A DNA stretch of 58,823 nucleotides from Patescibacteria group bacterium (lineage in GTDB: Bacteria; Patescibacteriota; Minisyncoccia; Phycocordibacterales; Zambryskibacteraceae). The notes under the pieces are model-generated. The model made no database searches and had not been told where the DNA came from. It saw only the letters and a program-made list of their open reading frames with translations. Positions 1 through 58,823 of the stretch are shown in pieces (the first letter of the stretch is position 1; every line of letters starts with the position of its first letter). Both the position numbers and the translations under genes were made by a program. The DNA lies in the NCBI GenBank assembly GCA_004322205.1, contig SCSN01000007.1:1-58823 (forward strand), given 5' to 3'.

Positions 1-187
1 TCAGAAAAAGCGGAGAACATTTTTTTGCGGGACACGCGAGCGGAGCGAGCGGTGGTGGGGCTGATTCATTCGTTCACCGATTTTGAAAATAGGTTCTAAC
101 TTGGTACAATAAATACACCAGAAAATTCTAACCATATACACACTGGGTCCTAGGTTCGAATCCTAGAGGGTGGACTGCTGTCAGAGG

Positions 188-2131
188 TTAAGTCTGATGC
201 TCAATGTCAAGTTTCTTTTTTGGTTGAATGCCGTGGACCACAAGAATCTTCTCGAATTCGTCGCGCTCAATGGTTTCCACTTCGACAAGCCGCGAGGCAA
301 TGGCCTTAAGCAACCTGCGGTGTTTCTTGATGGTTGAGCCGGCGCGGGAGAGAGCATCTTTGATAATTTTTGAAACTTCGGCGTCAATCTCGGCTCCAAT
401 TTTCTCTGAATAGTCTTTCTCGTCAAACCCCTTACCAAAAAGCGGTCTGCCAGCCGGAGTTTCAAGCGCCACCGGTCCGAGTTTTTCCGACATCCCGTAT
501 TTCGTCACCATGTCGCGGGCCAGGCCGGTGGCAACCTGCAAGTCACCCGACGAGCCAGTGGTAATATCGCCGAACATCATTCTCTCGGCAACGTAGCCGC
601 CAAGCCCGACGGCAATATCATCAAGGAATTCTTTCTTTGACTGAAGTTTTCGGTCTTCGATTGGAAGCTTCAGAGTATAGCCCGCCGCCCTGCCGCGCGA
701 GATGATTGAAATCTTGTGCACCGGATCAGCGTAGAGCAGCACCGAGGCAACCAAAGCGTGCCCCGACTCGTGGTAAGCAGTAATTTCTTTCTCTTTAACG
801 GAGAGAATGTGGCTTTTGCGCTCCGGACCGAGCATAACTTTCTCAATTGAGCGGATGAGGTCGTACTGGGAAATTTTACTGCGGTTTTCCCGGGCGGCAA
901 GGATTGCCCCCTCATTCATAAGCGAATAAAGATCAGCACCGGAAAAGCCGGGGGTTCTTTCAGCCACAACCTTGAGATTAACATCTTCTGCAAAAGGCTT
1001 CTGCCGAGCGTGAATTTGAAGAATTTCCTCGCGATCATTGCGATCCGGCAAATCAAGTATCACCCGCCGATCAAAACGCCCGGGGCGCAGAAGTGCCGGA
1101 TCCAAAACATCCGGGCGATTGCTCGCCGCCATAACAATCACTTTTTCGTTTGGCTCAAAGCCGTCGAGCTCAACCAGAACCTGATTGAGAGTTTGCTCTC
1201 GCTCGTCGTTGCCGCCGCCGGCGCCGAATCCCCTCACCCGCCCCACCGCATCTATTTCATCTATAAAAACAATGGCCGGCGCCGTCTTTTTGGCAATCTG
1301 AAATAGGTCGCGAACTCGGCTGGCGCCAACACCTACAAACATTTCTACAAACTCGGAGCCGGAGATGGAAAAGAAAGCCACCCCAGCTTCACCGGCGACA
1401 GCTCGCGCCAGCAAAGTTTTTCCGGTACCCGGCGCCCCCATCAGAAGCACTCCCTTAGGAATCTGGGCACCGATATCCAAAAATTTTTTGGGATTGCGCA
1501 GGAAATCAACAATTTCCATGAGCTCCTGTTTGGCTTCCTTCACCCCCGCCACATCTTTGAATGTTACTTTTTGTTTTTTGTCGTCCGGCGGAATGAGCCG
1601 TGCCTTTGACTGTCCGAAAGTAAAAGCTTGCATGCCAGCGCCACGCACCTGCCGCGAGAGATACCAGAGAAAGAAAACAATAAAGAGAATGGGTAAAATT
1701 ATAGGGGCGAGATTCAAGGTCCAGTATCCAATGCCGCTCTGCTCTTTGATTTCAATCTGCACCTTGGCGATCTGCTCGGGCTTTAAGCCGTAATTGACGA
1801 GCGTCTCGGAAAATGCCGCCCCTTCCTCTTTCTTTGATTCTTTTTTCTCTCCGCCCGCGTACTCTGCCTGCAAAGTATTGCCCTTAACCGTTACCTTTTG
1901 GACACTGCCCGCCGCGATATCAGAAGTCAGCTGGGAAAGAGAAATTTTCTCTGCCTTCTCCTGCCGCCCGGCAATAGCCGAGTAGAGCGACATGATGATA
2001 AGAAAAACGAGTAGGGCAGAGAGAAAGTTGCGCCAGAGCGAATTTGGCTGCGGCTCTTTACCGTCGAAATTCTTGCGGATGATAATCCGAAGCTGTCTTT
2101 TATCCCGATTTTTCTTGCTATCTTCAGCCAT
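188..2131 (-). CDS. ftsH: ATP-dependent zinc metalloprotease FtsH
   Basis: 647-aa ORF with N-terminal TM segments, Walker A GAPGTGKT, Walker B IVFIDEID and zinc site HESGH. Confidence 0.95.
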
Positions 2132-2179
2132 AAGTAGAACGATTATACACGAACTCTCCCATTTTGCTATTATTGCCTT

Positions 2180-2623
2180 ATGGCTCTCCTCGGGAACAAA
2201 AAGACGCGTTTTAAATATGAAATCCTCGAAACCTTTGAAGCCGGCATTGAGCTTCTGGGATTTGAGGTAAAATCCTTGCGCGCCAAACGCGGATCGCTGG
2301 AAGGAGCTTACGTTATCGTGCGCGGCGGTGAGACATTTCTTATCGGGGCTGACATTCCAGCTTATCAGCCCAAGAACGCTCCCAAAGATTACGATTCAAG
2401 ACGCAATCGTCGACTGCTGCTCACTAGGAAAGAAATTGACTCTCTTGCGGGCTTCGAATCGCGCAAGGGTTTGACAATTGTTCCCCTCTCGGTGTATAGT
2501 AAAGGGAAGAAAATCAAAATTTCAGTAGGAGTCGGCAAAGGAAAGAAAAAATACGACAAGCGAGAAACAATCAAAAAGCTAGAGAGTGAGCGTGAGGTCA
2601 GACGCTCTTTGAAATACAAATAA
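2180..2623 (+). CDS. smpB: SsrA-binding protein SmpB
   Basis: 147-aa ORF with typical SmpB sequence and a basic C-terminal tail. It lies directly upstream of the tmRNA. A TATTAT box sits 6 nt before the ATG. Confidence 0.93.
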   Translation: MALLGNKKTRFKYEILETFEAGIELLGFEVKSLRAKRGSLEGAYVIVRGGETFLIGADIPAYQPKNAPKDYDSRRNRRLLLTRKEIDSLAGFESRKGLTIVPLSVYSKGKKIKISVGVGKGKKKYDKRETIKKLESEREVRRSLKYK

Positions 2624-2672
2624 AGAGGTTTCACCCCCAGAAAAAGAACTTGAAAAATCAAATTCTTTTTCT

Positions 2673-3073
2673 GGGGGTGAACCGCTTCGACAAAAAAGTA
2701 ACGCAGAGCAACGCAAGAGGGAGCTGCAGTAACTCCTTAATCTGCTGCAAACGATAACTGCAAACAGCGTTGTCGCAAAGGCAAAGTCAATTCTTTCTCC
2801 ATTCGGAGCGAATGACCTTGCTTTCGCCACAGCTCGAGGTTAACTCGCTCTGGCGACGTCAACTCTTGTGAAGTCTGATAGCAAGATGTTGGTGTAATAT
2901 TCTCGGACTCTGAAGAATTGCGTCCCGCCTTTCTTCGAAACTGTAGGGACTCGATACTGTAAGGTTTTGTTTGCTTCCTACTTACAACATCTAGACTTCT
3001 GAAACAAACTAACTCTTGTAGAAGTTGTTAGGCGGCTTTTTTGGACGGGAGTTCGTTACTCCCCACCTCCACA
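2673..3073 (+). ncRNA. ssrA: tmRNA (SsrA), one-piece
   Basis: 5' GGGGGTG pairs with 3' CACCTCC (3064-3070), including the G3:U alanine identity pair. T-arm GGGAG-TTCGTTA-CTCCC, discriminator A. Internal candidate tag frames start GCA AAC GAT AAC (2747) or GCG AAT GAC (2808). Follows smpB. Confidence 0.85.
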
Positions 3074-3080
3074 ATAAAAA

Positions 3081-3117
3081 CTGCCCCTGCCATGGCGGGG
3101 GCAGTTTTTCTGTTTTT
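3081..3117 (+). terminator. Rho-independent terminator after ssrA
   Basis: Stem ctgcccc..ggggcag with inner gcc/ggc pairs, followed by tttttctgttttt. Confidence 0.8.
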
Positions 3118-3131
3118 AATAAAAGCATAGA

Positions 3132-3159
3132 TTGTAGAGCTATCTAATTGTGTTATGAT
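3132..3159 (+). promoter_or_regulatory. Sigma70-like promoter of the radical SAM gene
   Basis: TTGTAG, 16-nt spacer, TGtTATGAT (extended -10). GGAG lies 6 nt before the ATG at 3213. Confidence 0.5.
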
Positions 3160-3212
3160 GACAACAGAACGTACCATAACAGCTTGCGTTTTCACTTCGA
3201 CTGGAGACGGAA

Positions 3213-4181
3213 ATGACCACCATTATGGAACGGGTTGACAGAACGGCCAGGATCCCGCCCACACATCTGCGCGTGGATCCGCCGCCACCGCGCTCAATCA
3301 AGATCGAGATCACCGGCGTCTGCAACCTGCGTTGCGGCTTCTGTGCCCTCACAAAGCGACCGATCCAACCAACGAAGCCGATGGAGTGGGGACTCCTCGA
3401 GCGACTCATCCGAGAGAGTCGGGAGTTCGGAATCGAGGAAATCGGGGCTTTCTACATCGGAGAATCGTTTACGGCCACCGACGAGCTTGTCGCCACAGTC
3501 AGACTCGGGAAGGAGGTCGGTTACAAAAACCGATTCCTGACTTCAAACGCGACTATCTCGACACCGGAGCGGGTGAGAGCGGCAATCGAGGCAGGACTCA
3601 CTTCCCTCAAATGGAGTGTCAACAACGCGAACGCAAAACAATTCGCTGAGGTGACGCAGAGACCCGAGCGTCTGTTCTACATGGCGCTCGAGAACATCAA
3701 GGCGGCCCTGGCAGTTCGTGACGAAGTTTTCAGACGGACAGGGCACTGGTGCGAGCTCTCCGCCTCAAGCATCCGCTACAATGCGGAGCAGATGAGGCTC
3801 ATGCAACCGTTTCTTGAGAAGCATGTCCTGCCCTTCGTCGATCATCACTACAAGCTTCCGCCTTACACCATGGGCGGACCGCCGATCGATCAAGAGCTCC
3901 AACTCGGCATCATTCCAACAGCCGGCAATCAAGGTCGGATTGGTGCTCTTGTCGATCCAATCCCCTGCTGGGCAGTCTTCAACGAGGCGCATGTTACCTC
4001 GTCGGGCATGCTCACCGCCTGCTGCTTCGATGCCGACGGCTCATGGACAATGGCCGACCTGAAAAAGGTTCCCCTTGCGACTGGCTGGCACAGCGATGTT
4101 TTCAAGACACTGCGCCTAGCGCATCTCAAGGGCGATGTCCGAGGTACGGTCTGCGAAAGGTGCGCCCTCTACGTGGGCTAG
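3213..4181 (+). CDS. Radical SAM protein with Cys-rich C-terminal (SPASM/twitch-like) region
   Basis: 322-aa ORF with CxxxCxxC (VCNLRCGFCAL) near the N-terminus and C-terminal cysteines (CW.., TACCFD, CERC). Visibly GC-richer than its neighbours. Confidence 0.85.
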   Translation: MTTIMERVDRTARIPPTHLRVDPPPPRSIKIEITGVCNLRCGFCALTKRPIQPTKPMEWGLLERLIRESREFGIEEIGAFYIGESFTATDELVATVRLGKEVGYKNRFLTSNATISTPERVRAAIEAGLTSLKWSVNNANAKQFAEVTQRPERLFYMALENIKAALAVRDEVFRRTGHWCELSASSIRYNAEQMRLMQPFLEKHVLPFVDHHYKLPPYTMGGPPIDQELQLGIIPTAGNQGRIGALVDPIPCWAVFNEAHVTSSGMLTACCFDADGSWTMADLKKVPLATGWHSDVFKTLRLAHLKGDVRGTVCERCALYVG

Positions 4182-4202
4182 CGGGAGTAAGAACGCAAGA
4201 CA

Positions 4203-4243
4203 AACGCCGCTCTCGTTTTCACGAGAAGCGGCGTTTTCCTTTT
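4203..4243. terminator. Bidirectional hairpin terminator between convergent genes
   Basis: aacgccgctctcg / cgagaagcggcgtt stem followed by ttttcctttt. Confidence 0.75.
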
Positions 4244-4257
4244 ACCCAAAAATTCTT

Positions 4258-5967
4258 TTACTTTCCCAAGAACGGTTCTATAAAAGCCGAGATGACATTT
4301 GCCATCAAACTTCTGACATTGGCACGGAAGAAACTTGTTGGAGCGGGCTCGGAAGGAGGTGGGGTAATGTAACCTTCAGGTGGCTGATAGCCCTCCGGCG
4401 GTTGATACGACCCGCCCTGATAGTCTGGCGGAGGGGAATAGCTCGACGGGTACTGACTTCCATCAGGTGGTGGGGGAAAGGCGTCGGGCGGCGGATAACT
4501 TCCCTGATATTGTCCGGAGGGGTATTGACCTCCCGGCGGCGGGAAGCCTCCTTGTGACTCTCTGTTATATTGCGAGCGGAATTCTTCCTGACGCTCTCGC
4601 ATCATTTTCTCCATCTCTTCCCTGCTCATATTCGGCGGAAATTGCCCAATCCCCTCGCCACCGCGAAACTGCTCTGACGGAGGATGTTGGCCGACTCCCG
4701 ACTCACCTCTTCTGAGCTGGGAAGGAGGGCTTGAACCTTCCGGGGGACGGAAGCGATTGCAGACTTCGGCATTGGCGGGGTCGGAGCAGAAATTGCGGCA
4801 CTCTTCCGGAGTCTTACATCCGCCCGGACCATTCATCGTCCCCGGCCCGACACTGGGAGGGAAACTACCTTCTCCCCTAAACTCACCTTCATTCTCACCT
4901 TCTCCTCGACGAGTGCTGAAATACTGCTCAAAGCACTGGTGCATCTTCTCGCCAAGCTCTCGTGACGGAGGTCGAGCGCCGTTTTCAATCTGACTCAAAA
5001 CTTCACTGCCCACCGTGTCCTTGAGACATTGAACAACCTCCGGCGGAGCATTCGTCAAACCTTCTCGAAATTGGGACATTCCCTCTTTCATGCGCTCCCG
5101 CTCCTCCGGCGGAATAAGGTCGTGCTCTTCGGCAAATTTGAAACACTCGTCCTGATGTTCTTGACAGTAGGCTTCACACTGCTCCTTACCGCGGCAGCCG
5201 CCGGGACCCTTGCCGCCAGTTTTCCGAATCATTTCTGCTTCTTCGGGCGGGATTATTCCTGCCTCAAGCCCAAATTGAATGCACTTTTGAAGTACCTCAT
5301 CACTCTGGGGATTCTCACATTGCTCAAACTCCTTTGGGGAACGGAAGGGTGCTTTCCCCTCTTCTATCAGACGAAACATCTTCTCTGCCTTCTCTCTATC
5401 CACGTTCGGCGGCAAGAAACCAGCTTTTTCAGCAAAGGCGAAACACTCTCGAGCCACCGCTACTGTCTGCGGGTCCTCGCAAGTTGCGCGGCATGACTCC
5501 TTATTGGTACACCCGGCCGGGAGTTTCGCCCCCTGATCAAGGGCGCGAATGACCCTCTCCGCCTCTTCGAGTTCACCGCCGCTCATGAGACCGTGGTTCT
5601 TGGCATAGACAACACATTCTCGGATATTGGTTGTGGTGTTGCAGTACGTCTCGCAGCTTGCCTCTGGATTTGCCGCTCCAACGGCACACTGCCCCGGACC
5701 GCCATCCTCTAGAATCACATCAAACTTATCATCACGATCTTGAGAGACATCAAGCCCGTGCTTGGCCGCGAAGGCTTGGCAGGCGGAAATATTCGCCGGA
5801 GCGTCACAGTAAACCCTGCACTCACCTTCATTGGCGCAATTGCCAAGCTCCGGGACGGGAAAGGTGATATCAAACGGCGAGTTGGCAAAAGCACCGGAAA
5901 CGAAAAGAGTGAAAATAAAAAATGCGGTCAAAAAAACCGCACTACTCAAAAGGATTCTTGTATTCAT
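4258..5967 (-). CDS. Secreted Cys-rich modular repeat protein with Pro/Gly/Tyr/Gln-rich tail
   Basis: 569-aa ORF with an N-terminal signal/TM segment. At least 6 modules of C-x5-10-C-x3-C-x6-11-C followed by F/YA..HG/AG(L/F). C-terminal about 120 aa is low-complexity PPxGxY/Q. Confidence 0.75.
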   Translation of the reverse strand: MNTRILLSSAVFLTAFFIFTLFVSGAFANSPFDITFPVPELGNCANEGECRVYCDAPANISACQAFAAKHGLDVSQDRDDKFDVILEDGGPGQCAVGAANPEASCETYCNTTTNIRECVVYAKNHGLMSGGELEEAERVIRALDQGAKLPAGCTNKESCRATCEDPQTVAVARECFAFAEKAGFLPPNVDREKAEKMFRLIEEGKAPFRSPKEFEQCENPQSDEVLQKCIQFGLEAGIIPPEEAEMIRKTGGKGPGGCRGKEQCEAYCQEHQDECFKFAEEHDLIPPEERERMKEGMSQFREGLTNAPPEVVQCLKDTVGSEVLSQIENGARPPSRELGEKMHQCFEQYFSTRRGEGENEGEFRGEGSFPPSVGPGTMNGPGGCKTPEECRNFCSDPANAEVCNRFRPPEGSSPPSQLRRGESGVGQHPPSEQFRGGEGIGQFPPNMSREEMEKMMRERQEEFRSQYNRESQGGFPPPGGQYPSGQYQGSYPPPDAFPPPPDGSQYPSSYSPPPDYQGGSYQPPEGYQPPEGYITPPPSEPAPTSFFRANVRSLMANVISAFIEPFLGK

Positions 5968-6208
5968 TTTTGAACGGATTAGTTTTTTCGATCGGATTCA
6001 CGGGAGTGGTCACTTTATCAAGCGGATTGGCGCTTGGAGCAACGACGGAGGTTTGGCCGACCGCTTGCTCGAGCGCCGAGGAGAGATCTTGAACCGCCTC
6101 CCTCCCGCCCGCCGGTTTCCGTAAGACCGCCGCCCAGTAGACAAGAGCAATGATAACCAGCGCTGACAGGACAACGACGACAGCGATGGTTTGATTTTTA
6201 TTCATCAT
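5942..6208 (-). CDS. Small membrane-anchored protein
   Basis: 88-aa ORF with one N-terminal TM helix (IAVVVVLSALVIIALVYWAAV). Its 3' end overlaps the start of the downstream Cys-rich gene. Confidence 0.5.
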   Translation of the reverse strand: MMNKNQTIAVVVVLSALVIIALVYWAAVLRKPAGGREAVQDLSSALEQAVGQTSVVAPSANPLDKVTTPVNPIEKTNPFKNEYKNPFE

Positions 6209-6413
6209 GTTTATTTCGACGAGCGAGGAGTGCCGCGCAAACGTCCTCGTTTACATGGCGTCCGAACGAAGTCGAAACAAAGGGTTAATACTCTTTATAA
6301 TACCACCCTCAACTCCGCTTCAAGCGGTGAAATCCACAGTTGCGATAGCCTCTCGCAGTGGTCTGACGTTTTGTTTTTGGTCAAAACCCTATATACTCCT
6401 TAGCATTCAAGAA

Positions 6414-6485
6414 GCACCCTTAGCTCAGTGGTAGAGCGCTCCCTTCACACGGGAGAGGCCGTAAGTTCGATCCTTACAGGGTGCA
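6414..6485 (+). tRNA. tRNA-Val (anticodon CAC)
   Basis: Manual cloverleaf: acceptor gcaccct/agggtgc, D arm gctc-agtggta-gagc, anticodon arm ctccc-ttCACac-gggag, T arm gtaag-ttcgatc-cttac. Confidence 0.9.
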
Positions 6486-6486
6486 T

Positions 6487-6559
6487 GGGCCGTTAGTTCA
6501 GTCAGCAGAACACTCGATTCGCATTCGAGAGGTCGCCGGTGCAATTCCGGCACGGTCCA
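6487..6559 (+). tRNA. tRNA-Ala (anticodon CGC)
   Basis: Acceptor gggccgt/acggtcc with G3:U70, anticodon arm ctcga-ttCGCat-tcgag, T arm gccgg-tgcaatt-ccggc. Confidence 0.9.
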
Positions 6560-6596
6560 CTCGACCTTGCCGCATGTGGCAAAATTGACCGCCCAA

Positions 6597-6633
6597 ACAC
6601 AAAAGCCGCCTGCAGGCGGCTTTTGTGTTTTTG
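6597..6633 (+). terminator. Rho-independent terminator after the tRNA pair
   Basis: acacaaaagccgcc-tgca-ggcggcttttgtgt followed by a T run. Confidence 0.85.
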
Positions 6634-6689
6634 TGGAGCGTTTCCAGCAAGTCCGCTATAATAATTTCATTAACAATTAAGACAGCTCC

Positions 6690-7106
6690 GTGGAAACATT
6701 GATTAATTATCTGGCAGTTCTTGTAGGAGGGATTGCGGTAATTGCTATTGGAGCTCTGTGGTATTCCCCCTTGCTTTTCGGCAAACAGTGGGTGAAGCTC
6801 TCGGGCATAACCGAGGAGAAAATCAGAACCGCCAAAGCCAAGGGTATGGCCAAAGCATACATACTTCAGTTTCTTTTTGCCTTGCTCTCTGTCTATGTCC
6901 TTGCCCACCTTTCAGCCGTTCAAGGCGTCTCGACAGTAAGCGGTATCTGGTCTCTTGTCTTCTGGGTTTGGCTTGGCTTTCAAGTTCCCATCCAAATCGG
7001 CTCTGTACTCTGGGAAAATAAACCGTTTCAGCTTTTCGTCTTGAATGCCTTCCACGGACTGGTTGCGCTCCTCGGAGCGGGTATCGCACTCGTACTCATC
7101 AGGTAA
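6690..7106 (+). CDS. DUF1761-like integral membrane protein
   Basis: 138-aa ORF with 4 predicted TM helices. The N-terminus (GALWYSPLLFGKQW) resembles the DUF1761 family. GTG start. Confidence 0.6.
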   Translation: METLINYLAVLVGGIAVIAIGALWYSPLLFGKQWVKLSGITEEKIRTAKAKGMAKAYILQFLFALLSVYVLAHLSAVQGVSTVSGIWSLVFWVWLGFQVPIQIGSVLWENKPFQLFVLNAFHGLVALLGAGIALVLIR

Positions 7107-7146
7107 AAGAAAAGACCGCGCGCGCTTGGCGGCGGTCGGTACGCAA

Positions 7147-7497
7147 TCAGAACAGCGGGAGTTCATCGAGCGGGGTTCTGGGGTTACACTCAACCCGGTA
7201 CCTCAACCCTTGAAGTTGCTCACGCAATTGGGCGGTCGGCGTGGTGTTAACCAGATCTTCAACCCGCCACAGAAAAGCTTGAAGTTCTTCACGAGCGTTG
7301 AAATCCAACTCCGCTTCACATTGATGAACCTCTGCCTCGATGCTCTTGAGTGTTTTATTCACCTCATCGGCAAGGTTCAAGCTGCGAGGAATTCGACTCC
7401 TGAGCTCCTCACAAAGCTTCAGAATTCGCTTGAGGTGGTAAGGGGGACTTTCCGTGTCAACCACCGCTTCCGGCTTCTCGGTCTGGCTTGTCGACAT
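7147..7497 (-). CDS. Hypothetical protein, helical/coiled-coil-like orphan
   Basis: The ORF track gives 7147..7536. An internal ATG at 7497 is preceded by GAGGAA 5 nt upstream. No recognisable motif. Confidence 0.5.
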   Translation of the reverse strand: MSTSQTEKPEAVVDTESPPYHLKRILKLCEELRSRIPRSLNLADEVNKTLKSIEAEVHQCEAELDFNAREELQAFLWRVEDLVNTTPTAQLREQLQGLRYRVECNPRTPLDELPLF

Positions 7498-7650
7498 CTG
7501 TTCCTCTGTGAACTGGGTCCTCGGACATTCAAGCATAAAAAATTTTGAAACACAAGGGGGAGTAGAATTATGAGTAAAGGGGGCATATAGTATGCTCTGC
7601 TTGGAATCCTTATTGGATGAGGAAATTCAGAAATCTAGTAATATCCCACC

Positions 7651-8727
7651 TTGAACAGCACTCGCTGGCATTTTTATCTCAAAACCCAAGACGCCTGGCG
7701 CTCGATGAAAGAAGCGTGCTTAAATGCTCGCGCTTCCATTGACTTTGAGCAGTATATTTTTGAAGACGACGCCATTGGGAAAGAGTTCGTCGAGGTTTTT
7801 CTGAAAAAACAGAAAGAAGGGGTGAAGGTACGCATTCTCTGCGACATGGTTGGTTCGTTTTCTTTCTGGAGTTCTCCCCTGCCTCAAAGATTGCGCGCGG
7901 CAGGAGCAGAGATGCGCTTCTTCCATATTGTGAAGCCGTGGCGGATGGGAAAGATTCTCTCATGGTTCTTCCGAGATCATCGCAAAGTTCTGGTCGTTGA
8001 CAACACAATCGGATTTGTCGGAGGAGTCTGCTTCCGGGACCAGATGAGAGACTGGCGAGATACCCATCTCAAGATTTTTGGACCGGTTGTCTCTGAAATG
8101 AGAGAGGCTTTTGAAGAGCTCTGGCAAGCAGCTGCCGAAAAAAACATCTTTCGGCGACTCAAAAAAGGCAGAAAATTCGTTCGCGGTTTCTATTTCATTA
8201 CCAACTCTCCCTATTTCCGGAAGCGGTTTCTCTATCGAGAGCACCTCTCCGCTATCCGAAGCGCCAAACGCTTTATCTATTTCACCACGCCGTATTTTGT
8301 GCCTGACCACCGTATCTCCCGCGCTCTGCGGGCAGCGGCGGGGCGAGGTGTGGAGGTGAAAATTCTTCTGCCGGCAGTTTCAGACATTCCCTGGGCAGAC
8401 CGCGCTTCGCGCGCTCTCTGGGGACGATTCCTTTCTGCCGGAGTGCAGCTCTTCCGCTATCATGGCGACGTTCTTCACGCCAAAACGGCAGTTATAGACA
8501 ATTCGTGGAGCACTGTGGGCAGCTTCAATCTCGACAATATGAGCATTCTCTTCAACTACGAAGCCAACATCGTAAGCACCGAAGTTCGTTTCGCCGAAGA
8601 AGCGAAAAAGATCTTTTTAAACGATTTGGCGCGCTCACAGCCGGTTGTTCTTTCTGAATGGCTCAAGCGCCCGCTGCGACAAAAAATGCTCGAGTGGCTG
8701 ATCCTCCCCTTCCGAAAATTTCTCTAA
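7651..8727 (+). CDS. cls: Phospholipase D / cardiolipin synthase family protein
   Basis: 358-aa ORF with two HKD motifs (HRKVLVVD, HAKTAVID). TTG start 6 nt after TAATAT. Confidence 0.85.
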   Translation: MNSTRWHFYLKTQDAWRSMKEACLNARASIDFEQYIFEDDAIGKEFVEVFLKKQKEGVKVRILCDMVGSFSFWSSPLPQRLRAAGAEMRFFHIVKPWRMGKILSWFFRDHRKVLVVDNTIGFVGGVCFRDQMRDWRDTHLKIFGPVVSEMREAFEELWQAAAEKNIFRRLKKGRKFVRGFYFITNSPYFRKRFLYREHLSAIRSAKRFIYFTTPYFVPDHRISRALRAAAGRGVEVKILLPAVSDIPWADRASRALWGRFLSAGVQLFRYHGDVLHAKTAVIDNSWSTVGSFNLDNMSILFNYEANIVSTEVRFAEEAKKIFLNDLARSQPVVLSEWLKRPLRQKMLEWLILPFRKFL

Positions 8728-8819
8728 CTGACAAGCTATTCACCGCCACACCCTTCCCCTAAGCGTTGCAGGTAAAGAGAAAACGTGATATAGATTATTG
8801 TATTCTCTTTTCTCAACCG

Positions 8820-9335
8820 TTGACGAACAAAGCACGCATCAACCATCAGATTCAAGCCCGGGAAGTTCGGGTTATCGGCCCTGCCGGCGAAAACTTCGGT
8901 GTCCTGACACTGGGCGAGGCGCTCAAGGCGGCGCAGGAGCTTAATTCGGACCTCATTGAAATTTCTCCAAACGCCACACCGCCCGTAGCCAAAATCATGG
9001 ACTACGGCAAATTCCAGTACCTAGAGAACAAAAAACTTAAAGCCGCCAAAGCCAAGAGCCGCACCGCCGAAGTCAAGACTGTCCAAGTAAAAATCGGCAC
9101 AGGAGAACATGACCTTCTGCTCAAAGCCAAGAGGGCCGGGGACTGGCTTGAAGCGGGCAATCGGGTTCAGGTTGATCTCTTCCTGCGCGGGCGGGCAAAA
9201 TACCTTGATGAAAAATTTCTGCGGGGGCGAATCGAGCGAATTCTTCGCTTAATTCCCGTGGAATTCAGCGTCGCCGAACCGGCAAAAAGAAGTCCGAAAG
9301 GTTTCACTGTTCTACTCGAGCGAGGGAAGAAATAA
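8820..9335 (+). CDS. infC: Translation initiation factor IF-3
   Basis: IF-3 N- and C-domain sequence (INHQIQAREVRVIG.., KIMDYGKFQY). The ORF is open from 8766. The TTG at 8820 gives a typical length, but the start is uncertain. Confidence 0.85.
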   Translation: MTNKARINHQIQAREVRVIGPAGENFGVLTLGEALKAAQELNSDLIEISPNATPPVAKIMDYGKFQYLENKKLKAAKAKSRTAEVKTVQVKIGTGEHDLLLKAKRAGDWLEAGNRVQVDLFLRGRAKYLDEKFLRGRIERILRLIPVEFSVAEPAKRSPKGFTVLLERGKK

Positions 9336-9457
9336 CTGCAACCCGAAAGTCCAGCCGCCGTGAAGTTGTAATGCTCCGGCTACTTGAGCTGTTATTCACA
9401 TTCTCTAGGCATTTGCCTTAAAAAGAAATTCATAGTAGCCTAGTGTTTCACCTGCAC

Positions 9458-9643
9458 ATGAAGACCAACAAAGCAGTCAGAAAACGCTTCAAGATAACCA
9501 GAGGCGGGAAGATACTCGCGCGCAAGAGCGGCCAGAATCATTTCAATGCCAAAGAGTCAGGGCGCAGGCAACTTGGCAAAAGCCGCTACGGCGCCGTGAA
9601 ACTCTCCAATAAAACAAGGAGTCGTTTTTTGGTAAATTTATAA
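9458..9643 (+). CDS. rpmI: 50S ribosomal protein L35
   Basis: MKTNKAVRKRFKITRGGKI.. is typical L35. In-frame ATG at 9458 within ORF 9443..9643. Confidence 0.9.
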   Translation: MKTNKAVRKRFKITRGGKILARKSGQNHFNAKESGRRQLGKSRYGAVKLSNKTRSRFLVNL

Positions 9644-9668
9644 GGAGCGTAGCGACTATGTAAATTAC

Positions 9669-9777
9669 CACCCAGCACCATTTTTAAATATGAAATTATG
9701 TTTCATAAAAAATAATACAGTGCTAAAACAAACTTCTGGTGACCACGTAGAGTTGTTATTAAAAATGGTGCTGGGTG
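9669..9777. repeat. Family-B intergenic hairpin element (copy B3) between rpmI and rplT
   Basis: 19-bp perfect terminal inverted repeat cacccagcaccatttttaa / ttaaaaatggtgctgggtg flanking 71 nt. The CCCAGCAC core is shared with the elements at 30124 and 35791. Confidence 0.75.
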
Positions 9778-9815
9778 AAGATTTTTATATTCATTTCATT
9801 CATTAAAAATCAATC

Positions 9816-10160
9816 ATGACCCGAGTTAAAAAAGCAGTTCACGCCCTTAAAACCAGACGCAAAATTCTCCGCCAGGCAAAAGGCTATCGCTTTGCCCGCA
9901 GCAAAAAAGAGCGCGCCGCAAACGAAGCGCTTGTTCACGCCGGCAGTTACGCTTTTGCCCATCGCCGTGACAAGAAAGGTGACTTTCGGAGACTCTGGAC
10001 AGTGCGCCTGAACGCTCACCTTCGGGCGCTCGGACTCTCCTACAGCAAATTTATGGGTACGGTCAAAAAAAAGAAAATCGGACTGGACAGAAAAATCCTC
10101 GCTACACTGGCGGAAACTAAACCGGAAACTTTCAGAAAAATCGTCGAGAAAGTCTCATGA
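9816..10160 (+). CDS. rplT: 50S ribosomal protein L20
   Basis: 114-aa ORF, MTRVKKAVHALKTRRKILRQAKGYRF.. Confidence 0.95.
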   Translation: MTRVKKAVHALKTRRKILRQAKGYRFARSKKERAANEALVHAGSYAFAHRRDKKGDFRRLWTVRLNAHLRALGLSYSKFMGTVKKKKIGLDRKILATLAETKPETFRKIVEKVS

Positions 10161-10224
10161 CAAAAAATCCCCCGTTCGGTTTTTATCAAGAATTAAAGCG
10201 CTCGAGAAGCTTTTTTGCCAACTC

Positions 10225-13200
10225 CTACCAGCCCCAGCCGGGATCGATGTTCCAGGCTCGCAGACGGCCCCACCACACTGATTGGGGTATGATCGGCCCT
10301 TGATTCATGTTTCGCCCCAGCGCCATTCCATATATTGAACTCCTGTTAATTACCGTGTTCTTGATTGACATAAGTGGAACGCCGTCTATCCTGATTTCCA
10401 TAAGACCATCTGGAACATTCGTAGCAGACGATACTTTCATGTGTTCTCTGATATAATGCCACTGGCCGTTAGTAATTACGCTCCACTGAATACTTGCTGG
10501 ACCCCCCGACAGGAAGAATTGTTCATTGTCGGGCGGGCCTCCTGAATAATTTCTTCTCGGTGGATTGCCTAGCCCTTGGCTACCTACGACTAGACTGAAT
10601 CTTGATACGCTAGGATACACTCTTCCAAATAGGAATTTATAACCATTTGATGAGACTCCAGTACATTGTTGAACATAAGTTTCAAACCCGGGAGTGAATT
10701 TAAACCATCCTTCAAACCAAACTTCCTTTTCTTGTTTAGGGAATTGTATATTTCTTCCTATAGTATAATCGCGACAAAGATTTGGATCATTTGTTCGGTC
10801 TGGGAAATCGTATCGCATGCTCTTTCCTGTCATTCCTGGCGGAGTATCAGTATCAAGAGCAATCCTATTTACACCCTTATCCTCATTAGCACCACTCCAC
10901 ATTGGGTTCGGATAGGCGAGAAGATCTGCTGTTGTTGAATAATTACTAAAGTCTTCTTCTATCCAAGGTTGTACTCCTGCAGTTACCTTTATGAGAAAAT
11001 CTTCCACGCTCCAGCCGTCAGGAAGAGAGGCGTAATATATATTCCACCAATTATATCCACCTGCTGCTACTGGACCGCCTCTGACTGTGCCTTGAGCGCC
11101 CAAAGCTTGAGTCCCAAGCAGAGTGCCATTTGGCATAGCTCTGACGTTGAGGAGGTTGGCGGTGGTTTGGACAAAATCTCCAATTTGGAATTTGGTTGAA
11201 GACGGTTGTGTCACGGTTACGGTAGTGCTCTGGTTTGTGGTTCCCCCACTTCCGGTACATGCGAGAGTGTAGGTAGTTGTGACTGCGGGAGTAACTAATT
11301 GACTTCCTGATGCGCTAGTTAATGTCGTCCAAGGTGCGAAGCATGAAGTAGCATTTATTGAACTCCATGTGAGGGTTGAAGGGCCGGCTGTTATTGAGGA
11401 AGGAGAAGCAAAGAGAGTGACGATGGGAGCCGAGATACCACTATTCACCGCCGTTCGCCATCTTGCAATATAAACGTAAGCATCCTGTAAGATTGGACTT
11501 GGTGAACCGTTTGTTGGGTTCCAAGTTAATCCGCGGAAACCGGGATTGCCAGTAGGGGGAGTTATCATAATATTCTGAGCGTTTATTCTCCTAACTCCGT
11601 CAACCCACAACTCAAATGATCCATCACTTTGCCCAGGCGTTCCGGCTCGAATACGACGCTCCACCAAATACCATTTACCAAGTGGCAAAAGCGCAAACGA
11701 GGTCGAGTACTGCTGTCCCAAACCAGTGTACGCTCCACCAAATTGCGTTGCGAACCCAAATTTAAATGCGTTTGGACCGTAGAAGCCAATAAAGTGGTTC
11801 GTCAATCCATTGTTTGGATTCTGCAAATAAAATCCAAATTTCGCTCCATTATTCTGGGCTGGCTCAACATAAGCTGGGTCGTGCATTATATAGAAAGCAT
11901 CATAGACATCAGAAAACACTTGCGAATTAGCAAATTGCAAATCCACCCTGAATGGCGCCGCGCCAGCCGGAGTTCCAGCGCCATACTTTCCTTCCAAAAC
12001 TTTGGTTTGTCCCGTTGGAGACAACGGCAGACCTTTTGTCACCAAATCAGCAATCGTAAATCTTCCAGCTCCCGAAGTTATAGTCCATAGACCATTAGAG
12101 ATACTACCGGTTGGCGGGACAGTTGTATTAAATGTTTCGTCAGAAATTACCGTGTGCCCTGATGGTTGGTTCGGGAATTGTACTGGTGTCGGTGTTGGGG
12201 TTGGGGTTGGGGTTGGGGTTGGGGTAGAGCCAGACCAGCCGGGATCTTGATCCCAGGTGCGCACACGTCCCCACTGCACTCGCACAACACTGTTGGCGGT
12301 CTGCTGATTCATATTAGCTCCCAGCGACCAGCTCCAGATCTTGCCGCCCTGTGCTGAAACAATGCCAGAATCATACTGAAGCACTCCGTCAAGCCATACC
12401 TGTAAGATTCCGCTGGAACCGCGCTTGGCGTGAAATCGGAAAGTGTGCGGCTGATTATCGGCGTATTTAGCCCATGAAGGTTTATTTAAGGTGACCGGTG
12501 AAAAACCCGGAACCTCGTAGCTTGTTTGGTGCGTCTGGAAAATTCCGATCATGTTTCCGAACCGCTGTGCACCAGATGGAGGTTGGGGCGACGTGATACG
12601 CGCAAAGATATATTTGTATGCGCTGCTGCTCTTTCCTACGCACTCGGGTGCGTAGGTCTCAAAGTTCACGAGTCGCACTTCGAACTCCCCCCAGACTTCG
12701 TCCAAAGGACGGCCGGTTCCGCCCGCAACGCCCGTGCCAAAGTCCATGTTGGGACCAATTGAGTGATCTATACAATTAGCCGTAGCGCCACGTTGGAACT
12801 TGTATTCCATGTAAGCGCCGTTCGAACCGAAGCCGGGAATCCACTCTGAATCAAGACCCTTGGCAGGATCGTTGTCTATGTATTGGTAACGCAAGAAAAC
12901 ACTGTTCGGATCATCCGCAGGTTCGTTCGTCCAGACACCATTAGGATTGGAAGCGCTATAAATGTCCGAGAGCATAGCCGTCTTGGTATTCCAGCGGCTG
13001 AATTGAATATCTTGGAATGGCTGAACCGATGCAGAAGACACGCTAACCGTAGCAGATTGACTAGCACTTCCTCCCGCTCCTATACAAGTAAGAGTGTAAG
13101 TAGTGTTTACTGTCGGTGAAACTAATTGAGTTCCCGAGATTGCTTTTGTTCCTGACCATCCACTACTTGCCGTGCATGAAGTGGCATTGGTTGAGCTCCA

Positions 13201-14490
13201 AGTGAGAGTTGATGATTGGCCTGGTGTGATTGTGGTTGGTGGGGCGGTGAGGGTGACGGTAGGGGTAGGAGTCGGCGGAGAGCTGTAGACAGCACTGACT
13301 TTTGCTGCGTATGGGCAAAATCGCTTCCCCAACCATTGAGAAAGAGTGGACTCTACATAGGATGGTCTGGCATCACAAACTTCCATGAAGACCTGGCCTA
13401 GAACTATGGTGGAAGGATCAAGATGCCAGCTCCAAGGCGAATTAAATCCCCCGTTACTTGAATTAATAATACCACTGACAATCAAACTTCTTGACCCGTT
13501 AAGATCATTGAGCGCTTGTTGAACAGTGGCTGGATCAGTCATTTTAACAAGAAACGATTCATTCTGGTTGTCTATCATGACGTACTTGAAGTATTTTGCG
13601 GTAGTTTGAGTGGTGACTGTCACGGTTGCGCTCTGACTGGCTGATCCACCCGAGCCGGTGCAGGTCAGAGTGTAGGTGGTGGTAATTGTCGGAAAGAAAA
13701 TTTGGGAGCCGGAGATTGAGCGCGAGCCGCTCCAGCCATTACTTGCCGTACAACTTGTGGCATTGGTTGAGCTCCATGTGAGTGTTGATGATTGACCGGA
13801 AGTTATTGAGGAAGGAAAAGCGGAGAAGGTGAGAGTGGGTGAGGGGGTGGGAGTTGGTGAGGGAGATGGAATCTCTGAAGAAACAGTGACTGTCACGCCC
13901 CGGCTTGCAGTTCCCCCGCGGCCGGTGCAAGAGAGGGTATAGAGAGTGGTGGTGGTCGGGAAGAAAGATTGCTCGCCGGAGGTTGAACGTGACCCGTCCC
14001 ATCCGCCGGAAGCGCTACAAGAGGTGGAGTTGGTGGAGGACCAAGTCAGAGTGACAGCTTGACCTGAAGTAATAGCGGCCCGGCTAGCGCTCAAAACAAC
14101 GGACGGTTTTTCGGCTATCGGCTCTGTTCCCTTTTCAGAGGCGGTAGTGACGGTAACTGACTTTGAAACCGTACCGAAAGAAAGAGTGTAAGTGGTAGTT
14201 TGAAGAATGGGCTTGGTCACCTTGTCCCCTTTGTAATTAACAAAAAGGTTTGCAAACTGTCCGCCGTTCAATTTGCCGTCAGGACATGCGGAGCTTGCCT
14301 GCCAAGCGAGAACTACCTCCTGCCCCGCCGCGATTGAAGATGGGTTTGCAGTAAATGAGCTTATGGTGCAAAGCGATGAAGAAACTTCGGCGAGATTGCG
14401 CGAAGTGAGCGTGGAAATGAGAGTACTAATATTCTGAATAGCAAAAAGCAAAGCCGCCGCGATCGCCGCGGACAGGATTAAACGCTTCAT
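10225..14490 (-). CDS. Giant secreted multidomain surface protein
   Basis: 1421-aa ORF with a signal peptide. It has at least 6 copies of a ~90-aa Cys-pair Ig-like module (TLTWSSTNATSC..GW.GS....TTYTL.C.G.GG), an SH3b-like segment and PT linkers. Two paralogous ~260-aa jelly-roll-like modules end in WGR(V/L)R(T/A)W..DPGW, and a third related module ends YIARWRTAV. Confidence 0.85.
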   Translation of the reverse strand: MKRLILSAAIAAALLFAIQNISTLISTLTSRNLAEVSSSLCTISSFTANPSSIAAGQEVVLAWQASSACPDGKLNGGQFANLFVNYKGDKVTKPILQTTTYTLSFGTVSKSVTVTTASEKGTEPIAEKPSVVLSASRAAITSGQAVTLTWSSTNSTSCSASGGWDGSRSTSGEQSFFPTTTTLYTLSCTGRGGTASRGVTVTVSSEIPSPSPTPTPSPTLTFSAFPSSITSGQSSTLTWSSTNATSCTASNGWSGSRSISGSQIFFPTITTTYTLTCTGSGGSASQSATVTVTTQTTAKYFKYVMIDNQNESFLVKMTDPATVQQALNDLNGSRSLIVSGIINSSNGGFNSPWSWHLDPSTIVLGQVFMEVCDARPSYVESTLSQWLGKRFCPYAAKVSAVYSSPPTPTPTVTLTAPPTTITPGQSSTLTWSSTNATSCTASSGWSGTKAISGTQLVSPTVNTTYTLTCIGAGGSASQSATVSVSSASVQPFQDIQFSRWNTKTAMLSDIYSASNPNGVWTNEPADDPNSVFLRYQYIDNDPAKGLDSEWIPGFGSNGAYMEYKFQRGATANCIDHSIGPNMDFGTGVAGGTGRPLDEVWGEFEVRLVNFETYAPECVGKSSSAYKYIFARITSPQPPSGAQRFGNMIGIFQTHQTSYEVPGFSPVTLNKPSWAKYADNQPHTFRFHAKRGSSGILQVWLDGVLQYDSGIVSAQGGKIWSWSLGANMNQQTANSVVRVQWGRVRTWDQDPGWSGSTPTPTPTPTPTPTPVQFPNQPSGHTVISDETFNTTVPPTGSISNGLWTITSGAGRFTIADLVTKGLPLSPTGQTKVLEGKYGAGTPAGAAPFRVDLQFANSQVFSDVYDAFYIMHDPAYVEPAQNNGAKFGFYLQNPNNGLTNHFIGFYGPNAFKFGFATQFGGAYTGLGQQYSTSFALLPLGKWYLVERRIRAGTPGQSDGSFELWVDGVRRINAQNIMITPPTGNPGFRGLTWNPTNGSPSPILQDAYVYIARWRTAVNSGISAPIVTLFASPSSITAGPSTLTWSSINATSCFAPWTTLTSASGSQLVTPAVTTTYTLACTGSGGTTNQSTTVTVTQPSSTKFQIGDFVQTTANLLNVRAMPNGTLLGTQALGAQGTVRGGPVAAGGYNWWNIYYASLPDGWSVEDFLIKVTAGVQPWIEEDFSNYSTTADLLAYPNPMWSGANEDKGVNRIALDTDTPPGMTGKSMRYDFPDRTNDPNLCRDYTIGRNIQFPKQEKEVWFEGWFKFTPGFETYVQQCTGVSSNGYKFLFGRVYPSVSRFSLVVGSQGLGNPPRRNYSGGPPDNEQFFLSGGPASIQWSVITNGQWHYIREHMKVSSATNVPDGLMEIRIDGVPLMSIKNTVINRSSIYGMALGRNMNQGPIIPQSVWWGRLRAWNIDPGWGW
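12185..12226. repeat. Hexanucleotide microsatellite (GGKGTY)7 encoding a (PT)7 linker
   Basis: ggtgtc ggtgtt then ggggtt x4 and ggggta, in frame inside the giant ORF. Confidence 0.9.
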
Positions 14491-14562
14491 AAAAGAGAAA
14501 AGAGGTTAGCTTGTATCAAGAAGTCAACCTCGCCTTGAGATACAGTATAGGGCAAAAAAAGA

Positions 14563-15954
14563 TTAGAACAGTGGATAACTCCTCCCCCGCTCGGGGACAG
14601 TGGCTGAAATTCCCGAATAATCCCTTACTCTTTGGGCTAAAAAGAAAGATGACTTCGGCTCTCCCATAACCACAAAAACCTTCCGAAGAGTTCCCTTTGA
14701 ACTTTCGGCAAATTCAATCAAGTGCTCTGAATCCATATGAGCGGAATAACCCTCAATAATCTCAACCCGGGCTCGCACTCTGACTATCGCGTCATCAATC
14801 TTTACTTCGCGCACACCGTCCTGAATCCGCCGCCCAAGCGTTCCCGGAGCTTGGTATCCGAGAAGAAGTACAGTTGTCTTCGGGTCAGGCAAGAGATGTT
14901 TCTCGTGCTCAACAACTCGTCCGCCAGTCGACATACCCGAGCCGGCAATAATGATTTTGGGGTTTGGAACAGAAATAATGTTTTGAGATTCCGCCACTCG
15001 AGCGGTTTCCTTGAGTTTGGGGAAACGAAAAACATCGTCGCCGGCCGCCATTTCTTGGCGAATCTCGGCAGAGTAGAGCGAAGAAATTGATTCGTAAATG
15101 CGGGTGATTTTTATGGCGAGCGGCGAGTCAAGAAAAACCGGAATGGAGGGGATCTGCTTTTCTTCAACCAGGTGATTAAGCTTGTGGAGGATGGTCTGGG
15201 TTCTTTCAAGAGAGAAAGCGGGAATCAGAAGTGTGCCGCCCCGCTCGATTGCCTCCCGCACCACCGTAAGAAATTTCTCTTCTCTTTCCTCTCGCGATTC
15301 GTGATTGCGGTCGCCGTAGACACTCTCAATGACAAGATAATGGATTCCGCCCGGTGGCGCTATTTTATTTTGAAGCGTCGAGTTTGTGTTGCCAAGATCA
15401 CCAGTGAAAAGCACTCGCATAGTCTCCCCCCTCCGCCCGACAACAAACTCAAACATGCTTGAGCCGAGGACGTGACCGGCATCGCGGACTGCAACTTCCA
15501 AATCTTTGCTGAAAGAAATCTTTGCCCCGTAAGAAACTGTTTTCCACAAAGCAAATGTCTTTGCCACATCGCTCTCACCGTAGAGCGGATACACGCCCAC
15601 TTTCTCTGCTCCAGTGACAAGTAAATGCAAAGCGTCAGCAAGCATGATTTCAGAAATTTTTTTCGTCTCGGCCGTTGAATAGATGACTCCCCGGAACCCT
15701 TCCCGCACCAACTTGGGGATGCGGCCGATATGGTCAAGGTGGGCGTGAGTAACCAAGAGACAATCTATGGAAGCGGGGTCGTAGCCAAACGGCGCACGGT
15801 TTTGCCGCTCGTTTTCCGCGCCTTGAAATAAGCCGCAGTCTATAAGAACGCGGAGATGACGATACTCCAGAAGAAAATTTGCTCCGGTAACCTCGCCCAC
15901 CCCGCCGTGGAACGTGAGACGGGGACTATTTGTCTCCTGCATGTTGCGCTTCAT
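14563..15954 (-). CDS. MBL-fold / beta-CASP RNA-metabolising hydrolase
   Basis: 463-aa ORF with the HAHLDHIG metallo-beta-lactamase motif, then beta-CASP-like and C-terminal RNA-specificity regions. Confidence 0.85.
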   Translation of the reverse strand: MKRNMQETNSPRLTFHGGVGEVTGANFLLEYRHLRVLIDCGLFQGAENERQNRAPFGYDPASIDCLLVTHAHLDHIGRIPKLVREGFRGVIYSTAETKKISEIMLADALHLLVTGAEKVGVYPLYGESDVAKTFALWKTVSYGAKISFSKDLEVAVRDAGHVLGSSMFEFVVGRRGETMRVLFTGDLGNTNSTLQNKIAPPGGIHYLVIESVYGDRNHESREEREEKFLTVVREAIERGGTLLIPAFSLERTQTILHKLNHLVEEKQIPSIPVFLDSPLAIKITRIYESISSLYSAEIRQEMAAGDDVFRFPKLKETARVAESQNIISVPNPKIIIAGSGMSTGGRVVEHEKHLLPDPKTTVLLLGYQAPGTLGRRIQDGVREVKIDDAIVRVRARVEIIEGYSAHMDSEHLIEFAESSKGTLRKVFVVMGEPKSSFFLAQRVRDYSGISATVPERGRSYPLF

Positions 15955-16333
15955 TCGTTCGAAGAATAACTACATAGACCAGAGCAACGATGCCGCCCAG
16001 AGCGGTCATGACAATATCGAGCAGAGTATCAACAGTATAGCTTGAGGAAATAAATGTTACGCCAAAGAGAAATTCGAAAATCTCCCAAAAGATTGCGGCA
16101 ACAAGCGAGCTTACGATAGCCAGAAGCGTTAGTGCCTGCCAAGAAAGTTTTGCCACAATTCTGCGCACATACCAGAAGACCAGAAGCGCCACGAAAACGC
16201 CAGCCAGTGCATGCACCGGAAGATCGAACCACCAATAATTCCAAAAGAGAGAAAGCCGCAGAGCTTCAAGATAAAGCCAGATAAGAGCAAAGAGAAGCAC
16301 GACAACCGGTGCAAAGAAAATTCGTCCCGACAT
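15926..16333 (-). CDS. Small integral membrane protein (VanZ-like pattern)
   Basis: 135-aa ORF with 4 TM helices. The DLPVHALAG and WEIFEF...D..LD...ALGG patterns are reminiscent of VanZ-type proteins. Weak call. Confidence 0.5.
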   Translation of the reverse strand: MSGRIFFAPVVVLLFALIWLYLEALRLSLFWNYWWFDLPVHALAGVFVALLVFWYVRRIVAKLSWQALTLLAIVSSLVAAIFWEIFEFLFGVTFISSSYTVDTLLDIVMTALGGIVALVYVVILRTNEAQHAGDK

Positions 16334-16767
16334 AGCTCTACATCATTATGAAGTTAAACATCAAATTAAGATACCCACGTCTCCGTGGGTGCCTTAAGGG
16401 GGCTACTTGTGCATGTACCCTAGCGTAAACTAGGTGGGTGCCTGCAGGAGTGTCCGTTGGAGTCTGCTTTTGGCGGACTCGCCCCGACATTCCGATTGAG
16501 GCTCCCTGAAAAATAACTTTAATCTAGATAACATGCCAAATAACCCTATCAACATTGTAGTCCTACCGAGCAAGGAAAAAAGTGTTTATAGCGCATTAGA
16601 AAACATCGGGAAGAAAAAATAAAGTTAATAGCTGAAAATATCACGTTGACTCGGCTTTTTTCGGAAGGTCTTTTTCACTTCATGACAATTTCAAAATAGG
16701 CTTACTTGGGAGCTCGGCTCCCAAGTGCTAAAAAGTCTAACTTGGTCGGGGCTTGGCTGAAGAACCT

Positions 16768-17538
16768 TTATTCTTTGGTGAGAACTATAGGTTCGTTCTC
16801 TGTAATCGCGATGGTGTGCTCAAAATGCGCGCTGTTTTTGCCGTCGCGGGTCTTGAAAGTAAAACCGTCTTTATCAAGAACAATGTCGCCGCTGCCGAGA
16901 GTAAACATCGGCTCCACTGCAAGCACCATGCCGGGTTTCAAAAGCTCTCCCTCGCCGACCGTTCCCGTATTGGGCACGTACGGATCTTCGTGAACATCGT
17001 ATCCAACGCCGTGACCGGCGAGCCCTTCTGCTATGGAAAATCCTCGCGCTCGCGCAACAGCTTCAATTGCTGCTCCAATATCACCGACATGAGCGCCGCC
17101 GCGGGCGGCGGCGATGCCGGCCTCAAGTGCCTCTTTGGTTGCCTCAATGAGACGGCGAGCATCTGAAGAAACCTCTCCCACCGGCAAGGTCACCGCCATA
17201 TCGGTAACGAGCTCCCAATGAATAAGCCCAAGGTCTAAGCTGACAATGTCGCCCTCCGCCAAAATCTTGGGCCGCTCGTTGGGAATACCGTGGACAATCT
17301 CGTCATTCACTGAAATGCAGAGCGCCGCCGGGTACTTCCGGCGCGCTCCATCGGGACGGTAGTGGAGAAAGGCCGGAGAATCTCCGAACTCACGAACGCG
17401 CTTCTCTGCCGTCTCGTTGAGCTCGATTGTGCTCACGCCGGGCGCAATCTGACCCGCCAGCTCGGCGACAATGCGGGCATGATGTTTCCCTCCCTCGCGC
17501 AAAATTTCTATCTCCTGCGGAGTCTTATAAGTGATCAT
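16768..17538 (-). CDS. map: Methionine aminopeptidase type I
   Basis: 256-aa ORF with metal-ligand context (DIVSLDLG, HGVGYDVHE, VLAVEPM, EHT). Confidence 0.95.
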   Translation of the reverse strand: MITYKTPQEIEILREGGKHHARIVAELAGQIAPGVSTIELNETAEKRVREFGDSPAFLHYRPDGARRKYPAALCISVNDEIVHGIPNERPKILAEGDIVSLDLGLIHWELVTDMAVTLPVGEVSSDARRLIEATKEALEAGIAAARGGAHVGDIGAAIEAVARARGFSIAEGLAGHGVGYDVHEDPYVPNTGTVGEGELLKPGMVLAVEPMFTLGSGDIVLDKDGFTFKTRDGKNSAHFEHTIAITENEPIVLTKE

Positions 17539-18134
17539 CTGGAAGGAGGGGGTTCAAGCGAGACAATGATACTGCGCTGAACTGTCTCTATGGTTTGCTC
17601 TCCGTTTATTTCGTGGAAAGAGAAAAAAGGGTTGCTTTTGAAAAAATCAATTGCCGGAAGCACATCTCTATCAAACCAGTCGAGACGTTTCTCAATCTTT
17701 GATACATCAAGGTCATCGTATCGCTTCCTTGAAATGAGGTGCTTGCGCGACCACCCTCGAGAGACATCGAGATGAACAATAATTGGCTTTTCGAAATGAA
17801 AAAAACGCAAAGCAGTTTCTACAATTTTCGCCTCGGGCAATGACCGCGGGGTGCCGTTAAAAATAAGATGCTCTCTGCCATTATAGTGAGACAAGATAGT
17901 CCTGGTCCACATAAAACATGCCAGGAAATCCGGCTGCCGGTCGCCGCTTTCATAAATTGCCTTCGACAGCTTGTTCGGATATCCCTCTTCAGCAAAAAAC
18001 TTTCGAAAAGATTCGCCTTCCTCAATCAAAAGTATGGGAGTGTCGCTTTTTTGTTTTAAGAAATCAGACAAAAGCGAGATTTGAGTGTCTTTCCCGCATC
18101 CAGAGCGACCGATGAAGATAAATGCTTGTGGCAT
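17535..18134 (-). CDS. adk: Adenylate kinase-like nucleotide kinase (divergent, no Zn lid)
   Basis: P-loop GRSGCGKDTQ, FNGTPRS (compare DGFPR), a C-terminal KRL..F pattern, and the canonical secY-adk-map position. Confidence 0.75.
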   Translation of the reverse strand: MPQAFIFIGRSGCGKDTQISLLSDFLKQKSDTPILLIEEGESFRKFFAEEGYPNKLSKAIYESGDRQPDFLACFMWTRTILSHYNGREHLIFNGTPRSLPEAKIVETALRFFHFEKPIIVHLDVSRGWSRKHLISRKRYDDLDVSKIEKRLDWFDRDVLPAIDFFKSNPFFSFHEINGEQTIETVQRSIIVSLEPPPSR

Positions 18135-18239
18135 TACAACAGCTGATCAGCTTCTTAGCTTTAATTAGCTTTTTAGCTCCACTTATTATAGCCCCCTTTT
18201 TTTAATTAGCTAACCAGCTAATTAGCTGAAAGCTTGTTT

Positions 18240-19511
18240 TCAGTATTCCCTTATCGAAACCTGGGCGTCAATTTTTTTCACCAAGTCAAGAACGACAGAA
18301 ACTACGATAAGCAGAGCGGTGCCGCCGATAGAGAGGGCGGCAATGCCGGTAAAAGTTCGCATCAGAAGCGGCAGTACAGCAATAAGGCCTAAGAAGAGTG
18401 CCCCGACAAGAGTCAGTCGAGTGAGGATTTTGGCAATATGCCCTGACGTCGGCTGACCGGGGCGGACGCCGGGGATGAAGGCACCGTTTTTCTGAAGATT
18501 GGTGGCGATAACGTCAGGGTCGAATGTCACCGCCGTGTAGAAATAAGTAAAGACAAAAACAAGAGCAAAGTAGGCAATCGAGTAAAACCACTGATTCCCC
18601 ATAATACTCAGAATCACTCTCGAGACCGTTTTAAAAATATCGCTGTCCACACCAGCAAGAAAATTAAAAATCATCTGCGGGAACAGGAGAATTGAGAGTG
18701 CAAAGATAATGGGAATGACGCCAGCTTGGTTGACGCGAATCGGCAGGTAGGTGGAGATACCTCCATACATTCTCATGCCGCGCACCCGTTTGGCATAGGT
18801 CACTGGAATTGGCCGTTCCGCCTCGGTAATGACAACCACCCCAAGGACAATGAGCGCCGCCGCCGCCACAAAGGCAAGATAGAGCGGAATCTGGGCGCGG
18901 TCAAAAGTGAACAGCAGTTGGCTCAACTGACCGGGTAGCCCCGCGACGATGCCAGCAAAAATGAGAAGTGAAACTCCGTTGCCGATGCCAAATTCAGAAA
19001 TGAGCTCTCCAATCCACATCAGGAGCATGGAGCCGGCGGTGATAAGGATAACGTTGATGACAAGATCAAAAGATGAAAGTTCGAGAATAACCTGCTGGCG
19101 AGCAAGGATAGAGAGAAAACCAAAGCCCTGGAGAGCGGCGAGCGGGACAGTGAGGAGGCGCGAGTATTGGGCAAACTTTCTCCTGCCCGCCTCCCCTTCT
19201 TCCTGATAGAGCGCTTTGAGGCGCGGGAACATAATGGTGAGAAGCTGCATGATTATCGAGGCGGTAATGTAAGGACCAACGCCAAGCATAATGATAGAGA
19301 GGTTGGAGAGTCCGCCCCCGGAAAAAATATTTAAGAGCCCCAAGAACTCGCTGGACGAAAAAAATGATTCGAGCCGAGCTGTGTCAACTCCGGGAATGGG
19401 AATGGTGGCAAGAATCCGAAAGAGCACAAAAGCACCGAGGACAAAGAGAAGGCGCTTCCGGAGCGCCGGATCATGAATAATCAGACGAATTTTCTCAAGC
19501 AGTCTGCTCAT
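18240..19511 (-). CDS. secY: Preprotein translocase subunit SecY
   Basis: 423-aa, 10-TM ORF in the spc-operon position. Confidence 0.95.
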   Translation of the reverse strand: MSRLLEKIRLIIHDPALRKRLLFVLGAFVLFRILATIPIPGVDTARLESFFSSSEFLGLLNIFSGGGLSNLSIIMLGVGPYITASIIMQLLTIMFPRLKALYQEEGEAGRRKFAQYSRLLTVPLAALQGFGFLSILARQQVILELSSFDLVINVILITAGSMLLMWIGELISEFGIGNGVSLLIFAGIVAGLPGQLSQLLFTFDRAQIPLYLAFVAAAALIVLGVVVITEAERPIPVTYAKRVRGMRMYGGISTYLPIRVNQAGVIPIIFALSILLFPQMIFNFLAGVDSDIFKTVSRVILSIMGNQWFYSIAYFALVFVFTYFYTAVTFDPDVIATNLQKNGAFIPGVRPGQPTSGHIAKILTRLTLVGALFLGLIAVLPLLMRTFTGIAALSIGGTALLIVVSVVLDLVKKIDAQVSIREY

Positions 19512-19951
19512 TGGTTAATAGTCCCTCCGGCTTTTTCAATTTTCAGACGTGCGGCTGCCGAGACCAAACAGGAGCTTATAATGAGAGGTTTAGTCAGCCG
19601 ACCTTCTCCGAGAATTTTGACGCGCGGCGGTCTGCCGCCGCACAGTCTCACAACCGACTTCAGAGCGAGTGTTTTCGGCGAAACAGTTTCTCCGGCGCCA
19701 AAGATTCTATCGATAACCGAGAGATTAACAGGAGATAACTTTTCCCCAATGGAGGTCAGAACGTTTTTGCCGCGGCCGCGCAGTTTAGGCAGACGTTTGA
19801 TAATGTCGCGAAACTCCGGCCGCTTCTTTCTTCCGGCGCGGGCGCTCTGCCCCTTAGTGCCGCGCCCGGAAGTTTTACCGCGCTTGCCGCCGCGTCCGAC
19901 CTGCACCGAGTGCTTCCCCTTATGAACTCTGCGAAGAGTGTGAAACTGCAT
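19508..19951 (-). CDS. rplO: 50S ribosomal protein L15
   Basis: 147 aa, GRGGKRGKTSGRGTKGQ motif. Confidence 0.93.
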   Translation of the reverse strand: MQFHTLRRVHKGKHSVQVGRGGKRGKTSGRGTKGQSARAGRKKRPEFRDIIKRLPKLRGRGKNVLTSIGEKLSPVNLSVIDRIFGAGETVSPKTLALKSVVRLCGGRPPRVKILGEGRLTKPLIISSCLVSAAARLKIEKAGGTINQ

Positions 19952-19955
19952 ATTG

Positions 19956-20579
19956 TTATCGTTTTATAGTCCGGGAAATCGCAGCTAAGGCTTTGACTGC
20001 TGCTTTGGCGTTATTTACCGGATTTTTCGAGCCGGAGAGAATCTTAGCGTTAATTGAAGTCAGTCCCGCAAGCCCTAAGACGGCGCGAACCGAGCTTCCG
20101 GCAAGGATGCCGCGCCCGGGTGCCGGCATAATTTTCACTCGGGCGGCGCCGAACTTCGCCTCCGTCTCATGGGGGATAGACATCTCTTTGGTGACATTGA
20201 CGGTAATCATATTTTTCTTGGCATCCCGCAACGCCTTCTCTATAGCAAGAGAAGTGTCGGCCGCTTTGCCCGCCCCAACACCCACTGCTCCCTTGCGATT
20301 GCCTACTACTAGCGTGACAGAGAAGCTAAAACGCCGCCCGCCCGCCATCACCCGCGTGACGCGGCGGACGCTCACAATCTTGTGATCAAATTCGGAGCGG
20401 CTCCGCCCCTCCCGCTTGCCGCCCCTGCGGAGATTTTTCTTGCGCCCTCTCTTCTCCTCCCTTTGGTGAGACGGGACTCTCGCTGGCAGCGGCGCGAGAG
20501 GAGGAGGCGTTCCTTGGCTTCCCTTCTGCGCGGTCTCTTTAGGCACTTCTGTTTGATTTATTCTTTCCTCGTCTTTCAT
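19956..20579 (-). CDS. rpsE: 30S ribosomal protein S5 with ~45-aa basic N-terminal extension
   Basis: S5 core (VRRVTRVMAGGRRFSFSV..VGNRKG.VG.G.GKA). Only 4 nt separate it from rplO, so there is no rpmD. Confidence 0.93.
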   Translation of the reverse strand: MKDEERINQTEVPKETAQKGSQGTPPPLAPLPARVPSHQREEKRGRKKNLRRGGKREGRSRSEFDHKIVSVRRVTRVMAGGRRFSFSVTLVVGNRKGAVGVGAGKAADTSLAIEKALRDAKKNMITVNVTKEMSIPHETEAKFGAARVKIMPAPGRGILAGSSVRAVLGLAGLTSINAKILSGSKNPVNNAKAAVKALAAISRTIKR

Positions 20580-20581
20580 AT

Positions 20582-20947
20582 TTAAAATGATAATCCTCCT
20601 TCACGAGCTCCTTCGGCCAGCTCGCGAATTCCTCCAGTATAGAGAAATCTGCCGCGGTCGAAGACCACCCGCCCGACCCCCGCCGACTTTACCTGCGCAG
20701 CGATTCTCCTGCCGAGCTCCCGGGCTTTCTCGCGCCGCGTCCGGCCGGCAAGCACTTGAGTTGAGAGGGCACAGAGCGTTCTGCCGTCGTCATCGTTCAC
20801 AACTTGAGCAGAGAGAAATTTGTTCGACCGAAAGACTGAAAGGCGAGGACGCAGGGCGGTGCCTCTGACCCTTGCTCTGACTCTGCGCTGCCTCCGCAGG
20901 CGCCGCATCTTCTTAACTTTGGAGAGGTTTTTCATAACATTAGGCAA
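20582..20947 (-). CDS. rplR: 50S ribosomal protein L18
   Basis: 121 aa, RPRLSVFRSNKFLSAQV motif. Confidence 0.93.
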   Translation of the reverse strand: MPNVMKNLSKVKKMRRLRRQRRVRARVRGTALRPRLSVFRSNKFLSAQVVNDDDGRTLCALSTQVLAGRTRREKARELGRRIAAQVKSAGVGRVVFDRGRFLYTGGIRELAEGAREGGLSF

Positions 20948-21476
20948 CTGCTTTCTTGCCCTGCTTGAGTTTGATAACTTCGCCTTGGTAGCGAATGCCC
21001 TTGCCTTTATAGGGCTCCGGTTTTTTGAGAGAGCGCAGGCGTGCCGCGAATTCGGTAACGAGCTCCTTGCCGACGCCGGAGACAGTCAGAACATTTTTCT
21101 CCACCGTGATGGAGAGTCCGGCGGGAATAGGCACTTCAACCGGATGAGAGAAACCCAGGGCAAATTGAAGTTTGTCGCCCTTGAGCTCAACTCGGTACCC
21201 AATGCCTTCCACCACAAGTTTTTTGCTAAATCCTTCCGTGACACCCCTCACCATATTTGTGACGTGCGAAGCATAGGTGCCGCGCAGTATCCCCACTCCT
21301 GGGCTCTCTCCCCTCGGCTCCACCCGGAGTTGCGAGTCAGAAGCAACCACATTGAGAGACGGCGGCAGAGTACGAGAAGTTTCCCCCAGTGGCCCCTTGA
21401 CGACAACGGTATTGCCGCTCACGCTAACCGTTACTTTCTCCGGGATGACAATTATTTTTTTTCCGATTCGACTCAT
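20940..21476 (-). CDS. rplF: 50S ribosomal protein L6
   Basis: MSRIGKKIIVIPEKV.. The ATG at 21476 lies inside the longer track ORF (to 21527). TATAAT at 21483-21488 is 6 nt upstream. Confidence 0.93.
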   Translation of the reverse strand: MSRIGKKIIVIPEKVTVSVSGNTVVVKGPLGETSRTLPPSLNVVASDSQLRVEPRGESPGVGILRGTYASHVTNMVRGVTEGFSKKLVVEGIGYRVELKGDKLQFALGFSHPVEVPIPAGLSITVEKNVLTVSGVGKELVTEFAARLRSLKKPEPYKGKGIRYQGEVIKLKQGKKAVA

Positions 21477-21526
21477 GCCAATATTATACGAACGATACGA
21501 GCGAAGTGAGCAAATAAAATTGAGCA

Positions 21527-21654
21527 CCCCCCACTAACTTTTCCACTCACCAGCCTCGATTTCTCGTCCCATGGACGAAAAATCATTTTTAATACCAGCA
21601 TGATATATAAATTATTCTTCATATAAATCATTGTTCTGAAAAGTTAGTGGGGGG
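21527..21654. repeat. Family-A intergenic hairpin element (copy A1) between rpsH and rplF
   Basis: 17-bp perfect terminal inverted repeat ccccccactaacttttc / gaaaagttagtgggggg. Internal hairpin tcgtcc-cat-ggacga. Conserved aaatcattgttctgaaaagt end. Confidence 0.8.
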
Positions 21655-21705
21655 TAGAGTTTCGCAATCTCTGTTTGCTTCAGCAAGCAAACAGAGGGCG
21701 AATTC

Positions 21706-22092
21706 TCACCATATCTCAAACAACGCCTCACCGCCGACCCGAGCGGCTCGCGCCTCCTTGTCTGAAAGAATACCCTTGGGAGTGGAGAGCACAAGCATGC
21801 CGTAGCCGCGCTTCACCGCTACAATCTCCCGCACTGATTTGTAGACTCGGCGAGAGGGTCTGGAAAGACGTCTCACTCCCTGGACCCTTGGATGATTATC
21901 AACGTAGCGAAGTCCTATTTCTATCATCTTCGTCTTTTTGCCGCGCCGCGCGACTGCGCCGACAAACCCCTCTTTCTCAAGAAGTAAACAGATTTCCATC
22001 TTCACCCGGGAATACGGCAAAGTAACCGACTCTTTTCGAGCTCCGCCCCCATTCTTGATTCGAATGATGAGATCGGCAATTGGATCAGTCAT
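21706..22092 (-). CDS. rpsH: 30S ribosomal protein S8
   Basis: 128 aa, MTDPIADLIIRIKNG. Confidence 0.95.
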   Translation of the reverse strand: MTDPIADLIIRIKNGGGARKESVTLPYSRVKMEICLLLEKEGFVGAVARRGKKTKMIEIGLRYVDNHPRVQGVRRLSRPSRRVYKSVREIVAVKRGYGMLVLSTPKGILSDKEARAARVGGEALFEIW

Positions 22093-22093
22093 A

Positions 22094-22279
22094 TTACCAA
22101 GACGATTTCTTTACCCCGGGAATCTTGCCTTCGTTGGCAAGCTCACGGAAGCAGATTCGACACAAATCAAAATCTCTCATATAGCCGCGCTTCCGCCCGC
22201 AACGAAAACAGCGCCGAACCACTCTAGTTGAGAACTTCGGCTTCTTGAGCGACCTGGCAATGACTGACTTTTTTGCCAC
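22094..22279 (-). CDS. rpsZ: 30S ribosomal protein S14 type Z (zinc-binding)
   Basis: GTG at 22279 gives a 61-aa protein (V)AKKSVIARS.. with CxxC..CxxC. Confidence 0.9.
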
Positions 22280-22304
22280 AAATAAAAACCCCAAACGGGT
22301 CTTG

Positions 22305-22334
22305 ATACTAGCAAGACAAAGTAGTTAGTGTCAA
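22305..22334 (-). promoter_or_regulatory. Internal sigma70-like promoter upstream of rpsZ
   Basis: On the minus strand: TTGACA, 18 nt, TAGTAT. Same ttgcTAGTATc context as the rpsS promoter. Confidence 0.45.
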
Positions 22335-22429
22335 ACAAAAAGCTTTTCTAAATTTGGAGGTATCGCCGTGTTTTAAGAGGCCAACGTAAGAATTTAATGT
22401 TTGAGCTTCCAAGTGTATAAAACCCATCC

Positions 22430-22966
22430 TTACTCTTTCCTAAAAGGAAACTCTAAAAATTCAAAAAACGCTTTGGTCTCTTCTTTATTTTTTGCATTTG
22501 TCACAATCGTCACCGCCAACCCAAAGACATCCTTGAGTTCTTCGTCGGACGTCTCGGGGAAAATTGTGTGCTCGCGAACGCCAATGGTCAGATTCCCCAT
22601 TTCGTCAATGGCGCTCGCAGGAATGCCGCGGAAATCCTTGGTGCGCGGCAGAGCAACGTGAAGCAGTTTGTCGAGAAAATCATACATTCTTTTGCCGCGA
22701 AGGGTCACCTGCAACCCCACTGGGTCGCCCTGACGGATTTTAAACGATGCAACCGACTGCTTGGCTCCGCGGACCGACGGTTTCTGCCCCGTAATTTTTG
22801 CCAGGCGATCAAGAGCGAGGTCTCTTTTCTTAGGGTCTTTAAACGAGCCGGTGCCGGCTGAAACCACTACCTTAAGAATCCGCGGCACTTGCATGGGGTT
22901 ACTGTAGCCTAATTTGGACTTGGGCGCCGCAAAAGCCTTTCTTATTTTTTTCTGGATTGGCTCCAT
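22430..22966 (-). CDS. rplE: 50S ribosomal protein L5
   Basis: 178-aa ORF, typical L5 sequence. Confidence 0.95.
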   Translation of the reverse strand: MEPIQKKIRKAFAAPKSKLGYSNPMQVPRILKVVVSAGTGSFKDPKKRDLALDRLAKITGQKPSVRGAKQSVASFKIRQGDPVGLQVTLRGKRMYDFLDKLLHVALPRTKDFRGIPASAIDEMGNLTIGVREHTIFPETSDEELKDVFGLAVTIVTNAKNKEETKAFFEFLEFPFRKE

Positions 22967-23075
22967 GTTAGTTTATAAGTTCCGTTTCGCTCATAAGTTT
23001 AATAAGTTATTGGGGCTGCAGTTTGTATTTGAGTCTTTAACTTATAAAACTTTTGAACTTATTCAACTTCTCAAC

Positions 23076-23384
23076 CTATCCGATAACATTTCCGCTCTTC
23101 TTCGCCACCCGCACTTTCTTGCCTCCTACCTCTCGATAGCCAATACGTGTGGGTTTGCCTGTCTTGGGGTCAAGAATCATTACCGCGGCAGCCGCAATCG
23201 GTGCGGTTTTGTCAATCACTTGCCCCTTCTGACCAGCGCGCGTCGGACGGCGGTGAACTTTTTTGACATTGACGCCCTCGACAATCACTTTCAGGGTACG
23301 CGGAAGAGCCTTGAGAACTTTTCCTTTTTTCCCCTTGTCTTTGCCGGAATGTATATAGACCGTGTCTCCTTTCTTGATCTTCAT
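23076..23384 (-). CDS. rplX: 50S ribosomal protein L24
   Basis: 102 aa, MKIKKGDTVYIHSGKDKGK KOW motif. Confidence 0.95.
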   Translation of the reverse strand: MKIKKGDTVYIHSGKDKGKKGKVLKALPRTLKVIVEGVNVKKVHRRPTRAGQKGQVIDKTAPIAAAAVMILDPKTGKPTRIGYREVGGKKVRVAKKSGNVIG

Positions 23385-23450
23385 AATTTTGTTATGAGCG
23401 AAGCAAATTGGAAAATGTGCTTAAAAACATAGTCACTTCATTCCTTGTTT

Positions 23451-23822
23451 TTATACCACCTCTGGCGCCAGCGAAATAATTTGCTGAAAGCCCCGCTCCC
23501 CTAGCTCTCGCGGGACGGGACCGAAAATGCGCCCCGCCACCGGCTCACGCTTTACCTTATCAATGACTATAACAGCGTTCTCATCAAAGCGAATATAGGA
23601 GCCGTCGCTTCGGCGGAAGGGGTATTTCTGGCGCGCCACTACAGCGTACAAAATATCTTTCTTCTTGACGGGTTTGCGCGGCTGGGCTACTTGAACAGAA
23701 AGCACAACCACGTCACCGATCCGGGCGTAGCGCTTGCGCGATCCTCCGAGCACTTTGAAAACTCTCCCGATTTTTGCGCCGGAGTTATCTGCAATTTTGA
23801 CAATAGAGCGTGGTTGGATCAT
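23451..23822 (-). CDS. rplN: 50S ribosomal protein L14
   Basis: MIQPRSIVKIADNSGAK.. The ATG at 23822 lies inside the longer track ORF. TATAAT at 23829-23834 is 6 nt upstream. Confidence 0.95.
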   Translation of the reverse strand: MIQPRSIVKIADNSGAKIGRVFKVLGGSRKRYARIGDVVVLSVQVAQPRKPVKKKDILYAVVARQKYPFRRSDGSYIRFDENAVIVIDKVKREPVAGRIFGPVPRELGERGFQQIISLAPEVV

Positions 23823-23863
23823 GCCAATATTATATGAGCGAAGCGAATAATAATATTGAGCAT

Positions 23864-23990
23864 CCCCCACTTACTTTTCCCCTCAAAACAAGCGATTTTT
23901 TGTCTTGCAGACAAAAAATCATTTTCAATTCTTGCACGTAATCTAAATTAACGTTTTTGTAAATCATTGTTCTGAAAAGTAAGTGGGGGG
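23864..23990. repeat. Family-A intergenic hairpin element (copy A2) between rpsQ and rplN
   Basis: Terminal inverted repeat cccccacttacttttc / gaaaagtaagtggggg. Internal 12-bp perfect hairpin gattttttgtct-tgc-agacaaaaaatc. About 85% identical to copy A3 by eye. Confidence 0.85.
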
Positions 23991-24005
23991 TTGTGTAATT
24001 CATGG

Positions 24006-24257
24006 TCACTGCGTTTCTTGAATTACAACAAAGTGTTTGTGCTTCGAAATCGGTTTTGTCTCTTGAATCACCACCTTCTCGCCAACCTTCCGAACGTTTC
24101 CCGGATCATGCGCCTTGTATTTTTTCCGATATTCGATGTATTTGCCGTAGCGCGGATGCCTGACGTAGCGGCGCACAAGAACAACCACCGTGTCTTTCAT
24201 CTTGTCCGAGATTACCACTCCAGAAAACTTTTTCCCTTTTGTTTTTGTTTCCGCCAT
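24006..24257 (-). CDS. rpsQ: 30S ribosomal protein S17
   Basis: 83-aa ORF, typical S17. Confidence 0.95.
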   Translation of the reverse strand: MAETKTKGKKFSGVVISDKMKDTVVVLVRRYVRHPRYGKYIEYRKKYKAHDPGNVRKVGEKVVIQETKPISKHKHFVVIQETQ

Positions 24258-24262
24258 GGCGC

Positions 24263-24454
24263 TTATTTGACCTTCGTTTTTCGGCCGGAGAGCTCGGTTA
24301 GAAGCCGGGCAATATCCTTGCGCAGGGCGCGTCCTTCTTTGACATTTCTCACCTTGCTGCCAGCAACACCAAACCGAAAAGCCCGCAAGGCTTCGCGTTT
24401 CTCACGCAACATTTTCTCCAAATCCTTCTCCGTTTTGTCTTTCAAATCTTTCAC
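24263..24454 (-). CDS. rpmC: 50S ribosomal protein L29
   Basis: 63-aa ORF, GTG start. Confidence 0.9.
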   Translation of the reverse strand: MKDLKDKTEKDLEKMLREKREALRAFRFGVAGSKVRNVKEGRALRKDIARLLTELSGRKTKVK

Positions 24455-24467
24455 CTTAATGATTCGG

Positions 24468-24887
24468 TTACTGCCGAGCGATCACCCTTGTCTTAACGGG
24501 AAGTTTACTTCCAGCTTTGCGCAATGCCTCGCGAGCTCCTGACTCCGGTATCCCATCGACCTCAAACAATATCCGACCTAGTTTCACCGGTGCGCAGTAG
24601 CCGGCAATATCCCCCTTGCCTTTCCCCATCGGCACTTCGGCAGGCTTAGCGGTATATGGCATGTCGGGGAAGATTCGAATCCAAGCTTTTCCCGTTTTAC
24701 CAAGCGAGCGCGCAAGAACCTTTCGCGCCGCTTCAATCTGGTTTGAGCGAATGCGCCCGGCTTGCATCGCCTTGAGCCCAAACGAGCCGAAGTCCACGCT
24801 CGCCCCGCGCGTGGCCACACCCACGCGCTCGGGGTGTTTGCGCATGGTGTGCCACTTTCGATATTTTACTTTTTTGGGGAAAAGCAT
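24468..24887 (-). CDS. rplP: 50S ribosomal protein L16
   Basis: 139 aa, MLFPKKVKYRKWH. Confidence 0.95.
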   Translation of the reverse strand: MLFPKKVKYRKWHTMRKHPERVGVATRGASVDFGSFGLKAMQAGRIRSNQIEAARKVLARSLGKTGKAWIRIFPDMPYTAKPAEVPMGKGKGDIAGYCAPVKLGRILFEVDGIPESGAREALRKAGSKLPVKTRVIARQ

Positions 24888-24896
24888 GGTTGATTT

Positions 24897-25568
24897 TTAC
24901 AGACCTTGTTTTTTGGAAAACACTTCGCCTTTATAAACCCAGACCTTGATGCCGAGATCGCCGTACGGCAGTTTCGCTCGCTCGCGGGCAAAGTCGACAT
25001 TGGCGCGAAAAGTCTGAAGCGGAATGCGCCCAAGCTTGCGCGTCTCACTACGAGCAATAGAGGCGCCGCCGAGGCGCCCGGCAATAGTAATTTTTACTCC
25101 TCCAACGTCGCGGTTTGCCATCACTTTCTCAACCATTTGCTTGAGAACTCGGCGGTAAGGCAGCCGCTTCTCGAGACCCTCGGCAATCATCGCCGCCACA
25201 ATAGCGGCGTTGGACTCCGGCGACTTGACCTCCCTAATATCGAGCTTGACTTCGGTCTTGAGATTCCAGATGCCGCGCTTGCGCATCATAGACAAAAGGT
25301 CCTCTCGCAACTTGACCGCCCCGTCGCCGGCTCTGCCGATAATCATGCCCGGACGCGACGTCTCAATAATGACGCGCAGGGTTTTCTCGCCCCGTTCAAT
25401 GTCAATGGAGCTGACAAAAAAACCGCGCAGTTTGCGTTCAAGAAACGAGCGGATGAGAATATCGCCGCGCAGAAATTCGGTGTACTTTTTCTTCAAGCCA
25501 AACCAGCGAGATTTCCAATCTCTAATGATGCCGAGGCGGTGTGAATATGGATGGACAGTGTGGCTCAT
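24897..25568 (-). CDS. rpsC: 30S ribosomal protein S3
   Basis: 223-aa ORF with KH and S3-C regions. Confidence 0.95.
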   Translation of the reverse strand: MSHTVHPYSHRLGIIRDWKSRWFGLKKKYTEFLRGDILIRSFLERKLRGFFVSSIDIERGEKTLRVIIETSRPGMIIGRAGDGAVKLREDLLSMMRKRGIWNLKTEVKLDIREVKSPESNAAIVAAMIAEGLEKRLPYRRVLKQMVEKVMANRDVGGVKITIAGRLGGASIARSETRKLGRIPLQTFRANVDFARERAKLPYGDLGIKVWVYKGEVFSKKQGL

Positions 25569-25975
25569 AGAGCGGCTTTCAGCTTCTTAGCCTTAGATAC
25601 TTTGTCTCCTTCGGTTTTCGGATTTCGTGCTTCCGATTCAGGTAGCTTTGTTTCTAAAACCAATTTGACGTGACTTGTTCTTTTGCGCACAGGAAGGGCT
25701 CGACCGCGCGAGGCAGGGCGATTTCGGTAGAGAATATCACCGCCGTCCACTCGAATCTCTTTGATTAAAAGTTCCTTGCTGTCGAGGTTCTGTGTTTTGG
25801 CATTCGCCACCGCCGATTTAATGAGCTTGGCAATCGGAGCGCCGGCGCGCTTGGGGATAAATAAGAGGGAGGTCAGAGCTTCCTCAACTCTCTTGCCGCG
25901 CACTACATCTGCCACCAGCCTTACCTTGCGGGGAGATTGTCTGAAGTTGCGAAGCTGGGCTGTAACAGTAGCCAT
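25565..25975 (-). CDS. rplV: 50S ribosomal protein L22
   Basis: 136-aa ORF with a C-terminal basic extension. Confidence 0.93.
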   Translation of the reverse strand: MATVTAQLRNFRQSPRKVRLVADVVRGKRVEEALTSLLFIPKRAGAPIAKLIKSAVANAKTQNLDSKELLIKEIRVDGGDILYRNRPASRGRALPVRKRTSHVKLVLETKLPESEARNPKTEGDKVSKAKKLKAAL

Positions 25976-25978
25976 ATT

Positions 25979-26332
25979 TTATTTCGATTCTTGGGAACTT
26001 TGAGTGGGGGCGGCCTTGGCAGCTTGGGCGGCGGCGATCTCCGCCTCACGCTTTTGCTGCTCAAGCTCTTTCTGGATTTTCCCTCCGTGCCGAACAAACT
26101 TGCGAGTCAGAGCAAATTCTCCCAGCCGGTGCCCCACCATATCTTCCGTCACAGAGACTTCAATATGCTCCTTGCCGTTGTGCACGCCAAAAGTAAAACC
26201 GACCATCTCGGGAGCAATCTGGCTATCTCTCGCCCAAGTGCGAATCACTCCGACCTTGTCAGGCTTTTTACCCTCAATTTTTTTGAGGAGTTTTTCGTAG
26301 ACGTACGGACCTTTCTTTGACGAGCGAGTCAT
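25979..26332 (-). CDS. rpsS: 30S ribosomal protein S19 with ~25-aa C-terminal extension
   Basis: [11 protein letters not shown].. from the ATG at 26332 inside track ORF 25979..26353. Confidence 0.93.
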
Positions 26333-26393
26333 ATTGAAAAAAGAAGCTCGCAAGAGCTTCGCAAGATACTAGCAAATGAGCCCTTCTTGTCAA
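26333..26393 (-). promoter_or_regulatory. Re-initiation promoter plus 5' hairpin-U6 immediately upstream of rpsS
   Basis: Minus strand: TTGACA (26388-26393), 16 nt, TAGTAT (26366-26371). Then GAAGCTC-ttgc-GAGCTTC (26343-26360), TTTTTT, caat, ATG. Confidence 0.5.
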
Positions 26394-26400
26394 ATTCTCC

Positions 26401-26440
26401 ATGAAAATACCCCAGCGTCCGCTTATGCGGCGCGCTGGGG
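26401..26440 (-). terminator. Hairpin terminator at the 3' end of the inserted gene
   Basis: CCCCAGCG..CCGC-ataa-GCGG..CGCTGGGG followed by tattttc. It overlaps the stop codon at 26423. Confidence 0.65.
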
Positions 26441-27070
26441 TATGCGCGGGAGGAACGGCCAGACGAGCCGAACCATTCCACCCCGCACTCGGAGAGCCCA
26501 ATCTGCTTTGAGCGGAACTGGGTTGTCTCCAATCCTCCGTCCCTTCCCATCCTTGCGCCATTGAAGTATGGACCCACCTAGAGAGTCGATGACCGGGATC
26601 CGATGTTCGAAGTTCATCGAAATCCAAGTCTGCTCCATGGTGTTCCGATACGCCCTCACTCGCCAAAAAGCATCGGCGAGCAGGCGCACCAGTTCCACCC
26701 GGGCGTCGCGCAAGCGCTTCACCTTTTGTTGATCGAGCTTTCGACCAAACCACGGTGGAAAGAAGACAAAGCGCAACATGTTGTAGCGCCGCCTGTCCTT
26801 ATCCAACCTTCGCTGGAACTGTACATCGGCAAGCCACCACCCTTCTAGCTCAAGATCAGCGAGAAGTTGGCGACCGGTGACCGGTTCTGTCTCGCGAATA
26901 AACTTAACACTCTTCCATTCGCGAGATTTGCGGGTTTCTACCTCCTTCTTTGATTCGTCGGAGAGTCGCCGAATCCAACATCGCGGAACCGCCTGGTCGT
27001 TAGAGAAGCTGAACTGCAGACGAAGCTCGTCCAGCTCCTGATCGAGCATTCCGGGAAACTCCAGAGACAT
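26423..27070 (-). CDS. Hypothetical 215-aa protein inserted between rplB and rpsS
   Basis: ATG at 27070 with GGAGGAG 6 nt upstream. Arg/Trp-rich, no motif recognised. Visibly GC-richer than the flanking r-protein genes. Confidence 0.7.
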   Translation of the reverse strand: MSLEFPGMLDQELDELRLQFSFSNDQAVPRCWIRRLSDESKKEVETRKSREWKSVKFIRETEPVTGRQLLADLELEGWWLADVQFQRRLDKDRRRYNMLRFVFFPPWFGRKLDQQKVKRLRDARVELVRLLADAFWRVRAYRNTMEQTWISMNFEHRIPVIDSLGGSILQWRKDGKGRRIGDNPVPLKADWALRVRGGMVRLVWPFLPRIPQRAA

Positions 27071-27130
27071 GGTTGTCTCCTCCAAAGTTGGTGGACAATA
27101 ATGGGATTAATTTCTAGGAACTCTTCTCTA

Positions 27131-27160
27131 ATTATATCATAACATATAATAATTTGTCAA
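27131..27160 (-). promoter_or_regulatory. Near-consensus sigma70 promoter of the inserted gene
   Basis: Minus strand: TTGACA (27155-27160), 18 nt, TATAAT (27131-27136). Confidence 0.6.
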
Positions 27161-27189
27161 TACCAAAACCAGCCCCTTGTTTAGGGCTG
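27161..27189 (-). terminator. Hairpin plus U-rich tract after rplB
   Basis: CAGCCC-taaacaag-GGGCTG followed by gttttggtatt on the minus strand. Confidence 0.55.
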
Positions 27190-27235
27190 ATTGATGTTTG
27201 CAAAACCCAAAGCCAAAGACACGAAGCTTAAAGTC

Positions 27236-28075
27236 CTAGCGTTTTCTTACCGCGCGGCGTTTGATTATGAACTTGTTGGAGTATTTTTTCGCTCGGCGAG
27301 ACTTTTGCCCTTTGCCGGTGGGTTTGCCGAAGACGCTAATCGCCCGGCGGCGCCCTCGCCCAGCTCTGCCTTCTCCTCCTCCATGAGGATGATCCACCGG
27401 ATTCATGGCCGTCCCGCGCACCGTCGGGCGAATGCCGAGCCAGCGGCTGCGCCCCGCTTTGCCGAGGCGCATCAGGCGATTTTCTTCATTGGAAACTTCT
27501 CCCACCGTCGCCCAGCAATTTTCAGAAACCATCCTCACTTCAGTTGAAGGCATTTTGAGATGAGCATAGCCTCCGTCTTTGGCAACAACTTCGATATAAT
27601 TGCCGCCGGAGCGCCCGAGTCTGGCACCCCCGCCCGGTTTCAGTTCAGTGTTATAAACAAACGTCCCGACGGGAATATTTTTAAGCGGCAGACGATTGCC
27701 AGAAGCAAGCGGGGCAGTTTCTGAAACAAGATAGGTGTCGCCAACCTTTGCGCTCTTGGGAAGCAATACGTAACGCCGCGACCCGTCTTTATAAACGGCA
27801 AGACCGACAAAGCCGCTGCGATTTGGATCATATTCAATTGTCCGCACAGTAAACGGAATGTCGCGTTTATCGTATACAAAATCAACAAGTCGGTAGAGAC
27901 GCTTGTGTCCGCCCCCTTTGTGGCGCACGGTAATTCTTCCTAAGCGGTTGCGGCCAACGGCGCGCTTTCTGCCGAAAGTTAGATGCTTCACCGGCTCGCC
28001 TGCCGTCACAGCGGCGCCGTAGGAGAGGGAAGTCATCTGGCGTCGTGATGGAGTTGTTGGTTTATACTGTTTCAT
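27236..28075 (-). CDS. rplB: 50S ribosomal protein L2
   Basis: 279-aa ORF, typical L2 (..MNPVDHPHGGGEGR..). Confidence 0.96.
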   Translation of the reverse strand: MKQYKPTTPSRRQMTSLSYGAAVTAGEPVKHLTFGRKRAVGRNRLGRITVRHKGGGHKRLYRLVDFVYDKRDIPFTVRTIEYDPNRSGFVGLAVYKDGSRRYVLLPKSAKVGDTYLVSETAPLASGNRLPLKNIPVGTFVYNTELKPGGGARLGRSGGNYIEVVAKDGGYAHLKMPSTEVRMVSENCWATVGEVSNEENRLMRLGKAGRSRWLGIRPTVRGTAMNPVDHPHGGGEGRAGRGRRRAISVFGKPTGKGQKSRRAKKYSNKFIIKRRAVRKR

Positions 28076-28121
28076 GTTAGAGATTGTTAGTGAGCGAACG
28101 CGAGCTTACAAGACTCTTACA

Positions 28122-28249
28122 CCCCTCACTTACTTTTCCTCTTAAAATAAGCGATTTTTTGTCTGCAAGACAAAAAATCATTTTCAACTCTTGCGTATAA
28201 CCCAAACTAACATTTTTGTAAATCATTGTTCTGAAAAGTAAGTGGGGGG
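28122..28249. repeat. Family-A intergenic hairpin element (copy A3) between rplW and rplB
   Basis: Terminal inverted repeat cccctcacttacttttc / gaaaagtaagtgggggg (one G:T). Internal hairpin gattttttgtct-gca-agacaaaaaatc. Confidence 0.85.
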
Positions 28250-28277
28250 TTGAGTAATTTATATTCACTTCGCTACG

Positions 28278-28640
28278 TTAAATTACTTCAATCTTCTCTC
28301 CCGCTTTCAAATAGACATACGCCTTCTTGCCGCCGGCCTTCATGCCGCGTCTGCGCCTGCTAAAAATTTTCTTGCGGGGAACATAAGTTACGGCGACTTT
28401 GCGCGGCTTGACCTTGTAGACAAACTCAACCGCTTGGCAGATATCGCGCTTCGTTGCTTCGGGAGAAACTTCAAAAACATAGACATTATCGGCCGTTTTG
28501 TCGGTCGCCTTCTCCGTCACTCGCGGGCGAATGAGAATGTGATCGAGAGCGCGAGAGGGAGTAACGCTTGATTCAGCGCGCTCCGGCGCTTTCTCCTCTT
28601 TCTTCTTTTCTTCCCTCTTCTTTTTACCAAAAAGAGCCAT
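28278..28640 (-). CDS. rplW: 50S ribosomal protein L23 with N-terminal Lys/Glu-rich extension
   Basis: 120-aa ORF, L23 core ILIRPRVTEKA.. Confidence 0.93.
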   Translation of the reverse strand: MALFGKKKREEKKKEEKAPERAESSVTPSRALDHILIRPRVTEKATDKTADNVYVFEVSPEATKRDICQAVEFVYKVKPRKVAVTYVPRKKIFSRRRRGMKAGGKKAYVYLKAGEKIEVI

Positions 28641-28652
28641 GGTTCTATGGTT

Positions 28653-29417
28653 CTAAAGAGCCGCCGCGCGCGCTCTCCTCCGGCGCTCTACGCTGCGCTT
28701 CGGCTTCTTTTGTATAACCGCCGGCTCGGCTTTATCGACCGGTGTCTCAATCTTTGCTCCTTTCCTCACGGCAAGAAGAGAAAAAGAGTTCGCCGGATCA
28801 ACTACGACAATCCCCTTGTACTTGAGGAGAGTAAGCGGGCTGACATTGCGAATCTCTTCGACTTCGATGTTGCCAAAGTTGCGAAAGCCACGCTCAACTG
28901 CATCGCTCCTCTGCGGCAGAGTGAGAAGAAAGGCATTTTTCTTTCGGTTGGCAATTTCCTTGAACTCGGCAATTTTTCCGAGAGCACTGACAGCTTTCTT
29001 CGCCTCTTTCGTTTTGGGTGCCGGCAGATCAAGTTTGTCGAGGAAAATTATCTCTGCGTCGCGCCGCTTGGCGGAGAGGATAGTGAACAGTGCTTTGGTT
29101 TTCATCTTGCGGTTGACTTTGCGCTCGTAGCTCTTCTCTTTGCGCGGACCGTGCGTCACCCCGCCGCCAACCCAAATGGGCGAGCGGATGGAGCCGTGCC
29201 GCGCTCTGCCGGTTCCCTTCTGCCGCCAGGGTTTTCTGCCGCCGCCGCGGACTTCGCCGCGGGTTTTGCTGTGGGCGGTGCCTCGGCGCGCTGAAAGCGC
29301 CATCGAGCGAGCAACTTGATGCACTAGGTCGGCGTTCCATTTCACACCGAAAATATTTTCAGGCAGTTTAACCTTACCCGCCTTCTCTCCCTTTTGATTA
29401 TAGACAACTGCTTCCAT
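28653..29417 (-). CDS. rplD: 50S ribosomal protein L4 with C-terminal extension
   Basis: 254-aa ORF, GGGRKPWRQKGTGRAR motif. Confidence 0.95.
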   Translation of the reverse strand: MEAVVYNQKGEKAGKVKLPENIFGVKWNADLVHQVARSMALSARRGTAHSKTRGEVRGGGRKPWRQKGTGRARHGSIRSPIWVGGGVTHGPRKEKSYERKVNRKMKTKALFTILSAKRRDAEIIFLDKLDLPAPKTKEAKKAVSALGKIAEFKEIANRKKNAFLLTLPQRSDAVERGFRNFGNIEVEEIRNVSPLTLLKYKGIVVVDPANSFSLLAVRKGAKIETPVDKAEPAVIQKKPKRSVERRRRARAAAL

Positions 29418-29453
29418 AATTTAAATTCGAAATCCGAATATCGAAACTCGAAA

Positions 29454-30092
29454 CTAAGAGTTTTTTTGCGTTTCGCGCTTCGTGCTTCGGATTTCAACAA
29501 GCGTTCCCTTTCGACCCGGCACCGCACCCCCCACCAAAAGAAGATTTTGCTCGGGATCAACCTGTACCACGGTAAGGTTCTTGACTGTTACCCGCTCTCC
29601 ACCCATCCTGCCCGCCATCCGCATCCCTTTGGGAACTCTTGTCCGGAGCCCCCCGCCGATTGAACCGGGCTCGCGTTCCGAGTGCTTCTGACCGTGGGTG
29701 CGCGAGCCGCCGGCAAAGCCGTGCCGTCTTACCACCCCCTGAAATCCTTTTCCTTTCGAAATGGCAGAAACCGCCACGGTATCACCTGGCGAAAATATTG
29801 AGACGTCAATCTTATCGCCAACGTTCAGCTCCATTGGTTCGCCCCGGGAAGAAAACTCCTTGACCTGCGCAAAGTTTCCCAACCCTTTAAAGTGACCGCG
29901 CTCCGGCTTAGGAATCCTCTTTTCCTTACGCACCCCAAAGCCAAGCTGGACGGCAATGTAGCCGTCGCGCTCCTTGGTCTTAACCTGCGTTACCACCGAA
30001 GGGTTTGCAGAAAGAACGGTTACGGGAATCACTTTGCCTTCATCGCTGAAGACCTGGGTCATCTTTTGTTTTTTCGCCAGTAGAAACTTCAT
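29454..30092 (-). CDS. rplC: 50S ribosomal protein L3
   Basis: 212-aa ORF, typical L3. Confidence 0.95.
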   Translation of the reverse strand: MKFLLAKKQKMTQVFSDEGKVIPVTVLSANPSVVTQVKTKERDGYIAVQLGFGVRKEKRIPKPERGHFKGLGNFAQVKEFSSRGEPMELNVGDKIDVSIFSPGDTVAVSAISKGKGFQGVVRRHGFAGGSRTHGQKHSEREPGSIGGGLRTRVPKGMRMAGRMGGERVTVKNLTVVQVDPEQNLLLVGGAVPGRKGTLVEIRSTKRETQKNS

Positions 30093-30123
30093 AGATTTTC
30101 TTGAGCGGAGCGATTAGAAAATC

Positions 30124-30228
30124 GTGACCCAGCACTTACTCTTCCGAGGCGCACACTACTATATCTTTATGTTCATTCCAATCTCTGTAGTCCTGTGCGA
30201 GTGAAAATCTTCGTAAGCGCTGGGTGAC
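30124..30228. repeat. Family-B intergenic hairpin element (copy B1) between rpsJ and rplC
   Basis: Terminal inverted repeat gtgacccagcacttac / gtaagcgctgggtgac (14/16). Flanks tagaaaatcg and a(t/c)atagtctcc..ggatcctt are shared with copy B2. Confidence 0.75.
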
Positions 30229-30270
30229 TTAAAACATAGTCTCCGCCAGCTGGCGGATCCTTGTTTTAAT

Positions 30271-30636
30271 TCACATCAATTTCACGTCAATATTCACTCC
30301 CGACGGCAAATTGAGATTAGTGAGTGATTCCACGAGCTTCGGTGTGGGATTTATAATATCGATGAGCCGCTTGTGGATCCTCATTTCAAACTGCTCTCGC
30401 GCGTTTTTGTAGATGAATGAGGAGCGGTTGACCGTATATTTCTTTATCTCTGTCGGAAGCGGTATGGGGCCTTGAACCTGCGCATCGTAGCGCAGAGCGG
30501 TGTCAATAATCTGCTTCACCGAAAGATCAAGAATTTTGTACTCGTAGGCACAAACTCGAATGCGCAGTTTTGAGATCGGTTGCTCTTTCTGCGCGCCCCG
30601 TTTCCGGGGGGCTTTTTTCGTACTCTCTTTTGCCAT
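30271..30636 (-). CDS. rpsJ: 30S ribosomal protein S10 with N-terminal extension
   Basis: 121-aa ORF, S10 core [14 protein letters not shown].. Confidence 0.95.
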
Positions 30637-30724
30637 AATGTCTCAACAAACAACTCACAACCTACGACCTAAAAAACGCGCTCTGTTTTCAGTTGTTGGT
30701 TATTGACCGTTGGTTGCTAATCAA

Positions 30725-31933
30725 CTACGCGATGACCTTGGTAACAACACCTGCTCCAACAGTTTTTCCTCCTTCTCGGATAGCGAAACGCTGCTGCGCC
30801 TCGAGCGCCACCGGCGCCACCAGCTTGACTTTGACGGAGACGGTATCGCCGGGCATGACCATTTCCACTTTTTCGGGCAACGTTACATCACCGGTCACAT
30901 CGGTAGTGCGAATGTAGAACTGCGGCTTGTAGCCGGTGAAGAACGGCGTGTGCCGCCCGCCTTCCTCCTTTTTAAGAACATAGACCTCCGCCTCAAACTC
31001 AGCGTGCGGGGTAACGGAACCGGGTTTGGCAATGACCTGACCGCGAGTGACATCTTCTTTTTTGAGACCTCGTAGAAGCACGCCGGCATTGTCTCCGGCA
31101 ATACCCTCATCGAGGGATTTGTTGAACATCTCAATGCCGGTGACTGTTGTTTTTTGGGTCGGATGGAGGCCGACAACCTCTACTTCTTCGCCGACCTTAA
31201 CCTTGCCTCGCTCGATGCGCCCGGTAACCACCGTGCCGCGACCCTCGATCGAGAAGATGTCCTCAACCGGCATAAGAAAGGGCTTGTCCACTTCCCGAAC
31301 CGGAAGAGGGATATAGGAGTCGAGTGTCTCAACAAGCTCCATGGCTTTCTTGGCCCACTCGTCATCGAGAGACCTTGATTCAAGCGCCTTGAGACCCGAG
31401 CCGCGGATGATCGGCGCGGCAGCTCCGTCGTAGGAGTATTTATTGAGAAGTTCGCGGATTTCTTCTTCAACCAAATCAATGAGTTCCTTGTCAGGAACCG
31501 TATCGCACTTATTGAGGAAGACGACGATTTTGGGCACCCCAACTTGGCGGGCGAGAAGAATGTGTTCGCGGGTTTGGGGCATCACGCCGTCGGTGGCGGC
31601 GACCACCAAGACCGCCCCGTCCATCTGGGCCGCGCCGGTAATCATGTTTTTGATGTAATCAGCGTGCCCCGGTGCGTCGATGTGGGCGTAGTGGCGGTTG
31701 GGCGTCCAATACTCGGAGTGATGAAGGGCAATGGTAATGCCGCGCGCCTTCTCCTCGGGCGCATTGTCAATTTTCTCCACCCCCTCAACGCGTGCGCCGT
31801 ATCCTTTGTCCTTACTCATATCAAGAACGTGGAGAACGGCGGCAGTCAGAGTGGTCTTGCCGTGGTCAACGTGACCGATGGTGCCGACGTTAATGTGCGG
31901 CTTGGTGCGGTCGAACTTTGCAGATTCTGCCAT
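30725..31933 (-). CDS. tuf: Elongation factor Tu
   Basis: 402 aa, [18 protein letters not shown]. Confidence 0.98.
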
Positions 31934-32301
31934 GGTTAGTGGATCTTACTTTCGAAAATTCATCGCACGAGAGAGTGGTGAATTTCCAAAACTAAGTAAA
32001 TGAACTATTGATAATGTTGTTTACTATTAACAAACAAGCCACCCCATCATGCAAAGGGATGGACGCGAAAAATGCGTGGGGAATATCATAGCAAAGCAAA
32101 AAGAATAGTCAAATCGGTATTAGTCACGCCACGGCGGGGTTGTCACCGCGTCAAACTCTCCAGTTTCTATAAAAACGAAAACCCCAACGAAACATTCGCA
32201 TGAATACCCCTTGCTTGTAAACTGTCACAACTAACTCATTTAATATGTAATATCCGATCATAGCACTTCTCAAATTCATTGCGACCGCGTATAATTTGTG
32301 T

Positions 32302-32862
32302 ATGGGTGAGATTGAGAGAAAATCAGCGAGAAAACTAAAATACAAAAACATTCAGAATGCCGTTTTGGCAGTCGTAGCGACAGGTGTGTTTCTAAGTGCC
32401 GCCATTTTGGCTCCAAATGCTTTGCAAGTTTTTTCAAAACTCGGAATTACCGGAAAAAGAAAACGGGAAGGTGTAAGCCGAGCTCGCGACAGACTACTTG
32501 AAAAAGGAATGTTGAAGAAAGATGAAAAAGGATATTTGCAAATAACAAACAAAGGGCGCATCAAGCTTGGAATGAGACACGAGCTAGTGAGAAAGCCAAT
32601 GCGCTGGGACAAAAGGTGGAGAGTTCTTATATTTGATATCCCAGAAAAAAGAAAGGAGGTTAGGAATAAAATACGACAGATGTTAATTTCGGCTGGATTT
32701 CTTAGATTACAGGATAGCGTGTGGGTTTACCCGCATAATTGTGAAGACTTTGTGGCTCTTCTAAAAGCAGATCTGCACATTGGCAAAGATCTGTTGTATC
32801 TGCTTGTTGACTCAATAGAAAACGATAAGTATTTAAAAGAAGAGTTTGATTTGAAAAAATAG
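32302..32862 (+). CDS. PaaX-like / Cas2-fold (ferredoxin-like) putative regulator
   Basis: 186-aa protein. The C-terminal WDKRWRVLIFDIPEKRKEVRNKIRQMLISAGFLRLQDSVWVYP matches the PaaX C-domain/Cas2-like pattern. TATAAT (32290-32295) is 6 nt before the ATG. Confidence 0.65.
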   Translation: MGEIERKSARKLKYKNIQNAVLAVVATGVFLSAAILAPNALQVFSKLGITGKRKREGVSRARDRLLEKGMLKKDEKGYLQITNKGRIKLGMRHELVRKPMRWDKRWRVLIFDIPEKRKEVRNKIRQMLISAGFLRLQDSVWVYPHNCEDFVALLKADLHIGKDLLYLLVDSIENDKYLKEEFDLKK

Positions 32863-32903
32863 CTATCTGAATATTAACGTTTTAATAATCAATCAACTAT
32901 CTA

Positions 32904-32937
32904 CCACAATAATTGCGCCATGGCGCAATTATTGTGG
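32904..32937. terminator. 34-bp perfect palindrome, bidirectional terminator between convergent genes
   Basis: ccacaataattgcgcc-at-ggcgcaattattgtgg. Confidence 0.75.
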
Positions 32938-32959
32938 TAAAGTTTTCCCAACTTACCAA

Positions 32960-35128
32960 CTACTTTCTCGCTTCTATTATTTCTTGTGCAACATTTTCCG
33001 GGACCACCGCATAGTGATCAAATTCAATATTAGCAACGCCGCGGCCCTCCGTCATGGAACGCAGAGTGGTAATGTAACCGAAAAGCTCCGCCAGAGGAAC
33101 CTGCGCTCGTATGACCTTCATCTCACCGCGCTCTTCCATTCCCTCAACCTGGCCGCGCTTGGCAGAGAGGTTGCCCGTCACATCACCCATGAACTTCTCG
33201 GGCATAACTACTTCTACTTTCATAATCGGCTCGAGCAAAACCGGCTTGGCACGCTTAGCGGCGTCTTGAAATGCTTGTGAGCCGGCGATTTTGTAGGCGA
33301 TTTCCGAAGAGTCAACTTCATGGTATGAACCGAAAAGGAGCTCCGCGGAAATGTCGGTCATTTTGTAGCCGGCAATCACCCCGCGCTCCATTGCTTCTCT
33401 AATCCCCTTCTCAACTGCCGGAATAAACTCCTGCGGGATAACGCCGCCTTTAATTGAGTTAATAAATTCAAATCCCTCATAGACAGAAACATTCTTGGGG
33501 ATTTTGGCCTGCGGGTCGCGCTTCTCCAGAGGTTTGATGTTGATTTTGACATGTCCGTACTGCCCGTGGCCGCCTGTCTGGCGAATATATTTGGCTTCCG
33601 CTTCAGCCGGGGCAGTAATTGTCTCTTTATAGGCAACTTGGGGCTTGCCGACATTTGCTTCAACGCTAAATTCACGCTTCATCCGATCAACAATGATTTC
33701 CAAGTGAAGCTCGCCCATACCCATGATGACTGTCTCACCTGTTTCCTGATCACTTTTGATTTTAAAAGTCGGGTCTTCATCGGAGAGACGTTTGAGCGCC
33801 AAGCCCATTTTCTCCTGGTCGGCTTTGGTTTTGGGCTCAATGCGAAGTGAGATGACCGGCTCGGGAAAGGCAATAGCTTCAAGCACTATGGGATTCTCTT
33901 CGTCGCAGAAGGTGTGCGAAGTCTTTGCGCTCTTAAGCCCAACCGCCGCGGCGATTTCTCCGGCAAAAACTTTTTTCACCTCTTCGCGGCGGTTCGCCTG
34001 CAGGCGGACAATGCGTCCCAGGCGCTCTTTTTCCCCGGTGGTGGAATTATAGATATAACTTCCCGCCTCCACCGTCCCCGAATAGACACGGAAGAAAGTG
34101 AGTTGCCCGACAAAGGGATCAGCTTGAAGTTTGAAGGCTAGAGCTGAAAACGGCTCGTCGTCGGAAGCGTGGCGAAAGATTTCTTCGCCCGTTCGCGGGT
34201 CAATACCTCTAATTGGCGGAACATCGAGAGGGGAAGGCAGATAGTCAGCCACCGCATCAAGGATAAGTTGTACTCCTTTATTTTTAAGAGCAGAACCGGC
34301 AAGCACCGGAAAAATTTTGTTTTCAATGGTGGCGTTCCTTAGAGCTCGCTTAAGGTCCGCTAGAGCAATTTCTTTTCCTTCGAGATATTGGTGTGTTAGT
34401 GTCTCGTCGGTTTCAGCGATTTTTTCGACGAGATCGTGGTGATAACGCCGCGCCTCCGCCTTGAGATTGTCAGGAATTTCTTTCTCAACAACTTCCTCAC
34501 CGAGCTTGCCTTCAAAGTGATACATTTTCATTCGCAGAAGATCAATCACTCCCTCGTGTTTTTCTTCCTCGCCGACGGGTAGCTGCAAACGCAGAGCGTT
34601 TTTCGAGAGGCGGGCAAGGATTGACTTGAAAGAGCGCTCGAAGGAGGCACCGGTGCGGTCAAGCTTATTTATGAAGCAGATTCGCGGTACTCGCGCCTCT
34701 TCAGCGTATCGCCAATTGGTCTCTGACTGCGGCTCCACGCCGGCAACACCGTCGAAAACAACAACTGCGCCATCGAGTACGCGAAGAGAGCGTTTCACTT
34801 CAACCGTAAAATCAATGTGTCCCGGAGTATCAATAATGTTAAAACGGTATTTATTTTCCTTGCCCGACGCAGTCTTGGCGAAGTCGGGTCCTCTTTGTAA
34901 GTAAGTTGGCGCCCAAAAGCAAGTAATTGCGGCGGCAGTAATGGTAATGCCGCGCTCACGCTCCTGCTCCATCCAGTCGGTGGTGGTATCACCCTCGTGG
35001 ACCTCGCCTATCTTGTGCTGGGCGCCGGTGTAATACAAAACGCGCTCGGATGTCGTTGTTTTCCCGGCGTCAATGTGGGCGATGATACCAAAGTTCCTGA
35101 CACGCTCGAGTGGATAGTCGCGTTCCAT
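32960..35128 (-). CDS. fusA: Elongation factor G
   Basis: [25 protein letters not shown].. from the ATG at 35128. The track ORF extends spuriously to 35296. Confidence 0.97.
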
Positions 35129-35173
35129 AAAATTTAAAGTTAAGTAATTTTTGTATTTCCGTCTAAGCGAAGA

Positions 35174-35266
35174 TTGTTTTTGAAAAAGTCTTGCGCGGCC
35201 GCGCCATGGCGGGGCGAGCAGAGCAATCCCGCAGTAGCGGGATATGCGTGCTCTTTTCAAAAATAA
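35174..35266. repeat. Imperfect long inverted repeat in the rpsG-fusA spacer
   Basis: ttgtttttgaaaaagtcttgcgc / gcgtgctcttttcaaaaataa arms enclose GC-rich sub-hairpins (atcccgc-agta-gcgggat). Confidence 0.55.
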
Positions 35267-35276
35267 TCTGAGCGAC

Positions 35277-35747
35277 TCACCATGCGAAGTGGGCAAAGGC
35301 TTTATTGGCTTCCGCCATCTTGTGAGTGTTTTCCCTTTTCTTTACCGCCTCGCCCTCGTTCTTGGCTGCGAGCATAATTTCGTCAGCAAGCTTGGCATGC
35401 ATGGGGGCGCCCTTGCGGCGGCGTGCCGCTTCAACAATCCACTTCATGCCGAGAGCCGAGCGGCGCTCCGGCCGCACCTCGCGCGGAATCTGATAGTTCG
35501 CGCCGCCGACGCGGCGGGAGCGAACTTCCATATTGGGAGAAGTATTTTTGAGCGCCGTGTCGAGAACTTCGAGAGGACTGTCGGTCTTCCCTTTTTCCTT
35601 GATGATCTCGAGAGCGCCGAAAATAATTTTTCTAGCTGTGTTTTTCTTGCCTTCGCGCATTACATAGTTCACGAGCTTTGTCACCTTGGTAGAGTTATAG
35701 ATAGAGTCGGGGAAAATTTCTTTCTTATTCTTGATTTTTCTTCGCAT
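35277..35747 (-). CDS. rpsG: 30S ribosomal protein S7
   Basis: 156-aa ORF, typical S7. Confidence 0.96.
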
Positions 35748-35790
35748 GGCTGATTTTCTTAACGAGCTTGGCGAGTTTTAGAAAATCGCC

Positions 35791-35888
35791 ACCCAGCACT
35801 TACAAAAAGTGAACTAATTAAAGAGGTCCTTATAGATTTTCCAAAATGGTCTGATTGCATAATGTATATATTGATGTAAGTGCTGGGT
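35791..35888. repeat. Family-B intergenic hairpin element (copy B2) between rpsL and rpsG
   Basis: 14-bp perfect terminal inverted repeat acccagcacttaca / tgtaagtgctgggt. Confidence 0.75.
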
Positions 35889-35931
35889 TGTGAAAAATAT
35901 AGTCTCCTGTAGCCGCGGGATCCTTATTTTT

Positions 35932-36342
35932 CTACGACTTTGGTTTCTTTGCACCGTACTGGCTACGCGCCTGTTTACGCCCTTCGACTCCAGTGGCATC
36001 GAGCACTCCGCGGACAATTTGGTAGCGAAGACCGACATCCTTCACTCGACCGCCGCGAACTAGTACCACCGAATGCTCCTGCAGTTGATGCCCAATACCG
36101 GGAACATAGGCAGTAATTTCCATGCCGTTGGTGAGACGAACGCGGGCGATTTTGCGAATGGCAGAGTTTGGCTTCTTGGGAGTTTTAGTCATAACCTTGA
36201 CGCAAACACCTCGCTTGAGAGGAGAACAGTAGTGCGCCGGGCGGTTTTTAAGAACGTTGAAACCGCGAGTCAAAGCCGCCGACTTTGACTTCCGTCGGGT
36301 TTTCTTTCTCTTTCGCTTTACCAATTGATGAATAGTCGGCAT
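35932..36342 (-). CDS. rpsL: 30S ribosomal protein S12
   Basis: 136 aa, [12 protein letters not shown].. PKKPNSA. Confidence 0.97.
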
Positions 36343-36524
36343 TTACCCCTTCAAATTTCCTTGATAATTACTTCTCGCTTTTGAATCACAACTACACACT
36401 CCCGCTGATTCTACCAAAAGACAATATCCCTTGGAAAAATTTGCTGGGGTGAAGACAAAAGTGGGACTAATGTAATACAAAAACCTAAAACATGCAACCC
36501 GTACGCCAACTCACGAGCCGGATC

Positions 36525-37130
36525 CTACGACAACCCTGTGACAAGGTGAAAAAGATACGAGACAAGAGGAAATACAACCCGCCAGAGAACAAAAATGAAA
36601 AGAAACACCAAAATCAATCCATATCTCTCGAGAAATACCCGCGCCCCCGAACGAAACGGCAGAAACGAGAAAAGAATTTTTGAGCCGTCGAGCGGCGGTA
36701 TCGGAACGAGATTAAAAACCGCCAGCAGGATATTAATGAACACAATGACTGCTGCGATGTCAACAAACGACTGCGGGAGAGTGAAAGGTAAAAATCGAAT
36801 CATCAAACCGAAAATTAGAGCGACAGCAATGTTGGCAAGCGGTCCAGCCGCGGCGACAATTGCCTCTCCGGAGCGTTGATTGCGGAGATTGTAGGGGTTA
36901 AACGGCACCGGCTTCGCCCAACCGATAATAAAACCTCCCAAGATATAGGAGAGCAGAGGAATGAGAAGCGAACCGACGGGGTCGAGATGGCGTAGAGGAT
37001 TCAGTGTCAGTCGCCCCTGATAAAACGCCGTTCTGTCACCTAAAAGCAGAGCGGCATAACCATGCGAGACTTCGTGGATGACAACAGAAAAAATGAGAAT
37101 TGCTATTTGAAAAATGAATGTCAGTTCCAT
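36525..37130 (-). CDS. Site-2 protease family (peptidase M50) membrane metalloprotease
   Basis: HEVSHG zinc motif in a TM helix; polytopic. The ORF is open to a GTG at 37148, and ATG 37130 is preferred. Confidence 0.8.
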   Translation of the reverse strand: MELTFIFQIAILIFSVVIHEVSHGYAALLLGDRTAFYQGRLTLNPLRHLDPVGSLLIPLLSYILGGFIIGWAKPVPFNPYNLRNQRSGEAIVAAAGPLANIAVALIFGLMIRFLPFTLPQSFVDIAAVIVFINILLAVFNLVPIPPLDGSKILFSFLPFRSGARVFLERYGLILVFLFIFVLWRVVFPLVSYLFHLVTGLS

Positions 37131-37248
37131 CCCGTTAAATTTTAGCACATGTCGCTCCCGGCTTTTCTTGCATAACTTCTATGTTGTGTTACTATTGCAT
37201 TTCGCGAAATGTGTTTGCGCTACATGCTTTGAGTTTGACGCTAGATTT

Positions 37249-37491
37249 ATGGCTAAAGTCTGTCCAGTTACAAAAAAGGGTTCTCGCATCGGCGGTGGCT
37301 ACAGTAATCGAACGCGCGCCACGCAGTTTAACCCTACCGGCAAATCCCGCAAGTATCCCAATCTCCAAAAAAAGCGCATTTACATCCCGGAACTTAAGCG
37401 GAGCATCACTCTAACCCTCTCCGCCAAAGGCATAAAAACGCTTCAAAAACAAGGCGTCTATAGGACGCTCAAGAAAGCCGGTGTGATTTAG
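37249..37491 (+). CDS. rpmB: 50S ribosomal protein L28
   Basis: MAKVCPVTKKGSRIGGGYSNRTRATQ.. inside track ORF 37114..37491. Confidence 0.9.
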   Translation: MAKVCPVTKKGSRIGGGYSNRTRATQFNPTGKSRKYPNLQKKRIYIPELKRSITLTLSAKGIKTLQKQGVYRTLKKAGVI

Positions 37492-37658
37492 AATACCTAA
37501 TTCATTCAACTCCGACCGGCGGATGCGGGGCGGGGGCGTTCAGACCAAGGGGGCAGAAGTAATCTAAATTGTCAATGGGATTTGGGGGGTTTTTCCTTTG
37601 ACAGGGGGCTTGCCCAGCGAGACACTTGAAAGGCACGCTCTTTAAACAAGGAGCAAGT

Positions 37659-37973
37659 ATGACGGCAGTATCATCTCCACCGCTGGATGCGAGGTCTGGT
37701 TCCGATCATAGAGAATATCTCGTCAGGCTAGACAATGCCTGGCAGATCACACTCTCCGTTTTAAATAGCAAGCGCTACATTGACGCAACGCTTGCTCGAG
37801 ACGAGGGAGTGGCATCTTCCATCGCCCGGGAGATATTCTCCATCGAAGGAATAGATTCCTTGGTCATCGAGGCAGGTGGGAACATCCGCGTCGATTTGCT
37901 CAAGGGGTACTCCTTCGATGACGGGGTCGGGCCAAAGGTCCTCGCAGTCATCAAGCGCCACCTTGGTTCCTGA
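37659..37973 (+). CDS. Small orphan protein with Nfu_N-like C-terminal pattern
   Basis: ATG at 37659 preceded by AAGGAG 5 nt upstream. SSIAREIFSIEGIDSLVIEAGGNIRVDL...KVLAVIKRHL resembles the Nfu/NifU N-terminal scaffold domain. GC-richer. Confidence 0.55.
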   Translation: MTAVSSPPLDARSGSDHREYLVRLDNAWQITLSVLNSKRYIDATLARDEGVASSIAREIFSIEGIDSLVIEAGGNIRVDLLKGYSFDDGVGPKVLAVIKRHLGS

Positions 37974-37987
37974 CCGGGGTGGCGTCT

Positions 37988-38845
37988 TTACTTTACAGAT
38001 ATTGTTTGCCCGTCCGACTTTATTCTGATCGTTCCATTCTCTGCAGTCTTTAAAATCTTCACATCCGCTTGAGACAAAATATCCAGCACTTCTTTGTGCG
38101 GGTGGCCGTATGAGTTTCCTTCGCCGGAAGAGATCACAACCACACTTGGAGAAACAGCTGAAACAAAAATATCTCCTGTGGAAGTTCGTGAACCGTGGTG
38201 CCCGGCTTTCAGAACGTCGCACTTGAGTTTGTTGTCATAGACGCTCACCAAATATTCCTCGATTTTTGTCGGCGAGTCTCCGGTGAAAAGAAAACAGCTG
38301 CCGCCAAATATATACTTGGCAACAATTGAAGCGTCATTGGTATCCATTCCCGAGGGGTCTCTGTCAGGGAAAAGAATTTGCACGAGCGAGCCGTCGCCCA
38401 TATCAAGAATCATTCCCGCCCGCGCAAGAAAAACGGGGATGTTTTTCTCCTTCACTCGACGATGGAGCTCGTCGTCAATTCTGTTGTCTGACTCGACACC
38501 CGGTTCAAAAAACGCGCCGACTGTATAGCGGTTCACCACTTCCGGCAGCCCGCCGATATGATCCTTGTCCGGGTGAGTCTCAATAACAACATCAAGAAAG
38601 CGGTCGAAAGGGGGCATCGCTCTGGAAAGCTCTCTCAAAACTCGCCTATTAGGCCCGCCGTCAATGAGAATCTGGCTGCGATTGGCAGATTCGACAAGAA
38701 TGGCGTCTCCCTGCCCGACATCAAGAAACGAGACTTGAACAAAGTCTCTCGGTCGAACCCCGGCGGCCGCCGTCCAGATCGCAAGGTTTGCTAAAGCAAG
38801 TCCGACAAGCACGATAAGTTTCCAATACTGCCCCACCTTTCCCAT
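37988..38845 (-). CDS. comEC: ComEC-type metallo-beta-lactamase domain protein (stand-alone, TM-anchored)
   Basis: 285 aa, N-terminal TM helix, VSFLDVGQGDAILVE and HPDKDHIGG MBL motifs typical of the ComEC C-terminal domain. Confidence 0.8.
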   Translation of the reverse strand: MGKVGQYWKLIVLVGLALANLAIWTAAAGVRPRDFVQVSFLDVGQGDAILVESANRSQILIDGGPNRRVLRELSRAMPPFDRFLDVVIETHPDKDHIGGLPEVVNRYTVGAFFEPGVESDNRIDDELHRRVKEKNIPVFLARAGMILDMGDGSLVQILFPDRDPSGMDTNDASIVAKYIFGGSCFLFTGDSPTKIEEYLVSVYDNKLKCDVLKAGHHGSRTSTGDIFVSAVSPSVVVISSGEGNSYGHPHKEVLDILSQADVKILKTAENGTIRIKSDGQTISVK

Positions 38846-38893
38846 TCTTCTATTATAACGGGTGGCGCGGTGTATAATAGAGATTCATACACC

Positions 38894-39490
38894 ATGAAAC
38901 AGTTTGCCGAACAAAAATTTAATATCCCGGCGCTCAAGGGAATTTCCGCCAAAAATATTGAGGAGCATTTAAAGCTCTACGCGGGCTATGTCAAAAACGC
39001 CAATGCGGTTTTAGAGAAAATCGAAGAGTATAGGAAAGATTCGGAAAGGAACACTTTGGCGTTAGCGGAGCTTCAGAGACGTTTTGCTTTTGAATTCGAC
39101 GGCATGAGAAACCACGAATACTACTTCCGCTCGCTTGAAGGCGGCTCGACACCGCTCGCCACAGGCGGAGTATTACAAAAGGTAATTGAAGAGGAGTGGG
39201 GTTCGTTTGATAAGTGGCTTGCGATATTTAAATCAATTGCTCTAACGCGCGGCATCGGCTGGGCAGTGCTCTACTGGGATCCACAGACAAAGCAGCTACT
39301 CCGTCAGTGGATTGACGAACAGCATTTGGGGCATCTAAACGGCTTACCATGGATTTTGGGAATTGATATGTGGGAGCACGCTTTCGTTTACGATTATCAA
39401 CCGAGCGGCAAGAAAAATTATATCGAGGACTTCTTCCAAAATTTAAATTGGGGCGTTATTGAGAGAAACTTCACAGAAGCAACAAAGTAG
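38894..39490 (+). CDS. Fe/Mn superoxide dismutase family protein
   Basis: All four metal-ligand positions are present by alignment to E. coli FeSOD (IEEH, RNHEYYF, DMWEHAFVY). Confidence 0.8.
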   Translation: MKQFAEQKFNIPALKGISAKNIEEHLKLYAGYVKNANAVLEKIEEYRKDSERNTLALAELQRRFAFEFDGMRNHEYYFRSLEGGSTPLATGGVLQKVIEEEWGSFDKWLAIFKSIALTRGIGWAVLYWDPQTKQLLRQWIDEQHLGHLNGLPWILGIDMWEHAFVYDYQPSGKKNYIEDFFQNLNWGVIERNFTEATK

Positions 39491-39501
39491 AGTCCAAAAC
39501 G

Positions 39502-41028
39502 TCAGGATAAAAGAACTTGCGCCTGGCGCGCTCTTTTATTTTTGTAAATTCTCCAAAGCATAAATCCATACAGGGCAAAGATAAACCACATAAGAGCGGC
39601 GGGGAAAAAAGTAAGAGAAACCGCAGCAAAAGGAAGAGAGGAAAACCATTCAACAACTTTCAGAACGTAAGTGAGCAAAAATTGCGCAATGATCGCGAAA
39701 GGAAAGGCAAGAAAGCCAGCGAGAAAACCGAGAAGACCGGCAAAAAATCCAAAGAACATTATGACAGGGACAATCGGCAGAACCAAAAGATTGACGGGAA
39801 GCGAAACAACTGAAAATAAACCGGTCTTGTACAAAAGAAGCGGCAGAACGAAAAGCTGGGTGGCTACTGTGTCGGAGACAATTGTTCGCAAGGCGAACTT
39901 CTCTGTAATACGCGAAAATTTTTCACCTAAGAGAGGCGCAATCCAGATGAGAGCAACGGTGGCAAGAAATGAAAGTTCAAAGCCCGTGTCAAAGACAAGT
40001 ACTTTTGGATTCCAGAGCACCATGGCGCAGGCTGCGATGACAAGCCCGCGCGCCACATGGTAGGTTCTGCCCGTGGCGCGAGCGAGTAGCACCAGAATCG
40101 CCATAAGCGAAGCTCGAACGACAGAGGGCGCGCCGCCGACCATAATGGCAAAGAGAACAATGCCAAGGGCAGAGGCGGCCAATGACACTCTGCGCGAGAG
40201 AAAACAGAGGCGAGAGAGAAGCCAGAGGATAGAACTCGCCACCAGTGTTATGTTGTAGCCGGAAAGCACCACGATATGGATGATGCCGGTCGTCCGAAAA
40301 GTTTGCTCCAAATCCTTGCCAAGCGAGCTTTCCGTGCCGAGGATAATCCCGGAGAGAAGCGATGAGGCCGGCTCGGTAATTCTTCTCTCAAAATTCCCAA
40401 TGAAGCGGAACTTGACAGTCAGAAGCGCCCGTTTGACTGGGCTGCCCCCACCTTCCGCAACAAGTTCGCCCGAGGCGAAAGAAAGAATGAGGTAGATATC
40501 GTCTTTGGCAAGGTAAGCGGCGTAGTCAAAAATGCGGCCGCCTTCTTCAATGGCCCCCGGCCGGTCGAGTCTGCCGGAAAATTTCACTTCGTCACCGTAG
40601 TCAAACTGCGGATACAGCTCTGCTCTAACTAGAATCTTCTCGCCGTCGAATTCAGATGCCCTAATAATGTAGAGTTCATAGGTCTCGCGATGCTCCGGCT
40701 CCTCGACAACGACTCCCGTGACAGAGGCGCGTTCTCCAACCCGCTCGAGAAGCGCCGGATGGGGAGCGGAGAGATCTTTGACTTCGTAGCGCGCCACTCC
40801 GACCGCGAAAAACAAAAGCGTAAGAGCAATGATTTTGAAAATTCTCTGCGTCTCCGCCTCTGCGACTTTTAGCCATCTATAGAGAAACAACAGAGCAGAA
40901 AGGAAGACAAAAAAGATCGCCGTGCTGAAGCTGAAATTGGAAAACGAAGAGATAAAAACACCAAAGAGAAAGGTTCCGGAAGCAAGAAGAAAGATATTTC
41001 TGCCTAGGAGCGCAATTCCTTTTTCCAT
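39502..41028 (-). CDS. comEC: ComEC/Rec2 DNA-uptake channel (DUF4131 plus competence TM domain), lacking the MBL domain
   Basis: 508-aa polytopic ORF with the OB-like segment (ERASVTGVVVEEPE..) followed by about 10 TM helices. Confidence 0.8.
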   Translation of the reverse strand: MEKGIALLGRNIFLLASGTFLFGVFISSFSNFSFSTAIFFVFLSALLFLYRWLKVAEAETQRIFKIIALTLLFFAVGVARYEVKDLSAPHPALLERVGERASVTGVVVEEPEHRETYELYIIRASEFDGEKILVRAELYPQFDYGDEVKFSGRLDRPGAIEEGGRIFDYAAYLAKDDIYLILSFASGELVAEGGGSPVKRALLTVKFRFIGNFERRITEPASSLLSGIILGTESSLGKDLEQTFRTTGIIHIVVLSGYNITLVASSILWLLSRLCFLSRRVSLAASALGIVLFAIMVGGAPSVVRASLMAILVLLARATGRTYHVARGLVIAACAMVLWNPKVLVFDTGFELSFLATVALIWIAPLLGEKFSRITEKFALRTIVSDTVATQLFVLPLLLYKTGLFSVVSLPVNLLVLPIVPVIMFFGFFAGLLGFLAGFLAFPFAIIAQFLLTYVLKVVEWFSSLPFAAVSLTFFPAALMWFIFALYGFMLWRIYKNKRARQAQVLLS

Positions 41029-41786
41029 GTTTCAATAGTATCGTTCTCCTCCTCAAGAGAAAAAGTTTTTTTGAATTTTGCACCGGAGACGCCTTTTACC
41101 CTCTTCTCGCACTCTGCCCAGGTTTTGTAAGTTTTAATGATTCCGTTAACCAAACTAACGTAAGAATAAGCTTTTTTCGTAGATCGTGGAGCGTGGAACG
41201 TGGAGCGTTTGAGGATGGTGGAGGCCGAAATATCTATTCCGTATTTCTTAAGAAAACCAGAATAGAGTTTTGATCTCTTGCCGCCTGCCCTGCCGGCAGG
41301 CAGGTCCGCGAACATTGTGGCAATCTCGTCGCATCGCTCATTTGCGGCAATTCCAGAGTGTCCGGGCAACAATTTCCATTCGATCTTCAGACCTTTGCTT
41401 ACCTTCAAGAACCTTCTCCACAAATCTTGGTTCTCCACCTTCTTCTTTGTCTTTGTTTTCCATTTACTTTTTACCCACCCGTGAACCCACGTCCCGGCGC
41501 CGTTTAGAACATAGCTAGAATCCAGATAAACTTTTAACCTATAACTTTTAACTTGCAACTTTTTTACAAATTCAAGCGCCTTTATTAGCGCCGTCAGTTC
41601 CATCCGGTTGTTGGTTGTTCTTTCAACTCCGCTCCCTAATTCCTGAACCCATTCCTGATTCTTTATTCTTAATTCTTTATTCCGCATTGTAATTTTGCCC
41701 GCTGGCAAAATTACAATGCTTCCCCACCCTCCCGGTCCGGGATTACCACGTGAAGCACCATCAGTAAAAATAGTTATCTTCTGCAT
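41004..41786 (-). CDS. rnhA: Ribonuclease HI fused to a C-terminal hybrid-binding (viroplasmin-like) domain
   Basis: FTDGASRGNPG, NNRMELTA, YLDSSYV, GHSG..NERCDEIA. The C-terminal YSYVSLVNGIIKTYKTWAECEKRVKGVSGAKFKKF resembles the RNase H1 HBD. Confidence 0.85.
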   Translation of the reverse strand: MQKITIFTDGASRGNPGPGGWGSIVILPAGKITMRNKELRIKNQEWVQELGSGVERTTNNRMELTALIKALEFVKKLQVKSYRLKVYLDSSYVLNGAGTWVHGWVKSKWKTKTKKKVENQDLWRRFLKVSKGLKIEWKLLPGHSGIAANERCDEIATMFADLPAGRAGGKRSKLYSGFLKKYGIDISASTILKRSTFHAPRSTKKAYSYVSLVNGIIKTYKTWAECEKRVKGVSGAKFKKTFSLEEENDTIETWKKELRS

Positions 41787-41803
41787 GCGAGAAGTCTAGC
41801 ACA

Positions 41804-41836
41804 TGAAAAACGCCAGGCACCGTCCGGTGCCTGGCG
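41804..41836 (-). terminator. Rho-independent terminator just upstream of rnhA
   Basis: cgccaggcacc-gtcc-ggtgcctggcg followed by ttttt on the minus strand. Confidence 0.85.
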
Positions 41837-41898
41837 GGAAAGACCCAAGGTTCAAAGTTTCAGGAACTTGCCTGCCCCGTGGCAGAGCTTCGCTCTGC

Positions 41899-42050
41899 TT
41901 ACAGGGCGCGGACAGCCGCGGGGTAATCCCGGCCCCGGGCGTCAAAGAGCCAGCGCCAGCTCGCGATCACCCGCTCGCCGTGCCAGACGAGACACGCCAC
42001 GCACCGGCCGTAGCCGCCGGTGACTATTCCCCTACCACCGCTTGTATAGT
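41899..42050 (-). pseudogene. Orphan C-terminal fragment paralogous to the 3' end of the 42146..42762 gene
   Basis: The translation ..GGYGRCVACLVWHGERVIASWRWLFDARGRDYPAAVRAL* aligns with ..GGDRFVASLVWSDEWVIVSWHWLEFDWNRSNPAAVRASS*. It lies downstream of a strong terminator and has no convincing start. Confidence 0.55.
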
Positions 42051-42051
42051 A

Positions 42052-42088
42052 GCACGAAAACCGCCCAGCGCGCGTGCGCGCTGGGCGG
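42052..42088 (-). terminator. Strong GC-rich rho-independent terminator
   Basis: 12-bp perfect stem ccgcccagcgcg-cacg-cgcgctgggcgg followed by ttttcgtgc (minus strand). Confidence 0.85.
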
Positions 42089-42145
42089 AGGATCGAGTCC
42101 CAAAGGATCCAAGTACAAGATCCAAGAGACTCAAGGTCAAAAGTT

Positions 42146-42762
42146 CTAGGAACTTGCACGGACAGCCGCGGGATTGCTCCGATTCCAGTCGAACTCAAGC
42201 CAGTGCCAGCTCACGATCACCCACTCGTCGCTCCAGACAAGAGAGGCGACGAAGCGGTCACCGCCACGGTCCCGAACGCTTCTCCAAAGGAAAACGTTCT
42301 TACCCTTGAACTCTTCCGGGTAGGTGTCGGGTTCGCTAGCCAGCCCTTGACTTCTTCGTCCTTGAGCGAGAGACAGCGGTTGATGATACCCGTCTCGCGG
42401 AGGTGCTTCTCGAGATCATAACCCTTGATCAGGCCGCCCTCTTTTTGTTTGGGGTGGAAGTAGAGCTTGATCCCTGTCGTCTTCGGCTCGGTTTCGGTAA
42501 GAGTCTGTTCTGCTGTCGAATAGCCGCACACGGGACAGCTCAACTTCTTATCCAAAACCTCGAGAAATGACCCGCAGTTCGGGCATTCGCTTCGAGGTAC
42601 AACGTGGGCTCTCTTCGGAATAGGAACCCAGCACGGCTCACGGCGAAGAAATCTCTTCGCCTCCTCTGTCCACCTTGTTGAATCGTTGCCTAGAAGGCAA
42701 TCCTCGAACTGGTCGCGTAGTCCGCGAATATCGCGGAGTTTCGCTCTGAGCGTGTTGTCCAC
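42146..42762 (-). pseudogene. Zn-ribbon protein of unknown function, reading frame broken by a 1-nt frame change near 42329-42331
   Basis: GTG at 42762 with AAGGAG 6 nt upstream; CPNC..CPVC ribbon. Frame A stops at 42217. From about 42330 another frame reads ..PDTYPEEFKGKNVFLWRSVRDRGGDRFVASLVWSDEWVIVSWHWLEFDW.. to the stop at 42146. Confidence 0.6.
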
Positions 42763-42817
42763 GGTCAGCTCCTTTTTTGAGGTACTGGCGGCTACTATCT
42801 TTCACCGCTCTGGTACT

Positions 42818-42845
42818 ACTATATCAAAAACTCCGTAATTGTCAA
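42818..42845 (-). promoter_or_regulatory. Near-consensus sigma70 promoter of the Zn-ribbon gene
   Basis: Minus strand: TTGACA (42840-42845), 16 nt, TATAGT (42818-42823). Confidence 0.55.
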
Positions 42846-42896
42846 GACCGGGTCATTCAAATAACCGCAAAAAGCAAGAGTGTTAAAACTTCTTTG

Positions 42897-42936
42897 GACT
42901 TCCTTAGTGTATCATATATGATACACTAAGGAAGTC
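42897..42936. promoter_or_regulatory. 40-bp perfect palindrome containing the 26-bp core TTAGTGTATCATATATGATACACTAA
   Basis: gacttccttagtgtatcata|tatgatacactaaggaagtc, verified base by base. Same core as 45686-45711. Confidence 0.7.
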
Positions 42937-42964
42937 TGTTTTTGGGTCTAAATACTCAAAACAA

Positions 42965-44683
42965 TCAAACGATGTCAACTATCCGCAGACGCAGTTCCGG
43001 ATAATTTCTAAAGTTGGATTTTTCAAATGAGGCTATGAGGTCAACGGGCATGCCGACTTGTGGCTTTTTTTCAAAACTCTTTGGCTTTGAAAAAAAGCTG
43101 ATAGCTCTAATATTTTTTTCAGATCCGTTCTCAAAGACAAGTTCCATGTGATTTCCTTCCTTGCCGAACTGACGGACTGTCTTGGGTGAAACATTTTCAA
43201 AAAGAAAAACCGGTTTTGGATTCCCCACCCCAAACGGCGCGAGTTTCTCAATCTCCCTGTAGGTATCCCAGTTCACACCAGAAAGAGAAAGTCTGGAATC
43301 AATCCATTGCCCCGAATCCGCCTCGGCTGATTCGGGGGATGATTTTACTTCTTCGTACGCACGGTTCAGTTCTTCTTCCAGCCTATGAATTTTTTCATGC
43401 GAAACTTCAAATCCGCCAGCAAGTTTGTGTCCGCCGAATTGAATAAAGGTGTCTTTGACCTTCTCCATCAACGCCACGAGATTAACGCTGCCGTCGGAGC
43501 GGCAAGAGCCCTTTAATTCTCTCTCACCGTTTCTGCCCCAAAGAAAAATTGGCCGAGAAAAATCATCAAGCAAGGAGTTGGCCGCCAGCCCCAGAAGCGC
43601 CGGTTTCCAGGAAGGATTGCCGAGCACTAAAACATTCGGCAAACTTGAGAGTTCCCGAATATGCTTTTTAATTTCTTTGACAATACTTGCCACCACACCC
43701 TTGCGCTCGTCGTTTAGGCGATTGAGATAATCGCTTAGCTGATCTGCTTCCGTCTCGTCTTTCGTTGACAGCAGGCGAAAAGCATCCATCGGATGCCCCA
43801 TGCGAGAAGCGGCATTAATGCGAGGTGAGAGGGTAAAACCAACATCGTCCTCCGAAAGATTCTTCGGATCCAGATTGAGTTTCCGCCAGAGTTTCTGCAG
43901 ACCCGGGCGGGGGGACTTTTGAAGAACTTTGAGCCCGTAGTGGGCAAGAGCGCGATTCTCTCCCGTGAGCGGCACCATGTCGGAGAGAGTGGCGATGCCG
44001 ACGAGATCAAGAAACCATTTTTCTTGACCATCTTTAAGATTGAAACGGTTTCTAGAAAGAATTGCCTGAATAAGTTTGAAGACAACCCCCGAGCCGCAGA
44101 GAATTTTTTCTGGATACGGACAATTTTCCTGTTTGGGATTTAAAATGGCGTGTGCTTCAGGCAAGAAACCATTTGCTTCATGGTGGTCTGTGACAATAAC
44201 GTCAATGCCGAGAGCTTTGGCCCGCGCAATTTGCTCAAAGTCAACCGTGCCGCAATCAACGGTAATGAGAAGATTCACTCCTTCGCCGCCAAAGTTCTCC
44301 ACCGCTTCCAAATGAAGCCCGTAGCCCTCATCATGACGATCGGGAATGTAATTCTCGACATTTGCGTGTCCGATTTTCTCAAAAAATTCCCGCAGAACCA
44401 CGGCGCCCGGAATGCCGTCAGCATCATAATCGCTATAGATGAGAATTTTCTCTTTATCCTCTACCGCTTGAAGGATTCGCCCCACAGCCCGCTCCATATC
44501 CCTCATAAGATATGGGTCATGAAGGTGGGTATTATAGTCGGGGTTAAGAAACTGCTCTGCCTCTTCGCGAGACCGAATCCCGCGGTAGTAAAGAAGTTTG
44601 CGAGTTGTTGCGGGGTAAGAGGTCAGTTCTTCGTCGATTCTTTTAGGAATATCTTCTCTCAAGCGGTACTCTTTCTTCGCCAT
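42965..44683 (-). CDS. recJ: Single-stranded-DNA-specific exonuclease RecJ
   Basis: 572 aa, DHH motifs (SDYDADGI, TVDCG, VTDHH) and a DHHA1 region. Confidence 0.92.
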   Translation of the reverse strand: MAKKEYRLREDIPKRIDEELTSYPATTRKLLYYRGIRSREEAEQFLNPDYNTHLHDPYLMRDMERAVGRILQAVEDKEKILIYSDYDADGIPGAVVLREFFEKIGHANVENYIPDRHDEGYGLHLEAVENFGGEGVNLLITVDCGTVDFEQIARAKALGIDVIVTDHHEANGFLPEAHAILNPKQENCPYPEKILCGSGVVFKLIQAILSRNRFNLKDGQEKWFLDLVGIATLSDMVPLTGENRALAHYGLKVLQKSPRPGLQKLWRKLNLDPKNLSEDDVGFTLSPRINAASRMGHPMDAFRLLSTKDETEADQLSDYLNRLNDERKGVVASIVKEIKKHIRELSSLPNVLVLGNPSWKPALLGLAANSLLDDFSRPIFLWGRNGERELKGSCRSDGSVNLVALMEKVKDTFIQFGGHKLAGGFEVSHEKIHRLEEELNRAYEEVKSSPESAEADSGQWIDSRLSLSGVNWDTYREIEKLAPFGVGNPKPVFLFENVSPKTVRQFGKEGNHMELVFENGSEKNIRAISFFSKPKSFEKKPQVGMPVDLIASFEKSNFRNYPELRLRIVDIV

Positions 44684-44706
44684 GAAGCCTATTGTATCAT
44701 GAGTCT

Positions 44707-45081
44707 ATGAACGACCCCGCTTGCATTTTTTGCAAAATTACCAAAAAAGAAATTCCGGCGGAAATCGTGTACGAGGACGAGAACTTTTTAGCTTTTCTCG
44801 ATATCAAACCAGAGTCCCCCGGGCACGCACAGGTAATACCCAAAGAACATTTCCGCTATGTCTGGGACGTGCCAAACGCGGGTGGATTTTTCGAGGTTGT
44901 CAAAAAAATCGCCCGGGCTCAAAGAAAATCATTCGAAACAGACTGGATACTTTCAAAAATCATCGGTGATGAAATAGAGCATGCTCATATTTGGGTCTAT
45001 CCGGGTAACCCCGCGAGGGGAGATAAAAATAATCTCAAGGAAAACGCCGAAAAAATCCGCCAGGTGCTAAGCAACTTATAG
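44707..45081 (+). CDS. HIT (histidine triad) family protein
   Basis: CIFCKI.., triad variant HAHIWVYP. ATG at 44707, 6 nt after TATCAT. Confidence 0.85.
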   Translation: MNDPACIFCKITKKEIPAEIVYEDENFLAFLDIKPESPGHAQVIPKEHFRYVWDVPNAGGFFEVVKKIARAQRKSFETDWILSKIIGDEIEHAHIWVYPGNPARGDKNNLKENAEKIRQVLSNL

Positions 45082-45139
45082 TTATAGATAGTCTTAGCTA
45101 GCAAAAAAGAGTCAAATCAAAATCCCGCCAAAGCCAGCT

Positions 45140-45167
45140 CTTAATGTATCATATATGATATATTAAG
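45140..45167. promoter_or_regulatory. Degenerate copy of the TGTATCATATATGATA palindrome
   Basis: cttaatgtatcata|tatgatatattaag, one mismatch between the arms. Confidence 0.5.
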
Positions 45168-45253
45168 GCAGTTTCTTCAGTTAAGTTCCTTCAGTTAAAA
45201 GTTAAACTTTTATTAATTAAACATTCACTTAACTAGACCTCCGCTTCATACTC

Positions 45254-45658
45254 TCACTTCCTTGAATAAAGAAATTTCCAGCGACCTCTCCCCGCCTTAG
45301 GCGGCAAGCCGGCCCTAAGAATTTTTTCTAGCGCATCCCAAATACTCTCATCGAGTTCTTTCATTGCTCGATTCAAAAAGGAGTATTTGCCTGCCTCACT
45401 CTTAAGTGACATTCTGTAAATTGTTGCCGGACTCATACGAAGTGCCTCGGCAATGTAGGAGACCGGCAAGCCGCGAGAGAGAAGATAAATGACGGAAAAT
45501 CTTTTTGCCAACATTATCTTTTCAGTTTGGGTAAGAAATTCATTCAAGAATTTTATCGTCGCAGACTTTTTGCCAGTTTTCTCCAATGAAAAAACTAACC
45601 TCCGGTATAGATGAGCAAGATGATCCTTTTTCAGTTTTTTGTTTGATACATGCGGCAT
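45254..45658 (-). CDS. TrpR/YerC-like helix-turn-helix protein
   Basis: 134 aa. LTQTEKIMLAKRFSVIYLLSRGLPVSYIAEALRMSPATIYRM matches the Trp-repressor-like HTH pattern. Confidence 0.7.
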   Translation of the reverse strand: MPHVSNKKLKKDHLAHLYRRLVFSLEKTGKKSATIKFLNEFLTQTEKIMLAKRFSVIYLLSRGLPVSYIAEALRMSPATIYRMSLKSEAGKYSFLNRAMKELDESIWDALEKILRAGLPPKAGRGRWKFLYSRK

Positions 45659-45685
45659 ACATTCCTGTTATTTTTTAACACTTAT

Positions 45686-45711
45686 TTAGTGTATCATATA
45701 TGATACACTAA
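45686..45711. promoter_or_regulatory. 26-bp perfect palindrome (candidate operator) 28 nt upstream of the TrpR-like start codon
   Basis: ttagtgtatcatatatgatacactaa, followed at 45737-45778 by three 14-nt direct repeats (ctgtgtatgaagac / ctgtgtacgaacac / caatgtatgaccgc). Confidence 0.6.
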
Positions 45712-45805
45712 CGAAAGTGATTGTCTCACTGATCGCCTGTGTATGAAGACCTGTGTACGAACACCAATGTATGACCGCCCATTACAATCACCCAAGAACT
45801 GCTCA

Positions 45806-46915
45806 CTATTTTAGAGCTTCAATCCCGGACAGAGTCTCATTTGCAAGATACTCAAGCATCGCGCCGCCGGCGGTTGAAACAAAAGTGAACTTGTCTTCGA
45901 GCTTAAGTTCAGCAATCGAAGCAACGGTATCACCTCCGCCAACAATCGTAATGGCCTTGCTCTGGGCAATGGCGCGAGCCAGTGAAAGAGTGCCCTTCCG
46001 AAAACCCATTTCATAATTTCCCAACGGCCCGTTCCACAAGATGAATCGTGAGCTGTCTATCGTTGAACGCAGGGCATTGATAGATTGCGGACCGACGTCA
46101 ACAATCGTATCACCGCTTGTCACATCATCAACAACTTTGAGCTCGATGCCAGAAGCGTTTTTGACAAGAACATCAAGGGGCAGGATAAGTTTTTCCGTGA
46201 AAAATTCTTTGAGATCGAGCTTGCCCTCGGAGAGAATAGAGCGGCCGACATTTTTGCCTTGGGCTTTGAGAAAATCGTTGGCCAGCGCCCCGCCGACAAA
46301 AACACGGTCAGCCAATGAGAAAAACTTCCTGACCAGGGGCATTTTGGTTTCAAACTTGGCTCCGCCGAGCGCGAAGAGAAAAGGATACTCCGGATGAAAG
46401 GCTCGCGAGAGATTTTTCATCTCCTCCTCGAAAACAAAACCTGCAAAGCCAGGCAAAAACTTGGGGACACCAATAATAGAAGCATGCGGGCGGTGGGAGG
46501 CAGAGAATGCTTCGTTGACATAGTAGTCCCCCAGAGACGCCAAGTGCCGAGCAAAATCTTCATCATTACTCCTCTCTTCCGGATAGAAGCGCAGATTTTC
46601 AAGCAAAACAAGTTTTCCTGCACTCAAGTCGCGGCTAAGACCCTCCGGCAGGTCGGGGTAATACTCTTCAATAAACGAAACTGGATAATTCTTTCGCAAA
46701 TAAGTGCAAACGGGCGCCAGGCTGGAGTCGTCTGGGTCGCTGTGACTTGCGAGAATTACCTGAGCCCCCCGCGCGCGCAAAAAATTAATAAGCGGCAAGG
46801 TCTTTCGGATGCGGAAATCATCTGCCACTTCATTGCCCAAAGTGGGAACATTGAAATCAACCCGCACAAAAACTTTTTTCCCGACCAAATCGCCAATGTC
46901 TCGGACGGAGCGCAT
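45806..46915 (-). CDS. pgk: Phosphoglycerate kinase
   Basis: MRSVRDIGDLVGKKVFVRVDFNVP.. from the ATG at 46915. The track ORF extends to 46999, into tpiA. Confidence 0.93.
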   Translation of the reverse strand: MRSVRDIGDLVGKKVFVRVDFNVPTLGNEVADDFRIRKTLPLINFLRARGAQVILASHSDPDDSSLAPVCTYLRKNYPVSFIEEYYPDLPEGLSRDLSAGKLVLLENLRFYPEERSNDEDFARHLASLGDYYVNEAFSASHRPHASIIGVPKFLPGFAGFVFEEEMKNLSRAFHPEYPFLFALGGAKFETKMPLVRKFFSLADRVFVGGALANDFLKAQGKNVGRSILSEGKLDLKEFFTEKLILPLDVLVKNASGIELKVVDDVTSGDTIVDVGPQSINALRSTIDSSRFILWNGPLGNYEMGFRKGTLSLARAIAQSKAITIVGGGDTVASIAELKLEDKFTFVSTAGGAMLEYLANETLSGIEALK

Positions 46916-46919
46916 AACT

Positions 46920-47678
46920 TTATAACCTGCCAACCGCTCGGAGTATTTCCCGAAAGCCGCGCGAGAGGCTGGCGTGCCCGACCAGAAAACCGGAAACATT
47001 CCCCTCCCGAATCAGCTCCGCGGCATTATTCGCCTCGACAGAGCCGCCGTAAACTATTCTCACCGTATCCGCCGCTCTTCTGCCGTACAAGTCGTTGAGA
47101 GTTTTTTGAATAAAGAGAGTGGTTTCATGCAAACCTCGGGCGGAAAGAGCGTCGCGTGCGGTTTTGCCGATTGCCCAGACCGGCTCGTAGGCAACAATAA
47201 TCCCGGGGATGCCGTTTTTCGTGAGTCCTGCGAGTGAGCGTCTTATTTGACCTGCCAGAGCATGAAGATAAGCACCGTGCTCATCACGCTCACCCTCACC
47301 CACGCAGAGAATTGGGGTCAGGCCGGCGGAAAGCGCCGCCGAAACTTTGCGAGAGACAATCTCATCGCTCTCCCCCAGAGCGCGGCGCTCCGAGTGGCCA
47401 ACAATAACATAGCGCACGCCAAGCGAAGCTAACATGGCAGGACTCACCTCTCCGGTCACGGCGCCGCGCGACTGCCAGAAGACATCTTGAGCACCGAGCC
47501 GTACATTTTTGTAACGCTTTCCTGCAAATAGAGAAAGGAAAGGCACAGGTGGAGCAATGACCACTTCAACAGAGCGGAGGGCGCGGGCGGCTGCTCTGGT
47601 CGAAGCAAAGAGACGCTTTGCTTCGACGGGCGAGGCGGGGTTCATCTTCCAGTTTGCAATTACGATATTGCGTGCCAT
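46920..47678 (-). CDS. tpiA: Triosephosphate isomerase
   Basis: 252 aa, IANWKMN, VGHSERR, AYEPVWAIGT-like motifs. Confidence 0.95.
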   Translation of the reverse strand: MARNIVIANWKMNPASPVEAKRLFASTRAAARALRSVEVVIAPPVPFLSLFAGKRYKNVRLGAQDVFWQSRGAVTGEVSPAMLASLGVRYVIVGHSERRALGESDEIVSRKVSAALSAGLTPILCVGEGERDEHGAYLHALAGQIRRSLAGLTKNGIPGIIVAYEPVWAIGKTARDALSARGLHETTLFIQKTLNDLYGRRAADTVRIVYGGSVEANNAAELIREGNVSGFLVGHASLSRGFREILRAVGRL

Positions 47679-47693
47679 TTCGTGTACTATTTC

Positions 47694-49448
47694 TTATTCA
47701 ACCTCGTTCCAAGATAGTATATCCCATCCGCCGGAGGGGCCACTCGAGAAATTTACATTTACCAATCCAGTTTCGTAGGTAATTGTTGCATTGTTTTCCA
47801 GCTCCATTTTGTAAGCGACAGCTTCCTTTGCGCTGGCATTGTTTTCAAATTCGATAGCGCCTCGCTGAGCATTTAATATAACCGCCCCTGCGTTGTTTGA
47901 AATATCAATAGCCCTGGCACCACCGCACGATGAGCTTATCGGACAATCGCTTGTGGTAAGCACCATGATATAACTTCCCAGCTGACCTGACCCCGAAAAG
48001 ACAGTGTTGTTGGAGATTAACACCCGGCCGTCCGTAACAACAACACCGCTGTTGCTACCGTAAGAGGAGAAAAGTTTCACTTGAGCATTATTCGAAACAT
48101 TGATGTTGCCCGCCACCCAGACGGTGCCGGCAACGGTCAGCACTGCTCCGTTTGTAACCGTCAGATTGCCGGTGATTTTGACCGGACCGATGGCGCTGGT
48201 GGTGGCGGTGAAATCGCCGTTAATTACCCCGCCGCCAGAAGCTTCCTCCTTCCACTGGGTAATATTGCCGTCGGAGACGGGAAACTGCTGCGGCGAGGGG
48301 TCGGGCTTACTGGTATTACAGGGCTTGTTGTTGCCCGAGCCAGTCTGGCAGTAGAGATTGCCGCCGATGGTCGAATTGTTGACGGTATGCGCCCAAGCGT
48401 CGCCGCTCACCCCCGTACCCACTGTCACTCCGCTAATGGTCGCAGAAAGTCCGCCCAGAGAGATGGTGAAATAGATATCAAGCGGCGACGGAGTCGGATC
48501 GCTCCAGCTGCCGCCGTACTGACCAACCTTGGCATCACCGTTTGAATAGGCGACATTGGCACCAATGACAAAATAGTTGCTTGACGACTGCGTCGAGCTA
48601 TCTATGACAAGCCAGTAGTCGGTCCCGGCGGCGAGTTGAGGATTGGAAGTAAACACCACGTCAACGAGGGAGTAGTTTGCCGTCACTTGCGAAGCGGAGA
48701 GAGTGCCCGATGCCAGCTTGGTGTTGCTCGGATTATTGCCGTCGGTGCTGGTAACGATTCGCACGGTCGCATTCGAGGGACTGCCGACTTTCTTGATGTA
48801 GAACTGGGCTTTGTTTACGAGAGAAGTAGTTGAAACCTGGAACTTTTGCGCGACATCCTGGCTAGCCGAAGAATTTCGGAAATTAATCCAGTTGGGCGGA
48901 GGAGTCGGAGTGATATTAGACTGATCGAGAGTTAAAGGAATACTGTTGGCGGCAATGGCGTCGCCGGTGACATAGGTGCCGCTCTGACCGGAAATATTAC
49001 CGTTGGCATAGATACTGCCGATGACGCCGGAATTGTTCTCCATTTCAAAACCGCCGTTGCCGACTTGAACCCCGTAGTTAAACGACACCCCGACGCCGGT
49101 GGTGAGCCGCGTCTCAACTTTGCGAATTCGTCCACTCCAGTTAGCGGTTGCCGTTACCACCTTCTCGCCCGCAGAGTCGACGGTATCAACGGCGGCGCTC
49201 TGACCGGAGATAGTCAGCATCTGACCGGAGGAAGAAACTGGGAGCCGATTTTTGAGCCGGTAGACAACATCTTCCATCCCTGCCTCTGCAAGAAAATAGC
49301 TCTCCCGGGAATTAAGCAGATCGGAGACAATTTTCACCTGTCGCAAAACAGGACCGGATATCCCCAAGAGAATAGCAAGAGAGATAAAAACAAAGAAGAG
49401 GACGGCTAGAATCATCGCCTGCCCCGTTTCAACTTTGCGGTTACCCAA
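47694..49448 (-). CDS. Large PilX-like type IV pilus-associated protein with beta-helix-like repeats
   Basis: Hydrophobic N-terminus GQAMILAVLFFVFISLAILLG.. then an Asn/Gly/Thr/Val-rich repetitive body. The ORF is open to 49625, and the TTG at 49448 is preferred. Start uncertain. Confidence 0.65.
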   Translation of the reverse strand: MGNRKVETGQAMILAVLFFVFISLAILLGISGPVLRQVKIVSDLLNSRESYFLAEAGMEDVVYRLKNRLPVSSSGQMLTISGQSAAVDTVDSAGEKVVTATANWSGRIRKVETRLTTGVGVSFNYGVQVGNGGFEMENNSGVIGSIYANGNISGQSGTYVTGDAIAANSIPLTLDQSNITPTPPPNWINFRNSSASQDVAQKFQVSTTSLVNKAQFYIKKVGSPSNATVRIVTSTDGNNPSNTKLASGTLSASQVTANYSLVDVVFTSNPQLAAGTDYWLVIDSSTQSSSNYFVIGANVAYSNGDAKVGQYGGSWSDPTPSPLDIYFTISLGGLSATISGVTVGTGVSGDAWAHTVNNSTIGGNLYCQTGSGNNKPCNTSKPDPSPQQFPVSDGNITQWKEEASGGGVINGDFTATTSAIGPVKITGNLTVTNGAVLTVAGTVWVAGNINVSNNAQVKLFSSYGSNSGVVVTDGRVLISNNTVFSGSGQLGSYIMVLTTSDCPISSSCGGARAIDISNNAGAVILNAQRGAIEFENNASAKEAVAYKMELENNATITYETGLVNVNFSSGPSGGWDILSWNEVE

Positions 49449-49645
49449 CCATGCGAAGCGCGAGTGGCGAATAGCCACATCTCGATTCGGGGCGCAGCGC
49501 TTCGCCCATAAAGGGGAGCACCTATTCGGTGCACGCACTGCGCTCGTATATCTGTGGCAAAGTTGATACGGGGCCTGCCCGGAGGACAAATTTGGCATTG
49601 CTTTTTTTCTATTGCGTTCCATCATCTACGTTAAAAGATCGACGT

Positions 49646-50182
49646 TCAATACGAATTCCTTAAAATAGCGGTACCGTAGAAATTCCTCGAGGCCAGAGAC
49701 GGCCCGCTGCCCGCTTCGACCGTCATTTCAACTTTCAGCGCGGCAGAATTCGGAGTCGATAGCAAGCTAAAGACGAGACTCGTCACCCGAGCTTGCGAGG
49801 GAGTGAGCGGCCCAAGGTCAATGCCGCTCTCTTTCACCCGCAAGATGCTGCCGCTAACAGAGAACTCGACTGTTCGCGGCGCTCCTCCGAGGTCAGTGGT
49901 ATCAAGTACGAGCACTCCCGGGTTAGTTCCAAGGACACTAGCCGGATTAATACTTTTTGCCCTGCGTATTTCCCGAATCATTCGCTCAAAGCCGAAGATG
50001 GCTGAATTCTCAACTTGTTTAGAGGCCTTGAGCCGGCGCTGCGACCCGCCAAGCCCGGAGAGAAGCGCCACCACCACTCCCAAGATGAGAGTAAGGATGC
50101 CGATATAGACAAGGGTCTCCACCAGAGACAGACCACTTGTTGAACTGCGCCGCCGCGTGCATTTTTGAGCAATGCTTATCAT
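49646..50182 (-). CDS. Prepilin-type minor (pseudo)pilin
   Basis: N-terminal ..TSG|LSLVETLVYIGILTL with Glu+5. Confidence 0.75.
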   Translation of the reverse strand: MISIAQKCTRRRSSTSGLSLVETLVYIGILTLILGVVVALLSGLGGSQRRLKASKQVENSAIFGFERMIREIRRAKSINPASVLGTNPGVLVLDTTDLGGAPRTVEFSVSGSILRVKESGIDLGPLTPSQARVTSLVFSLLSTPNSAALKVEMTVEAGSGPSLASRNFYGTAILRNSY

Positions 50183-50673
50183 TAGTTATTGAACAGATTA
50201 GTAATGTAAGTTGAAACCGTCTTGGTGGAAGTGGCGCCATGCTCAAACCAAGAAACGGAAACCACAATCTTGCGGCTGCCCGGATCAAGCGAGCCGCCGC
50301 TCTCCACAATATCGCTTGCCGAGTCACGAAAGACTGACGAGAGAACAAATGTTCTGTCGAAGATGTTATCAATAAGCTGGCGGCTAGTCGTTGCAGTCCA
50401 TGACGAGCCGCTGAAAGCTAGATAGTACAATGTATCGACGGAAAGTGGGACGATATTCCCGTTCCACGAGCTGTCTCGGATGAGCTTAACGGCTTCAATG
50501 CCCTCCTCGGCAAGAAAAGTGGCCTGCACCTTACGAACATTTCCCAAGGAAAGCCGCAGATAGAGATTATAAGCGGCGACCAGAGAGACCAGAAACACCA
50601 AAATAAGCGAGGTGGCAATAATCACTTCCACCAATCCAAACCCTCTGATTTTTCGAAAGGTCAAGATGCTCAC
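50182..50673 (-). CDS. Prepilin-type minor (pseudo)pilin
   Basis: ..KIRG|FGLVEVIIATSL with Glu+5; GTG start. Confidence 0.75.
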   Translation of the reverse strand: MSILTFRKIRGFGLVEVIIATSLILVFLVSLVAAYNLYLRLSLGNVRKVQATFLAEEGIEAVKLIRDSSWNGNIVPLSVDTLYYLAFSGSSWTATTSRQLIDNIFDRTFVLSSVFRDSASDIVESGGSLDPGSRKIVVSVSWFEHGATSTKTVSTYITNLFNN

Positions 50674-50700
50674 AGAAAGTTATTCCATTATTATACCCCC

Positions 50701-51231
50701 TCACTTGACTTCGGTGATACCGGTGGCAAAAATTACCACCGACTTTGTTTGACCGGCGTCCGACTTGAGCGAGAGCGTGGTGGTACCGCTCTCTCCCGTT
50801 GTCCCGGTCAGCCGCTCAAAGACTACCTCCGAACCGCCGCCGGTGAGATTGATTGCAGAAATTACCACCCGATCATGAAGCGGCACAGTTTTGTTTTGGG
50901 GGTCGGTAGACGAATATGAAAAACCTCGGAAAAGCACGACTTGCGCTGTCTCGAAATGCACCCCGTACTGACTCGCCCCCTCTGAAGCCAAAGTGAGAGA
51001 GCGCGCTTCATTTAGGATAGAGACGACTTGCAGAGCCTCTTTATCGAGAACTTCTCTTTTTCCAAGATTGGCAAACGAGGCATAGGTTAAAGTAAGCACC
51101 AGTGCCATAATCCCGATGATAACCACCAGTTCCGCAACCGTAAACCCCGCACGGACCCCGACGTGACGTCGGGGCTGTGACGGGATAAAACCTCCTAGAT
51201 GCCGGATCTTCATAAGATTAAATTTTCTCAA
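50701..51231 (-). CDS. Prepilin-type pilin (GspH/FimT-like)
   Basis: ..VRAG|FTVAELVVIIGIMALV with Glu+5. The start may be the internal ATG at 51213. Confidence 0.75.
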   Translation of the reverse strand: MRKFNLMKIRHLGGFIPSQPRRHVGVRAGFTVAELVVIIGIMALVLTLTYASFANLGKREVLDKEALQVVSILNEARSLTLASEGASQYGVHFETAQVVLFRGFSYSSTDPQNKTVPLHDRVVISAINLTGGGSEVVFERLTGTTGESGTTTLSLKSDAGQTKSVVIFATGITEVK

Positions 51232-52435
51232 CCAGTGAGTAGGTCGGGGCTAGCATTGAGATGGCAAAGATTCCCACCACCAGCCCAATGAAAATCATTA
51301 AGAGCGGCTCGATTAATGTTGACATGTCTTTGGTCTTCTGATCGACTGTCTCTTCGTAAAAATTTGCCACATTGAGAAGCATCTCCGCCATTTTGCCTGT
51401 CTCCTCTCCGACACTCATCATTTCTGCGACAAACGGCGGATAGAGGCGGTCGTAGGCGGTAAAAATAGATGACATTGGATCGCCCCGCTCGACAGCAGCC
51501 AGCGCCGTCGCCAAAACTTTCTTGAAGTGTGAGTTCTGGATAACCTCTTGCGTTACTCCCATGGCTACAACCACGTCAACCCCGGACGAAAGAAGGGAAG
51601 AAAGGGTGCGAGCTGTCCGCGCCGAATTTATTTCTTTTACCATTTCTCTAATAATGGGAATAGAAAGAAGAAGACTGTCGAAAAAGCGTCTGCCGCGCGA
51701 ACTGCGCCGAAACCATAAGAATCCAGCGACAACGACTAGAACGGCGAGACCAACAAGGCTTACTTGATTGCGTAAGAAATTGCTTATGGCAATAATTACT
51801 CGGGTCGAGAGGGGCAGTTCAACGCCAATTCCCTGGAAGGTTGCAGTCAAAGTCGGCACCATGTAGATCATCATAAGCACTCCGATGACAATTATGAGCG
51901 TCACGATGATGGCGGGATAGATCATTGCTCCCCGCACTTTTCTTGTAAGGTTGTAAGTCTTTTCCAGCTGAAGCCCGATAATCCGGAGAGACTCGGCTAA
52001 ATTACCGCTCTCCTCGCCGGCCTTGACCATGGAAACAAAGAGAGTAGAGAAGATGTTGGAAAACTCTTTCATCGACTCACTTAAGGTCTTGCCGCGGCTG
52101 ACGCTATCTAGCAAAGTGGAGAGAACGGCTTTGAGTTTTTTGTTTTTTGTCTGCCGCTCCATGACACCGAGCGCTCGAGTCAGCGGCAACCCGGCCGAGA
52201 TCATGGCGCCGAGGTTCTTGGCAAGATTGATTCGGTCAACGGCGCTAACCTTGCCGAAGAAGGAGCGAAAGTGAGCGAGAATTCTGGCCTTGGCGGCAAA
52301 CTCTTCTCTGACAAAAAGAATGCTCTGGCCGTCAGCCTTAACCTTACGATAGACAACAAAACGGTCCGGCGCTTCCATCCGCCCTTCAACTGTTTGTCCG
52401 TCCACCGCTACTGCTTTGTAAAAAAACATTGCCAT
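51218..52435 (-). CDS. pilC: Type IV pilus / T2SS platform protein PilC (GspF family)
   Basis: About 405 aa with two GspF repeats and 3 TM segments. MAMFFYKAV.. start preferred over 52462. Confidence 0.9.
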   Translation of the reverse strand: MAMFFYKAVAVDGQTVEGRMEAPDRFVVYRKVKADGQSILFVREEFAAKARILAHFRSFFGKVSAVDRINLAKNLGAMISAGLPLTRALGVMERQTKNKKLKAVLSTLLDSVSRGKTLSESMKEFSNIFSTLFVSMVKAGEESGNLAESLRIIGLQLEKTYNLTRKVRGAMIYPAIIVTLIIVIGVLMMIYMVPTLTATFQGIGVELPLSTRVIIAISNFLRNQVSLVGLAVLVVVAGFLWFRRSSRGRRFFDSLLLSIPIIREMVKEINSARTARTLSSLLSSGVDVVVAMGVTQEVIQNSHFKKVLATALAAVERGDPMSSIFTAYDRLYPPFVAEMMSVGEETGKMAEMLLNVANFYEETVDQKTKDMSTLIEPLLMIFIGLVVGIFAISMLAPTYSLVEKI

Positions 52436-52491
52436 GATTATCAACCGACAACCGGCAACCAAAAGCTGATGACTTTTGTATTATTCGCAGA

Positions 52492-52522
52492 CATTCGTAT
52501 CATTCGCACTATTCGTATATTC
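52492..52522. repeat. 31-nt element cattcgtatcattcgcaYtattcgtatattc (copy 1), between pilB and pilC
   Basis: 30/31 identical to 58653-58683. Both copies lie 50-57 nt upstream of a minus-strand start codon. Confidence 0.7.
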
Positions 52523-52525
52523 ATT

Positions 52526-54307
52526 CTAAATCTCCGATGTTACAACTCTTAAGACTTCCTCAATCGAGGTAATGCCCTGCACAGCCTTAAAAACGCCGTC
52601 TTCTGTCATGGTAAGCATCCCCTCCTTCTTCGCCCGCTCTTCTATTTGCTCTGTTGTCGCTCCTCTCATCACAAGCTCTTTGATGGCCGAGGTCATCTGA
52701 AGCACTTCATGAATGCCGATGCGGCTCTTGTACCCGTCATCCGAATCGCCCGACGGTTTTGGTTTGTAAAAAGCAATTTTGTCCCAGTTGGCGCTTTTAT
52801 CAACTATCTTCTCCTCTTTGAGGGAGAGCAGGACCCGATTCATGTCCGCCATCTTCTCGAGCGCATCGAATTCGTTCTTGGAGAGATAGTATTTCTCTTT
52901 GGTCTCGGTCAGACGGCGAATGAGTCTTTGAGCGACAGCAACCGAAAGCGTTGAGACGAGAAGAAACGGTTCGGCTTTCATGTCGAGAAGCCGTGCAATG
53001 GATCCCGCCGCTGAATTGGTGTGAAGCGAGGAGAGCACCAGATGACCGGTGAGCGCGGCGTTGACCGCAAGCGAGGCAGTCTCGGTGTCGCGGATCTCGC
53101 CGACCATAATGATGTCGGGGTCTTGGCGCACCAGAGTGCGCAGTCCGGTGGCAAAACTGAATCCGATTTCCGGCTTGACTTGGGTTTGGTTGACGCGCTT
53201 GAGCTGATACTCGATGGGGTCCTCGATGGTTGAAATATTGACGTCGGGAGTGTTTAAAATATCGAGTAGGGTGTAGAGGGTGGTGGTCTTGCCCGAGCCG
53301 GTCGGACCGGTGGTGAGAATCATGCCGACCGCAAGTTTGGTGGCTCGGTGAAGCTTCTCAATACCTTCGCCGTGAAACCCAAGGCCCTCGAGAGTAAAGC
53401 CCGAAACGTTTTCCGGCAGGAGACGCAAAGCAGTCTTTTCTCCGTAATAGATTGGAAGTGTCGAGACGCGGAAAGAGACTCGCTGGCCACTCATGTCAAT
53501 TTTGAACCGCCCGTCTTGAGGCATGCGCTTCTCATCAAGCTTCATTCCCGAGAGCACTTTGACGCGAGCGGTGATCGCCCCGGCAACATTTTTGGGAAGG
53601 ACCATGGCGTCACGTAAGAGCCCGTCAATGCGGTAGCGCACCAAGACTTGGTTCTCCATCGGCTCGATATGAATGTCGGAAGCATCCTGGAGAATGGCGT
53701 GCTTAAGAAGCGTATCAAGAATCCGCACAACCGGAATATCTTCCGCCAATTTCTTGAGATCGTCTTCGCTCACTTCCTCTTCTCCTTTCTCGGAAACTGC
53801 CTTGAGGGTGTCCGCCTCTTTCTGAATAATGTCGCCGAATTCCGCTTTGAGACTCTTTTGGTAGTTGAGCAGGGCGCTCTTCATCGATTCGGAGTCGGTC
53901 AGGCGCGGCAGAATTTTGAGTCCCGTTTTTTTACGGATAAAGTCAATGGCGGCAAGGTCTTCGGTGTCAAGCATTGCCACCTCGAGAGAATCACCCGTCT
54001 TGCGGAAGGCAACAATGTTGTGGTTGCGGGCAATGGGCTCGGGAATGAGAGAGAGCACTTCAAAGTCAAGCCGCTGACCCCTTAGGTCAACAAAAGGAAT
54101 GCCAAGGACATAGGCTTGCATCCGCCGCAAATCATCATCAGTGAGACTGCCCTTGCCCACCAGAATTTTGCCGACGGAGATTTTCTTTTTTTCCGCTTCC
54201 CGCTCCGCCTTCTCCAGATCGGCCCGGGAGACCAGCCCCGAATCGAGAATAAATTCCTTGAGTTGTTTTTCTTCGATGTGCACGGAGATAGCTGCGACCA
54301 ACAACAA
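52526..54307 (-). CDS. pilB: Type IV pilus assembly ATPase PilB (GspE family)
   Basis: 593 aa, Walker A GPTGSGKTT, Asp/His boxes, N-terminal GSPII domain. The exact start (TTG/GTG) is uncertain. Confidence 0.92.
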   Translation of the reverse strand: MLLVAAISVHIEEKQLKEFILDSGLVSRADLEKAEREAEKKKISVGKILVGKGSLTDDDLRRMQAYVLGIPFVDLRGQRLDFEVLSLIPEPIARNHNIVAFRKTGDSLEVAMLDTEDLAAIDFIRKKTGLKILPRLTDSESMKSALLNYQKSLKAEFGDIIQKEADTLKAVSEKGEEEVSEDDLKKLAEDIPVVRILDTLLKHAILQDASDIHIEPMENQVLVRYRIDGLLRDAMVLPKNVAGAITARVKVLSGMKLDEKRMPQDGRFKIDMSGQRVSFRVSTLPIYYGEKTALRLLPENVSGFTLEGLGFHGEGIEKLHRATKLAVGMILTTGPTGSGKTTTLYTLLDILNTPDVNISTIEDPIEYQLKRVNQTQVKPEIGFSFATGLRTLVRQDPDIIMVGEIRDTETASLAVNAALTGHLVLSSLHTNSAAGSIARLLDMKAEPFLLVSTLSVAVAQRLIRRLTETKEKYYLSKNEFDALEKMADMNRVLLSLKEEKIVDKSANWDKIAFYKPKPSGDSDDGYKSRIGIHEVLQMTSAIKELVMRGATTEQIEERAKKEGMLTMTEDGVFKAVQGITSIEEVLRVVTSEI

Positions 54308-54331
54308 ACGACTTACGACAAATTATACACC

Positions 54332-54363
54332 AAAAACCTTCTGCCGACGCAGAAGGTTTTTTT
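54332..54363. terminator. Bidirectional terminator upstream of pilB
   Basis: aaaaa-ccttctgc-cgac-gcagaagg-ttttttt. Confidence 0.8.
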
Positions 54364-54542
54364 ATTCCTTTTGAATTACGCAGTTGTAGGTTGTTAGTCG
54401 TTGGTCGCAGGTTGTCAGTTAATCTCTCCACATTCATCTCCGTAGCAGAGATACAGAGATGAATGCGGAGAGAGAGGGAAGGGGGTCGGGGAAACGGGAG
54501 TTTCCCCGTGGCGGAGAGCAGCCCCGCTAGAGGTGGGGCGTT

Positions 54543-54600
54543 GAGAACGGAAGAGTTCTCAAAATAAATCTCCTCGCCCCAAGGGGCGAGGAGATTTATT
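54543..54600 (-). terminator. Tandem hairpins after the 1135-aa gene
   Basis: aataaatctcctcgcccc/ggggcgaggagatttatt plus gagaac-ggaaga-gttctc. Confidence 0.7.
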
Positions 54601-57600
54601 CAAAACTCCTGAAACTTTGGTTTGACTTGGACTTGCACCGTGCCGATTCCGTTCACTCCGCCGGAGCAGGAAGTGGTCTGGCTGTTGAAGAGATCGGTCA
54701 CCAAGACGTCGGCGGTCTTGAGTCCGGTTGTTTGGTAGGTGATGAAGTAAGGATTAGTAGAGGGAGCCGGTGACGCCGGAATATCCGTGCCTGACCATGA
54801 ATAGCTGAAGGGTCCCGTGCCGCCGGAGAGAATCGCATCCCAGCGGACTTGCTGACCGACTTGCGCCGGTGACGGCGAGGCGACGCAGGAGACGGAAAGC
54901 GAGGGCGGCGCGCTGACATTCACCGTGAAAGAGGTAACGTCGTCGCCGGGCGTTGCCGTAGAGGGCGAGCCCGAGACAGTTACCGTGTAAATCCCCGGAG
55001 TAGCCGAGCCCGAAACAGCTACATCCACATAACCAGTGCAGGTCGGCGTGCAACTTTGATTCGGATATCCGGAGATACTCACTCCCTGCCCCGATGGACT
55101 AACTGACGCAGAAAGTGTGACACTCTGTGCCGAGCCCGAGGTCAGAGTTTTCGCAATAGCGCATTGAACCGTCGCCCCTTGCGGAGTCGAGAGAGCGCAG
55201 GTATTTGTGAGCTGGTAATCAAACACCGGCACAGCAGTGTAGGTGAGAGTAAATTGCTTGGTCTGCCCCGGAATTAAATTCATCGTTGAGCCGGAGCCGT
55301 CAGAGTTTGAGATAGTCGGCGGAAAGTTGTAGCCGCCAACGCTTCCCGGCGAGATGGTGTAGCTTGTGCCGCCCGGCGCCGCCGCAGGATTGACTGTATG
55401 CAAGACATTTGTGCCCGAACCGCTGACGCTCCCGGGATTAATAGTCCAAGTCGCCGAGACATTTGAGACCACGTTGATGGTTGCCTGTGAACTTAGGTTG
55501 ACTGTGGCGGTTCCCCGAGTGGTTCCTCCGAGGCCAGTGCAGTCCAGATAGAATGAAGTTGAGCTGTTAATAGGACCGACTCCGCTTTGACTGCCCGATG
55601 CAACTGGTGTTTTTGACCCGCTCCAGTTGGCGATCAAACTGCTGTTGGATGCCGTGCATGACGCGGCGTTGGTGGAAGTCCATGAAAGAGTGGTTGTGCC
55701 CCCGCTTAAAACAGTTGTCGGATTAGCGGTGAGAGTAACAGTCGGCGCAACATTTACCGCAAAACTGTCATTAGTCGTGCCGTTGGTGTTTGAACAGGAA
55801 AGTGTATAGGTGGTGTTGGCGGTCACTGGTCCGATGTTTGTCTGGTTGTGTGTGCCGTTAGTTGCCGTCTTTGCTCCTGACCAACCCCCCGATGCGCTGC
55901 AACTTGTCGCGCCTGACACTGCCCACTGCAGATCAATTCTGCTTCCAGAACTGACGCCGAGCGGTCCCTGTCCGTATGAGCCAGAGCTTGAGAGCCGACC
56001 GGTGAGGTCAACTGTCGGCCCGGCGCAGGCCGCCGAAGCCGCGGCGCTTGCTTGGCTGGAGTTTGCCGAGCCGCCGTTGGCGTTGAAGGTGCGGACTACA
56101 TAGTAGTAAGTTACCCCCGGTGTCAGAGCAGAGTCCTGATATGTCGTAGTCGTCAACCCAGAGACAACAGTCGTGCCGTACGGTCCGCCTGATGCGGTGC
56201 CGCGATAGACCGTGTAACTTGTAGCGTTAGCCGAGGCATTCCAAGACAAGTTGATCCGCCCCCCGCAAGTTGGTGAAGTTACAGCAGAAAGCCCGCTCGG
56301 GACTTGCGGTGTGGTTACTATTGTTACAGAGTCGTTTGCTGTTCCACCTGCACCGGTGCAAGAGATGGAGTAAGTGTTGCTCCCTGCAGTCAGAGCTCCG
56401 GTTGAAACACCGGTTGAATTGTTTGCCGCTCCGCCGGTTGAGAAATTGGTGCCGGTGCAGCTCGTGGCATTGGTGGAAGACCAGCGCAGGGTGGCGGACG
56501 CACCGTAGGCAACGGTGATCGGCCCTTGAGAGCTGTTGGCGGTAATGTCTGCGGTCGGGACAGCACAAGCGCTCGGCGCTGTCCCATTCACTGCGGGAGA
56601 GGACTGTGCTGAGGAACCAGCACTGTTAGTGGCTCTCACTGTGTAGCTGTAGGAGGCAGCAGCAGTAAGTCCCGTATCTATAAAAGAGGTCCCCGGTCCG
56701 CTATAAATTTGTGTCCCCCCCCTAAACAACTGATAGCTTGTGGCACCACTCGAGGTGTTCCAGGAAAGCGTAATCTGACCTGTGCCACACGCGCCGGGAG
56801 TTGCAGTCAGACCAGTTGGGGTGGGTGGTGGAACAACGCACGCGGCCGAGGCTACTGCCGAGACAGTGTTTGAATCGAGTGAATCAATCGTTCCATTCGT
56901 AGTGCGGACAGTGTATGAATAACTTGTGCTCGGAGTTAGCCCAGTATCGGTATACGAAGTTCCTGAAACTTGGATAACAAAAGTTCCGTTTCTGTAAATT
57001 TTATATCCGGTCGCGCCGGAAACAGAATTCCACGATAAATCAACCTGCCCTCCGCAAGAAGTGCCAGTGGTAGCAATCAGCGTCGGAGCAGGCAATACAT
57101 TTACCGTTACAAAATCGATTGCTGGGCCTGCATTGCCGGAACAGCTTATTGAATAAGCAGTATTTGAAGTAACAGGACCTATTCCTAACTGGGTGTAAGT
57201 GCCGTCGGGAGTAAATGTCTTTGACCCTGACCAGCCGCCGGAAGCGCTGCAGCTTGTCGCCTGGAAACTTGACCAGGACAAATCAACATTACTGCCGGAG
57301 GGAATAGTAATTGGCCCGTTACCATACGAACCGCTTCCGGCCAATCTCACCTTAAGATCAACAGATACTTGCGGGGGTGGAGGAGGTGGAGCACATTGAA
57401 TATCAAACACTTGCGCACTACCCGGGAAAAGAGTGAGCGACGATCCTCCGCCGAGAGAGTTGGTGATCGTGGGGCTACTGCATCCGGACACGCTGATTGT
57501 ATAGAGAGTCCCGATGCTATCAGGGCGTGTGTTATAAGGACCGCCCGAAGTCCCGGACCCGGAAGCAATAGTTATACCACCGGCAACAATCGTCCATGAG

Positions 57601-58007
57601 GCGGAAGAATCATTTGAGGTGACGCTAAGAGTTGCATCGCAGTCAGAAGTTGTGAAAGTTCCCTGAAACGAGCCGGGAAGCCAAATGTCACTTTCCGGGA
57701 AAGCGTAATAGGTATAGGAAGTATTGTCTGGCAAAGGATAGTCATAGTGTCGGAAGGGGAGTGGCTGAATATTACCCACCAACAAAGGTCCCGGATATGG
57801 TCTATAGAGGTCATAGTATGTCGCCGGCTGGTTGAAGCGGTCGTTGCCCTGCGGCCAACTTAAAAACATGCCGGCTTGCGCGGAGGGTCCGCCAGAACAA
57901 TAAGGCGATCCCGACATTGCGCTCTGCGCGTAGGCGCTTGAGGACAGAAGAAGAGAAAGTGAAGCGGCGAAGATGGAAAGAAAGTACAGTTTTGATTTTT
58001 GACTCAT
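54600..58007 (-). CDS. Giant secreted surface protein (Ig-like, FN3-like and PKD-like repeats)
   Basis: 1135 aa with a signal peptide ..SSSAYA. FN3-like repeats (LSWNSVSGATGYKIYRNG..YSYTVR). The same Cys-pair module as in 10225..14490 (W.S..ATSC.ASGGWSG....Y.L.C). C-terminal PKD-like segment. Confidence 0.85.
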   Translation of the reverse strand: MSQKSKLYFLSIFAASLSLLLSSSAYAQSAMSGSPYCSGGPSAQAGMFLSWPQGNDRFNQPATYYDLYRPYPGPLLVGNIQPLPFRHYDYPLPDNTSYTYYAFPESDIWLPGSFQGTFTTSDCDATLSVTSNDSSASWTIVAGGITIASGSGTSGGPYNTRPDSIGTLYTISVSGCSSPTITNSLGGGSSLTLFPGSAQVFDIQCAPPPPPPQVSVDLKVRLAGSGSYGNGPITIPSGSNVDLSWSSFQATSCSASGGWSGSKTFTPDGTYTQLGIGPVTSNTAYSISCSGNAGPAIDFVTVNVLPAPTLIATTGTSCGGQVDLSWNSVSGATGYKIYRNGTFVIQVSGTSYTDTGLTPSTSYSYTVRTTNGTIDSLDSNTVSAVASAACVVPPPTPTGLTATPGACGTGQITLSWNTSSGATSYQLFRGGTQIYSGPGTSFIDTGLTAAASYSYTVRATNSAGSSAQSSPAVNGTAPSACAVPTADITANSSQGPITVAYGASATLRWSSTNATSCTGTNFSTGGAANNSTGVSTGALTAGSNTYSISCTGAGGTANDSVTIVTTPQVPSGLSAVTSPTCGGRINLSWNASANATSYTVYRGTASGGPYGTTVVSGLTTTTYQDSALTPGVTYYYVVRTFNANGGSANSSQASAAASAACAGPTVDLTGRLSSSGSYGQGPLGVSSGSRIDLQWAVSGATSCSASGGWSGAKTATNGTHNQTNIGPVTANTTYTLSCSNTNGTTNDSFAVNVAPTVTLTANPTTVLSGGTTTLSWTSTNAASCTASNSSLIANWSGSKTPVASGSQSGVGPINSSTSFYLDCTGLGGTTRGTATVNLSSQATINVVSNVSATWTINPGSVSGSGTNVLHTVNPAAAPGGTSYTISPGSVGGYNFPPTISNSDGSGSTMNLIPGQTKQFTLTYTAVPVFDYQLTNTCALSTPQGATVQCAIAKTLTSGSAQSVTLSASVSPSGQGVSISGYPNQSCTPTCTGYVDVAVSGSATPGIYTVTVSGSPSTATPGDDVTSFTVNVSAPPSLSVSCVASPSPAQVGQQVRWDAILSGGTGPFSYSWSGTDIPASPAPSTNPYFITYQTTGLKTADVLVTDLFNSQTTSCSGGVNGIGTVQVQVKPKFQEF

Positions 58008-58039
58008 GGTACTTACAGAAATTTATGCAAGTCTTCCCT

Positions 58040-58603
58040 TTACTGCTTGGCAAGATAGCTCAACTGAACATACGTTTTTCCTTCAACGCTCTTGATGAGA
58101 ATAAGGAGGCTATTCTCCGACTTGGTTCCGTATAGAATACCCTCTTTTTCATTCTTACCGTCCGTACCAAATGAAAATCCGTCCTTTATCATAAAGTCGG
58201 CATATTCCTTGAATTTTTCTGCGGGAGATTTTGCTGTCTTGTAGCTCACGGTGTATTGAGTAACGCCGCGGTCATTGTAATCCATCCGATAGCTCTCAAA
58301 GGCGTCTTTGGTCTCGACGGGAATGTTGCTCGGGAAACCCGCGGGCAGCCGCTCCGCTTCTGTTTTGGCAGTGGCAAGATTAATGTTCTGAATGCTCACA
58401 TTCTCCTTAGTTACGGGGAAAGAAGGTTGTTTTTGGGTAGTCGGAACAGAATATGACGAATGCATCATAAAGTAGGCAACGCCGACAAGGATAATTGCAA
58501 AAACTACCAGCACAGCAACACTCTTGTTGGCTTGCCCGGGGCTTGCTTGTGGTGAGCTTGTCGAACCAGTCGAAGGGCCGCTTGAATAGTTTTCTGGAGG
58601 CAT
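58040..58603 (-). CDS. Membrane-anchored extracytoplasmic protein, unknown function
   Basis: 187 aa with a Ser/Pro-rich N-terminus, one TM helix (VAVLVVFAIILVGVAYFMM) and a globular C-terminal domain. Confidence 0.6.
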   Translation of the reverse strand: MPPENYSSGPSTGSTSSPQASPGQANKSVAVLVVFAIILVGVAYFMMHSSYSVPTTQKQPSFPVTKENVSIQNINLATAKTEAERLPAGFPSNIPVETKDAFESYRMDYNDRGVTQYTVSYKTAKSPAEKFKEYADFMIKDGFSFGTDGKNEKEGILYGTKSENSLLILIKSVEGKTYVQLSYLAKQ

Positions 58604-58652
58604 GATGATGTAAATAACTTATAAAATGAGCTTTTTAAAGAATATTCGTAGC

Positions 58653-58683
58653 CATTCGTATCATTCGCATTATTCGTATATTC
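58653..58683. repeat. 31-nt element cattcgtatcattcgcaYtattcgtatattc (copy 2)
   Basis: See 52492-52522. Embedded in further ATTCGTA-type words. Confidence 0.7.
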
Positions 58684-58823
58684 GTATATCAACGTATGTC
58701 AACTCCAAAAATTATAGCACGAAAATAAGGCTTGAATGGTGGTTGTGCACAACCTGTTCATAATCTGGGTACAGCTCCTTGTAAGAGTGGAAGTTTTATT
58801 GTACAATCCCCCCAGAAGCTCTT

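Follow-up and report, generated by a model that had tools for sequence, protein, structure and literature searches.

The question posed by this locus is why, in the 58.8-kb stretch of Patescibacteria DNA analyzed here (the window), the interval between recJ and rnhA holds a gene with a broken reading frame that is followed by a second copy of only its 3' end. An earlier note on this DNA had described a zinc-ribbon gene with its own promoter and a duplicated C-terminal remnant, and all of the features it listed were located on the minus strand at the positions reported there. A consensus scan identified the sigma-70-like promoter TTGACA-16-(TG)TATAGT at 42818 to 42845 (written 42845->42818), with 11 of 12 consensus matches and a TG ahead of the -10 element; shuffled sequences gave a mean of 0.6 promoter sites across the region. 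It is followed by the RBS AAGGAG (42774-42769), a 6-nt spacer, and a GTG start codon at 42762, the whole signal occupying 42760 to 42774. The syntenic relative L001 has an identical RBS but an ATG start. The first ORF (frame A, 181 amino acids, 42762->42217) matched the profile HMM of the family described below with an E value of 1e-27 and encodes an N-terminal helical region, a zinc-ribbon insert (residues ~47 to 90), and the first half of a conserved target domain, while everything after residue 145 is an out-of-frame tail. The zinc ribbon itself, CPNC...CPVC at residues 60 to 79, gave weak Zn-ribbon matches in Pfam and NCBIfam, all of them below threshold. It forms an insert of ~35 residues that is unique to the window protein among the 162 family proteins fetched.

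Pfam confirmed both neighbors, RecJ (DHH, DHHA1, and RecJ_OB) on one side and RNase H on the other, with ComEC and a HIT protein farther out. Between the recJ stop codon and the promoter of the target gene lies a perfect 20-bp AT-rich palindrome (GACTTCCTTAGTGTATCATATATGATACACTAAGGAAGTC, 42895-42938), which is probably a bidirectional terminator. The RNase H gene (41004-41786, minus strand) encodes 260 amino acids, including a C-terminal extension of ~100 residues that matches the "RNase H1 N-terminal" hybrid-binding domain (Cauli_VI) at residues 220 to 242. This domain is usually N-terminal, and in the window protein it is found at the opposite end. Other repeats were observed elsewhere in the window. 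A repeat of ~170 nt occurs three times in the ribosomal-protein gene region (21495-21660, 23832-24031, and 28120-28291; 76 to 84% identity) and contains a long inverted repeat (CCCCCCACTTACTTTTC...GAAAAGTAAGTGGGGG); its appearance is that of a small intergenic element, mobile or structured. Diverged direct repeats of ~220 nt (61 to 69% identity) are found inside ORFs of 1,426 and 1,140 amino acids (11210-14078 and 55650-57299), and the two ORFs are linked by one repeat cross-match.

The break in the target gene could be placed precisely. After ...GWLANP, the sensible protein leaves frame A at CCC 42331-42329 and enters the -1 frame, and in the alignment of the repaired protein this run is one base short relative to all homologues. 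Adding one base there restores a 205-residue protein that ends in PAAVRASS (stop codon at 42148-42146), which reproduces the repaired ORF of about this size that the earlier note had predicted. The continuation in frame B (42146-42328, minus strand) comprises 61 codons and a stop, encodes the remainder of the conserved domain, and matched the family HMM with an E value of 6e-29. The homologue search that had been proposed as a check on this second frame returned 12 metagenome proteins of 127 to 213 residues, all of which read VKGWLANPxTYPEEFKGKxxFLWKS in a single unbroken frame, and the repaired protein aligns with them through WLANPxTYPEEFKGK. Among the 46 loci with a family member, the window alone has a gene split between two frames at this site. 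No further decay was seen in the downstream frame. Since the 61 downstream codons are still family-like, we infer that the 1-nt loss is either a recent lesion or an artefact.

The conserved domain belongs to a very large family. A profile search of a library clustered at 50% recovered 1,259 representatives at an E value of 1e-3 or less and 349 at 1e-10 or less, nearly all of them small proteins with a domain of ~110 residues at the extreme C terminus. Its signature is WLANPxTYPEEFKGKxxFLW together with a W-rich variable repeat (VR), which makes up the last ~35 to 40 residues. The W-rich C terminus is therefore a recurrent module, as had been suspected. It had also been called uncharacterized; it has no name in Pfam, and it is identified here as the VR of a target protein of a diversity-generating retroelement (DGR). 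The window protein falls within the small target-protein family of Patescibacteria (CPR) DGRs, with a match to P0002 at an E value of 2.6e-47 and 100% coverage. The conserved domain of the repaired protein falls outside every Pfam and NCBIfam family, and searches of Pfam, NCBIfam, and PDB sequences with the repaired protein, the family profile, and other targets of the lineage gave only the subthreshold Zn-ribbon matches; the family profile had no match among PDB sequences. An AlphaFold model of the repaired 205-residue protein, built from 13 sequences, was too poor for use (pLDDT 59). The model of the intact homologue P0004 (123 sequences) reached a pLDDT of 93.4 and shows three N-terminal helices followed by a compact alpha/beta domain, the last four strands of which carry the VR. 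Foldseek searches of this model against PDB and BFVD returned nothing at an E value below 0.07. Among the weak PDB matches, none of which had an E value below 0.07, C-type lectin-like chains were enriched, with TM scores of 0.3 to 0.45.

The assignment to a DGR comes from the relatives. A pair of repeats, one of them noncoding (the TR), with mismatches on the adenines of the TR is the signature of such an element; in DGRs generally, a reverse transcriptase (RT) with Avd copies the TR and misincorporates opposite adenines, and the cDNA replaces the VR. The comparison of recJ-rnhA intervals that had been suggested led to a cassette of the same kind in locus L001, where the gene order is HIT, recJ, the homologue P0011, a gap of 520 nt, rnhA, and comEC. 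The gap contains a noncoding copy, rich in AAC codons, of the last 117 nt of P0011. Ten of the 11 mismatches between this TR and the VR fall on adenines of the noncoding copy. Genomes of Saccharibacteria and Zambryskibacteria and other contigs behaved in the same way, with 17/17, 12/14, and 8/12 TR/VR mismatches at TR adenines. L001 and 61 other loci carry a noncoding TR ~480 nt downstream of the VR; across these 62 loci, median TR/VR identity was 86.6%, and 919 of 1,001 mismatches lay on TR adenines, compared with 16 on VR adenines. In a full cassette, the target gene is followed by a structured RNA of ~240 nt fused to the TR, an antisense avd gene, and a DGR-type RT gene. The antisense gene after the TR hairpin encodes a 116-residue bAvd-like protein (PF22296, 44.1 bits against a cutoff of 40), and the RT is an RVT_1 protein of ~340 residues with NLTSQ...YADD. 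Avd was found in 65 of the related loci and the RT in 53, and in more than 30 loci the gene immediately before the RNA-TR encodes a window-family protein. The relatives come from Saccharibacteria, Zambryskibacteria, Nomurabacteria, and other Patescibacteria. Because the TR/VR pairs differ in an adenine-specific manner, the cassettes contain avd and RT genes, and family members lie upstream of the RNA-TR in so many loci, the window protein family is shown to be a target family of the Patescibacteria DGR lineage. In L110 (2635-2985, minus strand), as at the equivalent site of 65 loci, the antisense gene has its 3' end directly against the terminal hairpin of the TR, which would then double as a bidirectional terminator.

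The RNA that precedes the TR is a conserved noncoding element of ~240 nt between the target terminator and the TR, starting GGTAGTAGG. It was located in L001 (8763-9000), L003 (2139-2370), L004 (8073-8350), L011 (1723-1945), and ~85 metagenome loci; in the window, a stub remains at 42046-42002 (minus strand). A motif derived from this element recovered 120 metagenome loci, most of which matched the whole RNA-TR model, while a scan of viral contigs with the same motif gave 10 loci, none of which (0/10) matched that model. RNAalifold applied to 63 sequences predicted 62 base pairs, of which 47 show compensatory double changes. When pairs were counted for a structure to which a proposed long-range helix had been added, 96.1% of the cells were paired versus 84.0% in shuffles and 41 to 52% when partners were slid, and 626 cells showed double changes versus 169 in shuffles; none of 500 shuffles reached any of these measures. 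The long-range helix would join the invariant AAAUGAAGA, in a loop of the 5' domain, to the invariant UCUUCAUUU immediately 3' of the TR. It is 97% paired, with variation that is almost solely G-C to G-U and therefore tests it weakly. Such pairing would clamp the TR as a loop. No family in Rfam 15, the RT motifs included, matched the window region or the RNA-TR regions of the relatives.

Against this layout, the window retains fragments: a target gene with a 1-nt break, an RNA stub, and an A-poor VR-type copy in the place of the TR. The VR of the target gene (copy 1, 42148-42274, minus strand; 13% A) matched model positions 242 to 365 in an nhmmer search (E value, 8e-14). In the repaired ORF it accounts for the final ~40 residues, which places the VR at the 3' end of the target, as in other DGRs. 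The frame break sits 55 nt upstream of it. Terminator 1 (42052-42088), identified by the consensus scan, begins 57 nt past the target stop and consists of a 12-bp hairpin (42088-42061; 11 G-C pairs and a 4-nt loop) with a T-tract. Equivalent hairpins are present in L001, L003, L004, and L011. It matches the position of the GC-rich inverted repeat downstream of DGR VRs and is also a plain intrinsic terminator, as the earlier note had it. The RNA stub follows (42002-42046), with a -10-like TACTAT and then GGTGGTAGGGGAATAGTCACCGGCGGCTACGGCCGGTG; nhmmer aligned 42046-42008 with model positions 2 to 40 (E value, 7e-5), and the initial hairpin, CACCGG...CCGGTG, is preserved as far as 42002. Only the first ~40 to 50 nt of the RNA are left; the other ~190 nt are missing, together with ~25 nt from the start of the TR.

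After the stub comes copy 2 (42007->41899; family HMM E value, 4e-10), a VR-type repeat with no start codon that covers the C-terminal ~33 codons, reads CVACLVWHGERVIASWRWLFDARGRDYPAAVRAL up to its stop, and stands where the relatives have their TR. Its A content is 7%, without AAC codons, versus 23 to 26% in the TRs of the relatives. An in-frame insert of 36 nt (41872-41907) supplies the TAA stop and a GCAGAGC-GAA-GCTCTGC hairpin, and beyond it the frame ends in ASS and a stop again, like the family. Next come a VR-type 3' flank (GCAAGTTCCTGAAACTTTGAACCTTGGGTCT) and the second hairpin terminator (41836-41811), which together span 41803-41871. The flank of copy 2 (GCAAGTTCCTGAAACTTTGAACCTTGGGTCT, the hairpin, and TTTTTCATGTGCTA) resembles that of the VR itself, unlike the TR flank of the relatives (GCAAATCTCTTCATTTCTC). 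The duplicated unit also extends over the 3' flank, the terminator, and bases beyond. No other part of the machinery was found in the 58.8-kb window: there is no ORF with YxDD and no phmmer match to the RT of the lineage, no phmmer match to Avd, and, by search with the RNA-TR model, no TR or further RNA-TR copy.

We compared the two copies with each other. Copy 2 and 42257-42156 are 71.6% identical over 102 nt, with 29 mismatches; A stands in copy 2 at 3 of these and in copy 1 at 9. With A in copy 2 at 3 of 29 mismatches, copy 2 was rejected as a TR for copy 1, and the pair lacks the near-confinement of mismatches to TR adenines that is seen among the relatives (919/1,001). A search for the nearest TR to the window VRs among 70 fetched TRs gave L004 as the best, at 72.5% identity, too distant for a direct reconstruction of the template. 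In invariant stretches the two copies are 92 to 100% identical, and when columns were classified from 32 relatives, mismatches between the copies occurred at 16 of 26 TR-adenine columns versus 17 of 84 columns elsewhere (odds ratio, 6.3; Fisher P = 1.5e-4). Because the differences concentrate at these columns, both copies appear to be independent products of adenine mutagenesis from a TR that is now lost. The duplicated remnant of the earlier note is accordingly a real second copy, which shows a signature of retro-mutagenesis and is no plain, drifted duplication.

Our preferred reading, which we consider probable, is that the window holds the degenerate remains of a DGR cassette from the Patescibacteria (CPR) lineage; the system is known, and this member of it has decayed. 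It keeps the decaying accessory gene of the earlier note, which had overlooked the DGR nature of the locus, the VR, and the missing TR position. Other explanations have to be weighed against it. That note also proposed programmed -1 frameshifting and phase variation, and either process, acting at the C run, would control the output of full-length protein; in their favor, the two frames join in a short run of C's and the second frame remains intact. The junction, GCG AAC CCG ACA (region of 42329-42331), contains no slippery heptamer of the form X XXY YYZ, and all homologues read it in one frame, with none split at the site. In a search of the ORF for a long homopolymer or short tandem repeat, only CCC at 42329-42331 was found, and a run of three C's is not a contingency tract, being too short for slipped-strand switching. 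The remainder of the cassette is visibly degraded, and we regard either form of regulation as scarcely credible. An ordinary tandem duplication of the 3' end of the gene, followed by neutral drift with no retro-mutagenesis, would account for a duplicated unit that takes in the flank, the terminator, and the following bases. Drift predicts an even spread of differences, which was tested and not seen: conserved segments are nearly identical while differences pile up at TR-adenine columns, both copies are depleted of A in a VR-like manner, and the RNA stub between them marks a former TR module at the site. This explanation is very improbable.

The alternative that the target is still functional deserves a longer treatment. 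It holds that a C was lost through an error of assembly or sequencing, that the gene is intact in vivo, and that one or both VRs are diversified in trans by a complete DGR (RNA-TR, avd, and RT) elsewhere in the genome, copy 2 being an orphan VR. The frame-B part is undecayed, the closest cassettes also have no nearby RT or avd and are nevertheless adenine specific, and several RNA-TR modules or RTs occur in L020, L059, and L107. VRs are known trouble spots in metagenome assembly. Some contigs with family members (L002, L005, and several short ones) stop a few bases from the VR, with the family gene of L002 ending at position 1253 of 1,269; such ends fit hypervariable VR/TR repeats breaking metagenome assemblies, which would be expected and bears on whether the frame break is an artefact. 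The break could indeed be one, and this counts against the decayed-cassette reading. Remote targets have been acknowledged for DGRs (PMC8144416). On the other side, the RT-less relatives retain their own RNA-TR, which is lost from the window; copy 2 is without a start codon, has an internal stop, and is missing most of the gene; a 3-C run is not error prone in short-read data; and the window has the sole gene split at this site among the loci with a family member. Taken together, we judge a live target to be unlikely. It should be noted that 58.8 kb of the genome is visible, and that an RT, Avd, and TR encoded elsewhere could act on the window VRs in trans.

How the cassette would have decayed can be outlined from the preferred reading. 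In an intact cassette, a promoter past the target terminator would drive the structured ~240-nt 5' domain and the TR as one RNA, a proposed single transcript from GGUAGUAGG. The RT and Avd of the CPR lineage would copy the TR with errors opposite adenines, and the cDNA would then replace the VR and rewrite a ligand-binding C terminus. A deletion or recombination may have removed the template and left RNA position ~50 joined to a second VR partway along its length, and the most economical ancestor would be an arrangement of target 1, RNA-TR, and target 2. Alternatively, the TR may have been converted by VR-type DNA, with the deletion occurring afterwards. The 1-nt frame break would be later than the loss of the template, and recent. 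What we infer here includes both the order of these events and the choice between deletion and conversion. In L128 (962-541, minus strand), the TR is A-poor and 99.2% identical to the upstream VR (1 mismatch in 121), and L088 and L123 are partly similar. VR-type sequence has apparently replaced the template of L128, which indicates that templates can be overwritten.

The closest relatives of the window cassette form a sub-lineage of their own. L001, L003, L004, and L094 have a target and an RNA-TR (8756-9165, 2132-2541, 8065-8524, and 3029-2616, respectively) with no RT or avd within 2.6 to 10 kb downstream. They are each other's closest RNA relatives (73 to 85% identity) and occupy different housekeeping sites, after recJ, serS, or 5S rRNA. 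Their TR/VR differences are cleanly adenine specific, which makes a supply of enzymes from elsewhere plausible and suggests that the cassettes are served in trans. A bolder version of the decayed-cassette reading would place the window in a "satellite" DGR lineage that uses enzymes encoded elsewhere, with the RNA 5' of the TR enabling use in trans through the AAAUGAAGA/UCUUCAUUU clamp. Copy 2 would then record the death of a cassette, in which the template was replaced by, or deleted down to, a mutagenized VR-type copy, and L128 would be a second example. We put this forward tentatively, as a possibility that is open to considerable doubt.

The prototype DGR, that of phage BPP-1 (mtd-avd-TR-brt; PMC5758913, PMC3240598), shares with this lineage a VR at the 3' end of the target ORF and a GC-rich hairpin downstream of the VR. 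In the relatives, it is further matched by a nearby noncoding TR that differs from the VR at TR adenines and, in complete cassettes, by an Avd-like four-helix protein and a DGR-type RT. Unlike in BPP-1, the target is a cytoplasmic-looking protein of ~155 residues without detectable sequence similarity to Mtd or CLec, the avd gene of the relatives is antisense and lies between TR and RT, and the ~240-nt structured RNA precedes the TR, whereas BPP-1 has its Sp/RT-10 region after the TR; the window itself has no TR, avd, or RT. In BPP-1, the RT-10 motif, which lies between TR and brt (Weinberg et al. 2017, PMC5737381), is likewise a conserved structured RNA within the TR transcript, but the RNA domain of the relatives is 5' of the TR and much larger.

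Closer counterparts are the DGRs of CPR bacteria, named "clade 2" by Roux et al. 2021 (PMC8144416) and the "CPR set" by Wu et al. 2018 (PMC5758913). Their targets have been described as small proteins with no recognizable domains (PMC8144416), and their VR classes, UVR1-6, as being of unknown fold (PMC5758913). The present lineage shares with them its Patescibacteria hosts, targets without transmembrane or other recognizable domains, and numerous non-A substitutions. It differs in that the window copy is a relic and that the window's sub-lineage (L001, L003, L004, and L094) is without RT or avd at the distances given above. Remote VR targets (PMC8144416) and multi-target architectures (PMC5758913) are also on record, and the window resembles such targets served in trans in having two VR-type repeats without a local RT; unlike them, its second VR is geneless and there is no local TR.

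These results change how the locus should be annotated: what was described as a frame-broken Zn-ribbon gene with a duplicated tail becomes a DGR target pseudogene with a second VR, and not a site of recoding or phase variation. The more novel material, namely, the RT-less cassettes and the TR-linked structured RNA, is in the relatives and not in the window. The analysis brings to light small DGR target proteins in Patescibacteria that make up a very large family with no name and, attached to the TR, an RNA domain that covaries strongly and has no counterpart in Rfam. Target/TR cassettes that have no RT of their own are invisible to DGR surveys anchored on the RT. The relic in the window is a natural snapshot of the loss of a hypermutation cassette.

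What the first reader, a model, noticed from the sequence alone, without database searches (positions are those of the whole stretch)
42897..45778. A 26-bp perfect palindrome present three times around a TrpR-like regulator
TTAGTGTATCATATATGATACACTAA occurs identically at two sites:
- 45686-45711, which is 28 nt upstream of the TrpR/YerC-like gene start.
- 42904-42929, where it is extended to a 40-bp perfect palindrome (42897-42936) about 55 nt upstream of the -35 of the frame-broken Zn-ribbon gene.

A one-mismatch variant lies at 45140-45167, downstream of both HIT and the regulator. A TGTATCAT half-site also overlaps the recJ/HIT divergent start region (44693-44700). Three 14-nt direct repeats with a related GTGTA(T/C)GA core follow at 45737-45778.

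Inference: this is the operator set of the TrpR-like protein, giving autoregulation plus control of the accessory gene. Alternatively, the identical palindromes bracketing recJ-HIT-trpR-like (2.8 kb) are recombination or hairpin sites.
Basis: partly seen in the sequence, partly recalled or inferred. Interest (0 to 1): 0.65.

Follow-up and report, generated by a model that had tools for sequence, protein, structure and literature searches.

The report
Operator palindromes bracketing TrpR-like regulator gene
The three palindromes are very probably the DNA sites bound by the small TrpR-family protein encoded between two of them; this protein and its site are conserved and change together across Parcubacteria (candidate phyla radiation, CPR), and the extra sites lie at gene ends, not at promoters.

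Summary
TTAGTGTATCATATATGATACACTAA is exact at 42904-42929 (inside a perfect 40-bp palindrome) and at 45686-45711. A variant lies at 45141-45166. None is expected by chance, and the 58.8-kb window has no other copy.

The 134-aa gene (45254-45658, minus) belongs to a large Parcubacteria-specific branch of the Trp_repressor family. In about 70 distinct relatives the gene has the site TTAR-N2-TATCATATATGATA-N2-YTAA both upstream and just past its stop codon.

Where the recognition helix differs, both flanking sites carry the same symmetric core change: SYPT goes with TAAC..GTTA, R-to-K with TACA..TGTA, SETT with CACC..GGTG. So this is a cognate protein/operator pair.

The upstream site overlaps an extended -10 (TGnTATACT) 12-13 nt before the ATG, which suggests autorepression.

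Sites away from the gene number 1-5 per genome. 43% lie between convergent genes and none between divergent genes, so they are not classical promoter operators. Three genomes carry a single site at the syntenic place where relatives carry site-gene-site, which hints at relocation through the sites.

P1 lies at the edge of a lineage-specific 1.2-kb insertion, 51 nt upstream of the -35 of the zinc-ribbon promoter. Control of that gene is unproven. No RNA or binding data exist.

The parts
45254..45658 (-). Gene for a 134-aa TrpR-family (PF01371) DNA-binding protein of a Parcubacteria-specific subfamily. The recognition helix is MSPATIYRMSLK. The C-terminal extension GLPPKAGRGRWKFLY is near-invariant.
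   Evidence: Pfam 33.2 bits against a cut-off of 27. Homologues are 55-70% identical, 130-138 aa long (mostly 132), from Nomurabacteria and Paceibacterota. Alignment A1. 674 clusters at 50% identity reach E<=1e-10. A profile search of PDB sequences finds 3FRW at 1e-5.
45686..45711 (.). P3: the upstream operator, 27 nt before the ATG. On the minus strand it contains TGATACACT (TG at 45695-45696, -10 TACACT at 45688-45693), the equivalent of the TGnTATACT found in relatives.
   Evidence: The upstream site is present in nearly all orthologous loci, and 66 of 73 have the -10-like half on the gene side.
45141..45166 (.). P2: the downstream operator (TTAATGTATCATATATGATATATTAA), 87 nt after the regulator's stop and 59 nt after the HIT stop, between convergent genes.
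   Evidence: A downstream site lies 2-46 nt after the stop in relatives and 87 nt here, measured to the 26-mer. It is almost always followed by a convergent gene.
42897..42936 (.). P1: a solo operator copy. Its 26-mer (42904-42929) is identical to P3 and is extended to a perfect 40-bp palindrome. It lies 28 nt after the recJ stop and 51 nt before the -35 of the next promoter, at the edge of a lineage-specific insertion.
   Evidence: (I23; D8 gives 92% identity to P3 over 36 nt).
42818..42845 (-). Near-consensus sigma-70-type promoter (TTGACA, 16 nt, TG-n-TATAGT) for the zinc-ribbon ORF.
   Evidence: 11 of 12 matches, with TG.
42217..42762 (-). Orphan zinc-ribbon ORF (181 aa) downstream of P1. 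It is not related to the Cys-rich family that carries sites in other genomes.
   Evidence: only one distant homologue.
41787..42964 (.). A 1.18-kb segment absent from syntenic relatives, in which recJ is followed within 20 nt by RNase H. It carries P1, the promoter and the zinc-ribbon ORF.
   Evidence: L157, L159, L063. L199 has the ORF but no palindrome.
45736..45774 (.). 14-nt tandem repeat (consensus CCTGTGTATGAACA, 2.8 copies) between the pgk stop and P3. It is lineage-specific and its role is unknown.
44693..44700 (+). Isolated TGTATCAT octamer at the recJ/HIT divergent starts. It is at chance level and is not counted as part of the system.
42965..44683 (-). recJ (DHH, DHHA1 and RecJ_OB domains). 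P1 lies at its 3' end.
44707..45081 (+). HIT-family hydrolase gene, convergent with the regulator gene. P2 lies between them.
45806..46999 (-). pgk, co-oriented with and upstream of the regulator gene. P3 lies 94 nt after its stop.

Best explanation
The palindrome is the cognate operator of the TrpR-family protein encoded at 45254-45658. The general form is ttCCTTAR-N2-TATCATATATGATA-N2-YTAAGGaa.

Inferred from family membership: a symmetric dimer reads the two TATCA half-sites through its helix-turn-helix.

Shown by comparison: the gene is always bracketed by two directly oriented operators. The upstream one (P3) overlaps the extended -10 of the gene's own promoter, so binding there should repress the gene (autoregulation). 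That last step is inferred from position.

The downstream operator (P2) and solo operators such as P1 lie in short gaps at gene 3' ends. The most likely role there is a protein-bound boundary: a roadblock or insulator that stops read-through between neighbouring or convergent transcription units. This is inferred and weakly supported.

The sites also appear to have served as crossover points when the regulator gene changed place during evolution.

Whether P1 controls the zinc-ribbon gene is not established.
For: 1. Three copies in the window against 0 expected by chance.
2. All 23 regulator genes in the genome-scan loci have the site upstream, and 22 of 23 have it downstream. The same holds in 80 loci fetched by protein alone, with no DNA pattern used.
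3. Helix and core co-vary, with both flanking sites changing together:
   - SPAT..R goes with TATCATATATGATA (64 of 76 sites exact, the rest one change away).
   - SYPT..R goes with TAAC/TAAT...GTTA-type cores (9 of 10 sites).
   - R-to-K goes with TACA..TGTA or ..CGTA types (15 of 18 sites).
   - SETT goes with CACC..GGTG (3 of 4 sites).
   - SYST-L goes with TAGC..GCTA.
4. The N positions of the two arms are usually not complementary, and RNA hairpins in relatives are weak (-3.5 to -8.4 kcal/mol; z about -1 in three of the four imperfect sites folded, -3.1 in the fourth). The constraint therefore acts on double-stranded DNA recognition.
5. 66 of 73 upstream sites have TGnTATAYT on the gene side. 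In 35 of 67 loci the 26-mer ends 12-13 nt before the invariant MPH(I/V)SSKK start. The -10 is kept even where the core has changed.
6. The protein passes the Pfam Trp_repressor threshold, and its nearest solved relatives are TrpR-like/HisR proteins.
7. TrpR and HisR are known to bind 20-bp palindromes and are often autoregulated (PMC9413887).
Against: No binding, expression or transcript-end data exist. The window is held only by DNA metagenome runs. One low-depth metatranscriptome of a relative shows no RNA over the gene or its sites.

Solo sites are enriched between convergent genes (23 of 53) and absent from divergent regions (0 of 53). This is not what a classical repressor regulon looks like.

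The distance between upstream and downstream sites shows no helical phasing, so a fixed loop is not supported.

In this window the -10 inside P3 (TACACT) is weaker than in relatives.

The helix/core classes are probably few independent evolutionary events (about 4-5).

The structure model is of low confidence (pLDDT 62).
Confidence: 0.75

Rival explanations
1. The palindromes are mainly recombination sites. The regulator gene with one site behaves as a cassette that is excised and re-inserted at other copies of the palindrome, by a host tyrosine recombinase or by short-homology recombination. The protein's binding would serve that process or merely accompany it.
For: Three genomes have exactly one site at a syntenic place where relatives have site-gene-site. 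They are L015 (pgk -> site <- HIT-recJ), L104 (ThrRS -> site <- Ham1-GyrB) and L052 (UDG -> site <- DUF4406...GyrB). For L015 and L052 the same genome's regulator gene was found in another context (L089, L062).

The upstream and downstream sites are directly oriented. They share more identity at free positions than random pairs do (3.35 against 2.84 of 6, p<2e-4; 2.49 if one site is reversed).

P1 is identical to P3 and lies at the edge of a 1.18-kb insertion.

The arm / AT-rich centre / arm layout resembles the core sites of tyrosine recombinases (own knowledge).
Against: The gene's context is conserved within each of three large clades, so moves were rare. No recombinase gene travels with it. 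No rearranged or empty form appears in contigs at about 178x depth, although contigs drop rare variants. Within-genome similarity of sites is only marginally raised (8.1 against 7.6 of 14, p=0.03). Recombination alone does not explain the helix/core co-variation or the embedded -10.
Confidence: 0.2
2. The protein and its site form mainly a transcription boundary system rather than a promoter repressor. The bound palindromes act as bidirectional roadblocks at operon ends and between convergent genes, and the regulator gene is insulated by its own sites.
For: Solo sites are convergent in 23 of 53 cases and divergent in 0 of 53. The background is 14-17% convergent and 14-19% divergent (p = 3e-7 to 5e-6 and 5e-4 to 3e-5). 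8 of 8 tested neighbours are real genes, for example tig -> site <- pyrB and purA -> site <- purD.

Many sites sit 4-40 nt from stop codons. The downstream site of the regulator is almost always in a convergent gap. P1 lies between the recJ stop and a strong promoter. Read directly from the sequence, the site closes all six reading frames.
Against: There is no transcript 3'-end evidence. Nine sites lie 6-19 nt before the ATG of a Cys-rich protein gene, and others lie upstream of tRNA-Ser; these look like ordinary regulatory positions. No dedicated sequence-specific roadblock terminator is known to me in bacteria (own knowledge). The gene calls used here are home-made.
Confidence: 0.25
3. The palindromes act as RNA (or single-strand DNA) hairpins, as intrinsic terminators or mRNA 3'-end stabilisers, and their closeness to the regulator gene is incidental.
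For: P1 folds at -28.6 to -30.1 kcal/mol and on the plus strand is followed by a T run. The sites lie at 3' ends. Core changes are symmetric and keep pairing.
Against: The T run after P1 is on the strand that has no gene. Hairpins in relatives are weak (-3.5 to -8.4 kcal/mol; z about -1 in three of the four imperfect sites folded, -3.1 in the fourth) because the N positions do not pair. The sequence, not just the structure, is conserved over proteins that are only 55-70% identical. The same core change occurs at both sites of a genome and tracks the recognition helix.
Confidence: 0.05
4. A chance or high-copy genomic repeat (REP- or MITE-like) unrelated to regulation.
For: It is a short palindromic intergenic repeat found at 3' ends, and a gene flanked by two copies recalls REP/RAYT (own knowledge).
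Against: There are only 3-7 exact sites per genome. No third site lies within 8 kb of the gene in about 40 loci. The flanked gene encodes only a helix-turn-helix protein, not a Y1 transposase. Zero copies are expected by chance.
Confidence: 0.02

Closest known systems
HisR (YerC) and other TrpR-like proteins of Firmicutes (PDB 3FRW, 3G1C, 3KOR; PMC9413887)
   Same: Same Pfam family (PF01371), and the nearest solved relatives by profile search (3FRW at 1e-5). Both are small all-helical helix-turn-helix proteins with a palindromic operator. The regulator gene is often preceded by its own site. Operator consensus varies by lineage.
   Different: - It does not reach the YerC/YecD model cut-off (no hit at E<=0.01 for the window protein; 14.9-20.8 bits against 42.2 for three homologues).
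- It is 130-145 aa long, against under 100 for HisR, because of an invariant C-terminal GLPPxxGRGRWKFLY.
- The operator is 26-34 bp (TTAR-N2-TATCATATATGATA-N2-YTAA), not cacTTTA-N6-TAAAgtg.
- No his genes lie next to sites.
- The gene has a second operator after its stop codon.
- Solo sites lie at gene 3' ends.
E. coli TrpR and its trp operator
   Same: Family-level homology, and the top Foldseek hits, though weak. The operator is a palindrome starting TGTA in this window's copies. Autoregulation works through an operator overlapping the promoter. By my own alignment from memory, the equivalents of TrpR T44, R54, T81 and R84 are T43, R53, T79 and R82, all conserved in alignment A1.
   Different: It is not an orthologue (18.1 bits against 67.25 for TIGR01321). 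The core spacing and sequence differ from TGTAcTnGTnnACnAgTACA. The host lineage generally lacks tryptophan synthesis (own knowledge), and the effector is unknown.
REP elements with RAYT transposase genes
   Same: A gene flanked by two copies of a short palindrome, with further copies in intergenic regions at gene 3' ends.
   Different: The flanked gene has no Y1 transposase domain. Copy number is 3-7 per genome, not hundreds. The sites are directly oriented, and the sequence is conserved across a whole class of bacteria.
dif/pdif modules moved by XerC/XerD
   Same: Short arm / AT-rich centre / arm sites flank a discrete gene module. Single sites remain at empty positions.
   Different: No Xer binding was tested. 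The site is a symmetric palindrome that co-varies with a helix-turn-helix protein, not with a recombinase. The module is a conserved core gene.
B. subtilis RTP with Ter sites, and ParB with parS
   Same: A small DNA-binding protein whose gene lies next to its own sites and is autoregulated by them, with a handful of further sites elsewhere that serve a function other than promoter control (own knowledge).
   Different: No evidence links the sites to the replication terminus or origin; GC skew in the window is uninformative. The protein fold differs. The sites are fully symmetric, whereas Ter sites are polar.

Membership tests
Trp_repressor family (Pfam PF01371) | Sequence match above the curated threshold | tested here: met
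   33.2 bits against a cut-off of 27, E=5.7e-8, residues 21-92. Homologues carry precomputed PF01371 hits.
Trp_repressor family (Pfam PF01371) | Homology to solved TrpR-like structures, with an all-helical fold and a helix-turn-helix | tested here: met
   Profile search of PDB sequences: 3FRW 1e-5, 3G1C 1.3e-3, 3KOR 1e-2. The AF2 model is all-helical but of low confidence (pLDDT 62). Foldseek's top hits are E. coli TrpR, at only E about 0.2.
Trp_repressor family (Pfam PF01371) | Palindromic operator bound by a dimer | tested here: inconclusive
   A conserved palindrome that co-varies with the recognition helix was found. Binding itself and the dimeric state could not be tested.
Trp_repressor family (Pfam PF01371) | Amino-acid corepressor needed for binding | not testable with these tools
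   There is only conservation of residues that align with TrpR ligand contacts, which is an inference from alignment A1.
TrpR orthologue (NCBIfam TIGR01321) | Score above the equivalog cut-off | tested here: not met
   18.1 bits against 67.25. Homologues score 15.8-23.4 bits.
YerC/YecD = HisR (NCBIfam TIGR02531) | Score above the cut-off | tested here: not met
   No hit at E<=0.01 for the window protein. Homologues score 14.9-20.8 bits against 42.2.
YerC/YecD = HisR (NCBIfam TIGR02531) | Operator cacTTTA-N6-TAAAgtg upstream of his genes | tested here: not met
   The operator here is TTAR-N2-TATCATATATGATA-N2-YTAA. Neighbours of sites are the regulator itself, Cys-rich proteins, pyrB, purA/purD, ligA, SpoU and pgk/HIT. 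The HisR motif is taken from PMC9413887.
Intrinsic (Rho-independent) terminator | Stable G+C-rich hairpin followed by a U run on the transcribed strand | tested here: not met
   Only P1 fits the pattern, and on the plus strand, where no gene ends. Relatives fold at -3.5 to -8.4 kcal/mol, which for three of the four imperfect sites folded is within the range of shuffled sequence.
REP/RAYT | Y1 (HUH) transposase gene between inverted REPs, with hundreds of copies | tested here: not met
   The flanked gene is helix-turn-helix only. There are 3-7 exact sites per genome. The sites are directly oriented.
Xer/dif-type module | Sites bound and recombined by XerC/XerD; a module flanked by sites; empty single sites | tested here: inconclusive
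   The module/empty-site pattern was seen in three genomes. There is no recombinase evidence and no variant contigs.

The most novel reading that the evidence does not exclude
The protein and its palindrome are a dedicated boundary system of Parcubacteria. The symmetric site closes all six reading frames. When occupied by the TrpR-like dimer, it would block transcription from both sides at convergent gene ends and operon borders. The regulator gene sits between two such sites, so it both represses and insulates itself, and it has moved between sites as a cassette by recombination at its own operator.
Probability: 0.2. Interest if true: 0.8.

Novelty: new variant of a known kind. Interest (0 to 1): 0.62.

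Why it matters
Almost nothing is known about gene regulation in CPR bacteria. They cannot be grown alone and have very few regulators.

This finding gives a concrete, widely conserved pair of regulator and DNA site. There are 674 protein clusters at 50% identity. The operator is defined, and several natural changes of specificity pair helix residues with core bases. All of this can be tested directly with purified protein.

The layout is unusual: an operator on both sides of the gene, and solo sites at convergent gene ends but never in divergent promoter regions. It suggests either a protein-dependent transcription boundary or a gene that relocates through its own operator. Neither is a standard behaviour of the TrpR family.

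The motif can also be used to annotate regulons and operon borders in Parcubacteria metagenome-assembled genomes.

Tried and rejected
- Gene calling filtered by amino-acid composition was rejected. It discarded the regulator gene itself and membrane proteins. It was replaced by a codon-usage model, which was checked with Pfam on 8 neighbours.
- The AlphaFold monomer model was poor (pLDDT 62). Foldseek gave only weak TrpR hits.
- RNA evidence: the window is held only by DNA runs. One metatranscriptome for relative L176 was too shallow.
- Helical phasing of the distance between the two operators: none.
- tRNA or known RNA genes hidden in convergent gaps: none next to convergent solo sites. tRNA-Ser lies downstream of three tandem sites.
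- Homology between the window's zinc-ribbon ORF and the Cys-rich target family: none.
- A replication origin or terminus signal near the sites: GC skew is uninformative.
- Structural variants at the palindromes in metagenome contigs: none. One apparent joint (42934 to 45139) has only 29 letters on its shorter side, all within a palindrome. Loose ends at 45139 and 45167 show unrelated sequence on either side of a palindrome match. I read the joint as an alignment effect and the loose ends as the same palindrome present in other contexts in this metagenome.
- Literature search for a described CPR TrpR-like motif: nothing found.


Full report
**1. The observation.** The 26-mer TTAGTGTATCATATATGATACACTAA occurs exactly at 42904-42929 (P1) and 45686-45711 (P3). 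A variant, TTAATGTATCATATATGATATATTAA, lies at 45141-45166 (P2). It has three differences from the 26-mer and one unpaired position as a palindrome. No match is expected by chance, and no other copy exists in the 58.8-kb window at up to three mismatches. P1 is the centre of a perfect 40-bp palindrome, 42897-42936.

The sites all lie between genes:
- P1 lies between the stop of recJ (42965-44683, minus) and a zinc-ribbon ORF (42217-42762, minus).
- P2 lies between the convergent HIT gene (44707-45081, plus) and the regulator gene (45254-45658, minus).
- P3 lies between the stop of pgk (45806-46999, minus) and the regulator's ATG.

The isolated TGTATCAT at 44693 is what chance gives (0.68 expected). 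The 14-nt tandem repeat at 45736-45774 is real but is missing in relatives with the same gene order.

**2. The protein.** The 134-aa product passes the Pfam Trp_repressor threshold. It reaches neither the TrpR orthologue model nor the YerC/YecD (HisR) model. Its closest solved relatives by profile search are the HisR-like proteins 3FRW, 3G1C and 3KOR.

Homologues are 130-138-aa proteins (mostly 132) of Nomurabacteria, Zambryskibacteria and other Paceibacterota, 55-70% identical. They share an invariant N-terminus, MPH(I/V)SSKK, and an invariant C-terminal extension, GLPPxxGRGRWKFLY, which TrpR and HisR lack. The family is large: 674 clusters at 50% identity with E<=1e-10, nearly all full length. 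The window comes from a groundwater metagenome organism. It is syntenic with Zambryskibacteria-type contigs.

**3. The site goes with the gene.** In the first three orthologous loci I fetched, which have a different gene neighbourhood, the same core TATCATATATGATA appeared both upstream of the ATG and about 30 nt after the stop.

A scan of 185,579 species genomes with TTANNNTATCATATATGATANNNTAA gave 112 stretches. About 85 are from Patescibacteria, with 3-7 exact sites per genome on different contigs. All 23 regulator genes in those loci have the upstream site, and 22 of 23 have the downstream one.

A second sample of 80 loci was fetched by protein similarity only, so it is not biased by the DNA pattern. 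It shows the same picture. The consensus extends to about 34 bp: ttCCTTAR-N2-TATCATATATGATA-N2-YTAAGGaa.

**4. The site and the recognition helix change together.** Among 75 distinct proteins:
- Helix M-S-P-A-T-I-x-R-M goes with TATCATATATGATA (64 of 76 sites exact, the rest one change away).
- (I/V)-S-Y-P-T goes with TAAC/TAAT...GTTA-type cores (9 of 10 sites).
- V-S-Y-S-T-L goes with TAGCATATATGCTA.
- Replacing the helix arginine by lysine goes with TACA..TGTA or ..CGTA cores (15 of 18 sites).
- M-S-E-T-T..YN goes with CACCATATATGGTG (3 of 4 sites).

The upstream and downstream sites of one genome carry the same symmetric change. A hairpin constraint alone would not make two separate sites change alike, nor would it track a protein helix.

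The N positions of the two arms usually do not pair. Predicted RNA hairpins in relatives are weak (-3.5 to -8.4 kcal/mol; three of the four imperfect sites folded are within the range of shuffled sequence), although the window's own perfect palindromes fold well.

I conclude that the palindrome is the double-stranded DNA site of this protein. The classes probably represent only four or five independent events, so this is strong circumstantial evidence, not proof.

**5. The upstream site is built into the promoter.** In 66 of 73 upstream sites the half facing the gene reads TGATATA(C/T)TAA, an extended -10. Only 9 of 73 have that on the far half. In 35 of 67 loci the 26-mer ends 12-13 nt before the ATG, with no Shine-Dalgarno sequence in between. 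The TATACT is kept even in lineages whose core has changed. A protein bound here would cover the -10 and spacer, which is the classical position for autorepression.

In the window the corresponding element is TGATACACT (45688-45696, minus strand). It is followed by a 27-nt leader with AGGA. This step is inferred from position. No transcript data exist: the window is in DNA runs only, and the one metatranscriptome that holds a relative is too shallow.

**6. The other sites are not at promoters.** Sites away from the regulator gene (solo sites) number 1-5 per genome. I called genes with a codon-usage model. On that basis 23 of 53 solo sites lie between convergent genes and none between divergent genes. 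The background in the same loci is 14-17% convergent and 14-19% divergent (p = 3e-7 to 5e-6 and 5e-4 to 3e-5). A cruder gene call gave the same direction.

Eight of eight tested neighbours are genuine genes. Examples are trigger factor -> site <- pyrB, mazF -> site <- pyrB and purA -> site <- purD. No tRNA or Rfam RNA hides in the convergent gaps.

Recurrent positions:
- 6-19 nt before the ATG of one member of tandem arrays of a Cys-rich protein of about 570 aa (9 loci).
- Between the ligA stop and tRNA-Ser(GGA).
- At the 3' end of a SpoU methylase gene.

The regulator's own downstream site is almost always in a convergent gap. The distance between the two flanking sites shows no helical phasing. 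Read directly from the sequence, the consensus closes all six reading frames.

The simplest reading is that the bound protein marks or enforces boundaries between transcription units. This is an inference without transcript evidence.

**7. Signs of relocation through the sites.** The regulator gene lies in three syntenic contexts, each typical of a clade:
- ThrRS-[gene]-(Ham1 or DUF4406)-GyrB.
- GAPDH-[gene]-RpiB or DapF.
- tpi-pgk-[gene]-HIT-recJ, the window's context.

Three genomes carry exactly one site at a context that is occupied in other clades:
- L015 has pgk -> site <- HIT-recJ. The regulator gene of the same genome lies next to ThrRS (L089).
- L104 has ThrRS -> site <- Ham1-GyrB.
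- L052 has UDG -> site <- DUF4406...GyrB. Its gene lies next to GAPDH (L062).

The two flanking sites are directly oriented. They are more alike at free positions than random pairs (3.35 against 2.84 of 6, p<2e-4). This is the pattern expected if site-gene-site and a single site interconvert by recombination. The events were rare, no recombinase is linked to the gene, and contigs at 178x depth show no variant form.

**8. P1 in this window.** Within 8 kb of the gene, about 40 related loci have no third site. Syntenic relatives go from recJ straight to RNase H within 20 nt. The window has 1.18 kb inserted there (41787-42964). The insertion begins with P1 and contains a near-consensus promoter (42845 to 42818, minus) and an orphan zinc-ribbon ORF.

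The only homologue of that ORF (L199) sits at the same place with its own promoter, with no palindrome, and with no regulator gene between pgk and HIT. P1 is identical to P3 over the 26-mer and 92% identical over 36 nt, so it is probably a recent copy.

Its position is 28 nt after the recJ stop and 51 nt before the -35. That fits a boundary between recJ and the inserted gene better than an operator for that gene. Neither role is shown.

**9. Comparison with what is known.** The closest described systems are HisR (YerC) and TrpR: small TrpR-family repressors with 20-bp palindromic operators that vary by lineage and frequent autoregulation (PMC9413887). Here the family membership holds at the Pfam level only.

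These features differ:
- The operator is longer and has a different sequence.
- The protein carries a conserved arginine/glycine-rich tail.
- The gene has operators on both sides.
- The solo sites lie at gene ends.

REP/RAYT, Xer/dif modules, RTP/Ter and ParB/parS resemble parts of the anatomy but fail on defining features (see the membership table). Searches of the paper library found no description of this motif or subfamily.

**10. Verdict.** Control of the zinc-ribbon gene is not supported. The recombination alternative has some support, but for the P2-gene-P3 unit.

The system is a new variant of a known kind. Its interest lies in its breadth across CPR bacteria, its readable specificity code, and the unexplained preference of solo sites for gene ends.

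Noticed in passing
window 21525-21686, 23861-24022, 28120-28281: Three copies (70-85% identical) of a roughly 160-nt element with nested inverted repeats. The outer pair is CCCCCCACTTACTTTTCC ... GAAAAGTAAGTGGGGGG. The inner hairpin is GATTTTTTGTCT-N3-AGACAAAAAATC. One copy has paired changes that keep the inner stem. There is no Rfam match. It is a candidate structured RNA or miniature mobile element.
   Followed up: partly
window 41787-42964: A 1.18-kb insertion relative to syntenic relatives, between recJ and RNase H. It holds P1, a near-consensus promoter and an orphan zinc-ribbon ORF. It also holds G+C-rich duplicated segments that encode ...WNRSNPAAVRA in another frame, and a strong terminator-like hairpin at 42061-42088.
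   Followed up: partly
L011, L020, L024, L040, L046, L050, L053, L065, L068, L069, L071, L080, L081, L103, L115: Many Clostridia and other Bacillota genomes carry a different perfect 26-bp palindrome with the same centre, TTATGTTATCATATATGATAACATAA. It is not next to a CPR-type regulator gene. Its nature is unknown.
   Followed up: no
L008, L016, L022, L029, L030, L079, L109, L114 (and arrays in L102, L108): Parcubacteria carry tandem arrays of Cys-rich proteins of about 570 aa, with only a weak treble-clef zinc-finger match. The operator lies 6-19 nt before the ATG of one paralogue, making it the most frequent target after the regulator itself.
   Followed up: partly
L072 1067-1241; L110 2485-2677; L010 4167-4437: The operator lies between the ligA stop and a tRNA-Ser(GGA) gene, 62-160 nt upstream of the tRNA.
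   Followed up: no
L098, L111, L032, L019, L049, L093, L015, L104, L052: Genes that abut convergent solo sites have a nucleotide-metabolism flavour: pyrB, purA, purD, HIT, Ham1 and a DUF4406 (nucleoside deoxyribosyltransferase-like) protein, plus a SpoU methylase. This is a possible hint to the effector or the regulon theme.
   Followed up: no
window 44683-44707: The recJ and HIT genes diverge with only about 23 nt between their start codons, so both promoters must lie inside the neighbour's coding sequence.
   Followed up: no
window 52482-52522 and 58643-58683: A 41-nt repeat, 93% identical, with an internal ATTCG(T/C)A periodicity. Its purpose is unknown.
   Followed up: no
window 2673-3074; 9636-9810: A tmRNA gene lies at 2673-3074. 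A 52-nt imperfect inverted repeat pair lies at 9636-9687 and 9759-9810, where gene orientation switches from plus to minus.
   Followed up: no
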